Virus record (IMG/VR): IMGVR_UViG_3300021445_000001 | Span: 1 to 46,195 of that record | Source: a virus | Direction: 5' to 3' (one strand) | Length of the DNA: 46,195 nt | Shown here: positions 1 through 46,195 of the stretch, piece by piece | How positions within the stretch are numbered: the stretch's first letter is position 1 | Layout: each line of letters begins with the position of its first letter | Program-made: the position numbers and the translations under genes | The notes under the pieces: generated by a model | What the model saw: only the letters and a program-made list of their open reading frames with translations | Told to the model about the DNA's origin: nothing | Databases searched by the model: none

Positions 1-127
1 ACCGCGCTTTCACTGTATCTCTCCACTTCTGAATCACTTTGCACTGAGTGATCCTGGCGGTGCCGGGGTTAGAACCCCGGCACCACTAGCTACCTTCAGT
101 ACTTGCATGGGTTTTCGATGATCTGAT
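1..127. repeat. Terminal overlap copy 1 (identical to 46069-46195)
   Basis: Both ends read accgcgctttcactgtatct...gggttttcgatgatctgat. The length of 127 nt equals a common de Bruijn k-mer size. Confidence 0.9.
59..84 (-). terminator. GC-rich hairpin between two minus-strand genes (terminator-like, no U tract)
   Basis: GGTGCCGGGGTT-AG-AACCCCGGCACC with 12-nt arms. It lies between the stop of 96..290 and the start of the gene beginning at 46105 (equivalent to position 37). Confidence 0.35.
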
Positions 128-290
128 TGGCCACCAAGTTTTTCACCCGGTAACCGTCGCCACGCGAACCCAAGGTAAGGCCGGCCAAGAACGCTGCCAT
201 GTCGTGTGAGTTCGCGTAGTAGAACAGGTCTTCGGTGGTGTCGTCTTGGAATACCACGGTCACCTTGAAATTCTTGTTACCGCGTTCCAC
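96..290 (-). CDS. hypothetical protein, 64 aa
   Basis: ORF track. GTG start with GGAGG 6 nt upstream. Overlaps the upstream gene by 14 nt. Confidence 0.6.
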   Translation of the reverse strand: MERGNKNFKVTVVFQDDTTEDLFYYANSHDMAAFLAGLTLGSRGDGYRVKNLVANQIIENPCKY

Positions 291-516
291 TGCTGACCTC
301 CACGACCAGAACCCTGCTCTCCTTGCACTGATCCGGACACCGGGACTTTCCCGGATTCACCACGCACATGGACCAACGGCACCACGTACCCCGGTCGCTC
401 TGGTGGTAGTTGACCTGATAGACGGTTTCCGGGGTGTCCTCTTCCTCCTGCTGTTCGAGCATGAGCGCCTGGTTTGCGGCTTCTTCGGCGTAGTCACGCT
501 GATCATTGATGTCCAT
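277..516 (-). CDS. hypothetical acidic protein, 79 aa (MDINDQRDYAEE...)
   Basis: Internal ATG at 516 preceded by GGGGAGAG. The longer 100-aa version lacks an RBS. Confidence 0.6.
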   Translation of the reverse strand: MDINDQRDYAEEAANQALMLEQQEEEDTPETVYQVNYHQSDRGTWCRWSMCVVNPGKSRCPDQCKESRVLVVEVSSGTR

Positions 517-595
517 TGCTCTCCCCTGTCTTTCCCTGCTGATCAGCAGAGAGAGCAGCCTACACAGTGTGCAGACCACCCGAACTGTTGATCAA

Positions 596-808
596 CTACG
601 AACTGATGAGTTGGCTAGTGTCGTGCGCGCTACCATCCTTTAGTAGCCAAAACACCATCCGTTGTTCAATGCCAGTGCTCTTTCCGAACTCACCCACCTC
701 CACGATCTCCGCGAACCAGGAACACTCTGGCGGCTTGTCTGGGCTGAGGTTCATGATGGCCAGTAATGCCCGAATCAAACGCTCATCCACGCTCTCTCCT
801 TCCACCAT
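596..808 (-). CDS. hypothetical protein, 70 aa
   Basis: ORF track; same strand and packing as its neighbours. Confidence 0.55.
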   Translation of the reverse strand: MVEGESVDERLIRALLAIMNLSPDKPPECSWFAEIVEVGEFGKSTGIEQRMVFWLLKDGSAHDTSQLISS

Positions 809-873
809 TCCACTCGTTCTGAGCAGAACATCAGGACCGACGCGCCTTACGGCGCGCTGATCCCGAAACCTGT

Positions 874-1080
874 TCAGTTGCCGAACACAAAGCTGTGGCG
901 CTTACCCTTGCCAAGCTCATCTACACGCACCTGGAACAACACACCGGTCGCGCGGTCATAGACCGCCGCGAAGCAGAACACCTTGCCGTTGATCACGCGA
1001 TTGAAGAAGTGTGTTTGGTAGTGCGCGCCGTAGGCAAACTCACGGGTAATGCGCTCGGAACCAAAGATCTTCGTAGCCAC
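874..1080 (-). CDS. hypothetical protein, 68 aa
   Basis: GTG start preceded by AAGGGG 5 nt upstream. Confidence 0.55.
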   Translation of the reverse strand: MATKIFGSERITREFAYGAHYQTHFFNRVINGKVFCFAAVYDRATGVLFQVRVDELGKGKRHSFVFGN

Positions 1081-1168
1081 GGTTTCCCCTTACCTAGACC
1101 TGATTGGCCATTGGCAGAGGCGCTAGCGCCTCCACCCGAAACCCGTCAGTCCTTCGACATGAGCAGTG

Positions 1169-1369
1169 TCAGAATGCTCGCGTCTCCGTCGGCTTAACCA
1201 CCTCGATGCAGTGACCATCCCTGTCAAAGACGTGGTATTCCTCGTGGTTGCGGTCGGCCAGCCCCTGAGTGACTTCCATGGTGGTTTCCATGAACACACA
1301 CCGGTCCAGGATGACGTCACCGTGAATGTTGCGGACCTGGAGATTCAGACCCGTGAACTTCTCACTCAT
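1169..1369 (-). CDS. hypothetical protein, 66 aa
   Basis: ATG preceded by GAGGAGG. ATGA start/stop overlap with the upstream mini-ORF. Confidence 0.6.
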   Translation of the reverse strand: MSEKFTGLNLQVRNIHGDVILDRCVFMETTMEVTQGLADRNHEEYHVFDRDGHCIEVVKPTETRAF

Positions 1370-1470
1370 GCGCTTTCCTCCTCAGCGTGCACCGAACACC
1401 ACTGGATTGCGTCGCAGGGCTCAGTCGGGTCGCAGGGGGTCTCCGAGTCTTCCGGAGCAAAGTCGTTCAT
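1366..1470 (-). CDS. small acidic Cys-containing protein, 34 aa (MNDFAPEDSETPCDPTEPCDAIQWCSVHAEEESA)
   Basis: Translated by hand. ATG preceded by AGGGAGGAGAGAG. Its stop overlaps the next start (ATGA). It is below the 60-aa cutoff of the ORF track. Confidence 0.45.
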   Translation of the reverse strand: MNDFAPEDSETPCDPTEPCDAIQWCSVHAEEESA

Positions 1471-1549
1471 CTCTCTCCTCCCTTAACGCTGGTCTGATGA
1501 CCAGCGCTCTAAGCAACGCGCACGCTGTGCGCGTCACTTGGATCAGGAG

Positions 1550-1768
1550 TTACTCAGCATGCACCGAAATATCCAGTGTCTCGTCATACAGGGTGGCTAT
1601 GCGCTCTTTGTACTCAGCCTCACTGATGACACCGTTATCACGCTCTCGCTCAATCTCAGTGGTTAGTTCCACGCTGGCACGCAAAATCGCGTGCCTCTCA
1701 TTCGCAGCGTCCACCATAGCGCGGTAGCAGATTTCCGATGTGTAGATCAGAACACTGAACACCTTCAT
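1550..1768 (-). CDS. hypothetical protein, 72 aa (MKVFSVLIYTSE...), first gene of the leftward operon
   Basis: Internal ATG at 1768 preceded by AGGGAGAGAGGAAG. Confidence 0.55.
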   Translation of the reverse strand: MKVFSVLIYTSEICYRAMVDAANERHAILRASVELTTEIERERDNGVISEAEYKERIATLYDETLDISVHAE

Positions 1769-2131
1769 TGGCTTCCTCTCTCCCTTTGACACACGCCATA
1801 GGGCGTGTGCTCTGAGCATGTGTGGTAGTGCCTAGCTGGTGTTGTCACAGCCACTCAGATTGAGCAGAACGGGCAAAGGTGCGACCCACCACACACACTC
1901 ACATTAGGAGAGTTGACAGGGGCTCTAGCCCCTGCTAGGAGAGATCATCCACTATTCAGTTCTCAACAGACCAGCGCCCTCGCCCAACAGTCCTTTCGAG
2001 TCTGCCGGACCGGCTTGCCTTGCAACACCAAAGCTAGACCTGCCGTGGAGTTCTGTCTATAGCCAATTTACTGCATGTTTACCGTCAACACGTTGAACAA
2101 TCGACGTGCCATCTCCCCTGAGCTCAATGTG

Positions 2132-2518
2132 GATCACCGTAGCCGGCTAATTGTTGGATAACGCGTCTAATAGCCGGCTGATCATGGCCCTGAGCTGGGC
2201 ATACATCATTCGATAACGGTGTTATGTTTCTGCAAACATGATCAAACAAGCCGCCGAGTGCCTTTAAGATCACGCAAACGTGATAAGATCGTTGATCTTT
2301 GTTTCAATATTATTGATCTTGATAGTCCGCATAATCTACATTATGCGGAGCCGGCCCCCAGGTCAGACGCAAGATCATTTGCCAAGGCGATGTGGATCAT
2401 GGTCGCTGCCCTTAATGATCATTAAGCCCTTGACATAGCCTCTGACCTGCGGTTTCTCACATTTTGGAAGATCAACTTCTCAGTATGTGGATGATCTTGC
2501 TCGGCCGGCTAAACGATC
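2132..2518. repeat. AT-rich cluster of 13 GATC sites (mostly AAGATCA / TGATCA); candidate pac site or replication origin
   Basis: GATC at 2132, 2180, 2240, 2268, 2287, 2294, 2315, 2373, 2395, 2417, 2470, 2493 and 2515. AAGATCA occurs 3 times on each strand and TGATCA 3 times. There is a 14-bp palindrome TTAATGATCATTAA at 2412-2425 and a hairpin CCGCATAAT-CTAC-ATTATGCGG at 2327-2348. Confidence 0.6.
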
Positions 2519-2608
2519 AACCGGCGGATGTTAAAGCGCAGCGGTGTGGTGTGGTGCTGCAACCCCAAAAAATTTTCCTAGGAAGATGCCAGCAACATGT
2601 CCGGGTTT

Positions 2609-2628
2609 GAACCCCCTTGTGGGGGTTC
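2609..2628 (+). terminator. Hairpin GAACCCCC-TTGT-GGGGGTTC followed by TATTAT (terminator-like)
   Basis: 8-bp GC stem with a tetraloop and a T-rich tail, located in the ORF-free region. Confidence 0.35.
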
Positions 2629-2717
2629 TATTATAACGATTTGGTAAAGGTTTTGAAACCATGCGTCCAGAGGTCGATTTTGGTCGCCCTATTAATATTG
2701 GGGGGTTTTAAAAGAGC

Positions 2718-2982
2718 GGACCGAGCGCAAGCGAGGGACGCGAGGGGGGCCGGTGCGCTCGGTCCTTCCGGTAAGGGCAGGGCATCAAGCCCTGCCCCCC
2801 ACTGATAGGCCGGCCCTTAAGGCCGGCCATATTCCAGGTTACGTAGAAGGGCGGGCCTCAAAGCCCGCCCATGAAAGCACCCCCGCGAGACGCGGGGGTC
2901 CCGGTCCGGTAGAGCAGCCGTCCCGGCTGCATCCCGCCCCCCGCTACCCTCGCGGGGGGCTCTGTGGCCCCCTCCGGGGGCC
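2718..2982. other. Array of eight consecutive GC-rich stem-loops directly upstream of the terminase gene
   Basis: Stems are 2718-2728/2755-2765 (11 bp), 2775-2783/2789-2797 (9), 2808-2815/2821-2828 (8), 2849-2856/2863-2870 (8), 2880-2887/2891-2898 (8), 2914-2920/2924-2930 (7), 2936-2944/2952-2960 (9) and 2966-2972/2976-2982 (7). The stem sequences all differ. Confidence 0.7.
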
Positions 2983-3026
2983 TTTGTGCTGCCCGAAAAT
3001 AATTCCGTAGAAATATCCCGTGGTTT

Positions 3027-4964
3027 ATGAAAACGCTCAGCCCGAAACCTTCCCGACCCGATGCCAAGAGAATTGTTCTGGAAAAGCTTCGTGAAGGTTG
3101 GTCGATTGAGCGTTCGTGTGAATATGTTGGCGTCACCGTCAAGGCGTATGAGTATTGGCTGTACCGGTCCAAGGACCCGAAGGAACGCCAATGGTTTGCC
3201 GACGAGGTTAGACGCATTCGAGCCAAGCAGGCTCAGGCCGGCCCGCCCGAAGTCCCTGACTTCGAAGAGTTCTCCAGTGTCTATCTCGGGAACCGTCTGT
3301 TCGACCATCATCTTCAGTGGCTGGATCTTCTGGAGGGCCGTGAGCCCCGATCCATTCACCCGGCGCAGACCTACATTCCGGGCCACCCGAACCTGCTTCT
3401 GATCAACACTCCCCCGCACCACGCAAAGTCTGAGCTGTTCTGCCAGAACTATGTAACGTGGCGGATCGTGCGCGATCCGAACATGCGGGTGCTGCTGGTG
3501 TCCGCCTCGGCGGACCGGGCGAAGAAAAACCTTGATGGCATCAAGAACCGTCTTGACAAAGACATCATGGTCTATCGGGATCTCAAGGACACGTTTGCTC
3601 CGGCTGAGGGTTACAACTCTAAGGATGCCAAATGGTCCGCGGACATGATCTTGGTGAATCCGGCCATTAGGCCGCGCAACACTTCCGGGCACCCCACGGT
3701 GCAGGCTCTCGGTATTCGCAAGAAGATTTACGGTGCCCGTGCTGACCTCATCATCCTTGACGACTGCTGCGACCTTGACAACGCTCACGAGTTTCAGAAG
3801 CAGATTGAGTGGATCCAGGCGATTATCAACTCCCGCCTTGAGCCGGGAACCGGCAAGCTGATCATCGTAGGGACTCGCCTGGCCGCTCAGGACTTGTATT
3901 CGGAGCTGCGCAAGCCGGAGTGGTATCTGTCTGGTGAGTCGCCGTGGACGTATCTGTCGCAGCCGGCTGTGTTGGAGTTCACCGATAACCCGGAGACCTG
4001 GAAGACCCTGTGGCCGAAGACGAATGTTCCCCCGGCTGGTTTGGATAGGGTCGAGCCTGACGCCAACGGTTTCTATCGCATGTGGGATGGGCCGGCGCTG
4101 GCTGAGAAGCGCAACAACATGTCGGCCGAGATGTGGTCTCGTGTGTACATGCAGGCGCAGATCTCCCAGTCCACCACGTTCACTCAGGCGGAGATTGATG
4201 GCTGCACTAATGGAAGTCGTCACCCCGGGGTCATCAATCCAGGTATGCCAGGAGTCCGTCCCGAGGGCATGGCAGGCCTATATGTCGTGGCTGGATTGGA
4301 TCCGGCTGCTACAAACTATACGGCCATGGTCGTGGTCGGGGCCGACCTGTCATCAGGTCGGCGATATCTGCTTGACGTGTGGAACCAGCACGGAGCCCTT
4401 CCCGCCCAAACATCCGCAGTGATGAAGGAGTGGACCAAGCGTTACGGCATCTCCGAATGGCGCATTGAGGTCAACGCCTTTCAGGCGTCTATCTTGCAGG
4501 ATGAGGATCTACGTTCATGGATGTCTTCACGCTCGGTGAGGATGAGCGCCCACACGACCGGCAAGAACAAGTGGGATTCGATGTGGGGCGTCGCGACGAT
4601 GTCCAACCTGTTCAAGGGCTGGGAGCAGGGATACAACGCGCTGGAGCTGCCGTCTCGAAAAGGCCACCCTGGCGTGCAAGCCCTTGTAGAGCAGTTGGTT
4701 GCCTGGTACCCCACGCCGAACATGAACCGGGCACCTGTCCAAGACTGCGTAATGGCGTTGTGGTTTGCGGAGATTCGCTGCCGTGAACTGCTGGACCAGC
4801 AGGACGGGTCGTCCCACTGGGATTCCGGGTGGCTGTCTCCGAGGGATCGTGAAGAGCAGGTCACCGTGAATATCGACTGGTATTCCATGTCTAATGGTCG
4901 TTTCGATGAACCCCCGGAGCCTGACGGCCCCGTGATACAGAACCCCGCGAGGTGGTGGGAATAA
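3027..4964 (+). CDS. terL: terminase large subunit with N-terminal HTH (small-subunit-like) extension, 645 aa
   Basis: The N-terminus RIVLEKLREGWSIERSCEYVGVTVKAYEYW looks like an HTH. ATPase motifs are NTPPHHAKSE, ADLIILDDCCD and IVGTRLAAQD. The C-terminal nuclease-like region starts at VVAGLDPAATNYTAMVVVG. Confidence 0.85.
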   Translation: MKTLSPKPSRPDAKRIVLEKLREGWSIERSCEYVGVTVKAYEYWLYRSKDPKERQWFADEVRRIRAKQAQAGPPEVPDFEEFSSVYLGNRLFDHHLQWLDLLEGREPRSIHPAQTYIPGHPNLLLINTPPHHAKSELFCQNYVTWRIVRDPNMRVLLVSASADRAKKNLDGIKNRLDKDIMVYRDLKDTFAPAEGYNSKDAKWSADMILVNPAIRPRNTSGHPTVQALGIRKKIYGARADLIILDDCCDLDNAHEFQKQIEWIQAIINSRLEPGTGKLIIVGTRLAAQDLYSELRKPEWYLSGESPWTYLSQPAVLEFTDNPETWKTLWPKTNVPPAGLDRVEPDANGFYRMWDGPALAEKRNNMSAEMWSRVYMQAQISQSTTFTQAEIDGCTNGSRHPGVINPGMPGVRPEGMAGLYVVAGLDPAATNYTAMVVVGADLSSGRRYLLDVWNQHGALPAQTSAVMKEWTKRYGISEWRIEVNAFQASILQDEDLRSWMSSRSVRMSAHTTGKNKWDSMWGVATMSNLFKGWEQGYNALELPSRKGHPGVQALVEQLVAWYPTPNMNRAPVQDCVMALWFAEIRCRELLDQQDGSSHWDSGWLSPRDREEQVTVNIDWYSMSNGRFDEPPEPDGPVIQNPARWWE

Positions 4965-6769
4965 TGGAAATTTCCGCTATCTCTCGCAAGGTCCAGGACA
5001 TGCGCATCCGTGCCTACCCTCGTGATTTGCGTATGGGTGAGGTTCGTGCTATCCGCGCCAACGAGCTTGACCGTGTGGCCCCTGGCCTGTTGGCCGATGA
5101 CTTCCCTAAGCCGATCGTCTCCAACATCATCAACGTGGCCGCGCAGTATTCGGCTGAGCAAATCGGCGTGATGCCCACGGTTTCGTGTACGGCCGGCGTC
5201 ATGGTCTCTGACCGCCAGAAGAAGTACGCCCAACGGCGTACTCTCATTGCCCACAACTATCTGGAGAACAGCCGGCTGAAAGTCTCGATGGTGGAGGCCT
5301 CCGACTGGCTCAACACCTATTCGTTTCTGCCGACGATTCTGGAACCCCACTTTGGTGACGCCTACTGCGAGCCCGGTCCGAGGCTGAGGTTTGAAAACCC
5401 ACTGGGCTGCTATTACGACCTTGACGTGTACGGCAGAACTCGCTGTTTCGTTAAAGTTTACGACTCCGACGTACAGGCTCTGGCTGCGAAGTTTCCTCAC
5501 GTGGCATCAGCGCTCTTGTCAGGCCTACGGGTGGAGTCTAACGCCAAAGTCGAGATGGTGTGCTATTACGATGACGACGAGATCGTTACATTTGTGCCGT
5601 CGCGTGACAACCTGGTCCTCAACCGCATAGCCAACAAGTTCGGCCGCTGCCCCGTCTACATTGCTGAGGCTCCCAAGTTCGATTCCGAGTCTCGTGGTGC
5701 CTACGACGATGTGGTGTGGATTCAGGTGGCCAGGGCGCTGTTCGCCCAGATGGGTATGGCTGCTGCTAAGAAGGCTGTGAACGCGCCCCTGGTGGTTCCG
5801 CCCGATGTGGTGAACATTCCCTTTGGTCGTGACCGTGTCATCCGCACCAACATGGGTGAGAAGATTCACTATGCCGCACAGGAGATGTCTCCGGCAGCCT
5901 GGCAGATCGGTGAGATTCTCAACCAAGATGTAACGGTGGGTGCTCGTTTCCCAGAGGGCGCTACCGGTAAGTCTCCCGGCTCGATCGTCACCGGCCGTGG
6001 TATGGAAGAGTTGATGGGCACCATCGACTCTAAGGTGAGAACCTACCAGCTTCTGATCGGCGATATGTTGCGGCGCGCCATCAGCGCGGCCTTTGAGATG
6101 GATGAGAAGTTCTGGCGTAACCGTCGGCGCTTCATCCGCATCATGGTGAACGGGCAACAGTATGAAGAGTCCTATGTCCCTTCCCGAGATATTGCCGGTG
6201 TCTATCAGGTTGATGTCACGTATGGCATGGCCGCAGGCATGGATCCCAACCGAGCCCTTGTGTTTCTCCTGCAAGCTCGCGGCGACAAGCTCATTTCGCG
6301 TGACTACGCTTTGCGACAGTTGCCTTTTGATCTCAACGTCGATCAGGTCATGGAACAAATCGATACCGAAGAGATGACCGACGCGCTCAAGCAGATGATT
6401 GCCCAAACTGCTATGGCGGTTCCTGCGCTTGCCGCACAGGGTCAGGATCCTTCGGACACGCTCACCAAGCTGGCCACGGTGCTGAAAAAACGCGAAGCCG
6501 GCATGCCGTTGCACGACGCTATTCTAGCGGCCTTTGTTCCGAAGCAGCCCCCAGCGCCACCACAGAGCCCCGATATGGCTTCTCAGATGGGTCCTGGCGG
6601 AATGGCACCCCCGGGCGGTCCTGGTGGCTTGCAGGGGCCTTCTGCCCCTATGTCTGGTCCTATGGCCGGCGGGCAACCTGACGTGATGAAACTTCTTGCG
6701 GGTCTGTCCGGCGGAGCCGGCACACCCAACCTTGGCGCGACTGTGAAGAGGCAAATCCCTAGTGGCTGA
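4964..6769 (+). CDS. portal protein (probable), 601 aa, with Gly/Pro/Met-rich C-terminal tail
   Basis: Sits immediately after the terminase with a TAATG overlap. ATG at 4964 has GAGGTGG upstream. Size and position are typical of a portal. Confidence 0.7.
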   Translation: MEISAISRKVQDMRIRAYPRDLRMGEVRAIRANELDRVAPGLLADDFPKPIVSNIINVAAQYSAEQIGVMPTVSCTAGVMVSDRQKKYAQRRTLIAHNYLENSRLKVSMVEASDWLNTYSFLPTILEPHFGDAYCEPGPRLRFENPLGCYYDLDVYGRTRCFVKVYDSDVQALAAKFPHVASALLSGLRVESNAKVEMVCYYDDDEIVTFVPSRDNLVLNRIANKFGRCPVYIAEAPKFDSESRGAYDDVVWIQVARALFAQMGMAAAKKAVNAPLVVPPDVVNIPFGRDRVIRTNMGEKIHYAAQEMSPAAWQIGEILNQDVTVGARFPEGATGKSPGSIVTGRGMEELMGTIDSKVRTYQLLIGDMLRRAISAAFEMDEKFWRNRRRFIRIMVNGQQYEESYVPSRDIAGVYQVDVTYGMAAGMDPNRALVFLLQARGDKLISRDYALRQLPFDLNVDQVMEQIDTEEMTDALKQMIAQTAMAVPALAAQGQDPSDTLTKLATVLKKREAGMPLHDAILAAFVPKQPPAPPQSPDMASQMGPGGMAPPGGPGGLQGPSAPMSGPMAGGQPDVMKLLAGLSGGAGTPNLGATVKRQIPSG

Positions 6770-6962
6770 CATCAACATCAATGCGCTGAAGGCGGCCCTG
6801 GCTGAACAGGGTTTTGACGTCAACAGCGAAAAGTTCACGATTGCTCTGCGTAAAGCAGAGAACCCGGCTGGTTGTGAGTGGTGTGGCGCTCGAACCAAAG
6901 TAGCCGTGGAAGACAAACGCAAGACTCTCAAGCTGGCCTGTTGCGGCCGGAAGGTTGGTTAA
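6762..6962 (+). CDS. hypothetical protein, 66 aa (Cys pairs CEWC...CC)
   Basis: GTG start overlapping the portal stop. Confidence 0.55.
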   Translation: MADININALKAALAEQGFDVNSEKFTIALRKAENPAGCEWCGARTKVAVEDKRKTLKLACCGRKVG

Positions 6963-6963
6963 C

Positions 6964-7305
6964 ATGCCTGGTGGTGTGCAGTTTCAGCGCCCTGATTTCT
7001 CCGATGCGGTTCCGCCTACCCCTCCCCGGCAGGGTGACATGGGGCCGGTTCACTACGTCAATGAGACTACTTTCGAGTCCGGCTCGGTCCCTGCCAACAC
7101 TGGCGCTATCGAGTCGAACTGGTCTGGTCTGATTGACTCCGACGGCCTTGACGGCATGTCGATGACGGCTCCGAATGTGGCGAATTCTTGGCCCGGTGAG
7201 GGTATCCGCGGCTTCCGTACCTCGCCTGTCGGGGGCACCTACAACCCTGGCCAGGGCAAGAGCCCTGGCAACCCTGGCACTGAGCGTTCTTCGGCGGCTT
7301 ACTAA
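6964..7305 (+). CDS. hypothetical virion-module protein, 113 aa
   Basis: ATG at 6964 with GGAAGG 9 nt upstream. Confidence 0.55.
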   Translation: MPGGVQFQRPDFSDAVPPTPPRQGDMGPVHYVNETTFESGSVPANTGAIESNWSGLIDSDGLDGMSMTAPNVANSWPGEGIRGFRTSPVGGTYNPGQGKSPGNPGTERSSAAY

Positions 7306-7523
7306 TGGCAGTTCCTTCTGTTGGCCGCACCGTTCACTACGTCAGCTACGGGACTCCTGGTGGCGAATACAAGTCAGAGTGCAAGGCTGCTGTTATTGCT
7401 GGGGTCCAAAACGAAAGCTGCGTGGACCTGGTGGTTTTGAATCCTGGCGGCATCTTCTTCCACGAAGCTGAGTATTCCGGCTCCAATAAGGGCGGTACTT
7501 GGCACTGGCCGGAAATGGTTTAA
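7305..7523 (+). CDS. hypothetical protein, 72 aa
   Basis: TAATG overlap with the previous gene. Confidence 0.6.
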   Translation: MAVPSVGRTVHYVSYGTPGGEYKSECKAAVIAGVQNESCVDLVVLNPGGIFFHEAEYSGSNKGGTWHWPEMV

Positions 7524-7524
7524 C

Positions 7525-7824
7525 ATGCACCGCGACCCCGCTGAGGACTTTGACGACGATGACGAAGACCTGTTCCTGCCACGCTCAGAGGTGGTTGTGT
7601 CTACCCGTCCAGCTAGCTCCTGGCTGATGCTGGCTGCTGTGGTCGAACTGTTCGCCGACATCTTCGGGGTTTTCCACAAACTCTTCAGCACGCTTGAGGA
7701 CGAGGTGTTGGCCAATTACAGGTGGAAGCGCTCTCGTATCGAATTCGCCGAACAGGCAGCCCGTGAGATTGAAACGCTGACAGGAGGATCAGATGCCACC
7801 ACCGATGCAACCCGCTCAGGTTAG
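7525..7824 (+). CDS. hypothetical protein, 99 aa, acidic N-terminus and one hydrophobic segment
   Basis: ATG 2 nt after the previous stop. Confidence 0.55.
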   Translation: MHRDPAEDFDDDDEDLFLPRSEVVVSTRPASSWLMLAAVVELFADIFGVFHKLFSTLEDEVLANYRWKRSRIEFAEQAAREIETLTGGSDATTDATRSG

Positions 7825-8251
7825 TGGTCCTGGTCCCATGTCCCGCCGCACCGATGGCGGTGCGGCTCAAGCTCTAGCGAAGCTCCCGGATGCCAAATAT
7901 GGCGAGAACGCGCAGTTCCAGAGTTTGCAACAGGGTGCTCCCCTTGCGGCGAGCGGCATTTCTCCGGCGGCTCCGGGGCTCGATGCCAACTCCCTCCCGT
8001 CCAATCCCGCAGCGGCGAATGTAGTTCCTTTCACGGCACCATCCAATCGGCCGGCTGAACCGGTAACCGCTGGCGCGTCCCTTGGTGCTGGTCCCGGTAC
8101 CGAGGCTTTGGGTATTCAACCGCAGCAGGCTGAACAGCAGGACATGGCGTCTTTGGCGCAGAACATGCCTGTGTATGAATTCTTGGCCAACCTGCCGAAT
8201 GCCTCGCCCTCGGCGAGGCTTCTAGTCAATCTCTTGCGAGCCGGCACATGA
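7793..8251 (+). CDS. hypothetical Ala/Pro/Gly-rich protein, 152 aa
   Basis: Strong RBS AGGAGGA upstream of the ATG. Confidence 0.65.
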   Translation: MPPPMQPAQVSGPGPMSRRTDGGAAQALAKLPDAKYGENAQFQSLQQGAPLAASGISPAAPGLDANSLPSNPAAANVVPFTAPSNRPAEPVTAGASLGAGPGTEALGIQPQQAEQQDMASLAQNMPVYEFLANLPNASPSARLLVNLLRAGT

Positions 8252-8457
8252 TGTGGTCAACCCCCATGGACGTTTTCGGCAATGCTCTTGACAATCTTCA
8301 GGAGACGCCGCAGATTTCTCGGCTGATGCTCGGCATCGGTCTAGCGCATGACGCGGCCCGGAACGTCCCCATTGATCTGCTGAGCAGCATCCCGCACTAC
8401 TTGTTTGAGGTTGATGACCGTGACCGTGGGCCCCTACCAGCCAGCACCGGGCAATAG
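8248..8457 (+). CDS. hypothetical protein, 69 aa
   Basis: ATGA overlap with the previous gene. Confidence 0.55.
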   Translation: MMWSTPMDVFGNALDNLQETPQISRLMLGIGLAHDAARNVPIDLLSSIPHYLFEVDDRDRGPLPASTGQ

Positions 8458-11400
8458 CTTTGGGGCCACCTCGACGGACCAGTTTGGTGCTATTTCCGCT
8501 GACACCAACCAGGCGCAGGCCAGTGCAGATCTGTACGCCCTCGGGCAGCAGCAGGCGCAGGCAGAGCCGAAGCCCCCAGAGAAAAAGTCGGGGCACGGTT
8601 GGTCATGGAATCCGCTTCAGGATGTCGGCCAGATCTGGCACGATGTCGAAACCCACACAATCGCCCCACTCTTCACGGCTGACCGTTCCGTCTACTCGCG
8701 CTTCATCTCCCGCCCTATTGCCGCACTGGAAACCTACCAGGCAAAGCAGTTTGAGAACCTGGCGCACGGCAACGAAACGGCTGGATCCTTCCTTGGTTTC
8801 AACTCCTCCGACTGGGCCAACTCCTGGAACGCCGCGAACCACATCTCGCCTGGCCAAGGTCTGGTTCTGGGTCTCAACAACGCCTTCTCTGTGGTCGACC
8901 ACTGGGACGGTTGGCACCCTGCGGGCGTTGCTGATCGCTCTGTGGACCCTTTCAATCAGGATGCCAAGAACGCGTTTTTCAAGAACTCCTGGGGTAACAA
9001 GATTGCCTCCGGTGGGACTGACGCTGCTGCGTCGACTGTTCTTGACCCGCTCGGAAAGCTCGGGAAGGCCACCAAGCTTGGTCGTATCTTCAAGGATGCG
9101 CCGATCAGGTCTTCTGACACTGTTGCTGACGTCGCCAACAAGCTGACCGCTCCACGCTCGCAGGCTTTTAATGACTGGGCTCTGGGCAAACCAGCCTCGG
9201 TCATCGCTGAGCACCCCATGGTTAAGGGAACCGCAGAGCGTCTCAATCCGTACAGGTACCAGACTGCTGCTTTGATTGCCGGCGCGAAGACGCCGGAAGA
9301 GGTCGCCCTGATTCGGGAGATCGCAGCCGGCTCCCCGGCTGCTCGGGCACAGCTCACTGAATTGGGCGAGACGACTGCTCATGCCCTCGACAAACTGGCT
9401 CAGGTCTCCAAGGATGCAGCTAGCCAAGCGGCGAACCTGTTTATTCCGGCCGAAACTATGGAGAAATTCGCGCTGAGCGCGGACACCTGGGGTAACAACA
9501 TTTCGTGGCTGAAAGACGTCTCGAAGGCTAAGGCTGCTGCTGCTCAGGGTGCGCTCAACGAACAGGCGGACATGGTCCAGCAGCTCCTCAAAATCCGGGG
9601 CGCTATGGCCGGCCGTACCACCTCTTCGGCGGTGGCAGAGAAACTGGCAGAACTGCGCGGAACCCTCAAATACGCCAACACCCGCAATATCGATCGTGTC
9701 AGCTTCCTGCAAAAGGCCTGGTATAACTTCCCGGTTCGGCTCTACCAGGGCCTGACCGACATGCCCGACGGGCTCATTAACCACCGTGACGACCAGGCAG
9801 TGCAGCAGGCCCGAAGCTGGCTCAACAAGTCTCGCAGTCTCACACCGGATCAGAAGAACGATCTTCTACAGAAGTATGCTTCTGCCACGCCGGCCGATCG
9901 TCAGCGCGCTTGGGACAGCATAGAGAACCAGGTCTACTCGGCGGTGGGGGAACGCTACGGCGTTTCCGATGATGTCATGAAGCGGATTCTTACTACCACG
10001 AAGACTCGTGGAAGCACTGTGGCTCAGGCTGCCCGCTCCAAAGACTACGGCGCTGTTGATCTGGGCACTGGTGCTGGTGACGCGATTCTGCCAACGGCAG
10101 ACTCTGAAATCCTCATGCATCCGCGCCTGATTACCCAGCTTGAGGCGGGGGCTGTGCCCCTGGCGAATCTTCGGCAGCTTGAGAACGCCCTGTCGACGAT
10201 GGACCGCAGTGGCCTGCTCGGCTCGATTGCAAATAAGGGCTCTGACGCTTACGACCTTCTTAATGCTGCTCTCGATCGTGTGTACGGCCTGTGGCGGCCC
10301 ATGTCGCTTCTTACTGGCCACCGTGCCTACAACCACATCGGCGATGACTGGCTCCGTGGTGTGGCAAAACTGGGCGCCTTGACTACCATCACCAACGCCC
10401 GTGAGGGCGCTGGGAACTGGCTCCGAAACCGTGGAAACCAGCTCACCCATAACAAGCTGATCGGCAACATTGAGGGCAAGCACCAGCAGCAAGTAGCTGA
10501 CGCCAAGGCGGAGTGGGAAGGTCTCAAGGCTCAAGCGGATTCGCAGAACTGGCTGACCCCGGAAAACAAATGGGTGTCGCCTCAGCTCGTTGCCGAGAAG
10601 AAGGCTATTTATGATGAGCTGCGCAAAACCCCGATCACGGATCTAGTCCAGCCCAAGCACCGCATCGGCGAAGGCACCTTTAAAATCCCCGGCTCCAATC
10701 TGGACTGGCCGGAAGCTTTCGGCGGCCCAAACGGGGATTACTACCGTCAGCTTACGAGCTCACAGCACACATTTGATTCTCTGGTAGACGATTCGGCGCA
10801 CAAGCTGCATGCCGTGGCAACCGCACAGCGGTTGCGTTCCTTCGGTCAGATCAGGGCTGTAGACGACCTGGCCAAGCACACGCGCGCGTACGTGCACTAC
10901 ATTCGCAACCAGATGATGCCGGACCCGCTGGCTAGGCAGATTGTTGCCGGCCGTGATCTGGACGAGGTTTCTGATTGGCTGAGCAACACTGCTGCCGGCC
11001 GGCAGCACATGCGGGATCTTCACATTGGGGACCCTGATGAGCATGTGCTGACTGTTGCCGAGATGGTGAAGACCTACCTTCCGACCGACGCCATGCGTGA
11101 TGCTGCTGTGGCTGGCAGGTTTGGTAAAGACATCATTGAGGCTGAGATGCCGACCGCGCACGTGCGCCCCGATATCCACGCTGATATCAACCTGATGGTT
11201 CATGGTGGGGATCCCACTGTCGGCATGCTCAAACGGTCTATGGACCGAATCATGAAGCTCACGGGTACGCTGCCCGACGACATCATGGTGCGGCATCCGG
11301 TATTCAACGCGCTGTACAAGAACCGTCTAACCAACGATGTGCAGTCTTGGGCAGCGCAGAACGGTGGGCGGATCGATTCGGTTATTGCTAACGAGCTGAT

Positions 11401-12973
11401 CAATGGTGCCAAGCTCGGTGCCCGCAAAGACCTTCAGAACCTGGTCTACGACACCAGCCGCTTCAACGACCTCGGTCACACGATCCGCTTTATCTCCCCG
11501 TTCTTCAACGCCTGGTTCAACGCCATGTCGAGTTGGTCTCGGCTGTTCGCCGAGAATCCTGGTCTGCTCGCCCGAACGTATGCGGCTAAGCGTGGCCTGT
11601 GGAATTCACCGTTCTCGATCGACAAGCAGACCGGTCAGCCGGCTGACGAGAACACCTCCCTGGATGACCTGGCCTTCGTGTTTCATGCGCCGGCTGCAAT
11701 GCACGGGATGCTCGGTGGCCTGACCACGATTCCTATCGACGGAACCAAGCTGGTCTCCCCCACCTACATCGACTCGATCGGCTCGCCCGGTTTCGGTCCG
11801 CTGGTGGTGGCTCCGGTCAACTCGTGGGTCAAGTCGCATCCTGGTGATATTGATAGCCCTGTCGTCAAGACGATTCTTAACGGGATTATCGACAAAAACT
11901 CGCTGGCTGCCTTCGTGCCTTCGGGGTTGCGTGACGCGCAGTTCCTGTCCCAGATCATCGGCGGCAATCCGGCTGACGCTACACAGTTGGCCAAGACGCA
12001 GTGGTCGATCTACCAAGAGCAGCAGTGGGACTACATCAATGGTCAGCGGGTCAAGCCCCCAAACTGGGATGACATCAAGCGCCAGGCCGAATACCTGACC
12101 TCCATTGACCTGTTCGTCAACCGCTTCATGCCGCTGGGCTTTCGCCCAGCGCCGGCACACCAGATGCTCGTCAACGAGTACCGCAATATGGCTAGTGCCG
12201 ATCCCAAAAATGCCATGCAGAACTTCTATGATAAGTACGGTCCTGCTGCCATGGTGTTTACGCAGTCTCTGACTGCGGATCCTTCGGGTATTCCGGCCAC
12301 GGTCGGTGCTGCTAAGGCGGTCGGCAAATACAAGGATCTGCTTGCGAAGTTCCCTGAGCTTGGTGGGGTCATCGTCGGCCCTGAAGGTAACGGCAACTTC
12401 GACGACATGGCCTATCAGTGGCAGGTAGCCAAAGGTCTTCGGACCAAGCTGTCACCGGAGGATGCTGCCAAGCAGGCTCAGACTAATCTCGGTTGGGCAG
12501 CTTACGGTAAGGCTCGTGCTGGCATTCAGGCTCAGTTGCAGGTTCGCGGTTTGAAGTCGATCAACGAACCAGGGGCCAAGGATCTGAAGGCACAGCTTTC
12601 CAACTATGTGTCTCGGTTCGGCGACAAGAACGATCCAATATACAACAAGCCCTTTTACGAGAGCTACGCGTCATTCAACCCAAACGGCTATCAGAACCGC
12701 ATCAGCGCTATCCTCGCTATCGCCCAAGATCCGAGCCTGCATGCGAACGCTGCCCGTGGGGACATCAGGATGCTTCAGCGGTATTCGCAGCTTCGTGACG
12801 CCACCTACAGCGAGCTTCAGAGCCGCAAGAACAAGACCCTGAACGCCGCTAGTAACTTCGACCTCGCCAAGCGTTATGACACTGAGGTCGCTGAAATGAT
12901 GATGGCTGACACACGCTTTGCGCAGCTCTACGACAGGTACCTGTCTCGGGATGATTGGAAGGAACCAGTGTGA
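8414..12973 (+). CDS. giant virion-module protein, about 1519 aa (candidate internal/ejection protein)
   Basis: Uninterrupted 4.5-kb ORF between the portal and the cell-wall hydrolase genes. ATG at 8414; TTG alternatives at 8405 and 8411. I recognise no domain in it. Confidence 0.7.
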   Translation: MTVTVGPYQPAPGNSFGATSTDQFGAISADTNQAQASADLYALGQQQAQAEPKPPEKKSGHGWSWNPLQDVGQIWHDVETHTIAPLFTADRSVYSRFISRPIAALETYQAKQFENLAHGNETAGSFLGFNSSDWANSWNAANHISPGQGLVLGLNNAFSVVDHWDGWHPAGVADRSVDPFNQDAKNAFFKNSWGNKIASGGTDAAASTVLDPLGKLGKATKLGRIFKDAPIRSSDTVADVANKLTAPRSQAFNDWALGKPASVIAEHPMVKGTAERLNPYRYQTAALIAGAKTPEEVALIREIAAGSPAARAQLTELGETTAHALDKLAQVSKDAASQAANLFIPAETMEKFALSADTWGNNISWLKDVSKAKAAAAQGALNEQADMVQQLLKIRGAMAGRTTSSAVAEKLAELRGTLKYANTRNIDRVSFLQKAWYNFPVRLYQGLTDMPDGLINHRDDQAVQQARSWLNKSRSLTPDQKNDLLQKYASATPADRQRAWDSIENQVYSAVGERYGVSDDVMKRILTTTKTRGSTVAQAARSKDYGAVDLGTGAGDAILPTADSEILMHPRLITQLEAGAVPLANLRQLENALSTMDRSGLLGSIANKGSDAYDLLNAALDRVYGLWRPMSLLTGHRAYNHIGDDWLRGVAKLGALTTITNAREGAGNWLRNRGNQLTHNKLIGNIEGKHQQQVADAKAEWEGLKAQADSQNWLTPENKWVSPQLVAEKKAIYDELRKTPITDLVQPKHRIGEGTFKIPGSNLDWPEAFGGPNGDYYRQLTSSQHTFDSLVDDSAHKLHAVATAQRLRSFGQIRAVDDLAKHTRAYVHYIRNQMMPDPLARQIVAGRDLDEVSDWLSNTAAGRQHMRDLHIGDPDEHVLTVAEMVKTYLPTDAMRDAAVAGRFGKDIIEAEMPTAHVRPDIHADINLMVHGGDPTVGMLKRSMDRIMKLTGTLPDDIMVRHPVFNALYKNRLTNDVQSWAAQNGGRIDSVIANELINGAKLGARKDLQNLVYDTSRFNDLGHTIRFISPFFNAWFNAMSSWSRLFAENPGLLARTYAAKRGLWNSPFSIDKQTGQPADENTSLDDLAFVFHAPAAMHGMLGGLTTIPIDGTKLVSPTYIDSIGSPGFGPLVVAPVNSWVKSHPGDIDSPVVKTILNGIIDKNSLAAFVPSGLRDAQFLSQIIGGNPADATQLAKTQWSIYQEQQWDYINGQRVKPPNWDDIKRQAEYLTSIDLFVNRFMPLGFRPAPAHQMLVNEYRNMASADPKNAMQNFYDKYGPAAMVFTQSLTADPSGIPATVGAAKAVGKYKDLLAKFPELGGVIVGPEGNGNFDDMAYQWQVAKGLRTKLSPEDAAKQAQTNLGWAAYGKARAGIQAQLQVRGLKSINEPGAKDLKAQLSNYVSRFGDKNDPIYNKPFYESYASFNPNGYQNRISAILAIAQDPSLHANAARGDIRMLQRYSQLRDATYSELQSRKNKTLNAASNFDLAKRYDTEVAEMMMADTRFAQLYDRYLSRDDWKEPV

Positions 12974-13983
12974 GCGAGCAGCCTGTCTCTGGCACTGGTG
13001 GCGGTGTTGGAAACTATAGCCTGGCTACGCCGGCCGACCCCGGAAACCCCAACAACAATGCGGGAGCGCCTACCGGGGTCCAAGACCCGCGCACCGTCAC
13101 TGTCACAGTCAACGGCCGTACCTACAAAGTCGAGATTGTCAGCAGCCTTGATCCTTCGCAGGTTGTGTCTTCTAGAGACATACTGGCTGAACGCGATGAC
13201 GCTACAAGCGCCAATGTTGTCAGCAAGATAGCTGAGATTCAGGACTGGTACGGGAACGCCACCAAGCGTGCGCAGATTATCCAGCAGCTTTACGCTGCTG
13301 GTCTGGTTACTTCCAAAAAAGCGCCTTCAGCCGCGGAGGTTATCAACGCTTGGTCTTTGGTCGTCCAGGAAGCAGCAACACAGAGCAACGCCGGCAAGTT
13401 CATTTCACCGGAAGATCTGCTAGCTAAAGCCGCGAAGAGTGGCTGGAATTCCGTTGGCGCAACACTAACCCCGGATTCTACCGGAGCTGTCGGTACCGGC
13501 AACCTCAACAACGCAGCGGATGCCAGCACCACCACCAGCCAGACCATTTATAAGAGCTACCTGGATCCGGCCTCCATCATGGGTGCGCAGGCGGATGCTT
13601 GGTTCAGGCTTCTCGGTCGCAACCCCACCACTGCGGAGTACAACGCCTTCCTCAACTCGGTTCTGGGCTATCAGGATGCCAGCAACACCGGCAAGTTCGA
13701 ATCCCAGACCAAGGATCCTTCCAACGTCGCCACTGGTGCTAACGCCGGCCAGTCGGCCGGCATGCAGGATGCTATGACCGATCCAACCACACAGACCTCT
13801 ATCGTCTCTCAGCGCGGTATCGGTACACGGGGTCTGGAGTTTCTGGCCGGCCAGGCTGCTATGGCTAACCCGGAGGAGGGCGCATACCAGGCTGCTACCA
13901 CGTATTTCAATGCCTTTATCAAGGCCCTTTCAGGGCCGGCTGCCGGCATGTCTGCTTCTGGTCCCACCAATACCGCCCCCTAG
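12970..13983 (+). CDS. hypothetical low-complexity protein, 337 aa
   Basis: GTG at 12970 overlaps the preceding stop (GTGA). GGAAGGAA lies 5 nt upstream. Confidence 0.6.
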   Translation: MSEQPVSGTGGGVGNYSLATPADPGNPNNNAGAPTGVQDPRTVTVTVNGRTYKVEIVSSLDPSQVVSSRDILAERDDATSANVVSKIAEIQDWYGNATKRAQIIQQLYAAGLVTSKKAPSAAEVINAWSLVVQEAATQSNAGKFISPEDLLAKAAKSGWNSVGATLTPDSTGAVGTGNLNNAADASTTTSQTIYKSYLDPASIMGAQADAWFRLLGRNPTTAEYNAFLNSVLGYQDASNTGKFESQTKDPSNVATGANAGQSAGMQDAMTDPTTQTSIVSQRGIGTRGLEFLAGQAAMANPEEGAYQAATTYFNAFIKALSGPAAGMSASGPTNTAP

Positions 13984-13992
13984 GAGTAGTGC

Positions 13993-15561
13993 ATGGCTGG
14001 CGTTAACGGTGCGGATGTCTACCAGTTTCTGCTTCAGTTTCTCGGGCAAAAGTACGTGTGGGGTGGGCAAGCACCTGGTGGCTTCGACTGCTCTGGCCTG
14101 ATGTGGTACGGCTATCAGCACTTCGGCATCAAGATTCCCCGTGGCTCCAACGACCAGCTAGCTGCACTCCGTTCCATCCCGATCGATCAGGCGCAAATCG
14201 GCGATCTGGTTTTCTTCGACTCCGACAGCAACGGCCGATCCGATCACGTGGGGATGTACGCCGGTAACGGTCAGGTGCTGGTGGCTGACAACCCTTCGGT
14301 GCCAATTCACATCGTCAATGTCTCCACCGAGGCTCGTATTACCGGTGTCGGCAGAGCTCCGGGGGTTTTGAATACCGGCGTCTTCGATCGTGGCCTTACC
14401 GGTGCCCACACTGGTGGGCTGACCAACATCAACGGCACCAACTACAGCGCGCTCATTCCGAGCGCCAGACCCACGTTCGACCTGTTCGGCCAGCTTGGTT
14501 TGCAGTCGCCCAACAGCGCGTCCCTGAACGAAAACTACGGCCTTGCGGCCTCGTTCCTGGAATCCGATCCTGAGCTTGCCGACCTGTATTCGAAAGCTGT
14601 TGCGGGTACGTGGTCCACGGATCAATTTCAGGCAGCACTACAGGAAACCAACTGGTGGCAGACCAACTCGGCTAGTGCCCGCAAACTTATCGCCGAGAAG
14701 GCCACCAACCCGGCACAGTACCAGCAGGACTTGGCCAACAAGATTCCGGAGCTGCAAGAGCAGGCAACCAAACTCGGTGTGCACCTCTCCCCAGACGGCA
14801 TGAACACCCTGGCCTCTATGGCCCTCATGCTGAACATGAACACCGCAGCTATCGACGCCTACATGGGCAAGTATCTTGAGCTCAACCAGCAGGGTCATTT
14901 TCTTGGTTACGCGGGCCAGGTTGAGTTGGGTATACGCGAGTACGCTCGCGACATGGGGATTCCGCTGACTGATGATTATGTGGATCGTGCGGTAACAGGC
15001 ATCATCTCCGGCACTGACTCGCTGGGCAACCACCGCGCCAACATCCAAGCGCTAGCCGAAGCAGCCTTTCCCGCATACGCCTCGCTCATCAAAGACGGTG
15101 TGTCGGTCGGCCAGATTGCAGCTCCCTTCCTCGCTGCGCAGTCGAAGATCTGGGAGATGGATCCCAACAAAATAGACCTCTTTGATCCAACCCTCCGTGG
15201 TGCTTTGACCAAGACCATTACGTCATCGGCAGATCAGCCGGGTGAGCCGGCACAGGTTCCCCTGTACGAGTTTGAGAAGCAGCTAAGGGCGGATCCTAAG
15301 TGGCTGAAGACGAACAATGCTCGGGAGTCCTTTTCGGCGACTGCAAAGCAAGTCCTGGGAAACCTTGGCTTAGTTGCATCGGATGTAGGGAGTGCCCCGC
15401 AAACCGCGACTTCAATAACGGACAACTCGCGGGCTTCCTTTGGTTCGCTTCAGGGTATGACTTCCTTTCCTACGCTTCAGGGGCATCAGTGGCAGAACCC
15501 GGGGCCTCTCCCCACCAGCGCGAGTGATCTCGCGCCGAACACTTCCTTCCAGGCGGTCTAA
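13993..15561 (+). CDS. NlpC/P60-family peptidoglycan endopeptidase fused to a ~340-aa C-terminal module, 522 aa
   Basis: N-terminal motifs are YVWGGQAPGGFDCSGLMWY and SDHVGMYAGNGQVLVAD (Cys/His). RBS AGGAG. Confidence 0.8.
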   Translation: MAGVNGADVYQFLLQFLGQKYVWGGQAPGGFDCSGLMWYGYQHFGIKIPRGSNDQLAALRSIPIDQAQIGDLVFFDSDSNGRSDHVGMYAGNGQVLVADNPSVPIHIVNVSTEARITGVGRAPGVLNTGVFDRGLTGAHTGGLTNINGTNYSALIPSARPTFDLFGQLGLQSPNSASLNENYGLAASFLESDPELADLYSKAVAGTWSTDQFQAALQETNWWQTNSASARKLIAEKATNPAQYQQDLANKIPELQEQATKLGVHLSPDGMNTLASMALMLNMNTAAIDAYMGKYLELNQQGHFLGYAGQVELGIREYARDMGIPLTDDYVDRAVTGIISGTDSLGNHRANIQALAEAAFPAYASLIKDGVSVGQIAAPFLAAQSKIWEMDPNKIDLFDPTLRGALTKTITSSADQPGEPAQVPLYEFEKQLRADPKWLKTNNARESFSATAKQVLGNLGLVASDVGSAPQTATSITDNSRASFGSLQGMTSFPTLQGHQWQNPGPLPTSASDLAPNTSFQAV

Positions 15562-16884
15562 ATGGTCTACGTTCCGCCGGGCTATGAGTCGCTGGTGCAG
15601 AAGGCCGCTACTGCCCTTGGTATCCCGTTCGCTGTGGTGGCCGCGCAGATCAATCAGGAGTCCGGCTGGAACGGCTCGGTGGTCGGCTCACAGGGTGAGC
15701 TCGGGCTCTTTCAGTTCATGGAAGGCACCTGGAAGCAGTACGGCACCAGCAATCACAACGACGCCAAGAACCCGGCTGACGCGGTAAACGCCTACATCAA
15801 CTACATGCGCTATCTGCTCAAGCTAGAGCACAACGACATGCAGCTAGCGCTAGCCGCGTACAACGCGGGTCCTGGGAACATCCAAGCCGGCATGGGCTAC
15901 GCCCAGAAGGTTCTCACAGCGGCATCGGTTCCTGGCGTCCAGTATCAGTACACTGACAACAACGGTGTATCACTGGCCAACTCGACGATGTCCCCGTACA
16001 TCCCGCAAGCCTCTCAGCCGGTTCTGTCGCTGGACATGCTGAAGTCGGAATACCCTCTGGTTGCGGCCATGGTGTCGTCGGTCCCTGAGCTGCACAACAT
16101 TTACAGCAATGCGGTCAGCGCCTCATGGTCTACCGATCGCTTTATCGCTGCGGTACAGAACTCGCATTGGTGGGCCACGCACTCTGATACAGCTCGCCAG
16201 GTTTTCGCCACCATGAAGGCCGATCCGGCTACCTACCAGCAGCAGGTTAACAACCTGCAAGCCTCCCTGACTGCTATGGCCTCTTCCCTCGGGGCTCAGC
16301 TCACAGCACAGCAGGTCCAGGCAATTGCGGTAGACGCGCTGACCGGCGGTTACGACACCAACCAGAGTGTGCTTCGGCAAAAGTTCGCCCAGTATGTCAA
16401 CCCTGTGGCTGGCGTACATTTCGGTGGCGATGCGGGTGCATATGAGGATCAGCTCCGGCAGGCTATGCGGGACCTCGGCGTTTTCATGCCGGAAGACCAG
16501 CTAGACAAACAGATCAGGCAGATCATTTCGGGGCAGCAGACGATTCAAGGGGTAAGCGCGCAGTTGCGCGCTCAGTCGGCATCCATGTATCCGGCCTACT
16601 CCACACAGATCAACTCAGGAATGAACCTGTCGGACATCGCAGCCCCGTTCATCTCCCGGGCACAGCAGCTTCTCGAGACGGGCGTGGGTGGCGTCAACAT
16701 TGAGTCCCCGCTGATCAAGTCTGCATTGCAGTACGCACCCGGTGGTGTGCCAACGGCGATGCCGTTGGGTGACTTCGAAAAACAGGTGCGCCAGGATCCA
16801 CGCTGGCTGTCGACCGATAATGCGCAGGACTCCATCATGTCGAATGCCCACCGCGTGCTCGTTGACATGGGTTTCGAATACTAG
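15562..16884 (+). CDS. lytic transglycosylase (SLT domain) fused to a paralogous C-terminal module, 440 aa
   Basis: AQINQESGWN...GLFQFMEGTW...AYNAGPGN. The C-terminal ~285 aa align with the C-terminus of the preceding protein. Confidence 0.8.
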   Translation: MVYVPPGYESLVQKAATALGIPFAVVAAQINQESGWNGSVVGSQGELGLFQFMEGTWKQYGTSNHNDAKNPADAVNAYINYMRYLLKLEHNDMQLALAAYNAGPGNIQAGMGYAQKVLTAASVPGVQYQYTDNNGVSLANSTMSPYIPQASQPVLSLDMLKSEYPLVAAMVSSVPELHNIYSNAVSASWSTDRFIAAVQNSHWWATHSDTARQVFATMKADPATYQQQVNNLQASLTAMASSLGAQLTAQQVQAIAVDALTGGYDTNQSVLRQKFAQYVNPVAGVHFGGDAGAYEDQLRQAMRDLGVFMPEDQLDKQIRQIISGQQTIQGVSAQLRAQSASMYPAYSTQINSGMNLSDIAAPFISRAQQLLETGVGGVNIESPLIKSALQYAPGGVPTAMPLGDFEKQVRQDPRWLSTDNAQDSIMSNAHRVLVDMGFEY

Positions 16885-16894
16885 GAGTAATTAA

Positions 16895-17929
16895 GTGGCT
16901 ACTAATCCTCCTGGCCAGCCGAACCCACGGACGCCTTCTCTGGATCTCACCAACACCACCACGAAGCTGTCGGACAACGACGCCATATTTCAGCAGCTCT
17001 CGGCACAGTGGGCAGCAGAGGTACAGGCTCAACAGGGGCAGTCGAGCACGCCCACACCAGGCTCACCATCGGATCAGCTACTTGCCGAGCTGGAAGGGCT
17101 TCCTGGCCAGGAGAGGGACGCTTACGCGGCCCTCAAAACCCTCTTCGAGTCCTATGGTCTTGGCTCGCTCGCACCGACGATTCTGCGGTATCTGCAAGAC
17201 GGCTTCGGTTCCGACACCATTACGGTTCTGCTTCAGCAGACGCCTGAGTATAAAGCTCGCTTCGCTGGCAACACCGCCCGACAGGCTAATGGGCTTCAGG
17301 TTTTGACGCCGGCCGAATACCTGTCCACAGAAGCCTCGTACAAGCAGCTTCTTCGTGCCGGCGGAATCGACGCCTCGTTCAACACCCCATCGCAGTTCGC
17401 CAAGTGGATCGGTGACGATGTTTCACCCACAGAGCTTCAGGACCGCGTCAATCTGGCAGCACAGGCTACCGCTCAGGCTCCGCCCTCCCTCACACAGTAT
17501 TTCGCGACGTTGGGTATCGGTGCCGGGGATCTGGCCAGCTACTTCCTGAACGACAAGAACCCGACGCCGGCACTGCAACTCAAGCTCAATCAGGCTCAGA
17601 TCGGCGCTGCCGGCTTGCAGAACAACATCAAGACTTCGGCTGCGGATACGTTGCGCTACGCGCAACAGGGTGTCACCTACCAACAGGCTCAATCCGCCTA
17701 TCAGCGGATTGCCGACATCCTTCCCACGGCTCAAGGCTTGTCGCAGATCTACAAGAGCCAGGCTCCCGTCAACCAGCAGACTCTTCAAGAGGAGTTCCTG
17801 GGGAACTCGGGGCAAGCACAGTTGGCGCGTGAGCGCCTCGCACAGCAGGAACAGGCAGCCTTCTCCGGAACCTCTGGTGTGGGTAAGTCCTCGTTCCAGC
17901 AGCAGACGGCCGGCGGGCCGTCCTTCTAG
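16895..17929 (+). CDS. hypothetical virion-module protein, 344 aa
   Basis: GTG start with AGGAG upstream. Confidence 0.6.
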   Translation: MATNPPGQPNPRTPSLDLTNTTTKLSDNDAIFQQLSAQWAAEVQAQQGQSSTPTPGSPSDQLLAELEGLPGQERDAYAALKTLFESYGLGSLAPTILRYLQDGFGSDTITVLLQQTPEYKARFAGNTARQANGLQVLTPAEYLSTEASYKQLLRAGGIDASFNTPSQFAKWIGDDVSPTELQDRVNLAAQATAQAPPSLTQYFATLGIGAGDLASYFLNDKNPTPALQLKLNQAQIGAAGLQNNIKTSAADTLRYAQQGVTYQQAQSAYQRIADILPTAQGLSQIYKSQAPVNQQTLQEEFLGNSGQAQLARERLAQQEQAAFSGTSGVGKSSFQQQTAGGPSF

Positions 17930-17954
17930 TCGTGCAGCTTAAATACGCTGTGCG

Positions 17955-17976
17955 GTCATCGGCATAAGCCGATGAC
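17955..17976 (+). terminator. Hairpin GTCATCGGC-ATAA-GCCGATGAC just upstream of tRNA-Pro
   Basis: 9-bp stem with a tetraloop, 25 nt after the stop at 17929. No U tract. Confidence 0.35.
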
Positions 17977-17978
17977 TA

Positions 17979-18050
17979 TCGGGTGTGGGCCAATGGTCGG
18001 CCGCCTGCTTTGGGAGCAGGAATACGGGAGTTCGATTCTCTCCATCCGGA
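17979..18050 (+). tRNA. tRNA-Pro (anticodon TGG)
   Basis: Hand-folded cloverleaf: acceptor TCGGGTG/CATCCGG (two G.U pairs), D arm GGCC-AATGGTC-GGCC, anticodon arm CCTGC-TTTGGGA-GCAGG, T arm GGGAG-TTCGATT-CTCTC. Confidence 0.8.
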
Positions 18051-18152
18051 CTCTGCACCAGCTCTTTCAGCGCTGGCTGTATGTATCAAAGTCTGAAATC
18101 CACCAGGTATCCGTCAAGCTCCCCGGCTTGATGCGGCCTTTAACAGGGAGTT

Positions 18153-18641
18153 ATGCAAGTGGAAGATTGGGAAGACAACCCCAACGAAACCGATGGTATC
18201 AAGGCGCTTCGAAAGAAGTTTAAGGAACAGGGCCAGGAGATTCAGTCTCTTAAAGATGCTCTGGCCAAGACCATGGAGCGCGAGAAGACCCAGAACGTTT
18301 ATGAGGCTCTTGCCAATCGCGGCCTCGATCCACGGGTGGCCAAGTTCTACCCCAAAGACGCCGCAACTGATGACGCAGCAGTAGATGAGTGGGTTACCGA
18401 AAACGGTGAACTCTTCAATGGTCGACGGGTCGTTGACGAACAGCCGGATAAGGGTCAGCTCACTGATTCAGAAATGCGAGGGTACCAAATCCTCAAGGAC
18501 ACCAATGCTTATCAGTCCGCGGTTCAGATGGATTTGAAGACCCGCCTAGACAAGATCGAATATGACCCTCAGAACCCTGAGAAAGCCCAGAAAGAACTTC
18601 TGAATGTGCTCAAGGAGTTTGAGGGCGTTATCAATACGTAA
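18153..18641 (+). CDS. capsid scaffolding protein (probable), 162 aa
   Basis: Charged, helical, coiled-coil-like sequence immediately upstream of the capsid gene. Confidence 0.65.
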   Translation: MQVEDWEDNPNETDGIKALRKKFKEQGQEIQSLKDALAKTMEREKTQNVYEALANRGLDPRVAKFYPKDAATDDAAVDEWVTENGELFNGRRVVDEQPDKGQLTDSEMRGYQILKDTNAYQSAVQMDLKTRLDKIEYDPQNPEKAQKELLNVLKEFEGVINT

Positions 18642-18649
18642 GGTAAGAA

Positions 18650-19600
18650 ATGGCTAACGCATATACTGGCACTAGTGCCGTTGCCGCGCTTGTCCAGACC
18701 GCTTACGACCGACTGGTGGAATTTCAGCTTCGTGCACAGCCCCTTCACCGTGAGGTGGCAGACAAGCGCGTTGCTCAGCAGGACAAGCCTGGTTCCAGCG
18801 TCGTTTTCAGTCTCTACAATGATCTGTCGACTGCGACTAGCACTCTGACTGAGACTGTTGACCCTGACGCTGTTGCTATCGGCAACCCCTCCACCGTTTC
18901 GGTCACCCTGGCGGAATATGGCAACGCGGTTCTCCGTACCCGACTCCTGAACCTGTTCAGCTTCTCCGACATCGATCCGGCCATCGCCAACATTGTGGCA
19001 TTCAACATGGTCGACTCGATTGACGCGGTCGTGCTGAATGTTCTGGTGGCTGGTACCAACGTCATCCGCGAGGCGGGTGGCGCAATGCTGGTGAACTCCG
19101 GCGCGAACTCCTCGATTACCGGCACGGACATTATCCAGTCTCGGGACGTTCGTACCGCAGTCGCCAAGCTTCGCACCAACAAGGCTCTTCCCCGTAAGGG
19201 CTCCCTGTACTGGGCGGCAATCCACCCTGAGGTTTCCTACGACCTCCGCTCGGAGTCCGGCTCTATTGCCGGCTGGCGTGCTCCGCACGTCTACTCGGCT
19301 CCCGGTTCCGTGTGGGCTGGCGAGATCGGCGAGTACGAGGGCGCGTTTTTCGTTGAAACCCCACGGGCCTTCCAGGACACCACTGGTTCGAGCTCTGCCC
19401 GCGTGTTCTACACGCTCTTTGCCGGTCAGCAGGCTTTGGCTGAGGCTGTCGCCGAGGAGTTCCACGTTGTGGTGGGTCCGGTTGTCGACAAGCTGATGCG
19501 TGCCCGTCCGATCGGTTGGTATGGCGTGGCCGGCTGGAGCATTTACCGGCAGGCGGCTCTGTACCAGGTGCGGTCTACGTCGAGCATCCACAACACCTAA
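18650..19600 (+). CDS. major capsid protein (HK97-fold type), 316 aa
   Basis: Position after the scaffold, size, and an N-terminus (MANAYTGTSAVAALVQTAYDR...) that resembles actinophage capsid proteins. Confidence 0.75.
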   Translation: MANAYTGTSAVAALVQTAYDRLVEFQLRAQPLHREVADKRVAQQDKPGSSVVFSLYNDLSTATSTLTETVDPDAVAIGNPSTVSVTLAEYGNAVLRTRLLNLFSFSDIDPAIANIVAFNMVDSIDAVVLNVLVAGTNVIREAGGAMLVNSGANSSITGTDIIQSRDVRTAVAKLRTNKALPRKGSLYWAAIHPEVSYDLRSESGSIAGWRAPHVYSAPGSVWAGEIGEYEGAFFVETPRAFQDTTGSSSARVFYTLFAGQQALAEAVAEEFHVVVGPVVDKLMRARPIGWYGVAGWSIYRQAALYQVRSTSSIHNT

Positions 19601-19607
19601 GATTGAA

Positions 19608-20540
19608 ATGACCAGTATCAAGTTCTCGGCCGTATCCACGGCGTCTTCCGCAACATCCATCACGGTTTCACTTGGCGGTACGCCGGCGGTTGGGGACTTG
19701 GTACTGGTCTTCATCGGTGTGGACAACGAAATCATTATGCACCAGCCTGGTTGGGCATCCGAATTCACCCAGACACCCAATCCATGGTTTAGGCTCGAAG
19801 GCATTAGGTCGCCGGATTCGGCGACCTTTTCCGGCTGGTACCACACATGGAATGCTGCCGATTCCGGCAGCTCCGCCACCTTCACTTTCATTGCAGCACC
19901 AACGCTGGGCATCGGCGACAAAGACCTTCCGAACGCTAATGCCGTGGCTGTCGCCCTGGTCCTCAATGGTGCGTCGAACACTGCGGTACTGGAACACAAC
20001 GGCTACGGCTCGGCGCAAGATTTCCTGTCGACTGTCGTTGCCAGCCCGCTCAAAATCGCAGCCAACACCGCGTTTCACGCGGTGTTCGCCAACGGCTCCA
20101 CAGCCTCTCTCAGCGACACGGACAGTGTTGCCACACTGGTTGCCCAGACGACTCTCGCCACGCCGGCAGGGATGACGCTAGCGGTGTTCTCGCGGGTCAA
20201 TTCGCCAGTGGTGTACAAGCCAGGTTTCACGCTGAGCTCTGGCCGCGCCAGTCTGTCTATTCAGGCAGTGTCCGTCTCTGACTCTGGTGTGCTCGTCTAC
20301 AACCCTCCGTACATCGAAGAGGGACCGATGGCTGACAACCGGCTCATGGCGCGTTACCGCATCAATCGTTTTTTCACGGTCCTCAACAACACGGGCACCT
20401 TTACGGCAAGACGCTACCTGTCGACTGATGACGTTGCCGCAGCAACGCAGGTTTTCACCAACAACAAACAGGTGACGTTGACGGACCGCACCAATCTTCT
20501 CACTGCCGGTGTTGGTGGTGACTTTCAAGCTTTGATCTAG
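19608..20540 (+). CDS. structural-module protein, 310 aa (function unknown)
   Basis: ATG at 19608. The longer ORF from 19500 would overlap the capsid gene by 100 nt. Confidence 0.55.
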   Translation: MTSIKFSAVSTASSATSITVSLGGTPAVGDLVLVFIGVDNEIIMHQPGWASEFTQTPNPWFRLEGIRSPDSATFSGWYHTWNAADSGSSATFTFIAAPTLGIGDKDLPNANAVAVALVLNGASNTAVLEHNGYGSAQDFLSTVVASPLKIAANTAFHAVFANGSTASLSDTDSVATLVAQTTLATPAGMTLAVFSRVNSPVVYKPGFTLSSGRASLSIQAVSVSDSGVLVYNPPYIEEGPMADNRLMARYRINRFFTVLNNTGTFTARRYLSTDDVAAATQVFTNNKQVTLTDRTNLLTAGVGGDFQALI

Positions 20541-20547
20541 GAGTCTG

Positions 20548-20784
20548 ATGGCTGCCAAGAAAAAGCCGGTTCGCACCCCCAAGCAGATCGCTCAGGTGAG
20601 GAAGGCTGTTCCGAAAATCCCCAAGGGCGCTAAGAAGGCTGCCCCATCTGTCCGCAAGCCTACGGCTGGCGGCAAACCCAAGAGCACTGGCGACCAGACC
20701 CGACCGGGTCCCCTGGGTCCGCGTAACGGCAGTGGCTCTATTCCGTATCAGGGGCCTGGCCCCATGGGTCAGGGAGTTTACTAA
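20548..20784 (+). CDS. highly basic Lys/Pro/Ala/Gly-rich low-complexity protein, 78 aa
   Basis: RBS AGGAG. Sequence MAAKKKPVRTPKQIAQVRKAVPKIPKGAKKAAPSVRKP... Confidence 0.6.
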   Translation: MAAKKKPVRTPKQIAQVRKAVPKIPKGAKKAAPSVRKPTAGGKPKSTGDQTRPGPLGPRNGSGSIPYQGPGPMGQGVY

Positions 20785-21164
20785 TGGCTGGTAAAGCTGG
20801 CACCCCTCGTTTTGGTATGAATCCTGATGAGCACCCCGGCAAAACTTCGGTCAACGGCGTCAGTAAGGTCAATCTCCCCTTCGATGGGGACTACACCGAA
20901 ATTCACTTCGCCTACAACCCTGCGCAGAAGTCGAGGGATATGGGCACCACCCGGGGTGGCGACCCCGGCAAGAATTACATGCTCGACCGGCGCGAGCCGG
21001 ATTACATGAGCAACCATGACGGTTACGCCGGCGGAGACATCCACCTGATGAACCTGGATGAGCGCAAGGTTTTGCAGAACACCATCTACTCGGTGAAGTG
21101 CGAATACACGGATGACTCGCCCAACGGCACTGCGCCGGCTCAGACTTCTGGAGCTTTCGACTAA
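20784..21164 (+). CDS. structural-module protein, 126 aa
   Basis: TAATG overlap with the previous gene. Confidence 0.6.
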   Translation: MAGKAGTPRFGMNPDEHPGKTSVNGVSKVNLPFDGDYTEIHFAYNPAQKSRDMGTTRGGDPGKNYMLDRREPDYMSNHDGYAGGDIHLMNLDERKVLQNTIYSVKCEYTDDSPNGTAPAQTSGAFD

Positions 21165-21547
21165 TGCCGTGCTCTACAGGCTGCCCGACGCAGAACCACA
21201 AGACTTACGGTGAGTGCCTTCGCTCAAAGCGCCAGATGGTGGCCTACTGCCGGAGCGCCTACGGCGCTGATGCTTCCCGACAGAAACTCTGGGATCGAGA
21301 GCTGGACCTCTACAAGGCTGCCCGCGATGCGGGCATCCAACCTGACGGTACCGGCATGTCCAAGATTCAGTTCGCCATGGACCAGTCGGAGAAGCACGGC
21401 ATGCGTTACGGCACTGATTTCAATGTGGCCCCTGATGGTAAAGGTGGCTTTGACGCGGTCTCCCACGACATGGTGAAGGCTGTAACCGCCGAGATCGACA
21501 AATCTGCCGACATGCAACTTATCAGGGAGTCCGCACATGGCGGGTAA
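21164..21547 (+). CDS. structural-module protein, 127 aa, Cys-rich N-terminus
   Basis: TAATG overlap with the previous gene. Confidence 0.6.
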   Translation: MPCSTGCPTQNHKTYGECLRSKRQMVAYCRSAYGADASRQKLWDRELDLYKAARDAGIQPDGTGMSKIQFAMDQSEKHGMRYGTDFNVAPDGKGGFDAVSHDMVKAVTAEIDKSADMQLIRESAHGG

Positions 21548-22328
21548 TACTGGAGCCTCGCTCCAAGAAAATCAGACTTTCACTACTGGCGTGGTGTCTC
21601 TAGCAACCGGTGTGCTCAACCCCACGAACTCCGCTCAAAGTGTCTGGGATTGCGGTGTGGGCATGACCTACGCTTCGATCACCACGGTTGTCACTGGCTC
21701 GCCCGCGTCGTTCACGATTCTTCTGGAAGGCACCTACGACGGTTCCACCTGGACCACGCTGGCAACCTGCACCAACACCGCAGGAGAAACGCAGTTCTCT
21801 TCGGGCCTGATCCCTTTCACCAATCTCCGTGCACGCTGTACTGCTGTCTCCGGTGGCACTTCACCCACGGTCAATGTTTTTGCTACGGCGTCGCAGACGC
21901 CTTTCACGGCCACCTCTGGTGGAACCTCGCCAACTGTTGCCACGTCACCGGTTTCTGTTGCTGCTGCCAACGTTCTGTGCGGTTCGGGTGCGGCCACCAA
22001 CTCCACTGCTGTGCAGACGCTTATCACGGTGCCGGCGGGGCGTACTTGGTATGGAACTGTCAACGCATCCATTGCGGCCACTGCGGGAACGGCTCTCGTC
22101 TCGGCCACGATCAACACCGCTGGAACCAACGTCACCCCGGCTGCTGCGGTCAACCTTCTTACAGTCACCTCGGACCCGGTTACCGCTGCCGGCCAGACGG
22201 CCAATGCCATGACCTCAGGACCCTTCTACGTCATTGCACCCGCAGGCAACTCTGTGACGCTCACGCTGACCAACTCTTCGGCCACCACGAACGCATCCAC
22301 GGCTTCGGCTCTCGGGATCCTCCTGTAA
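21537..22328 (+). CDS. Thr/Ser/Ala-rich structural protein, 263 aa (fibre or decoration-like)
   Basis: ORF track. Contains an internal SGGTSPTV repeat. Confidence 0.6.
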   Translation: MAGNTGASLQENQTFTTGVVSLATGVLNPTNSAQSVWDCGVGMTYASITTVVTGSPASFTILLEGTYDGSTWTTLATCTNTAGETQFSSGLIPFTNLRARCTAVSGGTSPTVNVFATASQTPFTATSGGTSPTVATSPVSVAAANVLCGSGAATNSTAVQTLITVPAGRTWYGTVNASIAATAGTALVSATINTAGTNVTPAAAVNLLTVTSDPVTAAGQTANAMTSGPFYVIAPAGNSVTLTLTNSSATTNASTASALGILL

Positions 22329-22337
22329 GGAAGGCTA

Positions 22338-23234
22338 ATGCCACAGTTCCAGGATCTCGTCAACCGCACCAAACAGCTTGTACAGGGCTTCTCGCAGAAC
22401 CAGCAGCAGTGGGCCTACCTGACAAGCTCCATCCTCACCACCGATACCACGCTCGCGGTCAACGACTCCTCCCAGATCTCCCGTGGCATGGCTGAGATAG
22501 GCAACTCTGAGCTGGTCTTGGTGAAGAGCATCAACCAGAACACCAACCAGATCACCATTGACCCTTTCGGACGGGGCTGGAACAACACCACAGCGGTAGC
22601 CTGGCCTGCCAACACACGCATTGAGAACAATGTCACCTGGCCGAATATCTGGCTGAAGACCGCCATCAATGACGCGATCCGCTCTGTCTATCCAGATCTG
22701 TGGGCCGTGGGAACCACGACCCTCACCAAAACCTCAGTGGTCTACGAATACCAGTTGCCGGCAGATGCCGAGGAAATCATCTCGGTGCAAAACCAGCTCA
22801 TCGGGCCTAGCAAGGTCTGGCCGTTCTGTCGCAGTTGGCGTTTCGTTGGGCAGGCTTCCACCACTGATTTCTCAACTGGAAAGTCGCTGTTCATTTCTGA
22901 CGATATCGTCCCCGGCCGGCAAATCTTCGTCACGTACCAGAAAGAGCCGACCGAGCTTGTCAACGATACCGACGACTTTGCGGGGGTTACCGGACTGCCG
23001 GCCTCGGCACAGGATGTCATCGTTTACGGCGCGTGCATGAAGCTGGTTGTTCAGTTCGAGGCTGCCCGTCTTGCTATCGCCAGCGTGGAGGCCTCTGAGC
23101 GTGCGCAGTTTGTTCAGCCAGGTTCTGCCACCAGAGTCTCCGGTTACTTCGGGCAGCTCTATAAAGACCGCCTGGAGCAGGAAGCCAGGAAACTCCGTGA
23201 CCGTTACCCTCGGCCCTCGCACTACGATTTCTAG
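22338..23234 (+). CDS. virion structural protein, 298 aa (probable tail/adaptor component)
   Basis: RBS AAGGAAGG; position between the head and fibre genes. Confidence 0.55.
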   Translation: MPQFQDLVNRTKQLVQGFSQNQQQWAYLTSSILTTDTTLAVNDSSQISRGMAEIGNSELVLVKSINQNTNQITIDPFGRGWNNTTAVAWPANTRIENNVTWPNIWLKTAINDAIRSVYPDLWAVGTTTLTKTSVVYEYQLPADAEEIISVQNQLIGPSKVWPFCRSWRFVGQASTTDFSTGKSLFISDDIVPGRQIFVTYQKEPTELVNDTDDFAGVTGLPASAQDVIVYGACMKLVVQFEAARLAIASVEASERAQFVQPGSATRVSGYFGQLYKDRLEQEARKLRDRYPRPSHYDF

Positions 23235-23243
23235 CAGGTAGAT

Positions 23244-24395
23244 ATGCCCACTGGTCAGCAGTACGCCACCAATGTTCCACAGACGACCCTTACCGGTGCC
23301 ATCAACGCCTCTGCCACTTCTTTCTCTGTAGCCTCTTCGGCAAGCTGGCCGGCAGTTCCTTTTACAGCGGTTCTGGACATCGGCACCTCTACGCAAGAGC
23401 CGGTAGACGTCACTGCCATTGTGGGCACCACCTGGACTGTCACGCGTAATATCGACGGCACTACCGGTTTCAGTCACGCCATCGGCGCGACTGTGACTCA
23501 TGCGGACATCGGCCGAGACTTTCGTGAAGCGCGTGCGCACATCGACACTACAGGTGGCACCGACTCTACCGGTAAGGCCGTTCACGGCACCACTTCGGCT
23601 GTGGTCGGCAAAGATGATGCGCAGACGCTTACCAACAAAACGCTTACTTCTCCGACCATTAACGGCACCGTTCCCGGTGGTGCTTCCTACACCTCTCCGA
23701 GCCTGACAGGCACCGTAGGTGGCTCCGCCACCTACACCACACCCACACTTGACCGGCCTGTTGTCGGGACGTCCACACCCAGTACACCAGGTGGCACCAA
23801 CGTTGCGCTCTTCTCCTCTTCGGGAAACCTGGCCGCGAAGTTCAATACCGGCACCACCAGGAACATCACGCCTCCTGCGGTCCATGCCGGTTACAACGGT
23901 TTGTTAGCTGCCACCATGGATGCGGCTTCGTGCTCTGCCAACGTCGGAATGACTTCCGGTGTAGCTTATCTCTTCAAGATCACAACCTATGTGCTGGTGA
24001 CGTTTAACAACATTGTTCTGTATGTTGCCGGTGCCGGGTCGACACTCACTGCCGGCCAGAACCTCGCGGCTCTCTACGATTCCGGCGGGACGCGCAAAGC
24101 GATTACTGGTGACCAGTCGGCTGTATGGACAAGCACCGGCTCTAAAACAATGTCTGTTAGTGGTGCTGTAACAATTGATGCGGGTGACTATTATCTCGCC
24201 ATTCTCAGCAATGGCACAACCCCGGCAACGTTCAGTGGCGTCAACCTTACAGCTGGACCGGGCGTAAACATCGGCATCACCAGCGCCCCTTTCCGGGCAA
24301 ACCAAACTGGTGGTGGCCAAACAGGTCTAGGCACCTCGATCACCCTGGGAAGCTTGACAGCTCTCGGTACGTGTATTCTGGGCGGGCTATCCTAA
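23244..24395 (+). CDS. tail fibre / minor tail protein, 383 aa
   Basis: The N-terminal motif (TLTGAINASATSFSVASSASWPAVPFTAVLD...EPVDVTAI...WTVTRNIDGT) and the QTLTNKTLTSPTINGTV repeats are typical of actinophage fibre proteins. Confidence 0.65.
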   Translation: MPTGQQYATNVPQTTLTGAINASATSFSVASSASWPAVPFTAVLDIGTSTQEPVDVTAIVGTTWTVTRNIDGTTGFSHAIGATVTHADIGRDFREARAHIDTTGGTDSTGKAVHGTTSAVVGKDDAQTLTNKTLTSPTINGTVPGGASYTSPSLTGTVGGSATYTTPTLDRPVVGTSTPSTPGGTNVALFSSSGNLAAKFNTGTTRNITPPAVHAGYNGLLAATMDAASCSANVGMTSGVAYLFKITTYVLVTFNNIVLYVAGAGSTLTAGQNLAALYDSGGTRKAITGDQSAVWTSTGSKTMSVSGAVTIDAGDYYLAILSNGTTPATFSGVNLTAGPGVNIGITSAPFRANQTGGGQTGLGTSITLGSLTALGTCILGGLS

Positions 24396-24408
24396 TCGGG
24401 GTTTTATT

Positions 24409-26460
24409 GTGCTGACTGCATTCCAGCAGAATACCGACGGTATTCTCCAGCCTTCTCCTGCGGGCCTATCGCCCATTCCCGGTCCCTTCTCCACGCAGTA
24501 CCAGCGCACAGATATTGCCTATGACTACGCTATCGGCGGAATCCCCTTTCTGGCCGGCGAGTCTGGTCGCGGTACTTATTTCCGTCGTATCTATCAGCGC
24601 AGCTTCGCTCAGATTCGAAAAGACCAGTTCGACAATCAGCAGGTTCCTGGCGAGCAGTCCATTTACGGCTGGTGGCTGAGGTCTCAGTCGACCTTTCAGC
24701 TTGGGGAAGGTGTCCAGTTTCTGGACACCACCATGGATAACACGCTTTCAGAACGTGCATTCTATTCCGAAGGATTGGACCTTCTCAGCACTCCAGGCCA
24801 GGTGACACTTCTCCAGCAGGCTAACTCGGTATCTGGTGTGGGGCCACCAGGTGGCCCCATGAAACTTCGTGGTGCGGTCCTCAGCGGCGTTTCCGGTGTT
24901 CTTGCCCTCGACACCAGCTCTAAATCCCTGAAGTTCGTCAGCAGCGCGGCCACGGTCACCAACACCTACACAATGCCTGGTGGACTGGGTGGTGTTGCGA
25001 ACACCTTTACTGACGACGGCACCAACTACTACTTTGCAGACACAACCGGTATCTATCGTGGCGTCATCGCCACGCCTGGTGTAGCAGCCACCAAGATTTG
25101 GAACGTGCCCAGCACCTCGGGCAACTATGTGATTGCTTGGGTTAAAGGCCGGCTGGTGGCCGGCCTAGACAATAACGTCTATGAGCTGGTGGGTGGTGCG
25201 CCCCCGGTTCTGCCAACGCCCAAGTTCACCCATCAGAACGCCAGCTACGTCTTCACGGACATCAGCGAGACACAGACAGCCATCCTGGTCAGCGGCAATG
25301 CTGGTGGTGCGGTCAGCCAGATCCACAAATTCGCGTTGGATTCCGGCGGGGCTATGCCCACGCTGTCAAGTGGTGTGGTGGCTGCCACGATGCCTTTTGG
25401 TGAGCAGATATATTCGATGTTCGCCTACATCGGAACGTTTGTCGGAATCGGCACCAACAAAGGTTTTCGTGTAGCCATCAGCGACAGCAGCGGCAACCTC
25501 GCGTACGGGCCACTTGTCGTGCAGGATCCCAGCGGTACCGGCGTGCGTGCCATCAGTGGCTATGACCGCTTCCTGTTCATCGGCAACCAGGGCAATAAGC
25601 TCATCCCCCAGCAGGGCTGGACGAACCCCACAGACGCTTCCACGTCCGACGGCCTGATCAGAATTGACCTCTCCACCACGACTTCCACGGGCAGCCAGCC
25701 ATACGCGCATGACGTCAGTGCCGGCGGAGCTGCCTCCGGTGACGTGATCAACAGTATTGCCAATGTCGGCACATCTTCTCAGTTGGCTTTCGGAATCGGC
25801 GCTAATGTCTATATGACCAGCACGACAACCAAAGTCTCATCGGGATTCCTCTACACGCCGAAAATCCGTTTCAACACGCTGGAACCAAAGCACTTTAAAT
25901 ACATCTACATGCGGCATCAGAATATCACTGACGGGTCGATAGACTGTTTGGGGCAGAATCCCTCAACCACGTTGCAGTCTATTGCTTCTGGCCAGTCTGG
26001 TTCAAGTTCCGCCGCAGCGACTACGCCATTCTTTATCTCGGATATCGGCAATGCGCAAGAGTGGATGCAATTCAAGTTCGTGTTGCACCGCGGCACTACC
26101 AGCACTAGTTACACGCCGATATGGAATGGCTATCAGCTTCGCGGGCTTCCTGGCGTTTCACGCCAGATTCTCATTGAGGTTCCGCTTATCTGCCAGGACC
26201 ACGAAATAGATCGTTACGGCAATCCTTCGGGAACTGACGGTTATGCCTTTGCGCGTGTCAAGGCTCTAGAAGCGCTAGCAGCCTCAGGGAATATCGTCCT
26301 GTTTCAGGACCTCAACTACGGTGATGCCAACCTGGTGATTGTCGACGACTACAAGTTTGAGCAGCAGTCACCGGAAATCGCCCAGACCTCTTCTGCCGGC
26401 AGCACCGATTCCGATGCTCACGGGGGTTACATTATTTTGGTTTGTCGCGTTGTCGCATAA
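24409..26460 (+). CDS. large tail-associated structural protein, 683 aa
   Basis: GTG start. It is the largest ORF of the tail module. Confidence 0.55.
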   Translation: MLTAFQQNTDGILQPSPAGLSPIPGPFSTQYQRTDIAYDYAIGGIPFLAGESGRGTYFRRIYQRSFAQIRKDQFDNQQVPGEQSIYGWWLRSQSTFQLGEGVQFLDTTMDNTLSERAFYSEGLDLLSTPGQVTLLQQANSVSGVGPPGGPMKLRGAVLSGVSGVLALDTSSKSLKFVSSAATVTNTYTMPGGLGGVANTFTDDGTNYYFADTTGIYRGVIATPGVAATKIWNVPSTSGNYVIAWVKGRLVAGLDNNVYELVGGAPPVLPTPKFTHQNASYVFTDISETQTAILVSGNAGGAVSQIHKFALDSGGAMPTLSSGVVAATMPFGEQIYSMFAYIGTFVGIGTNKGFRVAISDSSGNLAYGPLVVQDPSGTGVRAISGYDRFLFIGNQGNKLIPQQGWTNPTDASTSDGLIRIDLSTTTSTGSQPYAHDVSAGGAASGDVINSIANVGTSSQLAFGIGANVYMTSTTTKVSSGFLYTPKIRFNTLEPKHFKYIYMRHQNITDGSIDCLGQNPSTTLQSIASGQSGSSSAAATTPFFISDIGNAQEWMQFKFVLHRGTTSTSYTPIWNGYQLRGLPGVSRQILIEVPLICQDHEIDRYGNPSGTDGYAFARVKALEALAASGNIVLFQDLNYGDANLVIVDDYKFEQQSPEIAQTSSAGSTDSDAHGGYIILVCRVVA

Positions 26461-26468
26461 GGATTTTC

Positions 26469-26798
26469 ATGGCCAAAGATCTTATCAACATTGTGGCGCT
26501 GGTTTGCGCGATTGCCGCTGCTGTTGTGGTTGGCCGAACAACTCTGCTGAAACAGACGATCGCTGCTCTTGAGGCTTTGGTCGCCTCCCTGGAAAAGAAA
26601 AACAAGGACCAGGCCGAAGAGATCAAAGCCCTCAAGGAAAACAAAGACGACATGGAGCAGCGTGTCAAAGCGTTGGAGGCGATTATTCGTGGAAACCCCC
26701 AAATGGTGGACCAAGGATATTTGGCCCCTTGCGAGCGGTGCGGACGTCGAAACTGTGCAGCTCATCCTAAAAATCCCAAGAACAGGCATTCACGATGA
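26469..26798 (+). CDS. membrane-anchored coiled-coil protein, 109 aa (lysis-cassette component; C-terminus uncertain)
   Basis: ATG with AAGGA upstream. Has an N-terminal TM segment (INIVALVCAIAAAVVVG) followed by a heptad-like region. The last ~30 aa look off-frame. Confidence 0.55.
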   Translation: MAKDLINIVALVCAIAAAVVVGRTTLLKQTIAALEALVASLEKKNKDQAEEIKALKENKDDMEQRVKALEAIIRGNPQMVDQGYLAPCERCGRRNCAAHPKNPKNRHSR

Positions 26799-27039
26799 AC
26801 CCACAGTACGCGCGGTCAGAGGATATCAACAGCTCTTCCGAATCCGGCCCACGGGCGTGGTTGACGAACTCACAGCTAGAGCACTCGGAGAACTTCACTG
26901 GCAACGATCGGACTCGGACAATGGCCGGCGCTATACGGGATCGGGAAGTGCTTGGGTCAGATGGGATAGTCCGGGAGCGCCCCGTAGTTTCGCTCAGCTA
27001 CAGTCAGGCTCTGGAGTACCTGGGGATGGGGATGAATGA
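26689..27039 (+). CDS. peptidoglycan-binding (PG_binding_1-like) domain protein, about 116 aa
   Basis: SGADVETVQLILKIPRTGIHDEPTVRAVRGYQQLFRIRPTGVVDELTARAL fits the G-DV-Q-L...G...T-AV-Q...TG-vD-T-L pattern. GTG at 26689 has GGAGG 9 nt upstream. Its stop overlaps the GH25 start (ATGA). Confidence 0.5.
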   Translation: METPKWWTKDIWPLASGADVETVQLILKIPRTGIHDEPTVRAVRGYQQLFRIRPTGVVDELTARALGELHWQRSDSDNGRRYTGSGSAWVRWDSPGAPRSFAQLQSGSGVPGDGDE

Positions 27040-27842
27040 CGATCTTCTTTCCTGACCTCTCCAACTGGGAACCCAACCTCAACCTTGTCCCTGGCACTCA
27101 GGCCGTCGTGGCGAAAGCCACGGAAGGCAATTACTACAAGGATGCGTCATTCACTCGGTTCCGTGATGAGGCCGGCCAGATGGGCATCCCGTTCAGCGGC
27201 TATCACTTCCTGATCAGCAATATCGATCCGGCCCTACAGGCAGCCTGGTACCACAGTTTTGCCGGCAACATCCCGTGCATGCTCGATGTGGAAACCGAGG
27301 GCTCCTCTAAGCCGACTGTGGCACAGTGCCTACAATTCATAGATGCTCTTTCCCGGCTCGGAGGGCGCTGCTGGGGCGCGTATTTCCCCCGGTGGTACTG
27401 GGGACAGGTTGGCGGGGATTTAGGCGCTCTAGAGCGCGCTGGTGCCGTTGTGGTGTCGAGCAGCTACACGACCTATACCGACCAGGGACCAGGCTGGGAA
27501 CCCTATGGCGGGGCAACCCCCGCCATCTGGCAGTACACGAGTTCACAAAGCTACGGCGGATCGCCGTGCGACTTCAACGCTTTTCGCGGTACCCAAGCAG
27601 AGCTGGCCGCGCTGATGACTGGAACTGACATGAACCCCTACGACGTGTGGGCCTTTAAGAATCCCAACCTCGACCCCATCGATATGCGCCAGCGCCTCGT
27701 CAACGCGGAAATTAACGCCGAGGCCACCAACGCCAAGCTCGACAAGGTTCTAGAACTGCTCGGGAAGCTCTCGGTGGGTGCCGGCGTGGATCCTGCTGCA
27801 CTGGCCGCTGCTGAGCTCGATGCCCTCAAGGAACGTCTATGA
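27036..27842 (+). CDS. endolysin, glycoside hydrolase family 25 muramidase, 268 aa
   Basis: FFPDLSNWEP...AVVAKATEGNYYKDASF...GIPFSGYHFL is typical of a GH25 N-terminus. Confidence 0.8.
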   Translation: MTIFFPDLSNWEPNLNLVPGTQAVVAKATEGNYYKDASFTRFRDEAGQMGIPFSGYHFLISNIDPALQAAWYHSFAGNIPCMLDVETEGSSKPTVAQCLQFIDALSRLGGRCWGAYFPRWYWGQVGGDLGALERAGAVVVSSSYTTYTDQGPGWEPYGGATPAIWQYTSSQSYGGSPCDFNAFRGTQAELAALMTGTDMNPYDVWAFKNPNLDPIDMRQRLVNAEINAEATNAKLDKVLELLGKLSVGAGVDPAALAAAELDALKERL

Positions 27843-28000
27843 GTCGCCACGACCTTGAGACAGCCGCTGCCGTCTTCCTGAGCGCATTCACCTCGGCGCT
27901 GTCCCTGTCCAACTCAGTCACCAGATCTGCACTTCTGTCCGCGCTCTCTGCCGGCCTGGCCGCGCTGATCCACCGATACCTCACAACCAAGGATGAGTAA
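27839..28000 (+). CDS. small hydrophobic protein, 53 aa (holin candidate)
   Basis: Translated by hand: MSRHDLETAAAVFLSAFTSALSLSNSVTRSALLSALSAGLAALIHRYLTTKDE. ATGA overlap with the endolysin and TAATG overlap with the next gene. Confidence 0.5.
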   Translation: MSRHDLETAAAVFLSAFTSALSLSNSVTRSALLSALSAGLAALIHRYLTTKDE

Positions 28001-28326
28001 TGGCCGGTTTCTCCGACATCGATCTCCCCCAGAACATAGCGGCGGTTTCCGCCGCGTACACGATGACCAACTCCGACATGGCGGTGATGGCTACCGCCGG
28101 ATCCGCCTACGCAGTGACTCTGCCTGCTCTGGCAGGTGTGCCCAACGGGCACACGGTGGTGATCGCCAAAGACGGCGGGGCCAATGCCATCACGGTCACA
28201 AGAGCCACCGGAGACAAGATCAATAACGTTGCGGCAAACGTCTCCCTGGCATCGGGCGGTACCAACGGTCACGCAGTGACCCTCATGTCTATCGGCACGA
28301 CGTGGCTCGTGATCGGTTCTATCTAA
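28000..28326 (+). CDS. hypothetical protein, 108 aa (paralog 1 of a tandem pair)
   Basis: MAGFSDIDL...AAYTMTNSDM...AYAVTLPA is similar to the next ORF. Confidence 0.6.
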   Translation: MAGFSDIDLPQNIAAVSAAYTMTNSDMAVMATAGSAYAVTLPALAGVPNGHTVVIAKDGGANAITVTRATGDKINNVAANVSLASGGTNGHAVTLMSIGTTWLVIGSI

Positions 28327-28336
28327 GGATTCTGAT

Positions 28337-28672
28337 ATGTCTGGCTTCGACGACATCAACCTGACTTCCACCGCAGTTCTCACAGCGGCCTACACGATCA
28401 CTGCAAACGACATGGTCATCTTCTATGACCCGACCAACGCCTACGTGATCACCCTGCCGGCCGCGAGCACGGCCCTCAAGGGCCGCATGTACACCTTTGT
28501 TCAGACCGTGAGCAACGCCGGCCAGATGACCCTCAAGACCGCTGGTGGCACCATCAACGGCACGGCCGGCGGTACCGGTATCGCAGTCACTGCGAGCAAG
28601 ATCGGCAAGTTTGATGTGTTCTGCGACGGTACCAACTGGTGGGGTGGCAACTCGACGGCAGGTCTGTTGTAG
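28337..28672 (+). CDS. hypothetical protein, 111 aa (paralog 2 of a tandem pair)
   Basis: MSGFDDINL...AAYTITANDM...AYVITLPA. Confidence 0.6.
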   Translation: MSGFDDINLTSTAVLTAAYTITANDMVIFYDPTNAYVITLPAASTALKGRMYTFVQTVSNAGQMTLKTAGGTINGTAGGTGIAVTASKIGKFDVFCDGTNWWGGNSTAGLL

Positions 28673-28675
28673 GTC

Positions 28676-28810
28676 ATGACGGGCTCTAAAGCCTGCCTGG
28701 CCAAGATTGCCGCCGCGATACTCCTTTTTCTCCTCTTGCCAGGCCTATGGGCTCTAAGCGCGGTCTTCCTCCTGATTGCCGAAAGCCTGCACGAGCATTA
28801 CAGCCACTAA
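28676..28810 (+). CDS. small membrane protein, 44 aa
   Basis: Translated by hand: MTGSKACLAKIAAAILLFLLLPGLWALSAVFLLIAESLHEHYSH. It is the last ORF before the operon terminator. Confidence 0.4.
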   Translation: MTGSKACLAKIAAAILLFLLLPGLWALSAVFLLIAESLHEHYSH

Positions 28811-28818
28811 ACAGTGCA

Positions 28819-28844
28819 GCCCCCCTCCCTTTCGGGAGGGGGGC
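28819..28844 (+). terminator. Late-operon terminator hairpin GCCCCCCTCCC-TTTC-GGGAGGGGGGC
   Basis: 11-bp GC stem followed by TATTGG, located at the plus/minus strand switch. Confidence 0.6.
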
Positions 28845-28901
28845 TATTGGCGTTGGTTGTGCCCGTCCCAACACCGGTCAGCAGCGTCCCACTGCTGACA
28901 T

Positions 28902-29063
28902 CTAGATCGCCGAGTTAAACGAGGCTGCAACCAGAAGGGTACTCCCGTCTGTCGGCGCTACGCGCCGCATCACCTCACCGGCCTGTTCCGGATCAACCTG
29001 GTCTAGCGGAACATCATCCAAATCTATCAAGTCCGAGGCCACATCATCAGCACTGAACTCCAC
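28902..29063 (-). CDS. possible small acidic protein, 53 aa
   Basis: Hand translation from a GTG start (M)EFSADDVASDLIDLDDVPLDQVDPEQAGEVMRR... with GGGGG 4 nt upstream. Followed by hairpin GTCAGCAG...CTGCTGAC at 28876-28899. Confidence 0.3.
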   Translation of the reverse strand: MEFSADDVASDLIDLDDVPLDQVDPEQAGEVMRRVAPTDGSTLLVAASFNSAI

Positions 29064-29121
29064 ATCGCCCCCAACGTTTGAGCCAGGCCAGGCGACCGGG
29101 GTGGATTTCCTGACCTGACAG

Positions 29122-29194
29122 TGGTCCCAGTAGGACTCGAACCTACGACAACCCCGGTTAAAAGCCGGGCGCTCTACCGCTGAGCTATGGGACC
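29122..29194 (-). tRNA. tRNA-Lys (anticodon TTT)
   Basis: GGTCCCATAGCTCAGCGGTAGAGCGCCCGGCTTTTAACCGGGGTTGTCGTAGGTTCGAGTCCTACTGGGACCA. All four arms pair. Confidence 0.85.
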
Positions 29195-29279
29195 AACCTA
29201 CTGGTTACAACCGGGGCCTCCACAGTGAGTCTCGCGAAGACAGCCGGCGCAATAACAAACACATTTCTTATCGGTCACG

Positions 29280-29354
29280 TGGCAGCCAAGGGATTTGAAC
29301 CGATGACCTCCGGCATATCAGGCCGGCGCTCTATCCAGACTGAGCTAGACTGCC
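29280..29354 (-). tRNA. tRNA-Ile (anticodon GAT), T stem with two mismatches
   Basis: GGCAGTC-TA-GCTC..GAGC-G-CCGGC-CTGATAT-GCCGG-AGGTC-ATCGG-TTCAAAT-CCCTT-GGCTGCC-A. The T stem ATCGG/CCCTT pairs at only 3 of 5 positions. Confidence 0.65.
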
Positions 29355-29469
29355 TCGCCCTGACAGCTCTTCGGGGGACCATCAGGGTTTATAGCTGTGA
29401 TCAGATCCGCGCATCCAGTCCGGGGCTGCCCCCTTTCTAAACTAGAAATGATCTGCAAGTTTTCTTGCG

Positions 29470-29542
29470 CTGCCGACCCTGGATTCGAACCAGGAACACA
29501 CGGATTAACAATCCGCTACTCTGCCACTTGAGTTAGCCAGCA
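29470..29542 (-). tRNA. tRNA-Asn (anticodon GTT)
   Basis: TGCTGGC-TA-ACTC-AAGTGGCA-GAGT-A-GCGGA-TTGTTAA-TCCGT-GTGTT-CCTGG-TTCGAAT-CCAGG-GTCGGCA-G. Confidence 0.8.
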
Positions 29543-29550
29543 AAACTTAG

Positions 29551-29624
29551 ACCCTACGCCTGTTCAATCGGGCTCGGCATACGGTAGCCGTCCGGAGTTC
29601 TCCTCCGGCTCTATTGGCGTAGGG
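29551..29624 (-). ncRNA. 74-nt stem-loop domain closed by a 9-bp helix (CCCTACGCC/GGCGTAGGG)
   Basis: Perfect 9-bp long-range complement enclosing the nested hairpin CCGGAG-TTCTC-CTCCGG. No ORF. Confidence 0.35.
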
Positions 29625-29630
29625 GTTAGC

Positions 29631-29755
29631 ACACCTGAGATCAAGGTGACCACGGAGATTGTTGATACCGTCACAACGTCGACCCTTGCGGGCCTCTCGG
29701 ATTTGAACCGAATTTCATTAGCAGTGAAGTATCCGTAGTCTATCGCACCAGGTGT
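29631..29755 (-). ncRNA. Structured-RNA module A (unknown family)
   Basis: Minus-strand read: CACCUG-GUGCGAUA-GACUACGGA-UACUUCA...UCCGUGGUC-ACCUUGAUCU-CAGGUG. The insert contains a T-arm-like hairpin UUCGG-UUCAAAU-CCGAG. Confidence 0.5.
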
Positions 29756-29892
29756 TGGACACTACGTGTGGCAGTTGCCACCCCAGCAATGGTTGCCAGA
29801 CGAGCAACCCTCACAACTACACGTACACTTGCACGGATCGGACAGCCATACCCACAACTTTCGCATGCTGGCTCCCGTAGAGTTCAAGGTGA

Positions 29893-29977
29893 TAGCAGAG
29901 ATCAAATCGAGTCGGCTTCTCGGTCTGATGATTAGTCAGAGTGTCGTAAGAAGTATGCCGCCTCTGCGCACCTGCTA
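29893..29977 (-). ncRNA. Structured-RNA module D (same family as A and B)
   Basis: UAGCAG-GUGCGCA-GAGGCGGC-AUACUUC...GCCGACUC-GAUUUGAUCU-CUGCUA. Confidence 0.45.
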
Positions 29978-29988
29978 CCGTACTTTGC

Positions 29989-30062
29989 GTGTCTGAGATC
30001 AAAGGGACGACAGGGTGTGATCATCCAAATATGAAGTACCTGTCATCTATCGCACCAGACAC
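29989..30062 (-). ncRNA. Structured-RNA module B (same family, minimal 74-nt version)
   Basis: GUGUCUG-GUGCGAUA-GAUGACAGG-UACUUCAUAUUUGGAUGAUCACAC-CCUGUCGUC-CCUUUGAUCU-CAGACAC. Confidence 0.5.
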
Positions 30063-30128
30063 TGAATCTGGATGGTCCCGCCCCTCAGCCGGCACATCCT
30101 ATTGAATGAAACTGAGGGGCAGAACCCG

Positions 30129-30210
30129 CTTCCGGGGCAGGCCACGCGCCTGCCATCTTTGTGGAATGTCATGGAGACCACAACGCTCTACTCTTGAGCT
30201 ACCGGAAACC
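30129..30210 (-). ncRNA. Aberrant tRNA-like element (canonical acceptor and D arm, 13-nt anticodon-position loop, no T loop)
   Basis: UUUCCGG-UA-GCUC-AAGAGUA-GAGC-G-UUGUGG-UCUCCAUGACAUU-CCACAA-AGAU-GGCAGGC-GCGUG-GCCUGCC-CCGGAAG. Confidence 0.4.
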
Positions 30211-30391
30211 AGGTAGACGCTTGTGCGGAGAGCCTACCTTGGGTGTTCACTTGTAAAGCAGCGCATGACTCACAGTGTGTCCGAATCACCCTAACCATGG
30301 ATGAGTGGTATACGTGAGCGCCGAGGTATACCGGCCCGGCTGAACGAGGAAACCAAACCGCCCGCATCAGACAGCCAGGATTCTTTGCCCG

Positions 30392-30468
30392 TAGCGGTAG
30401 GTGGGATTTGAACCCACGATCTCCGGCTTATGAGGCCGGCGGGGACAGCCGAGCTCCCCTACTCCGCT
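30392..30468 (-). tRNA. tRNA-Met-like (anticodon CAT) with irregular acceptor stem
   Basis: Anticodon arm CCGGC-CTCATAA-GCCGG, T arm GTGGG-TTCAAAT-CCCAC and D stem GGGG/CCCC are good. The acceptor strands GCGGAGT / CTACCGC pair only partly, or need one extra nucleotide. Confidence 0.55.
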
Positions 30469-30576
30469 TCCGGAAGATCCACAATCGACACATCGCCAGG
30501 ATGTGGGCGCTCTACTGCTTCTCTTCCGTTCTCACCTTGCTGGCTTAGGAGGGCTTTGCTTGGTGATGGACTCAGC

Positions 30577-31026
30577 TTAGAGACGCAGACCACTGACTGT
30601 CAACCCAGATTTTGGGCGGAACTCCATCGGCGTTAAATCACCCTGGCGCACCCCGATGAGCGTTTTTGCCACAGCAACAGGGAAGTTGGGGTCAAAGTCC
30701 ATTTCGCCCGTCTTGGGGTTGAACGCCATGTAATACACGATGATCTCCCCCACCTGTTCGCAGTAGTATATAAAGTTCGTGATCTTATTGTGGATGGCGT
30801 ACCAGCCGGGCTTGATCGGCTCAGGCTTGGGTGCCGGCTTCACGTAAAACTGGATCGTCTTCGGCGTGGCGTCCACCAGGTCAGACAGTTTGATCATGCG
30901 GTTATCGCCAGTGCCGTACTTGACCATGGCCACGTTGTCTTCGATATGCACGATTGTTCCGTGCGCGCCCCAGCTGTGACCATCACCCTTGCGCCGAACC
31001 TGCTGGCCTTTAACAAATTCTGCCAC
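30577..31026 (-). CDS. hypothetical protein, 149 aa
   Basis: ORF track; directly downstream of the polymerase gene on the same strand. Confidence 0.65.
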   Translation of the reverse strand: MAEFVKGQQVRRKGDGHSWGAHGTIVHIEDNVAMVKYGTGDNRMIKLSDLVDATPKTIQFYVKPAPKPEPIKPGWYAIHNKITNFIYYCEQVGEIIVYYMAFNPKTGEMDFDPNFPVAVAKTLIGVRQGDLTPMEFRPKSGLTVSGLRL

Positions 31027-31032
31027 TTTCCG

Positions 31033-32829
31033 TTACTGCTCCTTTTCGTAGAGTGATCCCCAAGATCGCCCACCGATCTTGGCTGTTGCCGGCATGTCCA
31101 CCGGCCCGATTTTGGTGCTCATGATTTGCTCGATCTCCGCCACCATGTCCAGGCTGTCCTCGGGCACTGAGAAAATGATCTCGTCGTGGACGGCCAACCT
31201 CATGTAGGGCAGAAACCCCGCGTCATACAGCCTCACCATGCCCTGCGCTGTGACGTCCCGGCACCCTGACTGCACGTAGTAGTTGAGCGCCGCGTACAGG
31301 CGGTTCTGATCGACGGGCAGTTGCCTGCCCGTCCACGTGGTGATGTAGCCGTTTTGACTCGCCTCGTACATGAGTGCCCTGGCCTTGCCAGCGATCCCCG
31401 GGTAGGCCTTCTTGATGGCTTCTCGCACCGTCTGGGCCTGTTCCAGGGTCATCCCGAACTGATCCATGAGCGCCTGGTTGCCGCCACCGTAGAGGGTCGC
31501 GAAGTTTCCCCCCTTGCCATACTTGCGCATGGCTTCACCCTGACCGGGCCACGCAGTCTCCGCCGTGATGGTGTGCAGATCTTCGTTGTTGCGAAACGCT
31601 CGGATCATCCGAGCGTCAGGGGCCATGGCCGCGATGAACCGCAACTCCTGATTGGAGTAGTCACACGCAACGATTCGATGCCCGATGTCTGCCACAAAGG
31701 AAGATCTCACCGTGGAATCCCCAGACGGCAGGGTCTGTGCCGGAATCCCAGTGATAGAGAACCTGGCAGTCCTTGCACGCAAGGTAGACGTCGATGGGTG
31801 TACACGTCCCGTACTGTCCTGTTGTGTCAGGAACTTCTCTATCCACGTCGTTCGCCACTTTCGAGCCTTCTTTCCCTCCACGATGGCTTGCACCAAGTCG
31901 TCTCCAAGATGCGCCTTCAAGAGGGTTTTGTCTACAGCCGGCTTGCCTGTGGGTGTGGTGCGGTCTGGCTTGATGCCCCGAGGCTCTAGAGCCTCGGCGA
32001 CCTGGACCGGGGAGTTGATGTTGTCGCAGCCAAGCTCCCTTGCCAATGCCTTACAGCGAACCTCCGTGGCTATGAGTGTCTGTTTCAGATTCTCGGTGTA
32101 CTCGACGTCGAGGAGAAAGCCCCTGGCGTCCATCTGTGACACGAGTTTGGCGAGTTTGTGTTCGAACACCACCAGGTGGCCGAATCTTCGCATGAAAGCA
32201 TCAGTAAGTAGATGTGCTCCAAGCTGTGCTGTCACGATCGTGTCAGTGCCCGAATACAGCAGATACACCAAGTTGTCGATCGGCATCACTTCGAACATGC
32301 GTGCTAACGGAGTGTTTTTAGGAATCTCTCCGGAAGCCTTGAGCCTGGCGAACTCCTCACGTAGAGTGGTTCCCAACTTGCGGGACTTCGGAAGGTAGCG
32401 CTCGGCGAGATCTTCAAGACTGTGACCTACACCACCTTCTTCACGGCCACGGGGATCTGCCAGATGTGATATGATTTTGGTGCACCTGGTGGCGGGCCAG
32501 AGAGCTTCAGGATCGAAACCGTAGTGCCGGCACAACACCTGAATATCGTAGCTGGCGAAATGCATAACAATTCGGATACGATTGGCTAACAGCTTGCCTA
32601 TCACTTCGAGGGCCACGGAGTGCATGTGTGGTTTCTCGACCTGAATAACCCACGCTTCACGTGGGTTGCCGAGCTGAAGCAGACGTATTCGGTGGTTTGG
32701 GGAATAGATGTCGAGACCGGTGGTCTCGGTATCCAGCGCAACGGTAGACTGGTGGTTGAGCCAGCCCAATAGGGCTGGCAGATCTTCGGGAGTCTCCACA
32801 ACGCGGATGTTTGAACTGATCGTCCGCAT
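31033..32829 (-). CDS. polA: DNA polymerase I (family A) with 3'-5' exonuclease domain, 598 aa
   Basis: Exo motif VALDTETTGLD. Pol motifs DYSNQELRFIAA, RKYGKGGNFATLYGGG, YVQSGCRDV and AVHDEIIF. Confidence 0.9.
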   Translation of the reverse strand: MRTISSNIRVVETPEDLPALLGWLNHQSTVALDTETTGLDIYSPNHRIRLLQLGNPREAWVIQVEKPHMHSVALEVIGKLLANRIRIVMHFASYDIQVLCRHYGFDPEALWPATRCTKIISHLADPRGREEGGVGHSLEDLAERYLPKSRKLGTTLREEFARLKASGEIPKNTPLARMFEVMPIDNLVYLLYSGTDTIVTAQLGAHLLTDAFMRRFGHLVVFEHKLAKLVSQMDARGFLLDVEYTENLKQTLIATEVRCKALARELGCDNINSPVQVAEALEPRGIKPDRTTPTGKPAVDKTLLKAHLGDDLVQAIVEGKKARKWRTTWIEKFLTQQDSTGRVHPSTSTLRARTARFSITGIPAQTLPSGDSTVRSSFVADIGHRIVACDYSNQELRFIAAMAPDARMIRAFRNNEDLHTITAETAWPGQGEAMRKYGKGGNFATLYGGGNQALMDQFGMTLEQAQTVREAIKKAYPGIAGKARALMYEASQNGYITTWTGRQLPVDQNRLYAALNYYVQSGCRDVTAQGMVRLYDAGFLPYMRLAVHDEIIFSVPEDSLDMVAEIEQIMSTKIGPVDMPATAKIGGRSWGSLYEKEQ

Positions 32830-32928
32830 GAACAGACTTTACGGAGCCTTCTAGGGCTCCGCCAAACCAATAAAAGGGCCGGCTTGATGCCGGCCCTAAA
32901 AGCTATATAACCGGTTCCCGGTTTCAGT

Positions 32929-32958
32929 AGGATATCACGAGCTCAGGCAGCTTGTCAA
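32929..32958 (-). promoter_or_regulatory. Leftward sigma-70-type promoter candidate (TTGACA - 18 nt - TATCCT)
   Basis: Reverse complement of 32953-32958 is TTGACA; reverse complement of 32929-32934 is TATCCT. Lies ~100 nt upstream of the polymerase start. Confidence 0.45.
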
Positions 32959-33003
32959 CTCGACGGGATGATTGTTACCCGATCGTTACGTAAAAATGCT
33001 GCC

Positions 33004-33033
33004 TTGACAGGGTGATCGCCACCTCAGTACCTT
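33004..33033 (+). promoter_or_regulatory. Rightward sigma-70-type promoter candidate (TTGACA - 18 nt - TACCTT) giving a leaderless WhiB-like mRNA
   Basis: TTGACA at 33004-33009 and TACCTT at 33028-33033. The ATG at 33039 lies 5 nt after the -10 element, and there is no RBS. Confidence 0.5.
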
Positions 33034-33038
33034 GAGGC

Positions 33039-33521
33039 ATGGCACAGAACGGGATGACTCTTAACTACGACCTCACCCTACTTGAGCAGGGCAAATATAA
33101 AGAGTGGTTCTGGCTCTCTATGTCACCGGAAGCCCTGTCGTGGCTGAAACGTGATCAATGCCCGAAATGTAAACGAACGCTGGCGCACCCCGCTGCTCGT
33201 TGCCGGTGTGTCGAAGCGGTTAAGCAAGAAGGTCTACCACGATGGGTCAACCGTCAAGGTCTGCTGTGGCGTCTTCAAGCAGCATGTCAGGGTGCCGACA
33301 TAACCATCTTCTTCCCCACGAATCAGGCACTTTACAATCGACCGGATGCGGCATGGCGGAGATATTGCCTGGACTGCCCTGTATCCGATGACTGTACACT
33401 GTCGGCATACGACTCCCGGTCAGAAGGCGTCTGGGGCGGCCGGCCATTCGGTATACCAAAGAGCGCAGATCCTTACGGAACCGGTAAGCGCGGAAGGCGT
33501 CCAAAGAATGCGGGACCATGA
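33039..33521 (+). CDS. WhiB-like Fe-S transcription factor with N-terminal extension and basic AT-hook-like tail, 160 aa
   Basis: AACQGADITIFFP...YCLDCPVSDDCTLSAY...GVWGG (four Cys). C-terminal GTGKRGRRPKN. N-terminal CPKC...CRC. Confidence 0.8.
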   Translation: MAQNGMTLNYDLTLLEQGKYKEWFWLSMSPEALSWLKRDQCPKCKRTLAHPAARCRCVEAVKQEGLPRWVNRQGLLWRLQAACQGADITIFFPTNQALYNRPDAAWRRYCLDCPVSDDCTLSAYDSRSEGVWGGRPFGIPKSADPYGTGKRGRRPKNAGP

Positions 33522-34342
33522 CTACACCTAAGCATACATCGCACAGCGCCGTCAACGCGTTCACGCGTTGCGGCAAGGCATATGAACTTCGCAAGGTGTT
33601 GAAGTTTCCGGAACCGCCGGCCTGGTACCTGATTGCGGGATCAGCGATACACACCGCCACAGAGCTTTGGGATAGAGGTCAAGGGGCCTCACCTTCGGAA
33701 CTGTTCATCGAAGCATTCCAGGACGAGATTGAGCGCGCTCGGGCAGATTGGCCTGACGACTCGCAATGGCTGGCTGCCGGTTATGGCCACGCCAAACAGA
33801 CCTACGCACATTGGTTCACCAGAGGTCAAGACTACCTAGAACAGTGGGCCTCCACAAGTTTTCCGGGCACGCTGGTTGCGGTTGAGCTCGATGTGTCTAC
33901 GGTACTGCCCTCGGGCCTGGAAGTCAAAGGTTTCGTGGATCGACTCTACCGGACTGGTAAGACAACGTACGAGGTCTGGGACCTCAAGAGCGGCTCCCGC
34001 CGGCCAGACAGCGATCAGCAGCTCGGCATGTACTCGGTGCTCGTAGACCTGTGGCTCAACCGGAACGCCTACACCAGGGACCCGGTCCACCGGGGCATCA
34101 CAGCAGCCAACTACATGTTCAAGGACGGCTACGCGCATGTGGTGGACACCTCGGCCTGGACCCTGGCGACCGTAGACCAGCTAGCACAGGCGTGGGTGCG
34201 TGGTGTGGAAAATCGAGTCTTCCTGCCGGTCCGCTCTGCGGACTGCAACCGGTGTTCCGTGGCAGATGCCTGCTACCTGCAATCGGGCGATACGCCCGTA
34301 ACCAGACTGTATGACAACCTTAACCCCAATAAGGACAAGTAA
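33518..34342 (+). CDS. Cas4/RecB-like PD-(D/E)XK exonuclease, 274 aa
   Basis: N-terminal Cys (FTRCGKAY), core VKGFVDRLY...EVWDLKSG, and a C-terminal CNRCSVADAC cluster. Confidence 0.7.
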   Translation: MTTPKHTSHSAVNAFTRCGKAYELRKVLKFPEPPAWYLIAGSAIHTATELWDRGQGASPSELFIEAFQDEIERARADWPDDSQWLAAGYGHAKQTYAHWFTRGQDYLEQWASTSFPGTLVAVELDVSTVLPSGLEVKGFVDRLYRTGKTTYEVWDLKSGSRRPDSDQQLGMYSVLVDLWLNRNAYTRDPVHRGITAANYMFKDGYAHVVDTSAWTLATVDQLAQAWVRGVENRVFLPVRSADCNRCSVADACYLQSGDTPVTRLYDNLNPNKDK

Positions 34343-34350
34343 GGACACAG

Positions 34351-34839
34351 ATGAAGGACCCTTGGGACGAGACCAGTATGGAGAAGGACATTCCGGAAGA
34401 AGGACTCAGCGACCGTGACCGCGTGACTGTGACTATGAAGGCCGGCGCAGGATTCGATGCCTCGTGGGTGGTGTTGCACGCCAAGGATGTGGATGAGGCC
34501 AACCGCCTGCTCGACGACATCGACATTCAGGGGCTTCACGGCAAGGTCATTGCGTCGGCATCGCGGTTTCAGGCTTTGAACGGCCCGTCCAAGAGCTCCA
34601 CAGCCCCGTCAGGGGGCTATCAGAAGAGTAGCAGCTATCGGCCCACCCAGAGCGTTTCTCCGCCTCCACACGGCGCTCCTAGCGCCGTTTGCCCACAGCA
34701 CGGTGCAGCCCTGGTCTATAACGAGCCGTTTATGTCCGGCGGCAAGGAGATCAGTGGTCGCATGTCGTGTCCGGAGCGGGGTTGCCGGGCCATCACCATC
34801 TGGCACAACAAAGACGGTTCCTGGAAGCAGCAGGCGTGA
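34351..34839 (+). CDS. hypothetical protein, 162 aa (C-terminal Cys/His cluster)
   Basis: ORF track; sits in the replication operon. Confidence 0.6.
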   Translation: MKDPWDETSMEKDIPEEGLSDRDRVTVTMKAGAGFDASWVVLHAKDVDEANRLLDDIDIQGLHGKVIASASRFQALNGPSKSSTAPSGGYQKSSSYRPTQSVSPPPHGAPSAVCPQHGAALVYNEPFMSGGKEISGRMSCPERGCRAITIWHNKDGSWKQQA

Positions 34840-35612
34840 GCTCCAAGCTGGCCCGCATTGTTCGGCGCGGTGTTAGCACAGGAGAGCCTCTGCCGGACGT
34901 GTACGCCAGCTTGAAGAATCGGGGCATCAGGTTCTATCGCGGTGGTGTGACGTTGGTATCGGGTATTCCCGGATCCATGAAGACCATGTTTCTGCTCAAC
35001 CTCATGGACGAGATGCGAGTACCCACCCTGTATTTCTCCAACGACTCCAACGAGATGACCGTGGTGTCCCGCATGCTGGCGAAAAGGCTTCGGGTCGACT
35101 CCACGATGATGCGGACCAAGGCGTTGCAGGATCCTGATTGGGCAGCCGGCGTACTCGGGGACATGGATTGGGTGCGCTGGTCTTTCTCTCCCTCACCCAC
35201 CTTGGAGGACATCACTGAAGAGGTTGCGGCGTTTGAGGAGTTGTGGGGCGAGATGCCCCACCTGGTGATCGTAGACGTTCTGATGAAGGTTGACTATGAC
35301 AACGGCTCGTACACGACTGATGAAGACATTGTGCGTTTTCTGGATCGTGTGGCGCGTGAGTCGGGGGCCGCTGTCCTGGTCGCCTCGCATACCTCGGAGA
35401 ACACGCCAGGAAACCCCTGTCAGCCCCTGTCGGCGCTGATCAACAAGATCAGCAAGCTTCCTGTGATGGTTTTGACTACTGCTCACGTGGCCGGCGTGTT
35501 CTATGTGGCTCCGGTGAAGAACCGCGATGGTTTCGCTGACAGCTCGGGCCGCACCTACGTGACATTTCTTATAGACCCTGCGCTAGCAACACTACAGGAA
35601 ATTGATGGCTAA
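34836..35612 (+). CDS. RecA-fold (DnaB C-terminal-like) ATPase / replicative helicase candidate, 258 aa
   Basis: Walker A SGIPGSMKT and Walker B LVIVDVL. GTGA overlap with the previous gene. Confidence 0.65.
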   Translation: MSSKLARIVRRGVSTGEPLPDVYASLKNRGIRFYRGGVTLVSGIPGSMKTMFLLNLMDEMRVPTLYFSNDSNEMTVVSRMLAKRLRVDSTMMRTKALQDPDWAAGVLGDMDWVRWSFSPSPTLEDITEEVAAFEELWGEMPHLVIVDVLMKVDYDNGSYTTDEDIVRFLDRVARESGAAVLVASHTSENTPGNPCQPLSALINKISKLPVMVLTTAHVAGVFYVAPVKNRDGFADSSGRTYVTFLIDPALATLQEIDG

Positions 35613-35949
35613 TGACCCTCGCCGACTCGGTACGGACTTTGAGACTGACGTTGTGGAGTATGTGCGATCGCGGGGTCTTGTCGCTCGACGACTGGCAAGA
35701 GCTGGACGATTTGACCAGGGCGATATCTTCATCGATCACGGCTCAGGAGTCATCATCGAATGCAAGGCTCGCCGCGATAGAAAGTCGTCTCTCAACCTTG
35801 GAGAGTGGCTCAACCAAGCACACCGAGAAGCAGCCAACTACGCCAAAGCTAGTGACCTACCAGGACACCCAACGCCAGTCTTGGTAGTCAAAAACCCCGG
35901 CAAGCCCATCGGCAAAGCGTTCGTCATCCAATACTTGGAGGATCTGTAG
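35605..35949 (+). CDS. PD-(D/E)XK nuclease, Hjc-like Holliday junction resolvase candidate, 114 aa
   Basis: GTDFETDVVEY...GDIFIDHGSGVIIECKAR. ATG with AGGAAA upstream. Confidence 0.6.
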   Translation: MANDPRRLGTDFETDVVEYVRSRGLVARRLARAGRFDQGDIFIDHGSGVIIECKARRDRKSSLNLGEWLNQAHREAANYAKASDLPGHPTPVLVVKNPGKPIGKAFVIQYLEDL

Positions 35950-36293
35950 TGAGTGACCGGATATGTCCTGAGCCACCCAACGAAGAGCGCGTGTTTCTGA
36001 ATCCTTTTGACGTCACCACCTACGACAGTGTGGCCGGCCCGCGATACCAGGTTCGTGAGAAGTCTATGGACGGCGCAAAGAACACGTTCAACGCTTCCGA
36101 ATGGGATGTTACGGTTACCTTCACCCCTAAGCGACCTGTCATTAAGGTCGGGGATATAGTCAAACACATTGACTACGGTTTTGCTTGGCGTGTTCTTTAT
36201 ATTCACGACGTGTGGGCTTGGGTAGTGCCTCTGACCACCGGCACACTTACGCCAAATACACGGCTGCTCCGTGACCTCCGACCGGCGGATTGA
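35949..36293 (+). CDS. hypothetical protein, 114 aa
   Basis: GTG overlapping the previous stop (TAGTG). Confidence 0.55.
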   Translation: MSDRICPEPPNEERVFLNPFDVTTYDSVAGPRYQVREKSMDGAKNTFNASEWDVTVTFTPKRPVIKVGDIVKHIDYGFAWRVLYIHDVWAWVVPLTTGTLTPNTRLLRDLRPAD

Positions 36294-36633
36294 GATTCCC
36301 ATCGGCCCAACGCTTGAGGCGTTGGGCTTGGACACCAGCGCTGGGGTTGGGCGCAAGCTGATCTGTATTTTTCACAACGAGTCCAACCCTTCCGCTGTCT
36401 TCTACGAGACTTATTTCAAATGCTTCGCCTGTGGTGTTCAGGGTGACGCTCCCCGTTTGCTCCACGACTTTGAAGGACTCGATTGGAAGGATGCTTACCA
36501 AAGAGCAAAGGACCTCGCTGGAATCGAAGACAGCCCGTTACCACCGCAACATCAGCCAGGCAAGCGAGTATTTGACGGAACGAGGAATTTCGGCGGACAG
36601 CGCCGTTTCGGCCAGACTAGGGGTAGTCGATGA
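36271..36633 (+). CDS. DNA primase, CHC2 zinc-finger part (frame 1); the 3' ~100 nt is probably not native
   Basis: CIFHNESNPSAVFYETYFKCFACGVQGDAPRLL. Confidence 0.6.
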   Translation: MTSDRRIEIPIGPTLEALGLDTSAGVGRKLICIFHNESNPSAVFYETYFKCFACGVQGDAPRLLHDFEGLDWKDAYQRAKDLAGIEDSPLPPQHQPGKRVFDGTRNFGGQRRFGQTRGSR

Positions 36634-37120
36634 ATCCATTCCGGGTGATCCCAACGCAGCAGGTGAGCGTCTCAGCATACCCTACCTCACAAAATCCGGG
36701 GTTGTCGATATTCGTTACCGCTGCATCCGGGGCCACGATTGCGGAGAGATATCCTGTCCCAAGTACCTTGGAGGGGTTGGCGTCACTCCTCGGATTTACG
36801 GTGCTGGATTCCTTGTCTCAGCAGGTTCCCGGATCTGCATTGCTGAAGGAGAATTGGACTCTCTCATTCTCACTCAACTTGGCTATTCGGCGGTCGGAGT
36901 CCCCGGAGCAAACACCTGGAAACGACACTGGCGACGACTGTTCGAAGACTTCACCCGAGTCTACATTTTCTGTGACGGCGACGACGCCGGCCACGGATTC
37001 CGGACACACCTCATGGCTGAAATCCCTACGGCAGAGGCTGTCATGATGCCGCCCAAGCAAGATGTTAACTCCATGTTCCTGAAGGAGGGACGCGATTATT
37101 TTGACAGGATTCTCCGATAA
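36431..37120 (+). CDS. DNA primase, linker plus TOPRIM part (frame 2, +1 relative to the zinc-finger ORF)
   Basis: ARYHRNISQASEYLTERGIS...ICIAEGELDSLILTQLGYSAVGVPGA...IFCDGDDAGHGF. No convincing RBS for the in-frame starts at 36431 or 36491. Confidence 0.6.
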   Translation: MVFRVTLPVCSTTLKDSIGRMLTKEQRTSLESKTARYHRNISQASEYLTERGISADSAVSARLGVVDESIPGDPNAAGERLSIPYLTKSGVVDIRYRCIRGHDCGEISCPKYLGGVGVTPRIYGAGFLVSAGSRICIAEGELDSLILTQLGYSAVGVPGANTWKRHWRRLFEDFTRVYIFCDGDDAGHGFRTHLMAEIPTAEAVMMPPKQDVNSMFLKEGRDYFDRILR

Positions 37121-37343
37121 GGCGAACCTCTTTGCTGAAAAGCTGGTCAAAGACATGCCCCACAGCAAGGATGCCGCGCTTTGGTGGGAGGAAGCAGCCA
37201 GGCGGGCGGTCAAGTTCTTTCCGGACAAGACCTCGTATCTCGGCTGGGTCCACGGCACCTACGGTGGCGAAGAAAATCGCTTTGCGGCATCGGTCTGCTG
37301 GGATATCATAAAACTAGAAGAAAGTCAAACGGGGGAAACATGA
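37101..37343 (+). CDS. hypothetical protein, 80 aa
   Basis: TTG start, GAAGGAGGG 11 nt upstream. Start uncertain. Confidence 0.45.
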   Translation: MTGFSDKANLFAEKLVKDMPHSKDAALWWEEAARRAVKFFPDKTSYLGWVHGTYGGEENRFAASVCWDIIKLEESQTGET

Positions 37344-37717
37344 CAGCCCCGCAGTTCAGTTGGGGAATCGACGAAAACTCTGATGGCCTTCGCATACAGG
37401 TGGTCCGTGGTGAGCGGTCTGTGTCGTGGGTTGTGACGGGGCGAAGCCCCGCCAAGTTGGCCAAGATTTTCCGAGAGATCGCACAAGAGTTGTCCCATAC
37501 CACATGGCAGCCAGTAGGAAGGCCTCTAAGAGCCCCCGTGAGCGTCCAGCAGGATCCAGAGGTACCAGAGCTCGACCAGCAGACAGAGGAAGCCTCTAAA
37601 GCCGCGCTAGCGGCGAAGGCCGAGGGCCTTACCAGGCCAGGCGGGAAGTGGTTTTCGAACATGAATCAGGACACTGAAATCCCACTCGTCACCATGGGCA
37701 GGGGCGATCCGGAGTGA
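37340..37717 (+). CDS. hypothetical protein, 125 aa (MTAPQFSWGIDEN...)
   Basis: ATGA overlap with the previous gene; GGGGGA upstream. Confidence 0.6.
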   Translation: MTAPQFSWGIDENSDGLRIQVVRGERSVSWVVTGRSPAKLAKIFREIAQELSHTTWQPVGRPLRAPVSVQQDPEVPELDQQTEEASKAALAAKAEGLTRPGGKWFSNMNQDTEIPLVTMGRGDPE

Positions 37718-37806
37718 TCAACGGAACCATGAGGGATCTGGCTGCGATGTATGTCATTCTTTTTGTAATGTTCGCCATATCCTACATTGTTTCGTTGAGG
37801 TAGCAT

Positions 37807-38532
37807 GTGCAAGTCTTGACTATTGATCTAGAACTCACACCGATTAAAGCGCACGTCTGGCAGTTGTACGGAAATCAGTCTATTGGACTGAACCAGATAC
37901 AAGATTCACCAAAGCTTTTGTGTGCTGCATTTAAATGGCACGGCGAGGATACGATCTTCTTTGACCGGGGTCCCGCTTTCGGCGGGACGCTGGATCGTAT
38001 CTGGGATTTTATTGATCGTGCTGATGCGGTGGTCACCTGGAACGGCGATAAGTTTGATATCCCGCATCTTAAACGAGAATTCCTCTATGCCGGTTACGGT
38101 CCGCCCAAGCCTTTCGAGAGCCTGGACCTGCTGAAAACCTCGCGCAGAGAATTCCTGTTCCCGTCCAACAAGCTCGACTATGTGGCCGGCCAGCTTCTCG
38201 GCGCGAACAAGCTCCCGCATACCGGCCACCAGCTTTGGGTGGATTGCATGGCTGGGGATGAGGCAGCGTGGGCCTTGATGGAGAAATACAACCGCCGTGA
38301 CGTCTGGCTCACAGACCAATTGTACCCCATCTTTCTGCCGTGGATCAAGAAGCACCCCAACATGAGGTTGATGGACGGTCACGCTGGCTGTCCCCGGTGT
38401 GGTTCGCTCAATCTGCCTCAGAAGCGTGGTTTCCGAACCACTGCCATATCCAAATTTCAGCAATACCAATGCCAGGACTGCAAGGGTTGGTTTCGAGACA
38501 CGAAGAGACTTGATGGAAGTTCAGCCTACTGA
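37807..38532 (+). CDS. RNase H-fold 3'-5' exonuclease (DnaQ/PolB-exo-like) with C-terminal zinc ribbon, 241 aa
   Basis: LTIDLELTP...VTWNGDKFDIPHLKRE...NKLDYVAG...RRDV, and C-terminal CPRCGS...CQDCKG. Confidence 0.7.
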   Translation: MQVLTIDLELTPIKAHVWQLYGNQSIGLNQIQDSPKLLCAAFKWHGEDTIFFDRGPAFGGTLDRIWDFIDRADAVVTWNGDKFDIPHLKREFLYAGYGPPKPFESLDLLKTSRREFLFPSNKLDYVAGQLLGANKLPHTGHQLWVDCMAGDEAAWALMEKYNRRDVWLTDQLYPIFLPWIKKHPNMRLMDGHAGCPRCGSLNLPQKRGFRTTAISKFQQYQCQDCKGWFRDTKRLDGSSAY

Positions 38533-39175
38533 AGAACCCGAGCCGTGGGGCGCTGACGAAGTCAGCAAGATCGTTTATTCTGCGGCAAGGCGCGTGCGGG
38601 GTCGCTTTCATAACTATGTGGAGCTGGACGACCTGATACAGGAAGCGTGGCTGTGCATTTACTCCTCCCCCAAGAAGATGGCTGAGTGGCAGTTCCAGGG
38701 GCAGGCCGGCAAAGGCCGGCTCACCAGAGCAGTGATGAAAGCTTGCTCGCTGTACTCGCAAAAGGTCAAAGCCGCAAGGCTTGGCTACCGTCCGGACGAT
38801 CTGTTCTACTACGGGCCGAAACTGTTCCGCCACATGATCGTGCAGATTCTGGAAGCCATCGGGGAGAACGAGAACTACGAGAACTTTCCGGATCGTGCGG
38901 TGTGGGTGGATGTGGAGACTGCCCTACTCACCCTGTCGGACTCGGACTATCAAATCATCTGGTGGGCTTTCAAAGGCGACTTGGACGAAGAGGAAGGATA
39001 CGCGAATGTGGCAAGCCATCTTGGGCTCACTCCTGATGCAGCTCGACAGCGTGTCAACCGGATTCTTCGGCGCATGCAGAACACTTTGGGTGGAGAGAAT
39101 CCGACGCCGCGCCGTAAGGCGCGATCCAATGCACAAGCAGCGGCGGAACTTCTAGCACAGTGGGAAGGTGACTAA
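38513..39175 (+). CDS. sigma-70 family (ECF-like) factor candidate, 220 aa
   Basis: Region 2-like LDDLIQEAWLCIY. Region 4-like LSDSDYQIIWWAF...YANVASHLGLTPDAARQRVNRILRRMQNTL. Confidence 0.6.
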   Translation: MEVQPTEEPEPWGADEVSKIVYSAARRVRGRFHNYVELDDLIQEAWLCIYSSPKKMAEWQFQGQAGKGRLTRAVMKACSLYSQKVKAARLGYRPDDLFYYGPKLFRHMIVQILEAIGENENYENFPDRAVWVDVETALLTLSDSDYQIIWWAFKGDLDEEEGYANVASHLGLTPDAARQRVNRILRRMQNTLGGENPTPRRKARSNAQAAAELLAQWEGD

Positions 39176-39354
39176 TGGTTTGTGATTGGTGTCAGCACTG
39201 CGCAGCAGCCAGCATGCCGGGGAGCATGCATACAAAGTCGACGTGGAAGCGCTTTCGGTGCCCAGAGGGCACCTGGTGTGACTGTCAGCACCGGGAGCCA
39301 GGAACGGCGGTAAATCGTGAGCAATACGAAGAAAGCCAGCAAGCCGGCGATTGA
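39175..39354 (+). CDS. small Cys-rich protein, 59 aa (MVCDWCQHC...CPEGTWCDCQH...)
   Basis: Hand translation. TAATG overlap with the previous gene. One residue below the ORF-track cutoff. Confidence 0.45.
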   Translation: MVCDWCQHCAAASMPGSMHTKSTWKRFRCPEGTWCDCQHREPGTAVNREQYEESQQAGD

Positions 39355-39601
39355 ATTTCAGAACGAGTGGCAAATCCTGGAGGAGTCGGTTGCAGCGCTT
39401 GGGAAATTCTTAAATGAAGACGCCTGGATAGCCCCTTGCCACCAGCACATCTATTGGGCGGTCAAGGGTGTTATTGACAACACTCCCAAGCTGATGAAGG
39501 CATATGAAGACCTTTACGAGATGTCACAGGCTCTGGCTTCGGGATGGGAAGAGATGATGAAAGGCAAGACCCTTAGCGGTCTGGTGCTGCCGAAATGCTA
39601 G
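39317..39601 (+). CDS. hypothetical protein, 94 aa
   Basis: ORF track. GTG start; overlaps the previous mini-ORF by 38 nt. Confidence 0.5.
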   Translation: MSNTKKASKPAIEFQNEWQILEESVAALGKFLNEDAWIAPCHQHIYWAVKGVIDNTPKLMKAYEDLYEMSQALASGWEEMMKGKTLSGLVLPKC

Positions 39602-39753
39602 TCTTCACTAAATGGCTCAGTCTTTGTACACAATTGTTTTGTATGGCGTTTGTCGCCATCTCTGGGCAAGCCCCAACGGCTATCCGTTGGGTGTTTGGTG
39701 CTTATACGTTCCTGGTCTTGGCCCTAGCTTTGGGAGAACACATTGAAGACTGA
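39595..39753 (+). CDS. possible small membrane protein, 52 aa
   Basis: Hand translation: MLVFTKWLSLCTQLFCMAFVAISGQAPTAIRWVFGAYTFLVLALALGEHIED. No clear RBS. Confidence 0.3.
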   Translation: MLVFTKWLSLCTQLFCMAFVAISGQAPTAIRWVFGAYTFLVLALALGEHIED

Positions 39754-39871
39754 ACCGGACGACCCTTGCTGGTGCTGTGGTGAAAGCGAGTCGGAAGGTT
39801 GCTACTGCTGGTCAGGATGTGAGCGGGGGAAGATGGAAGAAGAGGAGAACGGTGAATACGATGAAGACTAG
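39743..39871 (+). CDS. possible small Cys-rich acidic protein, 42 aa
   Basis: TTG start 5 nt after GGGAGA. Sequence ...PCWCCGESESEGCYCWSGCERGKMEEEENGEYDED. Confidence 0.3.
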   Translation: MKTEPDDPCWCCGESESEGCYCWSGCERGKMEEEENGEYDED

Positions 39872-40079
39872 CTCCGATGATCCCGCTTACGCTCTTCTGC
39901 TGGACGACTTCACCACGACCCCAGACCCGCTGATCCAGCGGGCCGGCTGCTACATCTGTGACGATCCCGAGTACGCGCTTATGGGGCTGCCACTGTGTTA
40001 TGCCTGTCCCGCCTGTGGCGGGCACATCGCCGCTGATGATTGTGTCTGTGACGACTGCGGACGAGACTGCGAAGCATGA
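39861..40079 (+). CDS. small zinc-ribbon-like protein, 72 aa
   Basis: Internal ATG after GGAAGAAGAGGAG. Motifs CYIC...CYACPAC...CVCDDCGRDC. Confidence 0.55.
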   Translation: MKTSSDDPAYALLLDDFTTTPDPLIQRAGCYICDDPEYALMGLPLCYACPACGGHIAADDCVCDDCGRDCEA

Positions 40080-40103
40080 AGCCCCCGGCATTAGCCGGGG
40101 GCT
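40080..40103. terminator. Bidirectional terminator hairpin between convergent genes
   Basis: AGCCCCCGGC-ATTA-GCCGGGGGCT followed by TCTTCGTT. Confidence 0.6.
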
Positions 40104-40108
40104 CTTCG

Positions 40109-41623
40109 TTATCCCTTCATGCTTTCTAGAAACTCTTCCAGGGTCAGCCTAGACTTACCGGGCCAGTAGGCCACCGAATCACCACCAGGCAGCAGACACA
40201 CCCTAAAGCCTGCCGACAGCAGCAGATCTCGGCGAGCATCGACGTCAGACTCTTCCCACCACTGACCCCACGTCTTGCCCGAAGGCCTCTCCTCCCACCG
40301 GTCTGGTTCTGCGGGCAACGCGGCGAGGTTTTTCTGTTTCGTGGTCAACGCGGTCAAGCGGTTGATGTATTCCTGCTGATCCAAGACTAGGCCCGCGTCA
40401 GATTCGGCGCGCAGATTCTTCAGAGCCTGCTCAATACCCTCAAGCTCTGCCATGTGGTCGCTGCCAGGAACAAACTGCCTCTCCGGGCGGTCCAGCGGTC
40501 CTATGTTTTCCAAGAATGCTTGGTTAACCCGCTGCATCAGGTCTTCCTCGAAGATGCGAACACCCTTGCAGGAGGTAGTGCCTTGCTGCCACTTGCCGTA
40601 GCAGAGATAGAAACCCCTCCGCTTGCGACCGGTCTTTTTGTTCACATATTCAGGCTGTCGGTAGGCCGGCCCACCACACATGCCACAGAATGCGATCCCC
40701 ATAAGGGGCGCTGTATTGCGCGTGTGGCTCCCGTAATTGCTGCGTTCCTTCAGAACGTGCTGAAGCCGGCGGAAGGTTGTTTCATCAAAGACAGGGTCTG
40801 CCATGATTACGGGCTCTCCGTCTGCGGTGCGAACCGCCTGACCCTTGGATACCTTGTATCCAAGCAGCTTTTCCGATCGGAGCATCTCCCCAAGGGTTGC
40901 GGGGTGCCACTCAGGTGTGCGGTCTACGTACGCCGATCCTGCTTTCGGTGCAGGCACTCCAGCTTGGTTGAGAAGGCGCGCGACAGACCACAAGGATTCG
41001 CCACCAAACAGGTAGTCCGCGATTTCCTGAAGAATTCTGGCCTCTTCCGGCACGAGCTCCAGCGTTTTCCCGCGAGCAACGCCATCCACCATGCGGTCAA
41101 TGATGCGGTAGCCGTAAGGCGGAGCCCCGGAAGCCCATCGCGGTTGTGTGGCCAAGTAGTCGTGGGAGGACTGGACCCGCTCTTTGATCGCCTGTGCTTC
41201 CATCTCAGCGGCAAAGGCAAGAACCGTCATAATGAGGGCGGATAGCGGTGTGGACATGTCGAATTCGAGAGCCCCACCCCCAGGACCCTCAGTGAACATC
41301 AGCTTTTTGTTGTGGTCCTTGGCGAAGCCGGCCAGTGCGTGAAGATCCCGCATACTTCTGACCGCACGGTCCAGACGCCACCACACGATCACGTCATATT
41401 TGTTGATCAGCACAGGGTCCGTGAGCCACGGACCCAACTTCGGCCGGTCGAATGGGCTCACCTTGGAGGCGCTCACACCATCGTCTACAGCCCTGCCAAT
41501 GACCTCCCACCCACGGCTATCGGTAAGGCGGTCACAGGCGTTGTCCTGGCGTGTCAGAGAGGTACTGTCGTCCTTGCGCTGAGAAATACGGGTCGCCGTG
41601 AGTGCGCGAGTCATGCTGGTCAC
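40109..41623 (-). CDS. int: large serine recombinase (integrase), about 504 aa
   Basis: N-terminal resolvase-type catalytic region (TRISQRKDDSTSLTRQ...VIVWWRLDRAVRS), recombinase domain, zinc ribbon (CGMCGGP...C) and a coiled-coil-like C-terminus. GTG at 41623 with GGAGG 7 nt upstream; the longest ORF reaches 41695. Confidence 0.85.
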   Translation of the reverse strand: MTSMTRALTATRISQRKDDSTSLTRQDNACDRLTDSRGWEVIGRAVDDGVSASKVSPFDRPKLGPWLTDPVLINKYDVIVWWRLDRAVRSMRDLHALAGFAKDHNKKLMFTEGPGGGALEFDMSTPLSALIMTVLAFAAEMEAQAIKERVQSSHDYLATQPRWASGAPPYGYRIIDRMVDGVARGKTLELVPEEARILQEIADYLFGGESLWSVARLLNQAGVPAPKAGSAYVDRTPEWHPATLGEMLRSEKLLGYKVSKGQAVRTADGEPVIMADPVFDETTFRRLQHVLKERSNYGSHTRNTAPLMGIAFCGMCGGPAYRQPEYVNKKTGRKRRGFYLCYGKWQQGTTSCKGVRIFEEDLMQRVNQAFLENIGPLDRPERQFVPGSDHMAELEGIEQALKNLRAESDAGLVLDQQEYINRLTALTTKQKNLAALPAEPDRWEERPSGKTWGQWWEESDVDARRDLLLSAGFRVCLLPGGDSVAYWPGKSRLTLEEFLESMKG

Positions 41624-41700
41624 AGTAGCACCTCCGGAGTAAATGTTCATGGTGTTGCCAGGAACAACCGTAACAGTTACTACCGACTGGGTCAAGCAAA

Positions 41701-41722
41701 AGCCCTGGCTGCAAGGCCAGGG
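41701..41722. promoter_or_regulatory. Inverted repeat GCCCTGGC-TGCAAG-GCCAGGGC in the int / SLOG divergent intergenic region (attP or operator candidate)
   Basis: 8-bp perfect arms, located between the integrase start and the ATG at 41744. Confidence 0.3.
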
Positions 41723-41743
41723 CGATGGGTCTACACTACGCGC

Positions 41744-42205
41744 ATGAGGATCTTGATAACCGGGTCCCGGAGGTGGACCGATGACGACCTGATTAGGACA
41801 CTGCTAGAACGGCTCCACAGGGTCGGTCTGGGACCGTACACGCTTGTCCATGGGGGAGCTAAGGGAGCGGACAGGACAGCGGCTGAAATCGCCTCAGGGC
41901 TCGGGTGGAAGGTGGAGGCTCACCCTGCTGACTGGCTTGGGCCGTGCGTGGTTTCCTGTACCCCAGGGCATCGGAAGAAGCACCCCGGTCAGACTGTCAG
42001 CTACTGCCCCAATGCGGGTTTGCGCCGGAATGAGGAGATGGTTGCTCTTGGTGCCGGCCTGTGTCTCGCCTTCATCAAAGACAGGTCGAGTGGGGCCACG
42101 CATTGCGCCGAAGCCGCTAAGAAAGCCGGTATCACCACTCTGGTTTTCACTGCCAACTCACGCGATGATCCGCCGAAGAAGCCAAGATCCTGGAAAGGCC
42201 TCTAA
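41744..42205 (+). CDS. SLOG-superfamily DUF2493-like protein, 153 aa
   Basis: MRILITGSRRWTDDDLIRTLLERL...LVHGGAKGADRTAAEIA...AHPADW. No RBS, so possibly leaderless. The longer annotated ORF from 41312 is antisense to int. Confidence 0.65.
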   Translation: MRILITGSRRWTDDDLIRTLLERLHRVGLGPYTLVHGGAKGADRTAAEIASGLGWKVEAHPADWLGPCVVSCTPGHRKKHPGQTVSYCPNAGLRRNEEMVALGAGLCLAFIKDRSSGATHCAEAAKKAGITTLVFTANSRDDPPKKPRSWKGL

Positions 42206-42213
42206 ACGACAAA

Positions 42214-42235
42214 AGCCCCCGCCGAAGCGGGGGCT
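42214..42235. terminator. Bidirectional terminator hairpin AGCCCCCGC-CGAA-GCGGGGGCT
   Basis: 9-bp GC stem between convergent genes. Confidence 0.55.
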
Positions 42236-42245
42236 CTAGTGCTCT

Positions 42246-42458
42246 TCAGGCGAAGTACCGGCCGTGTGTCCTAAAGAGAGTGGCCACAGAGGCGGCCATC
42301 AGTACCACCACCTCCACATCATTTTGCACTTGCAAGCCCTGGTTCAGTCGCTCGTACTCGAACCGCTGTCGGATAGCTTCCCGGGCCTCGTCCTCTCGGA
42401 AGGCTTTGAGAAGAATCAAACCGTCCGTTTTAGAGAACACGATCAGGAAATGTTTCAC
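42246..42458 (-). CDS. hypothetical protein, 70 aa ((M)KHFLIVFSKTDG...)
   Basis: GTG start overlapping the upstream stop (GTGA). The N-terminal 24 aa of the longer ORF are Gly-rich and look off-frame. Confidence 0.5.
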   Translation of the reverse strand: MKHFLIVFSKTDGLILLKAFREDEAREAIRQRFEYERLNQGLQVQNDVEVVVLMAASVATLFRTHGRYFA

Positions 42459-42580
42459 CTCTTGCAGCCCCTGAACCGCCCCCACGCCATGCCGGCCACC
42501 AGAGCCACCCCCGCGACTGCCAGCCCCCACAGCATGCCCTGAGCGATGCTCAGAGACCTTCCCAGCGTGTCCGGATCCAT
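42455..42580 (-). CDS. mini membrane protein, 41 aa (MDPDTLGRSLSIAQGMLWGLAVAGVALVAGMAWGRFRGCKR)
   Basis: ATG with GGGAGGTGG upstream. TGATG overlap with the upstream ORF. Confidence 0.45.
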   Translation of the reverse strand: MDPDTLGRSLSIAQGMLWGLAVAGVALVAGMAWGRFRGCKR

Positions 42581-42681
42581 CACCGGAACCACCTCCCTAT
42601 CTGGGTGTATGCGAACCACAGGACCATCCACACGAACAAGGCGTCCAGAATGAACAGCCCCATGACGTACAGGACATGCAC
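42580..42681 (-). CDS. mini membrane protein, 33 aa ((M)HVLYVMGLFILDALFVWMVLWFAYTQIGRWFR)
   Basis: GTG overlapping the upstream stop (TAGTG). Strongly hydrophobic. Confidence 0.4.
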   Translation of the reverse strand: MHVLYVMGLFILDALFVWMVLWFAYTQIGRWFR

Positions 42682-42794
42682 TACTGGCCGCGCCGCTTGA
42701 GCTTGGAATAGACCTTGACCAGCACGACCCCCACCAGTGCCAAAAGCGCGATGTTGATCGCGAAGCCAGCCATCCAGGCAGCGTTAGCATTCAT
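42681..42794 (-). CDS. mini membrane protein, 37 aa (MNANAAWMAGFAINIALLALVGVVLVKVYSKLKRRGQ)
   Basis: ATG with GAAGGGAGGGGG upstream. One TM segment followed by a basic tail. Confidence 0.5.
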   Translation of the reverse strand: MNANAAWMAGFAINIALLALVGVVLVKVYSKLKRRGQ

Positions 42795-42836
42795 GTTCCC
42801 CCTCCCTTCGAGTTGCTGGCAGTGTGACAGGTGAAA

Positions 42837-42862
42837 GCCCCGTAGGCAAGAGCCTACGGGGC
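42837..42862 (-). terminator. Hairpin GCCCCGTAGGC-AAGA-GCCTACGGGGC (minus-strand terminator or attenuator)
   Basis: 11-bp stem. On the minus strand it is followed by TTTCACC. Confidence 0.45.
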
Positions 42863-42868
42863 GGTAGT

Positions 42869-42976
42869 TCAGAGACCCTTGTTCATCTTGTACAGGAACC
42901 GAATGAACGCCAGACCTCCGATAGTCGCCGTGACCGACGCCCCGACCATGAACCAGGCGAAGTCATTCCACGTCAT
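42869..42976 (-). CDS. mini membrane protein, 35 aa (MTWNDFAWFMVGASVTATIGGLAFIRFLYKMNKGL)
   Basis: ATG with GGAGGTG upstream. ATGA overlap with the upstream gene. Confidence 0.5.
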   Translation of the reverse strand: MTWNDFAWFMVGASVTATIGGLAFIRFLYKMNKGL

Positions 42977-43191
42977 GCTGTCACCTCCGGAATCTTGCTG
43001 AGAACACCCCACGCCTTTGGCGGAGCGCCGCCGGCGCACATCCACTGGTTGAGATCCTCCCACGCTGCGGACATTCGAGATATCAACGTGTGGGCAGGGT
43101 CCAAGTCCAGGTGCAGTGCATCGCGTGTAGCCTGCTGAACCTCCATGATCTCTGCGTATGCCTTGTCTGGATCAAAGCTTGATAGAGCCAC
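42973..43191 (-). CDS. hypothetical protein, 72 aa
   Basis: GTG with GGAAGGA 6 nt upstream. Confidence 0.45.
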   Translation of the reverse strand: MALSSFDPDKAYAEIMEVQQATRDALHLDLDPAHTLISRMSAAWEDLNQWMCAGGAPPKAWGVLSKIPEVTA

Positions 43192-43477
43192 TCCGGATCC
43201 TTCCTGCCAGGTACAACCAGGCGTTGTTGATGTTAACCAGCGTTGCCGCTGCCTCTCTTGCCGTGTCGCCGAGCTTTCCACCGGGCAAAAAATCCACGGC
43301 GACCAGCTTGTCTCCGCGAGCGACCACCAGCTTCCACCCGAGGTTTCGTTTGATAGAGCCGGGGAGAATCACCCACTTCTCGTTCTTGTCTTTCAGCCCC
43401 AACCGCTCCGCTGTGAGCGCTAGCGCGCCTTTCAGCCGGTCCACCTCGTCGTGGTAGACTTTCGCTTTCGCAGCCAT
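43172..43477 (-). CDS. hypothetical protein, 101 aa (MAAKAKVYHDEVDRLKG...)
   Basis: ATG at 43477 with GGAGG 6 nt upstream. Confidence 0.6.
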   Translation of the reverse strand: MAAKAKVYHDEVDRLKGALALTAERLGLKDKNEKWVILPGSIKRNLGWKLVVARGDKLVAVDFLPGGKLGDTAREAAATLVNINNAWLYLAGRIRSGSIKL

Positions 43478-43697
43478 CTGCACCTCCTGTTTCATCGTAG
43501 ACATAACACACCGTTATCAGCCTGATACTGCCTTTGGGGATCCAGCCTATCCCGATACAGCGCTGTGCCACCAGGATCGCCCAGTATTCGGGAGACAGAT
43601 GTTCGTTGCACACAAAACGCTCCTGCATCGGGACCTCATACACTCCTGCCCTAATGAACGTCACGACAGCCTCTACGACTTTGTATGTGACACCCAT
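43233..43697 (-). CDS. hypothetical protein (MGVTYKVVEAVVTF...); 3' end doubtful
   Basis: ATG at 43697 with GGGAGGG upstream. After about residue 65 the sequence becomes Arg/Gly-rich and overlaps the next gene by ~245 nt. Confidence 0.35.
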   Translation of the reverse strand: MGVTYKVVEAVVTFIRAGVYEVPMQERFVCNEHLSPEYWAILVAQRCIGIGWIPKGSIRLITVCYVYDETGGADGCESESLPRRGGPAERRASAHSGAVGAERQEREVGDSPRLYQTKPRVEAGGRSRRQAGRRGFFARWKARRHGKRGSGNAG

Positions 43698-43772
43698 CCA
43701 CGTCCCTCCCATCAGTGAGCAGACACCTATAAGTGCGTCCCCGAAGGGACGCACCCAAAGGAACCCGTTCAC

Positions 43773-44189
43773 TCATCCAGGGTCCGGCACCGCCTCTGGA
43801 GCCTCCAGGTGGAACACCGCCCAATCGTTACGGCTGAACGGGTCGGGACCGAGGTAGCCCATGCTCTGAGCCCACCGAGTCAAAGCCAGAGTCCACTTTT
43901 GGTCGGCAGCAGACTTGGGACCGCCTTCCACCACCCACTCATCGGCAGCACTCATGAAGATTTTTCCGCCACCGAGACCAGCCCACGTGAACGATGCGGA
44001 ATTAGTGGAATTGTCCCAAGCCAGCTTGACCATGACCCGATCAGCTATCTTCTGATGACATCCGCCGCACATCATGCCCGATGGTGTCATGTAGAAGTGT
44101 TCGCGAATCTCCTGGCATGCGGGGCACAACCATCGGAGCGGCGAAAGCTCGGCGGAGTTCACCCAGCGCCAGACCCGCTCGAAAGCCAT
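43773..44189 (-). CDS. hypothetical protein with N-terminal zinc ribbon, 138 aa
   Basis: CPACQE...CGGCHQ. Confidence 0.6.
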   Translation of the reverse strand: MAFERVWRWVNSAELSPLRWLCPACQEIREHFYMTPSGMMCGGCHQKIADRVMVKLAWDNSTNSASFTWAGLGGGKIFMSAADEWVVEGGPKSAADQKWTLALTRWAQSMGYLGPDPFSRNDWAVFHLEAPEAVPDPG

Positions 44190-44407
44190 TACCGAACCTC
44201 GCGAACGGTTACCGTGACATTGTTGGCGCTGACGTCGGCCACGCGCATCTTGTGCTGAGTCTCGGTCATGAGGCCCCGCTTAAGATCGGCGGTCAGCGCC
44301 TCCAAAATTGCCGGGTACGCCCGAAAAACCGCCGTGTGACAGTCCGGTGCTTCCACCTCCACGTGCATGGATCCGGCGGGGTTATTCAGGTTCACTGCGT
44401 ACTGCAT
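44189..44407 (-). CDS. hypothetical protein, 72 aa (MQYAVNLNNPAGS...)
   Basis: ATG with GGAAGGGGAG upstream. Confidence 0.55.
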   Translation of the reverse strand: MQYAVNLNNPAGSMHVEVEAPDCHTAVFRAYPAILEALTADLKRGLMTETQHKMRVADVSANNVTVTVREVR

Positions 44408-44444
44408 AGCTCCCCTTCCTGTTCTCTGCCCGTCTGGCAGATTC

Positions 44445-44474
44445 AAAACCGGCCAAGCCCTAGGGCTTGGCCGG
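44445..44474 (-). terminator. Intrinsic terminator (minus strand)
   Basis: CCGGCCAAGCCC-TA-GGGCTTGGCCGG followed on the minus strand by TTTT. Confidence 0.6.
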
Positions 44475-44483
44475 CAATGGACC

Positions 44484-44912
44484 TCACAGATTCAGCAACG
44501 CTTTTACACGGTCCAACTGCTCTTCCAGAACCCGCACCCTGGCTTCCGCAGTCTCCGCGCGTTCGCGCAGAGCCGCCATATCTGTCCCGTACTCCAGAAG
44601 CTCACCCACGGTCATCTCCATGACCGCTTTCCCGGCAAGATTCGCGGGGGTTGGTGCCGAAGATTCCGAAACAGCAGGCTCCGGTACTGCTTCCCCCTGC
44701 ATTTCTGCCTGATGGTTGCGCTTGGCATGGATGGTCGCGTTACCGCTCACGGATGACACGTAGTCGCACACCTTGCAGTGGTAAAACTTCCGCCCATCTT
44801 CCAGTATCAGCCTGTTAACCAGCGGATGTGTAGTGCCGGCCTGCGGACCACTGTGCCGGGTGAAAGGCTCCACTGACGCAACCTTGACACCGTCCACAAT
44901 CTCTACAGCCAT
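44484..44912 (-). CDS. protein with a single C2H2-pattern zinc finger and C-terminal coiled coil, 142 aa
   Basis: YHCKVCDYVSSVSGNATIHAKRNH fits C-x2-C-x12-H-x4-H. C-terminus RERAETAEARVRVLEEQLDRVKALL. ATG with GGAAGGGAA upstream. Confidence 0.55.
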   Translation of the reverse strand: MAVEIVDGVKVASVEPFTRHSGPQAGTTHPLVNRLILEDGRKFYHCKVCDYVSSVSGNATIHAKRNHQAEMQGEAVPEPAVSESSAPTPANLAGKAVMEMTVGELLEYGTDMAALRERAETAEARVRVLEEQLDRVKALLNL

Positions 44913-44986
44913 TGTTGTTCCCTTCCGCCTGCCTCCATGACAGACACCAAACCGTGCGCGCCGAAGCGCGCACAGCAAGGAATCTT

Positions 44987-45193
44987 TCAGGTTTCAGCGC
45001 ATTCTGCGAACAGCCGTGATTCAAAAGCCGTCCACAGGTCGGGCATGGTTGTTGGTGTTCCGCCGTACTCCGCCAGAAACAGCGATTCAGCCAACGCCAC
45101 CGCAACTTTCAACTCACCATCAGCTACCGCCTTGCGGTAGCGCCGTTCAGCATTACGCTTCACGGCCCTCAGACGTCCACTATCGACATCCAT
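44987..45193 (-). CDS. hypothetical protein, 68 aa
   Basis: ORF track. Confidence 0.55.
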   Translation of the reverse strand: MDVDSGRLRAVKRNAERRYRKAVADGELKVAVALAESLFLAEYGGTPTTMPDLWTAFESRLFAECAET

Positions 45194-45260
45194 GACTCCC
45201 CTTTCTAGGCTGATTGCCCACTAGCCGGCCCGCCTTTCGGCGGGCCGCACTCGAAGACCG

Positions 45261-45548
45261 TCAGCGCTGGCAGTCGTTCTCGCATGCGTAAATCGTGTAG
45301 ATGAGCGTTTCCAGCATTACGCTGTCAATGTCACCTTCCACCTGTCGGAGCTCCGAGACAGCCACACACAGATTGCAGCAGTCTTCGATGCCATCCATCA
45401 GGTTCTCGTCACACGCACATTCTTCTTCCGACTCAGCCTGCCCGATCAGAAAATCGGAAGCCTCGCCCATGGTCTCGAAGATGCGGAACGGCGTCTCCGG
45501 TGCGGTTTCCGGAAAGTGCCAACCCGCGTGGAAGTGCCGAGTGCTCAT
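45261..45548 (-). CDS. hypothetical acidic Cys-rich protein, 95 aa
   Basis: ORF track; RBS GAGAGGAGAGAAAG upstream. Confidence 0.6.
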   Translation of the reverse strand: MSTRHFHAGWHFPETAPETPFRIFETMGEASDFLIGQAESEEECACDENLMDGIEDCCNLCVAVSELRQVEGDIDSVMLETLIYTIYACENDCQR

Positions 45549-45624
45549 GTCTTTCTCTCCTCTCGCTGCCCTGAATGGGCAGCGCCACCCACCACTGTTG
45601 AAGCTGATGAATGACGCAAACCAC

Positions 45625-45894
45625 TCAGTTACGCAAGATTGCCACCGTGTCGTAGCTGATGGTCCTTTCGCACGAGCCGTCCGAGTAGTGCAGCGTGTAA
45701 GCCGCTCCCGGGCAGATCGTCACGTCCACCAACCATCGGAAGGCGAATTCGTACGGACGCCAGTCCTGCCACGTCTTGGGGAAGTCATGCGCACCGCCGC
45801 TCTGCCAGTACGCCACCGCTGCCCGCACGTTCCGCAGCCTGGCCGGCCAACTAGCCCACACATCACCCGGAGACAGGTACTCGACCTCAGTCAT
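45625..45894 (-). CDS. hypothetical protein, 89 aa
   Basis: ORF track; 8-nt overlap with the upstream gene. Confidence 0.55.
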   Translation of the reverse strand: MTEVEYLSPGDVWASWPARLRNVRAAVAYWQSGGAHDFPKTWQDWRPYEFAFRWLVDVTICPGAAYTLHYSDGSCERTISYDTVAILRN

Positions 45895-46105
45895 TGGAAC
45901 CCACCTTGATGCACGTCTTGCAGGTGATCTCCACGTCAGAGTTCATGTTGTGGCGGACACCACGAGCCTTTCGGCCACACAGCGTGAAGTTCTCTCGGAT
46001 GTAGGACCAGTTCCCATCGGATGTGGCGTGAATGACGCCGTTGAGCCCGTCCGACAGCATTGCCCCAAACCGCGCTTTCACTGTATCTCTCCACTTCTGA
46101 ATCAC
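45887..46105 (-). CDS. hypothetical protein, 72 aa (CxxC at C-terminus); start lies inside the terminal overlap
   Basis: ORF track. The start at 46105 corresponds to position 37 of the circle. Confidence 0.55.
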   Translation of the reverse strand: MIQKWRDTVKARFGAMLSDGLNGVIHATSDGNWSYIRENFTLCGRKARGVRHNMNSDVEITCKTCIKVGSND

Positions 46106-46195
46106 TTTGCACTGAGTGATCCTGGCGGTGCCGGGGTTAGAACCCCGGCACCACTAGCTACCTTCAGTACTTGCATGGGTTTTCGATGATCTGAT
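46069..46195. repeat. Terminal overlap copy 2 (identical to 1-127)
   Basis: Read directly from the sequence. Confidence 0.9.

Follow-up and report, generated by a model that had tools for sequence, protein, structure and literature searches.

The question raised by this locus is why thirteen GATC tetranucleotides are packed into 387 bp of AT-rich, non-coding DNA upstream of a phage large terminase gene. The window, i.e. the whole stretch of DNA analysed here, is a viral genome of 46,195 bp (IMG/VR record IMGVR_UViG_3300021445_000001). The original prediction likened the cluster to the pac site of phage P1, in which adenine methylation of clustered GATC hexamers controls cleavage, and also considered methylation- or iteron-controlled origins. 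Our analysis favours, with a probability of about one half, a lineage-specific array of protein-recognition words, located in the predicted direct terminal repeat (DTR) of a Beephvirinae-like actinobacterial podovirus, the likeliest reader being the putative helix-turn-helix (HTH) of the large terminase (TerL). The array would probably be a signal for packaging and would not indicate methylation control. The novelty lies in the word of this predicted terminal-repeat array, which has come to contain GATC in an uncultured sister group of the Beephvirinae.

Genome Organization and Affiliation

The first and last 127 bp of the window are exactly identical (1-127 = 46069-46195), a k-mer overlap that is the signature of a circular assembly. 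Because of this overlap, the unique genome measures 46,068 bp and contains 264 GATC; two sites (50 and 120) are double-counted in raw totals. Such an assembly is compatible with a collapsed DTR, and equally with a circularly permuted genome. Two other public assemblies, which both read straight through the array region, match it with 100% identity. The array belongs to a 1.2-kb non-coding interval (1820-3026), bordered on one side by leftward small genes, whose products have no family match, and on the other by the rightward terminase gene.

Besides TerL, the open reading frames (ORFs) encode a capsid protein, NlpC/P60, SLT, and GH25 lysins, a family-A DNA polymerase, a split primase, a DnaB-like helicase, a RecB-type nuclease, a WhiB-like protein, a sigma-like protein, and a serine integrase (40109-41695, minus strand) with Resolvase, Recombinase, and Zn-ribbon domains. 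A probable portal, to which Pfam assigns no family, is called by its position, which matches that of the annotated portal of phage Immanuel3. The primase is encoded on the plus strand by 36271-36633 (CHC2 zinc-finger) and 36431-37120 (Toprim), which overlap by ~200 nt; Immanuel3 is likewise annotated with two overlapping "DNA primase" CDS. Five tRNA genes are present. The tRNA-Pro gene (17979-18051, plus strand) follows the SLT and hypothetical genes, at the position of the first gene of Immanuel3’s 22-tRNA array, while those for Lys, Ile, Asn, and Met are found on the minus strand (29121-30468). A 26-bp perfect palindrome, CCGGCCAAGCCCTAGGGCTTGGCCGG, lies at 44449-44474 in the leftward early-gene block.

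Over 95% of its length, TerL shares 44-46% of its residues with the TerL of Beephvirinae podoviruses (matches in 29 Streptomyces phage records), and the gene order is that of Immanuel3. Judged by these similarities, the window is an actinophage genome syntenic with the Streptomyces podoviruses of the Beephvirinae, and its host, by gene content, is an actinobacterium. A TerL-based prophage search of 185,579 species genomes returned no relative, and a sensitive blastn search of 1800-3100 against 50,697 phage records returned no match.

The GATC Cluster

A recount returns the thirteen GATC first reported for 2132-2518, at positions 2132, 2180, 2240, 2268, 2287, 2294, 2315, 2373, 2395, 2417, 2470, 2493, and 2515. 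Local composition predicts 1.5 sites and the genome-wide density (5.5 per kb) predicts 2.2, close to the one or two estimated originally. This is the densest GATC cluster of the genome, the runner-up holding 8 sites per 387 bp. The genome-wide enrichment check that had been proposed, now run, finds at least 13 sites in a 387-bp span in 0.08% of random placements (scan-statistic P ~8e-4). Over the entire genome, the tetranucleotide is neutral, with 264 copies observed and 268 expected under a Markov model.

The composition of the sites is also as first described. Twelve of the thirteen read GATCA on one strand or the other, the exception being 2287. AAGATCA occurs three times on each strand, TGATCA three times, GGATCA twice, and CGATCA once. 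Six of the eleven genome copies of AAGATCA fall within 2132-2518, a 54-fold enrichment. The palindrome TTAATGATCATTAA is found at 2412-2425 as announced and extends to 2411-2426. Of the recurring motif GCCGGCTA, the copies at 2142 and 2504 are exact, whereas the third proposed copy, at 2173, reads GCCGGCTG. The region is the AT-richest of the genome at a 400-bp scale (GC 0.48), as had been claimed, but not at 200 bp, where DNA around 37741 is slightly lower (0.415 vs 0.43).

The sites are separated by only two classes of spacing, 7 bp and ~17-26 bp, and helical phasing was not detected, with no periodicity at 6-14 bp (R ≤0.22). A partial repeat is observed 21 bp apart within the array (2285-2299 vs 2306-2320, 80% identical), of which the second copy adds a GATC site missing from the other three members of the lineage described below. 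The single-strand fold of 2053-2583 has a z-score of -4.6, because of the local palindromes, and an Rfam scan of 1800-3050 yielded no RNA family reaching threshold. The possibility of a hidden ORF was considered and rejected. Translated matches span all frames of both strands and switch frame, and the array region is therefore non-coding; consistent with the original view that it holds no credible ORF, no frame is conserved throughout the four lineage members. The features of the locus are collected in Table 1.

Table 1. Positions in the window of the array, its flanking elements, and the terminase gene.
Feature	Positions	Strand or orientation	Remarks
Left block CTGTCTATAGCCAATTT...TCAACACGTTGAACAA	2053-2100	+	Conserved in four lineage members
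Predicted DTR, single collapsed copy	~2063-2559		Placed by boundary homology; ends approximate, the left one less certain
Array of 13 GATC words, consensus (A/T)(A/G)GATCA(A/T)	2132-2518	Mixed	One inverted pair and one 16-bp palindrome (2411-2426)
Inverted pair AAGATC-GTT-GATCTT	2285-2299		Two GATC 7 bp apart; in 4/4 members of the GATC lineage
Perfect hairpin/palindrome TCCGCATAAT-N4-ATTATGCGGA	2326-2349		Inside the array; nearly invariant in four lineage members
Family-wide element CAACCGGCGGATGTTAAAGCGCAGCGGTGTGGTGTGGTGCTGCAACCCCAAAAAATTTTCCTAGGA	2518-2583	+	Right DTR end inside the Beephvirinae homologue corresponds to ~2559/2560
Eight GC-rich perfect hairpins, stems of 7-12 bp	2718-2982 (265 bp)	+	Between the predicted repeat and TerL
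Large terminase (TerL), 645 aa	3027-4964	+	Residues 10-46 (3054-3164): predicted three-helix HTH-like unit, followed by long helices

Conservation of the Array and Replacement of Its Word

Twenty-eight IMG/VR contigs encode a TerL at 76-87% identity. The two closest relatives (L001 and L002) harbor 10 and 16 GATC, respectively, in the homologous block, located ~600-1,000 bp before TerL. A metagenome scan yielded one new member of this lineage (L057), with 11 GATC in the homologous block, and one spurious locus (L055). The homologous blocks of the four lineage members share 59-69% DNA identity. The inverted pair AAGATCGTTGATCTT and the sites at 2395, 2470, 2493, and 2515 are held in place across the lineage, and the remaining sites have been turned over between its members. 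At this level of divergence, the coexistence of kept and replaced sites suggests that selection acts on the number of sites, as it does in binding-site arrays.

The word itself differs between lineages. To the left of the conserved TGTTAA element (see below), the window lineage uses (A/T)RGATCA(A/T). Several relatives with a TerL of 76-81% identity display instead 5-9 TGTCA/TGACA words, often (A/T)TGTCAAC, partly at conserved offsets and mostly within ~230 bp of the element. In Immanuel3, seven same-strand TGTC(C/A/G) words, ~10 bp apart, occupy positions 166-232 of the DTR, in which ATGTCC is 17-fold enriched. The last site preceding the element is positionally homologous throughout, being CGATCAACCGG in the window, TGTCAACCCC or TGACAACCGG in the relatives, and TGTCGACCCG in Immanuel3. 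Since TGTCAAC or TGTCC takes its place in the sister lineages, GATC would be the core of the recognised word and not an independent signal. The neutral genome-wide frequency of GATC is in line with this role. None of the 50 ORFs scanned contains a methyltransferase Pfam domain, in agreement with the original statement that no such gene is visible. One relative of 76% identity (L027) combines both words at 5337-5597 of its locus coordinates, with TGTCA/TGACA words distal and three GATC words adjoining the element; this mixed array possibly represents an intermediate stage of the word switch.

The Predicted Terminal Repeat

GenBank records of cultured Beephvirinae contain exact DTRs, of 275 bp in Immanuel3, 276 bp in Manuel, 253 bp in FlowerPower, and 264 bp in WRightOn. 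These repeats start with GTCCC(A/C)T and end with ...GTTGTTAA(A/C)...GGAGTG, at 370-403 bp before TerL. The bases that follow the right end are AGTCCCC...AAA..TCCA, so that the boundary reads GGAGTG^AGTCCCC (the caret marks the repeat end).

A related element is found in the window, 467 bp before TerL when measured from ~2559. It is invariant in 15/15 uncultured relatives with enough flanking sequence, in which it lies 393-624 bp before TerL, and its TGTTAA core is invariant across 19 aligned sequences. Its layout in the uncultured relatives and the window is CAACCnnnnn(A/T)TGTTAAA, followed by a G/T-rich run and by CAACC..AAA..TTTT.C. A profile of the Beephvirinae boundary finds its best match in the window at 2520-2573 (nhmmer, E 0.82). 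Conversely, the only good matches of a profile of the uncultured relatives in Immanuel3 are 233-257 and 46052-46076 (E 0.037), which are the right ends of both DTR copies. These best matches are reciprocal and, within a genome of 46 kb, both fall inside the syntenic 100 bp, with modest E-values. The homology of the right boundary thus has modest sequence support (E 0.04-0.8) and rests largely on synteny. Elsewhere in the genome, ACTGTGACCTACACCAC at 32413-32435, inside the polymerase gene, matches the post-DTR sequence of FlowerPower and Immanuel3 (nhmmer E 1.4), probably by chance.

On the left side, the conserved block resembles G(G/T)GTAGCAAC...CAAACACTTGACAAC, found ~230 bp left of the element in other relatives, as well as GATGTACA^GTCCC at the left DTR end of the Beephvirinae. 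The Beephvirinae boundary reads ..GTACA^GTCCCATCTCCC, the relatives have G(G/T)GTAGCAAC in common, and the window carries TATAGCCAAT at 2058-2067 and GTGCCATCTCCCC at 2107, a short similarity given without statistics. This short and weak resemblance, suggestive only, would place the repeat start at ~2063. The predicted repeat would then measure ~500 bp, twice the length of those of the relatives, and would hold the whole GATC cluster. The contig ends of the relatives were considered as a proxy for physical genome ends and rejected: they fall 46 to 1,813 bp upstream of TerL, off the predicted boundaries.

Other features of the interval are shared with relatives. A conserved non-coding word, CACT(A/G)TT(C/G)AGTTCTCAA, is located between the last leftward early gene and the repeat in the window (1946-1966), in L001 (~4790-4812), and in all four Beephvirinae checked, with one to two copies each; in Immanuel3 (L037), they lie at ~44910-44931 and ~45313-45334. 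Downstream of the predicted repeat, the run of GC-rich hairpins looks to be the densest in the genome’s hairpin listing, several of its loops reading (C)TCAA(G/A), and similar CTCAAG-loop hairpins occupy the same interval of Immanuel3 (276-678). Compared with Rfam, the 2718-2982 hairpins gave weak, sub-threshold sRNA matches only. Two facing promoter-like sites, TTGAAC-16-TATTAT at 2607-2634 (plus strand) and TTCAAA-16-TATAAT at 2657-2630 (minus strand), overlap a hairpin at 2609-2628; the first, together with the TATAACGATTTGGTAAAG that follows it, is kept in L002.

The Terminase as Candidate Reader

TerL possesses an extra N-terminal region of ~100 residues. No gene exists between the array and TerL, and hence no separate small terminase is encoded there; none was recognised. 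Matches of the TerL N-terminus to HTH families are all below cut-off, with a PHROG transposase-type HTH at E 6e-4 and the Pfam families HTH_23 and Sigma70_r4_2 at E ~0.02. Neither Pfam nor PHROGs assigned TerL to a PacA/PacB-type family. A single-sequence AlphaFold model predicts helices at residues 10-22, 27-34, and 38-46, then long helices, with a pLDDT of 74-83 over residues 11-60. Compared with the PDB using Foldseek, the modelled domain has no significant match. Against viral models, its best matches are mostly small terminase subunits and phBC6A51-type homeodomains (E 0.05-0.6). A sequence search of the PDB with the same domain returned nanobody matches only, which are spurious. The model thus weakly suggests that the TerL N-terminus is a small-terminase-like HTH domain.

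This domain diverges faster than the TerL core. Between word lineages, its identity is 45-53%, compared with 81-83% for the rest of the protein, and within a lineage 64-75%, compared with 89-90%. Relative to the core, the domain diverges to the same degree within word lineages as between them, so that its co-variation with the word does not discriminate and neither supports nor refutes co-evolution. With the HTH evidence weak and the divergence non-discriminating, the terminase is a candidate reader. The original idea of a recognition-site array read by the terminase’s own HTH fits the evidence for the array, which sits where the Beephvirinae have a DTR with analogous word arrays, and less so for the HTH, whose support is weak.

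Packaging could then proceed as follows. The replicating genome would form concatemers, at whose junctions the array would be coated by a phage DNA-binding protein, most likely the terminase, by way of a small-terminase-like HTH fused to the N-terminus of TerL. Once bound, this protein would position the nuclease for cuts at the repeat boundaries (~2063 and ~2559/2560), and the DNA entering each virion would thereby comprise one genome and an additional copy of the repeat. Methylation would play no part in this scheme. Among the elements of the original prediction, the packaging site is the best supported, through a terminal repeat of the T7/Beephvirinae type and not a P1-type pac.

Alternative Explanations

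The array might instead be a replication origin, its words being iterons or weak DnaA-type boxes that recruit a duplex-opening initiator beside the AT-richest DNA, possibly with a packaging role as well. We consider this unlikely. T7 has secondary origins near its genome ends, which keeps such an origin under consideration, and the lowest GC at the 400-bp scale and the repeated words in both orientations would suit one. The region contains three 9-mers that differ from a DnaA box by one mismatch (TGATCCACA twice and TCATCCACA once), compared with 0.27 expected, and the Immanuel3 DTR carries ATGTCCACA and TTGTCCACC. However, the other 15 relatives have 0-1 such 9-mers each, which are thus not a family feature, and what is conserved in the Beephvirinae word is ATGTCC instead of the CACA half of a DnaA box. 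Moreover, the array has no initiator gene next to it, primase, helicase, and polymerase being encoded ~28-34 kb away, and the GC-skew profile has no clear switch specific to the array. The 9-mers of the window are on the minus strand (2128-2136, 2391-2399, and 2486-2494), belong to a direct-repeat family ATGTGGAT, and represent 3 of the 23 one-mismatch DnaA-box matches of the genome. Origins of the oriC or P1 oriR type resemble the locus in their GATC density, low GC, and few DnaA-box-like 9-mers, but the window differs from them in that its DnaA-box array is not conserved across relatives and has no initiator gene beside it.

Just as unlikely is an operator array, through which a phage transcription regulator would control the leftward early genes (from 1819) and the rightward terminase and structural genes. 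Its location between divergent genes in a 1.2-kb intergenic region, the presence of inverted pairs and palindromes of the kind that dimeric regulators typically use, the WhiB-like and sigma-like proteins encoded by the phage, and the promoter-like site at 2607-2634 are all in keeping with such a role. The words are not promoters, however: a search of 2132-2518 found no promoter-like site, and a sigma-70 promoter array was rejected since a -10 hexamer follows, at 16-18 nt, only 1 of 75 TTGACA-like words of the relatives. They have no adjacent regulator gene, and no other intergenic region of the genome reuses them. The homologous arrays of cultured relatives belong to phages reported as virulent and are contained in the DTR, at the physical ends of these genomes.

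The P1-like reading supposes that the terminase binds and cuts only when the clustered GATC are methylated or hemimethylated, followed by headful packaging. P1 pac comprises seven TGATCA/G hexamers within 161 bp, cleaved in a Dam-dependent manner (PMC10028697). In both systems, GATC hexamers are clustered at a comparable density, some of them exactly TGATCA (three of thirteen here), and in P1 they are the recognition words of the terminase (PMC10028697); a circular assembly would also suit a permuted genome. The differences are nevertheless numerous. P1 pac has four plus three hexamers flanking one cut site, where the window has 13 sites over 387 bp, and the P1 hexamers are inside pacA, while this array is outside any coding gene. 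P1 pac requires Dam, IHF, and HU to initiate headful packaging, whereas no methylase was found in the window phage, in which GATC occurs at its neutral frequency. The homologous arrays of sister lineages are devoid of GATC (TGTCAAC, TGTCC), and the genomes of the relatives end in exact short DTRs in place of headful ends. The host, by gene content, is actinobacterial. To our knowledge, Dam/SeqA-type control is not typical of actinobacteria, and we know of no SeqA-type sequestration in them. The P1 analogy of the original prediction is disfavoured on these grounds, a control of this kind being very unlikely. A related scenario is very unlikely too: the fused-HTH terminase, lacking a separate small subunit, would read in the terminal repeat a word re-tuned between close lineages (TGTCC, then TGTCAAC, then GATCA), and packaging or end processing in the GATC lineage would have become sensitive to host adenine methylation, making it an actinophage counterpart of P1 pac control, of independent origin.

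Lastly, a by-product of chance or composition in AT-richer non-coding DNA, in which several AT-rich tetramers are locally enriched too, has virtually no likelihood: the conservation of the array excludes it, the same excess being found in three further diverged genomes, besides the scan statistic in the window genome and the 54-fold enrichment of the extended 7-mer.

Significance and Comparison with Known Systems

Were the packaging-signal reading true, it would provide a concrete packaging signal for a widespread soil actinophage group, known chiefly through metagenomes, and the genome ends of uncultured members would become predictable from sequence alone. The three words would form a natural series for the co-evolution of a terminase DNA-recognition domain and its sites. 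As a caution, a GATC cluster need not signal Dam control.

Among known systems, the T7-type concatemer junction offers a general parallel. T7, whose short exact terminal repeat is processed by its terminase, encodes gp18 as a separate small terminase, as well as an RNA polymerase of its own. The likeness lies in a podovirus with a short DTR (here in the relatives), short-repeat arrays in or beside the terminal repeat, and a packaging signal at the genome end, near non-coding regulatory DNA. Unlike T7, the window phage has a TerL carrying a putative DNA-binding domain and encodes a sigma-like factor. Its terminase is the first gene after the repeat, whereas that of T7 is near the right end, and there is no sequence similarity to the T7 ends.

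The Beephvirinae DTRs are the closest match. They share with the window the gene order, the long non-coding interval between the last leftward early gene and TerL, a TGTTAA... element ~400-470 bp before TerL with an array of short words directly to its left, and GC-rich hairpins between this element and TerL. The word is RGATCAW in the window and ATGTCC in the Beephvirinae, and the array extends over ~390 bp in mixed orientation, in contrast to the seven same-strand copies ~10 bp apart of Immanuel3. The predicted repeat of ~500 bp compares with 253-276 bp. Furthermore, the window phage encodes a serine integrase, whereas the Beephvirinae member Abafar has been reported as virulent (PMC11536984).

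What the first reader, a model, noticed from the sequence alone, without database searches (positions are those of the whole stretch)
2718..2982. Eight back-to-back GC-rich hairpins between the AT-rich region and the terminase start
The 265 nt consist almost entirely of stem-loops with 7-11 bp perfect stems, 3-7 nt loops (the first has a 26-nt loop) and only 2-20 nt between them. Stem sequences are all different, so this is not a repeat family or a CRISPR array. None has a U tract, so they are not classical intrinsic terminators.

ORFs called across this stretch (2753-3010 plus strand, the 5' end of 2817-4223 minus strand) are Pro/Arg/Gly-rich artefacts.

Possible roles:
- a structured leader or processing platform for the late operon;
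- a barrier separating leftward early and rightward late transcription;
- part of the packaging recognition region.
Basis: seen in the sequence. Interest (0 to 1): 0.65.

Follow-up and report, generated by a model that had tools for sequence, protein, structure and literature searches.

The report
Hairpin-array leader of phage late operon
The eight GC-rich hairpins are real and sit just downstream of a conserved late-promoter-like box and upstream of the terminase gene; the same promoter-plus-hairpin-array module occurs in mycobacteriophages L5 and D29, where published RNA-seq shows it is transcribed, but what the array does is still unknown.

Summary
Window 2718-2982 has eight perfect stem-loops of 7-12 bp. 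Shuffles of the same sequence give 0.33 on average and at most 3.

The window is a circularly assembled genome of about 46 kb. It is a temperate actinobacteriophage with a serine integrase, a WhiB-like protein and a sigma-like protein.

The array begins 13 nt after a promoter-like box, TATTAATATTGGGGGG (2690-2705), and ends 45 nt before the terminase start. The box aligns with the box at the L5 late start site and its counterparts in other Cluster A mycobacteriophages and Streptomyces phage FlowerPower. In L5 and D29, published RNA-seq places the late start about 230 bp from the left end. That is on the box and just upstream of L5's own run of six hairpins.

All 28 metagenomic relatives with upstream sequence, and about 36 Cluster A genomes, carry 1-9 such hairpins at this position. 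Stems change by compensatory double substitutions. The array keeps its distance to the promoter but not to the cos end.

My reading is a transcribed, structured 5' leader of the late operon that works through generic hairpin stability. Likely roles are protection from RNases and Rho; none was tested. Seven hairpins lack a U tract; the last has TTTGTG. An attenuator or a DNA-level role is not excluded: wobble pairs are almost absent and loops flip orientation.

The parts
2607..2634 (+). Upstream sigma-70-like promoter match (TTGAAC-16-TATTAT) that encloses the hairpin 2609-2628. It is a possible second rightward start upstream of the array.
   Evidence: Promoter and terminator scan. The hairpin GAACCCCC/GGGGGTTC is replaced in L002 by GAACCAGC/GCTGGTTC, which still pairs.
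2690..2705 (+). Late-promoter-like box TATTAATATTGGGGGG. The candidate -10 is TAATAT (2693-2698), followed by a G run where transcription is predicted to start.
   Evidence: The box occurs once in the genome. Anchored on the G run, it aligns with L009 CAGGTACTTATATATAATGAGGGG, Cluster A CAGGTACTTATATTATGAGGG, L5 228-240, Veracruz about 150-170 and FlowerPower about 378-397. L5 and D29 late transcripts start at about 230 (PMC5712189).
2700..3026 (+). Predicted untranslated 5' leader of the late (terminase-portal-head-tail) operon, about 320 nt. Roughly 63% of its bases are paired in the minimum-free-energy fold.
   Evidence: No conserved ORF. No Rfam family.
2718..2765 (+). Hairpin 1: a 12-bp stem (GGACCGAGCGCA/TGCGCTCGGTCC) enclosing a 24-nt loop that carries the clade-invariant AGCG(A/G) motif.
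   Evidence: In 13 relatives GAGC, AGCG and GCTC are invariant, while the outer stem covaries: CC/GG, CG/CG, AT/AT, TC/GA, TG/CA.
2775..2797 (+). Hairpin 2: GGGCAGGGC-ATCAA-GCCCTGCCC.
   Evidence: The positional counterpart in L001 is GGGCGGGC/GCCCGCCC.
2808..2828 (+). Hairpin 3: GGCCGGCC-CTTAA-GGCCGGCC.
   Evidence: The orthologues are L001 GGCCGGCC-CTTGAA and L002 GGCGAGCC-TCTAAG-GGCTCGCC, which has a compensated stem and a flipped loop.
2849..2870 (+). Hairpin 4: GGGCGGGC-CTCAAA-GCCCGCCC.
   Evidence: The orthologues are L001 GGCGGCC-CTTAAA-GGCCGCC and L002 GCCGGCC-TTGAG-GGCCGGC.
2879..2899 (+). Hairpin 5: ACCCCCGCG-AGA-CGCGGGGGT.
2914..2930 (+). Hairpin 6: GCAGCCG-TCC-CGGCTGC.
2936..2960 (+). 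Hairpin 7: GCCCCCCGC-TACCCTC-GCGGGGGGC.
2966..2991 (+). Hairpin 8: GGCCCCC-TCC-GGGGGCC, followed by TTTGTGCTG. It is the only member with a terminator-like tail and sits 45 nt before the terminase ATG.
   Evidence: The terminator scan flags it. The genome's own gene-end terminators have similar TTT(T)G tails. Distant relatives carry a conserved G-rich/C-rich hairpin followed by TTTAATGGTT at the equivalent place.
3027..4964 (+). Terminase large subunit, the first gene of the late operon. It carries an N-terminal extension, and no separate small-terminase gene precedes it.
   Evidence: Pfam Terminase_6C. Nucleotide similarity of 64-81% over parts of the gene to terminase genes of Streptomyces phages. 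76-87% amino-acid identity to 28 IMG/VR loci.

Best explanation
The eight hairpins form the structured, untranslated 5' leader of the phage's single long late (packaging, head and tail) operon.

Transcription is inferred to start in the G run of a conserved late-promoter box (2690-2705), as at the L5/D29 late promoter Pright. RNA polymerase then transcribes about 320 nt made almost entirely of stable GC stem-loops before reaching the terminase start codon.

The hairpins appear to act generically, through stability rather than sequence. Stems are free to change as long as pairing is kept. Loops vary and even flip orientation. The number of hairpins ranges from 1 to 9 among relatives.

The most likely job, which is inferred and not shown, is to armour a long ribosome-free leader. 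Successive stem-loops would leave no long single-stranded stretch where Rho could load or where RNase E or RNase J could enter. That would secure the stability and processivity of a late transcript of about 25 kb.

- Shown here: the hairpins exist, pairing is conserved, the array is coupled to the promoter box, and the box aligns with a leader known to be transcribed.
- Inferred: the transcription start in this phage, action at the RNA level, and the protective function.
For: **The structure is real.**
- Eight perfect hairpins against a shuffle mean of 0.33 and maximum of 3.
- The centroid fold keeps all eight.

**Genomic position.**
- The flanking genes are divergent: minus-strand ORFs at 96-1819 and the terminase at 3027 on the + strand.
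- The box occurs once in the genome, which fits a single late operon running 3027 to about 27.8 kb.

**Similarity to an experimentally transcribed leader.**
- The box in the window, in the metagenomic relatives (CAGGTACTTATATATAATGAGGGG) and in Cluster A phages (CAGGTACTTATATTATGAGGG) aligns nearly base for base.
- L5 has the box at 228-240, six back-to-back GC hairpins at 234-389, and gene 1 at 411.
- RNA-seq of L5 and D29 places the late start about 230 bp from the left end and shows transcription continuing to the gene 32-33 terminator (PMC5712189; about 250 bp).
- A flanking element is shared as well: L5 CCCTATAGAGGGGTGACTCAAC and L006 GCCTATAGAGGGTACTCACACC.

**Pairing is under selection.**
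- In 19 Cluster A leaders, 9 of 27 predicted pairs show double-sided compensatory changes. Hairpin 5 has 4 of 8 covarying pairs and none broken.
- Between the window, L001 and L002, orthologous hairpins have compensated stems.
- The outer stem of hairpin 1 covaries in 13 relatives.

**The array tracks the promoter, not the genome end.**
- It begins 0-3 nt after the box in Cluster A, while its distance from cos ranges from about 225 to 540 nt.

**The array does not stop transcription in the L5/D29 system.**
- Seven of eight hairpins lack U tracts.
- Mycobacterial RNA polymerase does not terminate at U-less hairpins in vitro (PMC3993855).
- Late transcripts in L5 and D29 read through.

**Mild strand asymmetry.**
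- Unpaired positions are A-rich on the sense strand, at 32-50% A.
- The AT skew of +0.23 at 2701-2900 is the highest in the first 8 kb.

**Context for the protective role.**
- Mycobacterial RNase E is rate-limiting for most mRNAs, affects leadered transcripts most, and cleaves disproportionately in 5' UTRs (PMC10641625).
Against: - No transcript data exist for this phage. The start site is inferred only from alignment to the L5/D29 box.
- The -35 region is poor, so an activator or the phage's sigma-like protein would be needed.
- Stems are almost all perfect: 79 of 107 in the window's clade and 69 of 79 in Cluster A.
- G.U wobbles are no commoner than A.C mismatches: 4 against 7, and 2 against 3. 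That is not the usual signature of selection acting on one RNA strand only.
- Loops flip orientation between orthologues, which points to events at the DNA level in the palindromes.
- Unpaired cytidines are not depleted, so there is no specific signature of avoiding RNase E or Rho.
- Some relatives manage with only 1-2 hairpins, so a large array is not essential.
- The last hairpin looks like a real terminator, which a purely protective leader does not need.
Confidence: 0.45

Rival explanations
1. Attenuator or antitermination gate, analogous to lambda pR'-tR' with Q. The late promoter fires, but the hairpins, and above all the last one with its TTTGTG tail, pause or terminate RNA polymerase in the leader. 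A phage early product then makes the polymerase terminator-resistant, and this sets late timing.
For: - Hairpin 8 plus TTTGTG matches the scan's terminator pattern and the style of this genome's own terminators.
- Distant relatives conserve a hairpin followed by TTTAATGGTT about 100 nt before the terminase.
- Hairpin 1 has a covarying stem that presents an invariant AGCG(A/G) motif. It could be a recognition element.
- Clusters of hairpins have been proposed to act together as terminators (PMC8355165).
- From my own memory of Ingham et al. 1995, not checked here, U-less terminators were reported in actinophage phiC31.
Against: - Seven of the eight hairpins have no U tract.
- Mycobacterial RNA polymerase, even with NusA and NusG, does not terminate at U-less hairpins.
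- L5's array has no U-tailed member.
- The L5/D29 RNA-seq papers report no short leader RNA that accumulates early.
- No Q-, N- or put-like element was found. There is no Rfam hit, and the loops are neither conserved nor fixed in orientation.
Confidence: 0.2
2. A DNA-level element. The perfect palindromes would act as DNA hairpins or cruciforms, or as a physical feature of duplex DNA. Candidate uses are terminase recognition next to cos or pac, replication initiation next to the AT-rich, GATC-rich region, or supercoil-dependent control of the adjacent promoter.
For: - Stems are perfect Watson-Crick palindromes with essentially no wobble tolerance and no G.U over A.C asymmetry.
- Loops invert between orthologues.
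- The region lies just upstream of the terminase and next to an AT-rich stretch with 13 GATC sites in 460 nt.
- Three independent relative contigs (L010, L012, L020) begin within about 10 nt of each other at the 5' edge of hairpin 1. That could mark a physical DNA end.
Against: - In lineages with defined ends, the array keeps a fixed distance to the promoter box but a variable distance to cos, about 225-540 nt in Cluster A and about 450 nt in FlowerPower.
- The stems all differ, so no sequence-specific dimeric protein can recognise them.
- GC stems of 7-9 bp extrude poorly as cruciforms (general knowledge).
- The absence of wobbles can also be explained by quasipalindrome correction through template switching, without any DNA-level function (inference).
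- The contig starts could equally be transcript 5' ends, if those datasets are metatranscriptomes.
Confidence: 0.12
3. No dedicated function. Short GC palindromes would arise and persist in a non-coding spacer through template-switch mutation. The spacer itself exists only to hold the promoter and the ribosome-binding site.
For: - Copy number varies widely, from 1 to 9.
- Stems turn over.
- Perfect arms and flipped loops are what template switching produces.
Against: - The array is kept at the same place in at least three actinophage lineages with very different flanking genes.
- In Cluster A, individual hairpins are positionally conserved, with many compensated changes and no broken pairs.
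- No other non-coding region of the window shows such a density.
Confidence: 0.1
4. A free-standing non-coding RNA of about 280 nt, running from the box to hairpin 8 plus TTTGTG. It would have its own function, such as a decoy or sponge, and the terminase would be expressed by read-through or from another start.
For: - A promoter-like box lies at the 5' end and a terminator-like hairpin at the 3' end.
- Cluster A phages do make abundant, stable non-coding RNAs from their other terminal promoter, Pleft.
Against: - The L5 Pleft non-coding region shows no comparable run of back-to-back perfect hairpins.
- L5's Pright leader has no terminator and runs straight into gene 1.
- No second promoter-like box was found between the array and the terminase.
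Confidence: 0.08

Closest known systems
Pright late-operon leader at the left end of Cluster A mycobacteriophages (L5, D29, Veracruz and others)
   Same: - The promoter box is nearly the same sequence.
- A run of 5-6 (L5-like) or more GC-rich perfect hairpins follows immediately.
- The spacers are similar (TATAGAG type) and some loops are shared (CTTGAA, TTGAG).
- The first late gene follows.
- RNA-seq shows late transcripts starting at the box.
   Different: - The window has 8 hairpins, including a long-loop first hairpin with an AGCG(A/G) motif that was not seen in Cluster A.
- The window has a terminator-like last hairpin.
- The first gene is the terminase large subunit rather than an HNH or gp1-type gene.
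- No stoperator was recognised next to the box.
- I found no paper that describes or tests the hairpin array itself.
5'-terminal stem-loop and polypurine mRNA stabilisers (E. coli ompA leader; B. subtilis ermC, aprE, SP82 and cryIIIA STAB-SD; cited from general knowledge, not checked here)
   Same: - Stable hairpins at or near the 5' end of an untranslated leader.
- They act by structure rather than sequence.
- In Cluster A the first hairpin starts within a few nt of the predicted start site.
   Different: - Known stabilisers are one or two elements, not tandem arrays of 5-9.
- In the window the first stem begins about 13-18 nt after the predicted start.
- No stability measurement exists for this leader.
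Lambda pR'-qut-tR' (6S RNA) late-gene antitermination, and the nut/boxB and HK022 put leader RNAs
   Same: - A promoter followed by a structured leader of about 200-300 nt.
- In the window, a terminator-like hairpin sits just before the late genes.
   Different: - No Q, N or put homologue or motif was found.
- The loops are not conserved and flip strand.
- Seven of the eight hairpins lack U tracts.
- The L5 version has no terminator.
Hairpin clusters and U-less 'I-shaped' intrinsic terminators proposed for Actinobacteria (PMC8355165; disputed by PMC3993855)
   Same: Several GC-rich hairpins less than 15-20 nt apart, without U tracts.
   Different: - Those are defined downstream of stop codons at operon ends.
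- This array lies at an operon start and is read through in L5 and D29.
REP/BIME extragenic palindromes and CRISPR repeats
   Same: Clustered short GC-rich palindromes in non-coding DNA.
   Different: - There is no shared repeat sequence, no other copies in the genome and no regular repeat-spacer structure.
- No Rfam hit.

Membership tests
Cluster A-type Pright late-operon leader (promoter box plus hairpin array) | Conserved box (G)TAnTTATAT..T(G)A/GGGGG at the late start site | tested here: met
   Window 2690-2705 aligns, anchored on the G run, with the relatives, L5, Veracruz, other Cluster A phages and FlowerPower.
Cluster A-type Pright late-operon leader (promoter box plus hairpin array) | Run of back-to-back GC-rich hairpins immediately downstream of the box and upstream of the first late gene | tested here: met
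   Window hairpins at 2718-2982 and the terminase at 3027. L5 hairpins at 234-389 and gene 1 at 411. About 36 Cluster A genomes show the same layout.
Cluster A-type Pright late-operon leader (promoter box plus hairpin array) | Late transcripts start at the box and run through the array | not testable with these tools
   Shown by RNA-seq only for L5 and D29. No expression data exist for the window's phage.
Intrinsic (Rho-independent) terminator | GC-rich stem-loop | tested here: met
Intrinsic (Rho-independent) terminator | U-rich tract immediately 3' of the stem | tested here: not met
   Seven of eight 3' flanks have no T run on either strand. Only 2966-2982 has TTTGTG.
Intrinsic (Rho-independent) terminator | Located at the end of a transcription unit | tested here: not met
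   The array lies between divergent genes, at the start of the late operon.
CRISPR array or REP-type repeat family | Copies share one repeat sequence | tested here: not met
   All stems differ and no direct-repeat family is present.
Protein-recognised leader hairpins (boxB/nut-like) | Conserved loop sequence on one strand with covarying stems | tested here: not met
   Loops vary (ATCAA, CTTAA, CTCAAA, AGA, TCC and others). Orthologous loops occur in both orientations, for example CTTGAA and TCTAAG. Some loops are conserved within Cluster A (AACC, ACCA), but those phages share ancestry.
cos/pac packaging recognition site | Fixed position relative to the physical genome end, with repeated terminase-binding sequence motifs | tested here: inconclusive
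   The window's termini are unknown, because the assembly is circular with a 127-bp overlap. In relatives with known ends the distance from the array to the end varies from 225 to 540 nt. The hairpins share no sequence motif.
Any curated RNA family (Rfam 15) | Covariance-model score at or above the gathering threshold | tested here: not met
   Only tRNAs pass. The best hit in the region is SorX at 23 bits against a threshold of 46.6.

The most novel reading that the evidence does not exclude
The promoter-coupled array of ever-changing perfect palindromes may be a distinct regulatory device of actinobacteriophage late operons. It could act at the DNA level, for example through structure- or supercoil-dependent control of the late promoter. 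Or it could be a hairpin cascade that gates late transcription until an unidentified phage factor, perhaps one recognising the invariant AGCG(A/G) loop of hairpin 1, converts RNA polymerase. Either way it would help explain how late timing is set in L5- and D29-like phages, where the late activator is still unknown.
Probability: 0.2. Interest if true: 0.7.

Novelty: new variant of a known kind. Interest (0 to 1): 0.45.

Why it matters
How late genes are switched on and kept highly expressed in L5, D29 and related actinobacteriophages is still unresolved. These phages are used for mycobacterial genetics and for phage therapy.

The work here shows that a promoter box plus tandem-hairpin leader is conserved, with compensatory evolution, from soil metagenomic phages to L5, D29 and Streptomyces phages. 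That gives a concrete element to delete in cultured phages. If the array stabilises or insulates long transcripts, it could also be reused as a leader part for expression in Actinobacteria.

Tried and rejected
- **Rfam.** Searches of the window, the region at a relaxed E-value, and eight related loci found nothing but tRNAs.
- **Prophage relatives for host assignment.** The search of bacterial genomes found none.
- **ECF-type promoter GGTAAM-N14-17-CGTS.** There are 3 matches against 1 expected, so it is not a genome-wide motif.
- **Strand test.** G.U against A.C counts in imperfect stems show no asymmetry, and the counts are too low to decide between RNA and DNA.
- **C-free single-stranded spacers as avoidance of RNase E or Rho.** This holds visually in one subclade. 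Over whole leaders, though, unpaired C is 12-34%, so I rejected it as a general property.
- **Similarity to the L5 Pleft non-coding RNA region.** That region has no comparable run of back-to-back perfect hairpins.
- **Pattern scan TATAGAGGG..ACTCA.** It was too unspecific: 120 or more mostly chance hits.
- **BLAST of the promoter box against GenBank phages.** It returned nothing, probably because of low-complexity masking.
- **The box as the cos site.** I rejected this for L5 and FlowerPower, whose ends lie about 230-380 nt away.
- **Literature.** Searches found no description of the hairpin array.

Full report
**1. The observation**

Window 2718-2982 contains eight perfect stem-loops. Stems are 7-12 bp, loops 3-7 nt (24 nt for the first), and gaps 5-20 nt. 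Each folds at -11 to -28 kcal/mol. The RNAfold centroid of 2700-3030 keeps all eight, with z = -4.8 on the + strand and -5.4 on the - strand.

Seven short-loop hairpins lie in the 265 nt. One thousand dinucleotide-preserving shuffles average 0.33 and never exceed 3, and no other 265-nt window of the genome has more than 5. The stems all differ. Seven lack a T run on either side. The eighth (2966-2982) is followed by TTTGTG, and the scan scores it as terminator-like. Open frames across the region differ in strand and frame among relatives, so they are not genes.

**2. Context**

The first and last 127 nt of the window are identical. The window is therefore a circular assembly of a genome of about 46.07 kb. 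Its genes include:

- terminase large subunit (3027-4964), portal, major head protein and tail/lysin proteins on the + strand;
- a family A DNA polymerase, primase and DnaB-like helicase;
- a WhiB-like protein, a sigma-like protein and a large serine integrase;
- five tRNAs.

This is a temperate actinobacteriophage. The genes to the left of the region (96-1819) are on the minus strand, so the region is a divergent control region.

Gene-end terminators elsewhere in the genome are GC hairpins with short TTT(T)G tails. Only hairpin 8 of the array has such a tail.

**3. Relatives**

The terminase protein retrieved 28 IMG/VR loci at 76-87% identity. Every locus with enough upstream sequence has GC-rich perfect hairpins at the same place: about 7-9 in the nearest relatives (L001, L002) and 1-4 plus two other conserved hairpins in the rest.

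The shared architecture runs in this order:

1. GTAAC-type repeats.
2. A box of the form TATATATA(A/G)TGAGGGG.
3. A long hairpin.
4. The hairpin array.
5. A final hairpin with a T-rich tail.
6. The terminase gene.

In the long hairpin, GAGC, AGCG and GCTC are invariant in 13 sequences while the outer stem covaries. Between the window, L001 and L002, positionally equivalent hairpins differ by compensated changes, for example GGCCGGCC/GGCCGGCC against GGCGAGCC/GGCTCGCC. Their loops are sometimes reverse complements of one another.

**4. Link to characterised phages**

A side search led to Cluster A mycobacteriophages. L5's left end carries these features:

| Feature | L5 coordinates |
|---|---|
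| Stoperator | 200-212 |
| Box TACTAATGAGGGG | 228-240 |
| Six back-to-back GC hairpins | 234-389 |
| CCCTATAGAGGGGTGACTCAAC | after the hairpins |
| Gene 1 | 411 |

Anchored on the G run, the box of the metagenomic relatives (CAGGTACTTATATATAATGAGGGG) and that of Cluster A (CAGGTACTTATATTATGAGGG) are almost identical. The window's TATTAATATTGGGGGGTTTTAAAAGAG matches Veracruz CATTAACATTGGGAGGGGTAAAAGAG. Streptomyces phage FlowerPower, whose terminase gene is similar to the window's at the nucleotide level, has TATATATATACTGGGGG about 380 nt from its left end, followed by two hairpins.

Dedrick et al. 2017 report that L5 and D29 late transcripts start about 230 bp from the left end and run to the gene 32-33 terminator. 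A 2025 preprint puts Pright at about 250 bp. So in L5 and D29 the equivalent array is the transcribed 5' leader of the late operon, and it is read through. I found no paper that mentions the hairpins.

**5. Selection on pairing, and what the array tracks**

In about 36 distinct Cluster A left ends, the array of 5-6 hairpins begins 0-3 nt after the box. The distance from the cos end to the array ranges from about 225 to 540 nt. RNAalifold on 19 Cluster A leaders finds 9 of 27 pairs with double-sided compensatory changes. Hairpin 5 has four covarying pairs out of eight and none broken. The array therefore belongs to the promoter and transcript unit, not to the genome end, and its pairing is maintained.

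**6. RNA or DNA?**

- *For RNA on the sense strand.* The position is immediately downstream of a mapped start site in L5 and D29. Unpaired positions are A-rich, and there is a local AT-skew peak.
- *Against a simple RNA-only picture.* In the window's clade 79 of 107 hairpins are perfect, and in Cluster A 69 of 79. G.U wobbles are as rare as A.C mismatches: 4 against 7, and 2 against 3. Loops flip.
- *A possible reconciliation.* These features fit palindrome maintenance by template switching, which would keep the arms perfect whatever the level of selection. They also leave room for a DNA-level role.
- *No C depletion.* Unpaired cytidines are not depleted, so there is no specific signature of avoiding Rho or RNase E.

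**7. Mechanism**

The best-supported reading is a structured late-operon leader acting through generic hairpin stability. About 63% of the window's leader is paired. The longest visibly unstructured stretch is the roughly 45 nt before the ATG.

In actinobacteria, RNase E is rate-limiting for most mRNAs and cuts preferentially in 5' UTRs. Untranslated RNA is also the natural target of Rho (general knowledge). Protection of a leader that feeds a transcript of about 25 kb is therefore the most economical function, at confidence 0.45.

The main rival is an attenuator or antitermination gate centred on hairpin 8, at 0.2. [quoted passage not shown] The remaining rivals are:

| Rival | Confidence |
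|---|---|
| DNA-level function | 0.12 |
| Non-functional palindrome accumulation | 0.10 |
| Free-standing small RNA | 0.08 |

**8. Comparison and novelty**

The element is not a terminator cluster, a CRISPR array, a REP family or any Rfam family. It shares the tested sequence features (box, array, position before the first late gene) of a promoter-plus-hairpin-array leader found in Cluster A mycobacteriophages, Beephvirinae-like Streptomyces phages and a soil metagenomic clade. The one remaining feature, transcription from the box, could not be tested here.

Structured leaders and 5' hairpin stabilisers are known. A conserved tandem array of 5-9 hairpins that evolve by compensation at the head of a late operon appears to be undescribed, and its function is untested.

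**9. Verdict**

The finding is real and conserved. Its position is explained; its function is not. Interest is moderate (0.45).

Noticed in passing
window 1-127 and 46069-46195: The first and last 127 nt are identical, including the hairpin at 59-84 and 46127-46152. The window is therefore a circularly assembled complete genome of about 46,068 bp, and its physical termini are unknown.
   Followed up: yes
L003-L027 about 100 nt upstream of the terminase; L031, L034, L037, L045/L062, L048, L051, L057-L059; Veracruz (L064) 176-196: A 21-nt motif, CCYTCCTTWAATGGTTYCCCC, is conserved before the terminase in the window's distant relatives. The window itself has only a vestige at about 2976-2995. The motif also occurs in unrelated phage contigs of 28-66% GC, usually in non-coding DNA near terminase genes, in either orientation, with extra flanking C residues. 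In L037 and L059 its reverse complement lies just upstream of an ORF that looks like a small terminase subunit on manual translation (not scanned against any profile library). About 14 chance hits are expected by my own rough estimate for a uniform-composition collection. The occurrence in AT-rich genomes and the C-rich flanks suggest a real, unexplained element.
   Followed up: partly
L010, L012, L020 (contig starts): Three independent metagenomic contigs start within about 10 nt of each other, just after the promoter box at the 5' edge of the long hairpin, and extend only rightward into the late operon. These could be transcript 5' ends, if the datasets are metatranscriptomes, or physical DNA ends. 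I could not tell which.
   Followed up: partly
window 2130-2520: The AT-rich stretch holds 13 GATC sites in about 460 nt, or 28 per kb against 5.8 per kb genome-wide. Most are in a (T/A)GATCA context. This may be an operator or origin-like cluster upstream of the late promoter.
   Followed up: partly
window 2609-2628: The hairpin GAACCCCC-TTGT-GGGGGTTC is followed by TATTATAACGATTTGGTAAAG. In L002 it is replaced by the compensated GAACCAGC-TTAG-GCTGGTTC with the same downstream sequence. It lies inside a sigma-70-like promoter match (2607-2634, + strand) and opposite a minus-strand match (2657-2630).
   Followed up: partly
window 2633-2650 and 32965-32990: GTAAC/GTTAC-type short repeats (TAACGATTTGGTAAAG; TTGTTACCCGATCGTTACG) occur upstream of both the late promoter box and the WhiB-side early region. 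Relatives have GGTAACGATTTGGTAACG. These may be regulator binding sites.
   Followed up: no
window 32842-32897: Two further GC hairpins (CGGAGCC-TTCTAG-GGCTCCG and AGGGCCGGC-TTGAT-GCCGGCCCT), followed by AAAAGCTATATAACC, lie in the divergent region between the DNA polymerase (minus strand) and the WhiB-like gene (plus strand). This looks like a smaller version of a hairpin-plus-TATA arrangement.
   Followed up: no
window 3027-3240: The terminase large subunit has an N-terminal extension of about 70 aa with no Pfam match, and no separate small-terminase gene lies between the promoter and the terminase. FlowerPower likewise has the terminase large subunit as gene 1.
   Followed up: no
window 38399-39175 and 33039-33521: The phage encodes a sigma-like protein (weak Sigma70_r2 match, PHROG sigma-factor families) and a WhiB-like regulator. 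These are candidates for the factor that activates the late promoter, which has a poor -35 region.
   Followed up: no
L019 1-45: The contig begins with a Nextera adapter sequence (TCGTCGGCAGCGTCAGATGTGTATAAGAGACAG). This is an assembly artefact in the public record.
   Followed up: no
Veracruz L064 296-330: Within the Veracruz-type array, one hairpin (AGACCGCCG...CGGCGGTCT) is preceded by AAAA. On the minus strand it therefore reads as a canonical terminator with a TTTTGT tail, pointing towards the cos end.
   Followed up: no

Follow-up and report, generated by a model that had tools for sequence, protein, structure and literature searches.

The phage RNAs GOLLD and ROOL adjoin tRNA genes, and the tRNA gene cluster of phage T4 encodes small stable RNAs, species 1 and 2. 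Phage Y RNAs, to our knowledge, have so far been described only next to a phage Ro60 gene. In hY1, a metazoan Y RNA, the 3' residues facing the Ro60 site read UUGAC. The Ro60 site of metazoan Y RNAs (GGUCCGA) can make a bulged helix with conserved 3' residues (PMC4201824). The defining features of YrlA are a GNCGAA-type motif near the 5' end, a YUAY sequence, stem-loops V, T, AS, and D, and a Ro60 gene close by (PMC4201824). Twenty-two phages were reported for this family in 2014. In Thermus phage phiLo, both Ro60 and the Yrl RNAs bind the host PNPase and attenuate it (PMC12135203).

The stretch of DNA analysed here (the window, 46,195 nt) self-closes with a 128-nt overlap and is a complete phage genome without a Ro60 gene, as assessed by tblastn, a phage Ro60 profile, and Pfam searches on large ORFs. 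It contains three RNAs comparable to these systems. Like YrlA/YrlB (Chen et al. 2014, PMC4201824; RF02553), they have an end-paired closing stem, a large internal loop, a CGA-containing 5' motif, and UAC (YUAY); the long form carries V, T, capped acceptor-like, and D elements in an order identical to that of YrlA from mycobacteriophage ET08, and short forms stand beside it. Unlike YrlA/YrlB, they have no Ro60, lie as three copies in a tRNA array, carry GUGCGAUAG or GUGCGCAGA as 5' motif, and are undetected by the Rfam model. Yrl1 and Yrl2 of phiLo (PMC12135203) are likewise phage-encoded, consist by description of a stem, a bulge with a CGAA-type motif, and a second stem, and have host PNPase as the proposed target. 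However, phiLo brings its own Ro60 into a host that has none, whereas the window phage has no Ro60, so its host would have to supply one. Metazoan Y RNAs (hY1 and others) also have their ends paired into a stem, and the window GUGCGA faces UUGAUC, where equivalent C-G, G-U, and A-U pairs are predicted; they differ in lacking a tRNA-like module and in being transcribed by RNA polymerase III. GOLLD and ROOL are similarly non-coding, structured phage RNAs near tRNA genes, but each is one 400-800-nt fold, whereas the window has independent 70-125-nt RNAs. T4 species 1 and 2 resemble the window RNAs as non-tRNA small RNAs sited, and presumably processed, with phage tRNAs, but their sequences are unrelated to the window units.

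A row of small RNA genes on the tRNA strand

The three RNAs lie in a gene-free interval of ~850 nt, which is a row of small structured minus-strand RNA genes. The array order is tRNA-Met, tRNA-like element X, hairpin H3, three Y RNAs, element E, tRNA-Asn, tRNA-Ile, and tRNA-Lys, the last two coming after tRNA-Asn in minus-strand order. In RNA sense, the features are as follows.

30391..30468, minus strand: tRNA-Met (CAT), 5' boundary of the interval (ARAGORN; Rfam tRNA, 47.1 bits)
30240..30390, minus strand: spacer with hairpin GGUAUAC/GUAUACC (30307-30332), no counterpart in the relatives' alignment
30211..30239, minus strand: hairpin H2 (AGGUAG/CUACCU), directly 5' of the tRNA-like gene
30129..30210, minus strand: tRNA-like element X, with a 7-bp acceptor stem UUUCCGG/CCGGAAG
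30066..30128, minus strand: hairpin H3, in which a G+C-rich stem of 15 bp (30074-30088 / 30112-30126) has GUGCCGG within its loop
29989..30062, minus strand: Y RNA, short form (YrlB-like); R1 65.9 bits; R2 44.8 bits, E 1.1e-7
29892..29978, minus strand: Y RNA, medium form; R1 57.7 bits; R2 38.4 bits, E 2.9e-6
about 29879..29892, minus strand: extra UCACCUUGAACUC box, a second 3' junction box adjoining the 3' end of the medium Y RNA
29756..29878, minus strand: window-specific spacer with hairpin GGUUGC/GCAACC (29791-29809), no counterpart in relatives
29631..29755, minus strand: Y RNA, long form (YrlA-like); R1 63.2 bits; R2 51.8 bits, E 3.3e-9, full-length
29551..29625, minus strand: element E, a 75-nt domain with a 9-10-bp closing helix and inner hairpin CCGGAG-GAGAAC-CUCCGG
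29469..29542, minus strand: tRNA-Asn (GTT), 3' boundary of the interval (ARAGORN and Rfam)

Folded as a minus-strand RNA, the 850 nt reach -334.6 kcal/mol (z = -4.69), and none of 20 shuffles was equally stable, whereas the plus-strand fold reaches -287.1 kcal/mol (z = -1.43). The structure is thus real and strand-specific, and the structured strand is that of the flanking tRNA genes. The interval consists of independent modules, tRNA-sized to 125 nt, which are all on the tRNA strand. Spacers of 8-10 nt lie between them, and every module has a covarying closing stem of its own. Related phages have one, two, or three Y RNA units and have or lack element E; tRNA-Met occupies the same position in all of them, and no long-range pairing kept across the interval was seen. 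These findings support one of two possibilities raised in the original prediction, separate small RNAs in a tRNA cluster, and do not support the other, one large ornate RNA of the GOLLD/ROOL type, since the modules are independent and their number and order vary among related phages. Co-transcription and processing of the array are probable.

The original prediction also listed individual helices, in plus-strand letters (the RNAs are the reverse complements). Direct reading reproduced GGTTGC-CAGACGA-GCAACC (29791-29809) exactly, and AGGTAG/CTACCT (30211-30216 / 30234-30239) and GGTATAC/GTATACC (30307-30313 / 30326-30332) are equally exact. A tRNA-like element is indeed present at 30129-30210, on the minus strand, and the extra GAGTTCAAGGTGA box, at 29880-29892, was recovered as part of repeat family D1. 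Two 9-bp helices needed small corrections. The first is present, but its first arm was placed one base off, the helix being 29552-29560 / 29616-29624 (CCCTACGCC/GGCGTAGGG), extended to 10 bp by 29551/29625. In the second, CTGAGGGGC lies at 30112-30120 as given, but the GCCCCTCAG arm, also one base off, is at 30080-30088; a repeat search extends this helix to 15-nt arms, 30074-30088 / 30112-30126. The only ORFs of at least 60 aa in the interval are, as predicted, 29766-29996 (plus strand) and 29817-30002 (minus strand). A coding role was rejected for both: the two share sequence on opposite strands, neither has a counterpart in relatives, and they lie in non-conserved spacer and the medium Y RNA.

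The three Y RNA units

The three units, at 29989-30062, 29892-29978, and 29631-29755, are paralogues within the bacterial/phage Y RNA family (YrlA/YrlB). All contain a closing stem P1 of 7 bp, an 8-9-bp second stem P2, a UACUUC box, and an asymmetric internal loop with GUGCGA on its 5' side and UUGAUCU on its 3' side, the junction strands between P1 and P2 being 8 nt and 10 nt. The units therefore display the closing stem and large internal loop of YrlA/YrlB.

In the short unit (MFE z = -3.56), P1 (GUGUCUG/CAGACAC) is followed by GUGCGAUA and P2 (GAUGACAGG/CCUGUCGUC), beyond which lie UACUUC and a small apical loop; the 3' side reads CCUUUGAUCU. The medium unit has P1 GUAGCAG/CUGCUAU, an 8-bp P2 with one mismatch, and the 5' motif GUGCGCAGA, a variant common in Ro60-linked members. 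Its MFE z is only -1.0, no more stable than shuffles. It ends in an apical hairpin with a conserved 7-nt loop, CUAAUCA, which is identical in the orthologue at L012 7810-7896, where the apical stem is wholly different. The box at 29879-29892, for which no matching 5' half was found nearby, is probably the remnant of a further unit.

The outer part of the long unit (MFE z = -2.87) comprises P1 ACACCUG/CAGGUGU, GUGCGAUA, P2 GACUACGGA/UCCGUGGUC, and UACUUC. Within P2 is a permuted tRNA-like module, consisting of a V hairpin (UUCA/UGAA), a T arm (UUCGG-UUCAAAU-CCGAG), a capped acceptor-like stem (AS, GGCCC-GCAA-GGGUC), and a D arm (GUUG-UGACGGUAU-CAAC, with GG in the loop), before the 3' junction ACCUUGAUCU. 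This unit, with AUAC-UUC, has the YUAY and the subsequent V/T/AS/D series of YrlA, and the medium and short units have no tRNA-like module, as in YrlB. A canonical or permuted tRNA was considered for the units and rejected, as no cloverleaf can be drawn and the T-AS-D order sits inside an outer two-stem frame. Some Y RNAs elsewhere contain an intact tRNA.

The two closing stems show strong covariation across 12 units of five related phages, in which P1 and P2 are 94.6% paired (slid controls, 28-45%) and 13 of 16 pairs have changed on both sides, a count reached by none of 500 shuffles. P1 is 100% paired with five of its seven pairs covarying, and P2 is 90% paired with eight of nine covarying; these compensatory changes span phages with PolA only 73-78% identical. 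For most of the units, the fold is more stable than that of shuffled sequences (z -2.3 to -4.4). MAFFT gave no consistent alignment of the AS and D arms.

Searches for closer relatives returned little. BLAST searches with the region, and with 24 kb of the window, in a set of 50,697 isolated phages gave tRNA matches only and no close relative. PolA-anchored searches found no locus in GTDB genomes and one in IMG/VR, ending before the region. The window's own proteins matched only identical copies in two other samples, which therefore offer no informative microvariation. More distant relatives (PolA 50-60% identical) each encode 19 or more canonical tRNAs at this very position.

Other elements of the array

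In element X, a clade-specific tRNA-like gene is present as a decayed or diverted copy. The element has a D arm GCUC/GAGC with the D-loop AAGAGUA, without GG, a 6-bp stem with a 13-nt loop where the anticodon arm would be, and a T stem GGCAGG/CCUGCC with a non-T loop, CGCGUGG. It does not form a canonical cloverleaf, and neither ARAGORN nor Rfam calls the window copy a tRNA. Its orthologues score as Rfam tRNA (L012 7512-7582, 44.5 bits; L009 7674-7744, 45.7 bits; L013 7995-8063, 40.3 bits), with aberrant anticodon arms. In RNAalifold the acceptor, D, and T arms are kept, with compensatory changes in the T stem, and X is present in the window's clade only.

H3 has counterparts in L009, L012, and L013, with a 13-16-bp helix and compensatory changes; no U-run follows it, so it is not a terminator, and it may be a processing site. 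Element E, without an Rfam match, occurs in L009 (about 7995-8085) and L013 (about 8415-8500) and is absent from L012 and L039; its closing helix covaries in the two phages that have it (CCCUACAC/GUGUAGGG and CCACACACC/GGUGUGUGG). At the place of H2, relatives have other hairpins by eye (AGGCCGG/CCGGCCU, AGGAC/GUCCU), with a TTGAAA-N16-17-TAAGG stretch ahead that could be a promoter; a promoter consensus scan at H2 found none in the window.

The family is linked to Ro60 in phages and Actinomycetota

We searched for the signature GGTGCG-N6-12-TACTTC-N-TTGANCTCNG, a pattern without pairing requirement that was built on the window units and so covers just those family members in which these boxes are shared. 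An earlier, over-specific scan of viral contigs (GGTGCGATAGA-N9-TACTTC) gave five chance matches within coding genes and was discarded. The signature occurs in 76 + 97 IMG/VR loci; the viral contigs carrying it number about 140. With the ET08 Ro protein as seed, a profile search identified 95 Ro60-like ORFs in 94 of the IMG/VR signature loci, and Pfam, run on four of these ORFs, found TROVE in all and VWA in one. Viral units beside Ro60 are all on its strand (153/153), at a median gap of 111 nt, with 136 upstream, and at least six of the seven P1 pairs form in 149 of these 153. Scanning bacterial genomes gave at least 120 signature loci, mostly in Streptomyces, Actinomadura, Lentzea, Kitasatospora, and other Actinomycetota. 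Among the matches listed, 81 bacterial loci have a Ro60-like ORF, and all 87 bacterial units beside Ro60 are on the same strand, with a median gap of 26 nt. These Ro60-adjacent bacterial units have the P1/P2/V/T/AS/D layout of the window's long unit. With at least 94 viral loci with adjacent Ro60, the actinobacterial/phage branch of Y RNAs is far larger than the 22 phages of 2014.

The 5' motifs of Ro60-adjacent members are mostly GUGCGCAGG (73), GUGCGCAGA (13), and GUGCGAAGG (9), and that of published ET08 YrlA is GCCGAGAG. In the window, two units carry GUGCGAUAG and one GUGCGCAGA; CGA is kept and the literal GNCGAA(N)G is absent. GUGCGAUAG is absent from the 12 most frequent 5' motifs in Ro60-linked members. 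As it differs from the literal GNCGAA, the units carrying it may bind less strongly.

Covariance models place the units in the Y RNA family

R2, a covariance model trained exclusively on 24 actinobacterial RNAs adjacent to Ro60, matched the window units full length, at 51.8, 44.8, and 38.4 bits (E 3e-9, 1e-7, and 3e-6, respectively). It also recovered the published ET08 YrlA (63.8 bits, E 7.5e-12), which was picked independently of the window-derived pattern used to pick the 24 RNAs. Applied to tRNA-tRNA junctions, R2 gave partial T-AS-D matches of at most 33 bits, covering model positions of about 30-110. The core model R1 found units in the closest clade only. Its failure to find ET08 YrlA pointed at first against a Y RNA link, which wider pattern scans and R2 resolved.

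With Rfam 15, only tRNA passed the gathering score in the whole window, and at E <= 10 the region 28900-30700 matched no GOLLD, ROOL, or other family except tRNA; the Rfam check named in the original prediction thus returned tRNAs only. No tmRNA, riboswitch, or ribozyme was found in the window and its relatives at gathering or permissive thresholds. Hammerhead and other ribozymes, retron ncRNA, CRISPR, and ToxI-like repeats were considered and rejected for want of motifs, neighbour genes, or Rfam matches. The Rfam YrlA model (RF02553; gathering score 69 bits) did not match the window units even at E <= 10; it matched the T-AS-D part of a paralogue (L039 2584-2655) at 32.6 bits (E 2e-5), not far below its score for ET08 YrlA. 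The model is narrow, because published ET08 YrlA also fails it, at 37.4 bits. RF02553 therefore misses this branch, ET08 included, and annotation pipelines leave these genes unlabelled.

Proposed role of Y RNAs in a phage without Ro60

The Ro60 adjacency used to define YrlA (within about 4 kb on the same strand) is absent here, and since the closed genome has no Ro60, the window units are orphan Y RNAs. The host is likely to have a Ro60 orthologue (Rsr): a WhiB gene is present in the phage, and Actinomycetota commonly have Y RNA/Ro60 loci. Our best overall explanation, with a probability of roughly 0.8, is a minus-strand small-RNA array with three Y RNAs that would act on the host Rsr/PNPase. 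In this model, the array would be transcribed as one precursor together with the tRNAs. Enzymes of tRNA processing and other host RNases would cut at the tRNA and tRNA-like elements, the long hairpin, and the short spacers (8-10 nt) rich in A/U. Once released, the Y RNAs would bind the actinobacterial host's Rsr via the bulged helix predicted for GUGCGA and UUGAUC between P1 and P2, and would capture or redirect the Rsr-PNPase RNA-decay machinery during infection, in parallel to phage-encoded Ro60-Y RNA pairs, minus the phage Ro60. Three Y RNAs in a complete phage without Ro60 imply that phage RNAs can be aimed at host Ro60/PNPase. A more specific version, in which a temperate actinophage without Ro60 has replaced most ancestral tRNAs by selected Y RNAs for an RNA-only hijack of Rsr/PNPase or for anti-defence, is put forward tentatively and may well be wrong.

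Could the interval instead be the wreck of a larger tRNA array, functionless degraded tRNAs and leftover stems? The 19 or more tRNAs of the distant relatives at this position would fit, as would X, with neither T-loop nor D-loop GG and uncalled as a tRNA, the two spacers without counterpart in relatives (29756-29878 and 30240-30390), the orphan 3' box at 29879-29892, and the partial matches that adjacent-tRNA junctions give over T-AS-D in the Y RNA model. However, P1 and P2 are kept by compensatory changes across phages with clearly diverged PolA, H3 and E covary too, and the units match the Ro60-adjacent bacterial model full length, whereas tRNA junctions score lower and partially, and we consider such a wreck quite improbable. 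The original prediction had named variable junk or degraded tRNAs without conserved pairing as what would count against it; this description fits only the spacers 29756-29891 and 30240-30390 and, in part, the decayed tRNA-like gene at 30129-30210. A single GOLLD/ROOL-like RNA spanning the whole 850 nt would account for a gene-free, densely structured interval with tRNA neighbours, but is extremely unlikely, and refuted as far as sequence analysis goes, by self-closed modules, by related phages differing in the number of units and in the presence of E or X, and by Rfam detecting only tRNA at any threshold.

We also regard as unlikely that the RNAs are shaped like Y RNAs and work independently of Ro60, binding PNPase or tRNA-processing/modifying enzymes or, with X, serving as decoys for tRNA-targeting defence nucleases. 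In its favour are the lack of a Ro60 gene in the phage, the binding of phiLo Yrl RNAs to PNPase even when Ro60 is absent (PMC12135203), the position of the units among tRNAs together with their tRNA-like modules, a 5' motif that has moved away from the form most frequent in Ro60-linked members, and X, which keeps acceptor, D, and T arms and never a normal anticodon arm. On the other hand, the best-conserved parts of the 12 units are the invariant Ro60-site boxes (GGUGCG, UACUUC, UUGAUCUC) rather than the tRNA-like module, which two of the three window units do not have, and the decoy target is purely hypothetical. These considerations favour Y RNAs that would act on host Rsr/PNPase, and the structured gap of 850 nt becomes known biology, its conserved structure being mostly Y RNAs and a decayed tRNA-like gene.

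The dense tRNA arrays of sister clades, Y RNAs with an intact tRNA, and tRNA-tRNA junctions that resemble T/acceptor/D could together point to an origin for the permuted module, in which tandem tRNA genes would be the source of the tRNA-like domains of Y RNAs.

Organization of the RNA-encoding interval

Folded as minus-strand RNA, the interval 29543-30392 reaches -334.6 kcal/mol (z = -4.69), a stability matched by none of 20 shuffles, versus -287.1 kcal/mol (z = -1.43) for the plus strand. The structure is therefore real and has the same sense as the tRNA genes, all four of which in this cluster lie on the minus strand. Direct reading of the sequence confirmed that all the helices listed in the original prediction are present; in two of them the first arm sits one base further along, at 29552-29560 (listed as 29551-29559) and at 30080-30088 (listed as 30079-30087). 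The interval contains only two ORFs of at least 60 aa, which overlap each other. Either one large RNA of the GOLLD/ROOL type or an array of small RNAs had been proposed; we reject the former for this interval, and the latter is supported. The conserved core consists of three Y RNAs, new to that known family and unusual in being orphaned from Ro60.

Features of the array, 5' to 3' on the minus strand
30391-30468, minus, tRNA-Met (followed by a non-conserved spacer and hairpin H2)
30210-30129, minus, tRNA-like element X
30128-30066, minus, long hairpin H3
30062-29989, minus, short Y RNA unit u2
29978-29892, minus, medium Y RNA unit u3
29891-29756, minus, orphan 3' box and window-specific spacer
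29755-29631, minus, long Y RNA unit u1
29625-29551, minus, 75-nt domain E
29469-29542, minus, tRNA-Asn
29279-29354, minus, tRNA-Ile
29121-29194, minus, tRNA-Lys

The three units share a covarying frame

Units u1, u2 and u3 are paralogous (repeat families D1, D3 and D5) and have a common frame. Its 5' half consists of a 7-bp outer closing stem (P1), GUGCG plus 3-4 bases, an 8-9-bp inner closing stem (P2), UACUUC and a variable insert, and its 3' half of the P2 strand, a 10-nt strand with UUGAUCU at its end, and the P1 strand. Inside P2, long units carry a succession of four stem-loops: first a small hairpin, then a canonical T arm (e.g. UUCGG-UUCAAAU-CCGAG), a capped stem, and finally a D arm whose loop contains GG. 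Nine more units were found in the related loci L009, L012, L013 and L039, and searching 654 kb of related loci with R1, a core covariance model of these units, returned exactly the same 12. In the R1 alignment, whose fitting to the model favours pairing, P1 and P2 are 94.6% paired, with changes on both sides in 13 of 16 pairs. The observed pairing values were matched by 0/500 shuffles, and sliding the partner by 1-3 columns lowered pairing to 28-45%. Independently of the fit, P1 strands as diverse as GUGUCUG, ACACCUG, GCGCCUG and GUAGCAG each have their exact complement. The fold of u3 is no better than those of shuffles. In minimum free energy folds, C-G, G-U and A-U pairs join CGA of the 5' strand to UUG of the 3' strand, with a G-C pair beside P1.

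Spacers of 8-10 nt resembling YUAAGWUU (uuaaguuu, guaagauu, gcuaagauu, cuaaguuu) follow Y RNA units or precede tRNA-Asn (L012 7802-7809 and 7897-7904; L013 8285-8293; window 29543-29550), and may be a processing signal.

The signature is linked to Ro60 in viruses and Actinomycetota

Scanning IMG/VR for the pattern GGTGCG-N6-12-TACTTC-N25-55 or N72-102-TTGANCTCNG gave 76 and 97 matching loci in two scans, where by our own estimate about 16 per scan are expected by chance. A profile seeded with gp220 of mycobacteriophage ET08 identified 95 Ro60-like ORFs in 94 of the pattern-matched viral loci; four of these ORFs were checked against Pfam, and all contain TROVE, one also VWA. In Ro60-bearing viral loci, all 153 units are on the Ro60 strand (median distance 111 nt), 136 of them upstream of Ro60, and 149 have at least 6 of 7 P1 pairs, pairing being no part of the pattern. 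The long pattern matched at least 120 loci in GTDB genomes. Matches listed are overwhelmingly from Streptomyces, Actinomadura, Lentzea, Kitasatospora, Streptosporangium, Micromonosporaceae and other Actinomycetota; 81 of them have a Ro60-like ORF, with 87/87 units on its strand, separated from it by a median of 26 nt. The few non-actinobacterial matches among those listed pair poorly in P1 and were dismissed as chance. Ro60-linked bacterial RNAs have the same full layout as the long units, and GUGCGAUAG, present in two window units, is a rare variant among Ro60-linked members.

The units belong to the YrlA/YrlB family

Bacterial YrlA RNAs have a 5' GNCGAA-type Ro60-site motif and YUAY, followed by V, T, AS and D stem-loops, and are encoded on the same strand as Ro60, at most 4 kb away; such genes are described from 254 bacteria and 22 phages (PMC4201824). 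The long units have the same stem-loop architecture. We located the published ET08 YrlA just upstream of the ET08 Ro gene. Both it and u1 begin with a closing stem and continue to V, T, AS and D in that order; in between lie GCCGAGAG, 8 nt and UUACCUC in ET08 YrlA, and (G)UGCGAUAG, 8 nt and (A)UACUUC in u1. The Rfam YrlA model scored 37.4 bits on ET08 YrlA, under its gathering score of 69, and 32.6 bits (E 2e-5) on the paralogue L039 2584-2655, with no match at all on the window units. R2, a covariance model built solely from 24 diverse Ro60-adjacent bacterial RNAs, recovered ET08 YrlA, which lacks the scanned pattern (63.8 bits, E 7.5e-12), and the window units at full length (51.8, 44.8 and 38.4 bits; E 3e-9, 1e-7 and 3e-6), whereas tRNA arrays gave only partial matches of at most 33 bits. 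On this sequence evidence, the three window units are assigned to the YrlA/YrlB Y RNA family.

In tandem tRNA arrays, the partial R2 matches run from the T arm of one tRNA to the D arm of the next, at model positions of about 30-110 and up to 33 bits (L074 7731-7823 and 7298-7377; L014 2720-2796). This resemblance of the YrlA tRNA-like module to a tRNA-tRNA junction hints at the module's origin. Some family members have inside P2 an entire tRNA with its D, anticodon and T arms in the usual sequence, replacing the permuted T/AS/D module (L195 2376-2514, Rfam tRNA 61.7 bits; L154 2570-2705, 45.2 bits).

Orphan Y RNAs in a complete phage genome

The first 128 nt of the window (1-128) are repeated at its end (46068-46195), a circular-assembly overlap showing that it is a complete genome. 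No Ro60 was found in it by tblastn with the ET08 protein, by the 95-member phage Ro60 profile, or by Pfam on all large ORFs, and its units are thus orphan Y RNAs. In Actinomycetota, to which the host likely belongs, the family is common beside rsr, the gene for the bacterial Ro60 orthologue Rsr; for this reason, the simplest mechanism would be binding of host Rsr by the phage RNAs. The 3' partner strand of the vertebrate Ro60 site reads UUGAC (hY1). The predicted bulged helix of the window units (CGA/UUG) resembles that at GGUCCGA, the Ro60 site given in PMC4201824. The Ro60 of Thermus phage phiLo, together with Yrl RNAs, binds and attenuates host PNPase (PMC12135203); by analogy, the outcome here could be similar, via host Rsr.

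Another viral contig, L154 1020-2705 (IMGVR_UViG_3300050498_000512), has at least 5 or 6 Y RNA units in a row, among other structured stretches and a tRNA. With no Ro60 ORF in the 11.6 kb of it that were covered, it may be a second orphan array.

Genomic setting and remaining elements

The window encodes a terminase, a capsid protein, an SU10-type adaptor, virion proteins of the NlpC/P60 and SLT kinds, a GH25 lysin, a serine integrase, a PD-(D/E)XK nuclease, and a family A DNA polymerase (PolA) with exonuclease. WhiB and DnaB-like genes in relatives point to an actinobacterial host. Identical copies of the window exist in two other samples; no close isolated phage was found. Syntenic relatives were reached through PolA homologues (L009, 76% identity; L012, 75%; L013, 73%; L039, 78%), and in these four a gene-free RNA block is flanked by PolA plus 1-3 small ORFs on one side and lysis/tail genes on the other. 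This clade has 4-5 tRNAs and Y RNAs at the site. Phages with PolA 50-60% identical to that of the window have there at least 19 canonical tRNAs each, densely arrayed (L025 7329-9435; L074 6850-9114; L073 7610-10188; also L028, L030, L031 and L052), and no Y RNA.

X is a clade-specific tRNA-like gene, whose orthologues are above the Rfam tRNA score and have aberrant anticodon arms. As assessed by RNAalifold, acceptor, D and T arms are kept, with compensatory T-stem changes, and there is no anticodon arm; in the window copy, the T-loop and the D-loop GG are lost as well, and neither ARAGORN nor Rfam recognises it as a tRNA. H3 is a 13-16-bp helix without a U-tail, conserved through compensatory changes. 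We infer that X and H3 could act as processing punctuation. E covaries across three genomes, and no known relative of it was found. The spacers 29756-29891 and 30240-30390, including hairpins 29791-29809 and 30307-30332, have no counterparts in relatives and are probably non-functional.

Two relatives have an additional weak tRNA after the Y RNAs (L009 8091-8167; L039 2766-2841; Rfam 35-39 bits, anticodon loop GAU), which ARAGORN does not call and the window lacks. A tRNA-Pro (TGG; 17979-18051, plus strand) stands alone in the virion gene block of the window, distant from the tRNA cluster. Directly downstream of the tRNAs is a conserved acidic ORF of 47-53 aa (window 28902-29063, minus strand; L013 8905-9048; L039 about 3190-3363), with the C terminus ...SFNSAI and a weak match to Pfam FxSxx-COOH (PF27839) in a precomputed table. 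The G+C-rich perfect hairpin that separates the convergent virion genes from the RNA array (28808-28842; CCCCCCTCCC TTTCG GGGAGGGGGG) is probably a bidirectional terminator; its equivalent in relatives has a U-tail (L012 8865-8895).

What the first reader, a model, noticed from the sequence alone, without database searches (positions are those of the whole stretch)
29631..30062. Three paralogous structured-RNA modules with compensatory stem changes inside the tRNA cluster
On the minus strand (the tRNA strand), three elements share one architecture.
- A (29755->29631): CACCUG | GUGCGAUA | GACUACGGA | UACUUCA...insert... | UCCGUGGUC | ACCUUGAUCU | CAGGUG.
- B (30062->29989, only 74 nt): GUGUCUG | GUGCGAUA | GAUGACAGG | UACUUCA...24 nt | CCUGUCGUC | CCUUUGAUCU | CAGACAC.
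- D (29977->29893): UAGCAG | GUGCGCA | GAGGCGGC | AUACUUC... | GCCGACUC | GAUUUGAUCU | CUGCUA.

The outer helix and the inner helix have different sequences in each copy but stay complementary. The joining strands (GUGCGAUA, UACUUC, YUUGAUCU) are conserved. That is the pattern expected for a selected RNA fold, not for a protein gene or a DNA repeat.

In A and B the inner helix has a G.U pair on the minus-strand transcript, which would be a C.A mismatch on the plus strand. This argues for transcription in the tRNA direction.

The fold is not a cloverleaf, and I do not see a hammerhead core (CUGANGA/GAAA). I cannot place it in any RNA family I know.
Basis: seen in the sequence. Interest (0 to 1): 0.85.

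Follow-up and report, generated by a model that had tools for sequence, protein, structure and literature searches.

The report
Phage Y RNAs without a Ro60 gene
The three look-alike RNA modules are real, but they are not an unknown family: they are Y RNAs, the small RNAs that dock onto the Ro60/Rsr protein, here carried in the tRNA cluster of a complete phage genome that has no Ro60 gene and so probably uses the host's.

Summary
Three minus-strand modules share one two-helix fold: A at 29631-29755, D at 29892-29978 and B at 29989-30062. The joiners GGUGCG, UACUUC and UUGAUCUC are conserved, and the helices carry compensatory changes.

The modules are not an unplaced family. They are Y RNAs. 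The same signature with the same fold lies 0-2 kb upstream, on the same strand, of TROVE/Ro60 genes:
- 84 of 95 folded matches in bacterial genomes, mostly Streptomyces, have a TROVE ORF in the 8-kb piece; 0 of 25 unfolded matches do.
- 36 of 43 folded matches in viral contigs do.

A covariance model built only from Ro60-adjacent RNAs finds exactly these three sites in the window (E 2e-8 to 2e-5). Module A carries the YrlA-type tRNA-like head. B and D are short, YrlB-like hairpins.

What is unusual is the setting. The window is a complete ~46-kb temperate actinophage genome with no TROVE gene. Five of seven related phages carry 1-4 such modules at the same place in their tRNA cluster.

Most likely these are phage Y RNAs that engage the host's Rsr/Ro60. 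This is inferred, not shown. I rate it a new variant of a known kind, of moderate interest.

The parts
29989..30062 (-). Module B: short Y RNA (YrlB-like), 74 nt. Outer helix GUGUCUG/CAGACAC, 5' joiner GUGCGAUA, inner helix GAUGACAGG/CCUGUCGUC, UACUUC followed by a 24-nt pyrimidine-rich head, 3' joiner CCUUUGAUCU.
   Evidence: Sequence. MFE fold, z=-3.6. Model R1, built only from Ro60-adjacent RNAs, scores it 45.9 bits, E=1.6e-8. Similar to L267 12905-12972, and shares its outer helix with the YrlA-like L267 12668-12801.
29892..29978 (-). Module D: short Y RNA, 87 nt. Outer helix GUAGCAG/CUGCUAU, 5' joiner GUGCGCA, inner helix GAGGCGGC/GCCGACUC with one G x A mismatch, then AUACUUC, 3' joiner GAUUUGAUCU.
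   Evidence: Sequence. Fold. R1 scores it 34.3 bits, E=7e-6. Orthologue at L267 12810-12896, 72% identical.
29631..29755 (-). Module A: YrlA-like Y RNA, 125 nt. Outer helix ACACCUG/CAGGUGU, 5' joiner GUGCGAUA, inner helix GACUACGGA/UCCGUGGUC, UACUUC, tRNA-like head, 3' joiner ACCUUGAUCU.
   Evidence: Fold, z=-2.9. R1 scores it 48.0 bits, E=1.6e-8 over its full length, or 19.6 bits as a local match with filters off. Orthologues at L264 2409-2534 and L269 8975-9098, with 10 of 35 pairs changed on both sides.
29661..29711 (-). tRNA-like domain inside module A. T arm UCGG-UUCAAAU-CCGA (29697-29711), capped acceptor-like hairpin GGCCC-GCAA-GGGUC (29681-29694), D-like arm GUUG-UGACGGUAU-CAAC (29661-29677).
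   Evidence: Read from the sequence and the fold. The arms come in the same order as in the Rfam YrlA consensus, shown on the Bxz1 control. The T stem and D-like stem covary among the three orthologues. D-like arms of the same type occur in Ro60-adjacent long Y RNAs L062 and L141.
30391..30468 (-). tRNA-Met, first gene of the tRNA / Y RNA cluster. It is the conserved first member of the cluster in every relative examined.
   Evidence: ARAGORN and Rfam. 80-98% identical in L265, L267, L268, L269, L270 and L271.
29121..29542 (-). tRNA-Asn (29469-29542), tRNA-Ile (29279-29354) and tRNA-Lys (29121-29194), downstream of the Y RNAs on the same strand.
   Evidence: ARAGORN and Rfam.
30128..30213 (-). 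Degenerate tRNA-like element between tRNA-Met and module B. It belongs to the cluster but is not a Y RNA.
   Evidence: Cloverleaf-like fold, z=-3.2. Its 5' end matches tRNAs in L271 and L265. Not called by ARAGORN or Rfam.

Best explanation
The three modules are phage-encoded Y RNAs: one YrlA-like RNA with a tRNA-like head (A) and two short YrlB-like hairpins (B, D). They are probably transcribed with the tRNAs on the minus strand and cut out of the tRNA-cluster transcript.

The part they share is the docking site for the ring-shaped RNA-binding protein Ro60/Rsr: the closing helix, the 5' strand GGUGCG(A/C), the short C-G / G.U helix opposite UUGAUCUC, and the inner helix ending in UACUUC.

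The phage genome is complete and has no Ro60 gene. The RNAs therefore most likely load onto the host's Rsr in an actinomycete host, probably Streptomyces-like. There they would either gate or sequester Rsr, or retarget the host Rsr-PNPase RNA-decay machine during infection or lysogeny.

Shown here: the fold, its conservation and covariation, membership of the RNA class that sits next to Ro60 genes, and the absence of Ro60 from the phage.

Inferred, not shown: transcription and processing, binding to host Rsr, and the consequence for the host or the phage.
For: Identity as Y RNA
1. The signature GGTGCG..TACTTC..TTGATCT, taken from the window, was scanned in viral contigs. Complementarity of the flanking 7 nt is bimodal: 43 hits have 6-7 pairs and the rest have 5 or fewer. 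Of the 43 folded hits, 36 lie 0-1.5 kb upstream and on the same strand as an ORF of about 500-600 aa matched by a Ro60 HMM. Only 3 of 77 unfolded hits have such an ORF in the locus.
2. In bacterial genomes, 84 of 95 folded hits have such an ORF within the 8-kb piece, against 0 of 25 unfolded hits. The folded hits are nearly all Streptomyces and other Actinomycetota.
3. Pfam confirms TROVE (PF05731) above its cutoff for six of these ORFs, including the Bxz1 control.
4. A set of 117 RNAs was chosen only for Ro60 adjacency. In it the outer helix has 6-7 of 7 pairs in 115 sequences, and the inner helix has 8-9 of 9 pairs in 90, against 1.9% of shuffled controls.
5. Model R1, built only from Ro60-adjacent RNAs, finds exactly A, B and D in the 46-kb window. 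The next best hit scores 11.7 bits, E=1.
6. The head of A has a T arm, a capped acceptor hairpin and a D-like arm in the YrlA order.
7. Rfam YrlA gives sub-threshold hits to cluster members of related phages (39.8 bits, E=2e-5; 32.6 bits). These are at least as good as its hit to the known Bxz1 YrlA (32.5 bits).
8. From the literature (PMC4201824): Y RNAs have paired ends carrying the Ro60 site; GGUCCGA is contacted by Ro60; there are at least two Y RNAs per species, one tRNA-like and one a hairpin with a pyrimidine-rich loop; and in D. radiodurans they are co-transcribed with a tRNA.

No Ro60 in the phage
- The window ends overlap exactly by 127 bp, so the genome is complete.
- tblastn with Bxz1 Ro60 gives a best E of 0.5. 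A 102-sequence TROVE HMM against all ORFs gives a best E of 0.59. Pfam on 24 of the larger ORFs finds no TROVE domain.

Selection in the Ro60-less clade
- Relatives at 58-78% DNA polymerase identity carry 3, 3, 4, 1 and 1 modules at the same place, after tRNA-Met and downstream of the polymerase gene. No TROVE gene is called within 5-10 kb.
- Covariation across the 17 modules is strong.

Host plausibly has Rsr
- The nearest cultured phages by capsid infect Streptomyces lividans, S. griseus, S. scabiei and S. viridochromogenes.
- Genomes of S. griseus and S. viridochromogenes strains are among the hits that carry rsr next to a Y RNA with this same signature.
Against: - No experiment shows transcription, processing or Rsr binding.
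- The host is not identified, so the presence of rsr in the actual host is unknown.
- The literal bacterial motif GNCGAAN0-1G is not matched: 4 of its 6 specified bases match.
- Rfam's YrlA and Y_RNA models do not hit the window modules.
- Copy number varies between relatives, and two relatives have none (L268, L270).
- Several modules in relatives have drifted 3' joiners (UUGAACUC, UUGAGCUC), which could indicate relaxed constraint.
- The family signature used for the database scans came from the window itself, so the scans retrieve only the closest subfamily.
- Only about 12-22 kb of each relative's ~45-kb contig could be inspected for Ro60.
Confidence: 0.6

Rival explanations
1. They are Y-type RNAs by descent, but they act without Ro60. 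They might bind host PNPase or other RNases directly. They might act as tRNA-mimic decoys or stabilising elements for the phage tRNA transcript. They might serve as processing punctuation between tRNAs.
For: Phage phiLo Y-like RNAs bind host PNPase on their own in EMSA (PMC12135203). Module A has a tRNA-like domain. The modules lie inside a tRNA operon. No Ro60 gene is present.
Against: What B and D share with A, and with 117 Ro60-adjacent RNAs, is precisely the Ro60-site stem, while the heads are not conserved. B and D have no tRNA-like domain at all. This makes the Ro60 site the selected feature.
Confidence: 0.2
2. They are decaying relics of an ancestral phage Ro60 / Y RNA cassette, left behind after the Ro60 gene was lost, and no longer functional.
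For: Cultured actinophages with Ro60 carry Y-like RNAs next to it, in one case inside a tRNA array. L130 has Ro60 followed by about five modules interleaved with tRNAs. Copy number varies in the clade and two relatives have none. There are drifted 3' joiners and a possible half-module relic at 29878-29892.
Against: Across 17 modules from relatives diverged to 58% polymerase identity, 98% of helix positions stay paired, through 46 double changes. Orthologues of A keep the outer, inner, T and D-like helices by compensatory change. The invariant bases of the Ro60 site are retained. This pattern indicates purifying selection, not decay.
Confidence: 0.12
3. A previously unknown structured-RNA family unrelated to Y RNA, for example a new ribozyme or riboregulator.
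For: No Rfam hit for the window modules even at E<=10. The literal GNCGAAN0-1G motif is absent.
Against: There is a near-perfect association of the same signature and fold with TROVE genes. The head of A is YrlA-type. Rfam YrlA gives sub-threshold hits in orthologous clusters. No ribozyme family is hit.
Confidence: 0.03
4. DNA-level repeats or a small protein-coding region, not RNA genes.
For: Short ORFs of 42-76 aa overlap the region on both strands.
Against: Helices are kept by compensatory changes while their sequences diverge. G.U pairs are strand-specific. The region is a tRNA cluster. Find-by-similarity shows conservation only of RNA features.
Confidence: 0.01

Closest known systems
Bacterial and phage Y RNAs: YrlA and YrlB (Rfam RF02553; Chen et al. 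2014, PMC4201824), D. radiodurans Yrn1/Yrn2
   Same: Size of 74-125 nt. The 5' and 3' ends pair into a stem carrying a conserved, bulged Ro60 site. A YUAY-like UAC follows the stem directly. Several Y RNAs per locus: one has a tRNA-like domain (T arm, capped acceptor, D arm), the others are hairpins with pyrimidine-rich loops. Linkage to tRNAs also has a precedent: Yrn1 and Yrn2 are co-transcribed with tRNA-Asp. Homologues with the same signature sit just upstream of rsr genes.
   Different: No Ro60/TROVE gene anywhere in this complete phage genome, whereas the published cases were found within 4 kb of Ro60. The motif is GGUGCG(A/C), not GNCGAAN0-1G. The D-like arm of A lacks the near-invariant AGCUCA..GGUAGAGC. 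The Rfam model does not detect these modules.
Phage Ro60 / Y RNA systems: cluster C mycobacteriophages such as Bxz1 and ET08; Thermus phage phiLo Ro60 with Yrl1/Yrl2 (PMC12135203); Streptomyces phage LuckySocke and Gordonia phage VanLee Ro-like proteins
   Same: Phage-borne Y-like RNAs, often near or inside tRNA arrays. They are thought to manipulate host RNA turnover through PNPase.
   Different: Those phages supply their own Ro60, and most are larger (75-200 kb). Here only the RNA half of the system is carried, by a ~46-kb temperate phage, which implies dependence on a host protein.
Metazoan Y RNAs (hY1, hY3-5; Xenopus Y3)
   Same: A stem formed by the two ends. The 5'-strand motif GGUCCGA contacted by Ro60 (PMC4201824) differs from GGUGCGA at one base. 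The opposing strand UUGAUCU resembles UUGAC as I recall it from hY1; this comparison is from memory and was not tested. As here, the RNA genes are not linked to the Ro60 gene.
   Different: Transcribed by Pol III, no tRNA-like domain, eukaryotic. No direct homology was demonstrated here.
Other structured ncRNAs found in phage and mycobacterial tRNA arrays, such as GOLLD (cited in PMC9569102)
   Same: Structured non-tRNA genes embedded in tRNA arrays of actinobacteria and their phages.
   Different: GOLLD is a large RNA of several hundred nucleotides (my recollection) with an unrelated fold. Rfam gave no hit to it here.

Membership tests
Y RNA (Ro60/Rsr-associated ncRNA; bacterial YrlA/YrlB type) | The 5' and 3' ends pair into a long stem interrupted by a conserved internal loop or bulge. 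Size is about 70-130 nt. | tested here: met
   All three modules fold this way on their own. Across 17 clade members 98.2% of cells are paired, with strong covariation.
Y RNA (Ro60/Rsr-associated ncRNA; bacterial YrlA/YrlB type) | Ro60-contact motif on the 5' strand of the stem: vertebrate GGUCCGA, bacterial GNCGAAN0-1G (PMC4201824). | tested here: inconclusive
   A and B have GGUGCGA, matching 6 of 7 bases of the vertebrate motif. D has GGUGCGC. Only 4 of the 6 specified bases of the literal bacterial motif match. However, 117 RNAs next to TROVE genes carry this same GGUGCG variant.
Y RNA (Ro60/Rsr-associated ncRNA; bacterial YrlA/YrlB type) | Encoded within a few kb of a Ro60/TROVE gene, on the same strand. 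| tested here: not met
   The window is a complete genome (127-bp end overlap) with no TROVE gene. The criterion is met by the homologous RNAs elsewhere: 36 of 43 folded hits in viral contigs and 84 of 95 in genomes. So linkage supports homology, but this locus is an orphan.
Y RNA (Ro60/Rsr-associated ncRNA; bacterial YrlA/YrlB type) | At least one Y RNA per genome has a tRNA-like domain: T arm, loop-capped acceptor stem and D arm, in that order. | tested here: met
   Module A has UCGG-UUCAAAU-CCGA, GGCCC-GCAA-GGGUC and GUUG-UGACGGUAU-CAAC. The D arm is non-canonical. The canonical AGCUCA..GGUAGAGC arm is present in the related L264 2543-2686 and L269 8531-8660.
Y RNA (Ro60/Rsr-associated ncRNA; bacterial YrlA/YrlB type) | [quoted passage not shown] | tested here: met
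   B and D have the stem and Ro60 site followed by UACUUCAUAUUU.. and UACUUCUUAC.. heads, with no tRNA-like domain.
Y RNA (Ro60/Rsr-associated ncRNA; bacterial YrlA/YrlB type) | Scores at or above the gathering threshold of Rfam YrlA (RF02553, 69 bits) or Y_RNA. | tested here: not met
   No hit to A, B or D at E<=10. Related cluster members score 39.8 and 32.6 bits. The known Bxz1 YrlA scores only 32.5 bits, so the model is too narrow for actinophage members.
Y RNA (Ro60/Rsr-associated ncRNA; bacterial YrlA/YrlB type) | Physically bound by Ro60/Rsr, and stabilised by it. | not testable with these tools
   Needs RIP, EMSA or Northern blots in wild-type and rsr-deleted hosts.
tRNA | Cloverleaf with an anticodon arm, recognised by ARAGORN or Rfam RF00005. 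| tested here: not met
   ARAGORN and Rfam call only the flanking tRNAs. The modules have no anticodon arm, and the acceptor-like stem of A is capped by a loop.
Self-cleaving ribozymes and other curated structured RNAs in Rfam 15 | Match to any of the 4227 covariance models. | tested here: not met
   Only chance-level hits (snoU13, Ocean-VII, E>1) in 29620-30075.

The most novel reading that the evidence does not exclude
A clade of small temperate actinophages carries only the RNA half of the Ro60 / Y RNA system. It would use arrays of 'orphan' Y RNAs, produced from the tRNA operon, to capture the host's Ro60/Rsr. The RNAs would either act as decoys that shut down host RNA surveillance or redirect the host Rsr-PNPase degradation machine. 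As far as the papers I searched show, this would be the first case of virus-encoded Y RNAs that act on a host Ro60. It would resemble the viral non-coding RNAs of eukaryotic viruses that sequester host RNA-binding proteins.
Probability: 0.4. Interest if true: 0.75.

Novelty: new variant of a known kind. Interest (0 to 1): 0.55.

Why it matters
Y RNAs and Ro60 are conserved from bacteria to humans, and Ro60 is a lupus/Sjogren autoantigen. Their bacterial function is still poorly understood, and every published phage case brings its own Ro60.

A complete phage genome that keeps three selected Y RNAs and no Ro60 implies that a phage RNA works through a host protein. That gives a simple genetic handle on what the Rsr / Y RNA complex does during infection: delete the modules, or delete the host rsr gene.

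Two practical points also follow:
- The curated Rfam model misses a large actinobacterial and actinophage subfamily. The signature GGUGCG..UACUUC..UUGAUCUC recovers members next to rsr genes in Streptomyces and other actinomycete genomes.
- Un-annotated gaps in phage tRNA clusters can hold such RNAs.

Tried and rejected
- Rfam at gathering threshold and at E<=10 over the region gave nothing for the modules.
- ARAGORN does not call them as tRNA or tmRNA.
- BLASTN of the 432-nt region against 50,697 GenBank phage records gave only two chance-level matches of about 25 nt. BLASTN of the wider cluster hit only the tRNAs.
- I searched for a Ro60 gene in the window by Pfam on 24 ORFs, by tblastn and by two TROVE HMMs. 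None was found.
- The promoter/terminator scan of 28800-31100 gave no more sites than shuffles do.
- The 59-aa ORF at 30188-30367 does not look like a real gene.
- Related-locus searches with the DNA polymerase in viral and metagenome contigs gave only contigs cut off just after the polymerase gene, plus the contig already held as L126.
- An exact-protein look-up of the window polymerase by DNA reference returned nothing, although the homology search lists it as P0001.
- Streptomyces phage FlowerPower, the closest cultured group by capsid, has 21 tRNAs but no Y module.
- The MAFFT alignments A2 and A3 did not align the 3' strand of the inner helix well. I therefore analysed the inner helix with an anchored script, and model R1 carries only 13 pairs.
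- The spacers at 29543-29630 and 29756-29892 have no counterpart in relatives.
Full report
**1. What is in the sequence**

They lie inside a cluster of minus-strand tRNAs: Met 30391-30468, Asn 29469-29542, Ile 29279-29354 and Lys 29121-29194.

RNAfold folds each element on its own into the same shape:
- a 7-bp closing helix;
- a G-C pair across a bulged U;
- a 2x2 internal loop;
- a short C-G / G.U helix;
- a second internal loop;
- an inner helix of about 9 bp;
- a variable head.

GGTGCG-N(8-20)-TACTTC occurs three times in the window, only here, against 0.08 expected by chance. Minor corrections: the outer helix of A is 7 bp, D gains a terminal G.U pair, and D has one internal mismatch.

**2. 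What family it is**

Rfam gives nothing for these elements even at E<=10. The layout, however, is that of a Y RNA. The ends pair into a stem carrying a conserved bulged site, and the 5' strand GGUGCGA differs at one base from the GGUCCGA that Ro60 contacts in Xenopus Y RNA (PMC4201824).

The head of A contains, in order, a T arm (UCGG-UUCAAAU-CCGA), a loop-capped acceptor-like hairpin (GGCCC-GCAA-GGGUC) and a D-like arm (GUUG-UGACGGUAU-CAAC). That order is the defining oddity of bacterial YrlA. The Rfam YrlA alignment to the known mycobacteriophage Bxz1 RNA shows the same order.

I tested the idea without relying on resemblance. I scanned viral contigs with the signature GGTGCG..TACTTC..TTGATCT.
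- Complementarity of the 7 nt flanking each hit is bimodal: 31 hits have 7 of 7 pairs, 12 have 6 of 7, and the rest have 5 or fewer.
- An HMM seeded from Bxz1 Ro60 finds ORFs of about 500-600 aa in the same loci.
- 36 of the 43 folded hits lie 0-1.5 kb upstream, on the same strand, of such an ORF. Only 3 of 77 unfolded hits have one in the locus.

In bacterial genomes the split is 84 of 95 folded hits against 0 of 25 unfolded hits. Six of the 11 folded exceptions have under 350 nt of downstream sequence in the piece held. Pfam confirms TROVE above its cutoff for six of these ORFs.

The folded genomic hits are almost all Streptomyces, Kitasatospora, Lentzea, Micromonospora and other Actinomycetota.

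I then took 117 distinct RNAs chosen only for Ro60 adjacency.
- The outer helix has 6-7 of 7 pairs in 115 of them.
- The inner helix has 8-9 of 9 pairs in 90 of them, against 1.9% of shuffled controls.
- The fourth inner-helix position is usually a mismatch, as it is in module D.

A long-head version of the scan recovers YrlA-like RNAs with T arms, again mostly next to TROVE ORFs.

A covariance model built only from 33 Ro60-adjacent short RNAs (R1) finds exactly three sites in the whole window:

| Module | Bits | E-value |
|---|---|---|
| B | 45.9 | about 2e-8 |
| A (full length) | 48.0 | 1.6e-8 |
| D | 34.3 | about 1e-5 |
| next best hit | 11.7 | 1 |

The signature came from the window, so the model is not fully independent of it. 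The independent evidence is the Ro60 linkage.

**3. What is unusual: no Ro60 in the phage**

The first and last 127 bases of the window are identical. This is typical of a circular assembly, so the window is a complete genome of about 46.07 kb. It has:
- terminase, capsid and tail genes;
- a GH25 lysin;
- DNA polymerase I, WhiB, a PD-(D/E)XK nuclease and a DnaB-like helicase;
- a serine integrase.

It is therefore a temperate actinophage. Its capsid protein is closest (about 60%) to Streptomyces phages of the same size and gene order, such as FlowerPower, Manuel and Kumquat.

No TROVE protein is encoded:
- Pfam on 24 ORFs finds none;
- tblastn with Bxz1 Ro60 gives a best E of 0.5;
- a 102-sequence TROVE HMM against all 235 ORFs gives a best E of 0.59.

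Published bacterial and phage Y RNAs were found within 4 kb of Ro60, in genomes pre-selected for having Ro60 (PMC4201824). The phiLo, Listeria-phage and mycobacteriophage cases all have a phage Ro60 (PMC12135203, PMC12282133). I found no paper in the searched library that describes phage Y RNAs without one.

**4. Conservation in the Ro60-less clade**

Homologues of the polymerase occur on many contigs of about 45-47 kb. I fetched seven relatives with 56-78% polymerase identity. In all of them a cluster starting with tRNA-Met follows the polymerase gene. No TROVE gene is called within 5-10 kb.

| Relative | Y modules | tRNAs called by ARAGORN |
|---|---|---|
| L264 (= L126) | 3 | 3 |
| L267 | 3 | 5 |
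| L269 | 4 | 3 |
| L265 | 1 | 4 |
| L271 | 1 | 4 |
| L268 | 0 | 22 |
| L270 | 0 | 6 |

Orthology is visible:
- A corresponds to L264 2409-2534 and L269 8975-9098.
- D corresponds to L267 12810-12896.
- B shares its outer helix with L267 12668-12801, which has a full tRNA-like head.

The three A orthologues keep 35 predicted pairs, 10 of them through changes on both sides. These include pairs in the outer helix, the inner helix, the T stem and the D-like stem.

Across 17 modules from Ro60-less loci:

| Measure | Observed | Shuffled partners | Slid partners |
|---|---|---|---|
| Cells paired | 98.2% | 76% | 36-45% |
| Double-change cells | 46 | 11.8 | 0-9 |

Rfam YrlA gives sub-threshold hits to two cluster members in relatives: 39.8 bits (E=2e-5, full model) and 32.6 bits.

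Cultured Ro60-encoding actinophages (Streptomyces phage LuckySocke, Gordonia phage VanLee) have weak R1 hits just upstream of the Ro gene. In LuckySocke the Ro gene lies inside a tRNA array. Contig L130 has Ro60 followed by about five modules interleaved with eight tRNAs. The window therefore looks like the same cassette without the protein.

**5. Mechanism**

Shown: the fold, the family, selection on the fold, and the absence of Ro60.

Inferred: the RNAs are made from the tRNA-cluster transcript. There is a precedent: D. radiodurans Yrn1 and Yrn2 are co-transcribed with tRNA-Asp (PMC4201824).

The only feature A, B and D share is the Ro60-site stem. Streptomyces-type chromosomal Y RNAs carry the same site next to rsr. 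So the RNAs most likely load onto the host's Rsr.

The consequence could be either of two things:
- gating or sequestration of Rsr, since Y RNA blocks Ro60's cavity in other systems;
- formation of an Rsr / Y RNA / PNPase complex with altered activity. The phiLo complex attenuates host PNPase (PMC12135203).

I put about 0.9 on 'these are Y RNAs' and about 0.6 on the whole statement including host-Rsr engagement.

Rivals: a Ro60-independent role such as PNPase binding, tRNA-mimic decoy or processing element (0.2); non-functional relics (0.12), which the covariation argues against; a truly new family (0.03).

**6. Verdict**

It missed the family.

The finding is not a new RNA class. It is a new subfamily and context of Y RNAs that Rfam does not detect. 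The notable twist is that a complete temperate phage, and a clade of its relatives, carry the RNAs without the protein. I rate it a new variant of a known kind, with interest about 0.55.

Noticed in passing
window 30128-30213 (-): Cloverleaf-like degenerate tRNA between tRNA-Met and module B. It has an 8-bp acceptor stem, a canonical-looking D arm (GCUC-AAGAGUA-GAGC), a 6-bp 'anticodon' stem with a 13-nt loop, and a G+C-rich hairpin without a T-loop motif in place of the T arm (z=-3.2). Its 5' end matches tRNAs in relatives L271 and L265. ARAGORN and Rfam do not call it.
   Followed up: partly
window 30066-30125 (-): A near-perfect hairpin of about 17 bp (GGGUUCUGCCCCUCAGU...GCUGAGGGGCGGGACC) immediately upstream of module B. 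Together with the tRNA-like element the region folds with z=-4.9. Its role is unknown; it could be a processing site or a terminator-like structure without a U tract.
   Followed up: no
window 29543-29630 (-): An 88-nt spacer packed exactly between module A and tRNA-Asn. It folds into a 9-bp closing stem with two internal hairpins (z=-3.6). It has no similarity in the related phages and no Rfam hit.
   Followed up: partly
window 29878-29892 (-): Directly after module D, the sequence UCACCUUGAACUCUAC resembles the 3' joiner plus outer strand (..UUGAACUC..CUAC) of modules in relatives (L264 2308-2383, L267 12810-12896). It may be a relic half-module from recombination between Y RNA copies. The rest of the 137-nt gap 29756-29892 has no detectable homologue.
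   Followed up: partly
window 1-127 and 46069-46195: Exact 127-bp identity between the two ends of the window. This indicates a circularly assembled, complete phage genome of about 46,068 bp.
   Followed up: yes
window 17979-18051 (+): A lone tRNA-Pro inside the structural gene block, just upstream of the capsid gene. Streptomyces phage FlowerPower has a 21-tRNA array at the same position. This phage lineage therefore has two alternative tRNA-cluster sites.
   Followed up: partly
L268 7344-9792; L130 1728-7122; L272 (Streptomyces phage LuckySocke): The tRNA cluster downstream of the polymerase gene varies widely between close relatives, from 3 tRNAs plus 3-4 Y RNAs to 22 tRNAs and no Y RNA. 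In L130 and LuckySocke a Ro60 gene is embedded in a tRNA array. This suggests that Y RNA / Ro60 cassettes and tRNA arrays travel together in actinophages.
   Followed up: partly
genome loci L142-L261: The signature GGUGCG..UACUUC..UUGAUCUCNG with a flanking 7-bp helix marks a short Y RNA directly upstream of rsr in a large number of Streptomyces and other actinomycete genomes. Rfam YrlA does not appear to cover these short RNAs.
   Followed up: partly
L269 9916-10125; L271 7463-7651; L126 1306-1508: Small DUF397-type ORFs occur next to the tRNA / Y RNA cluster in relatives. I recall DUF397 as typical of Streptomyces and related actinomycetes, which would fit the host guess. The window has no clear counterpart.
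   Followed up: no
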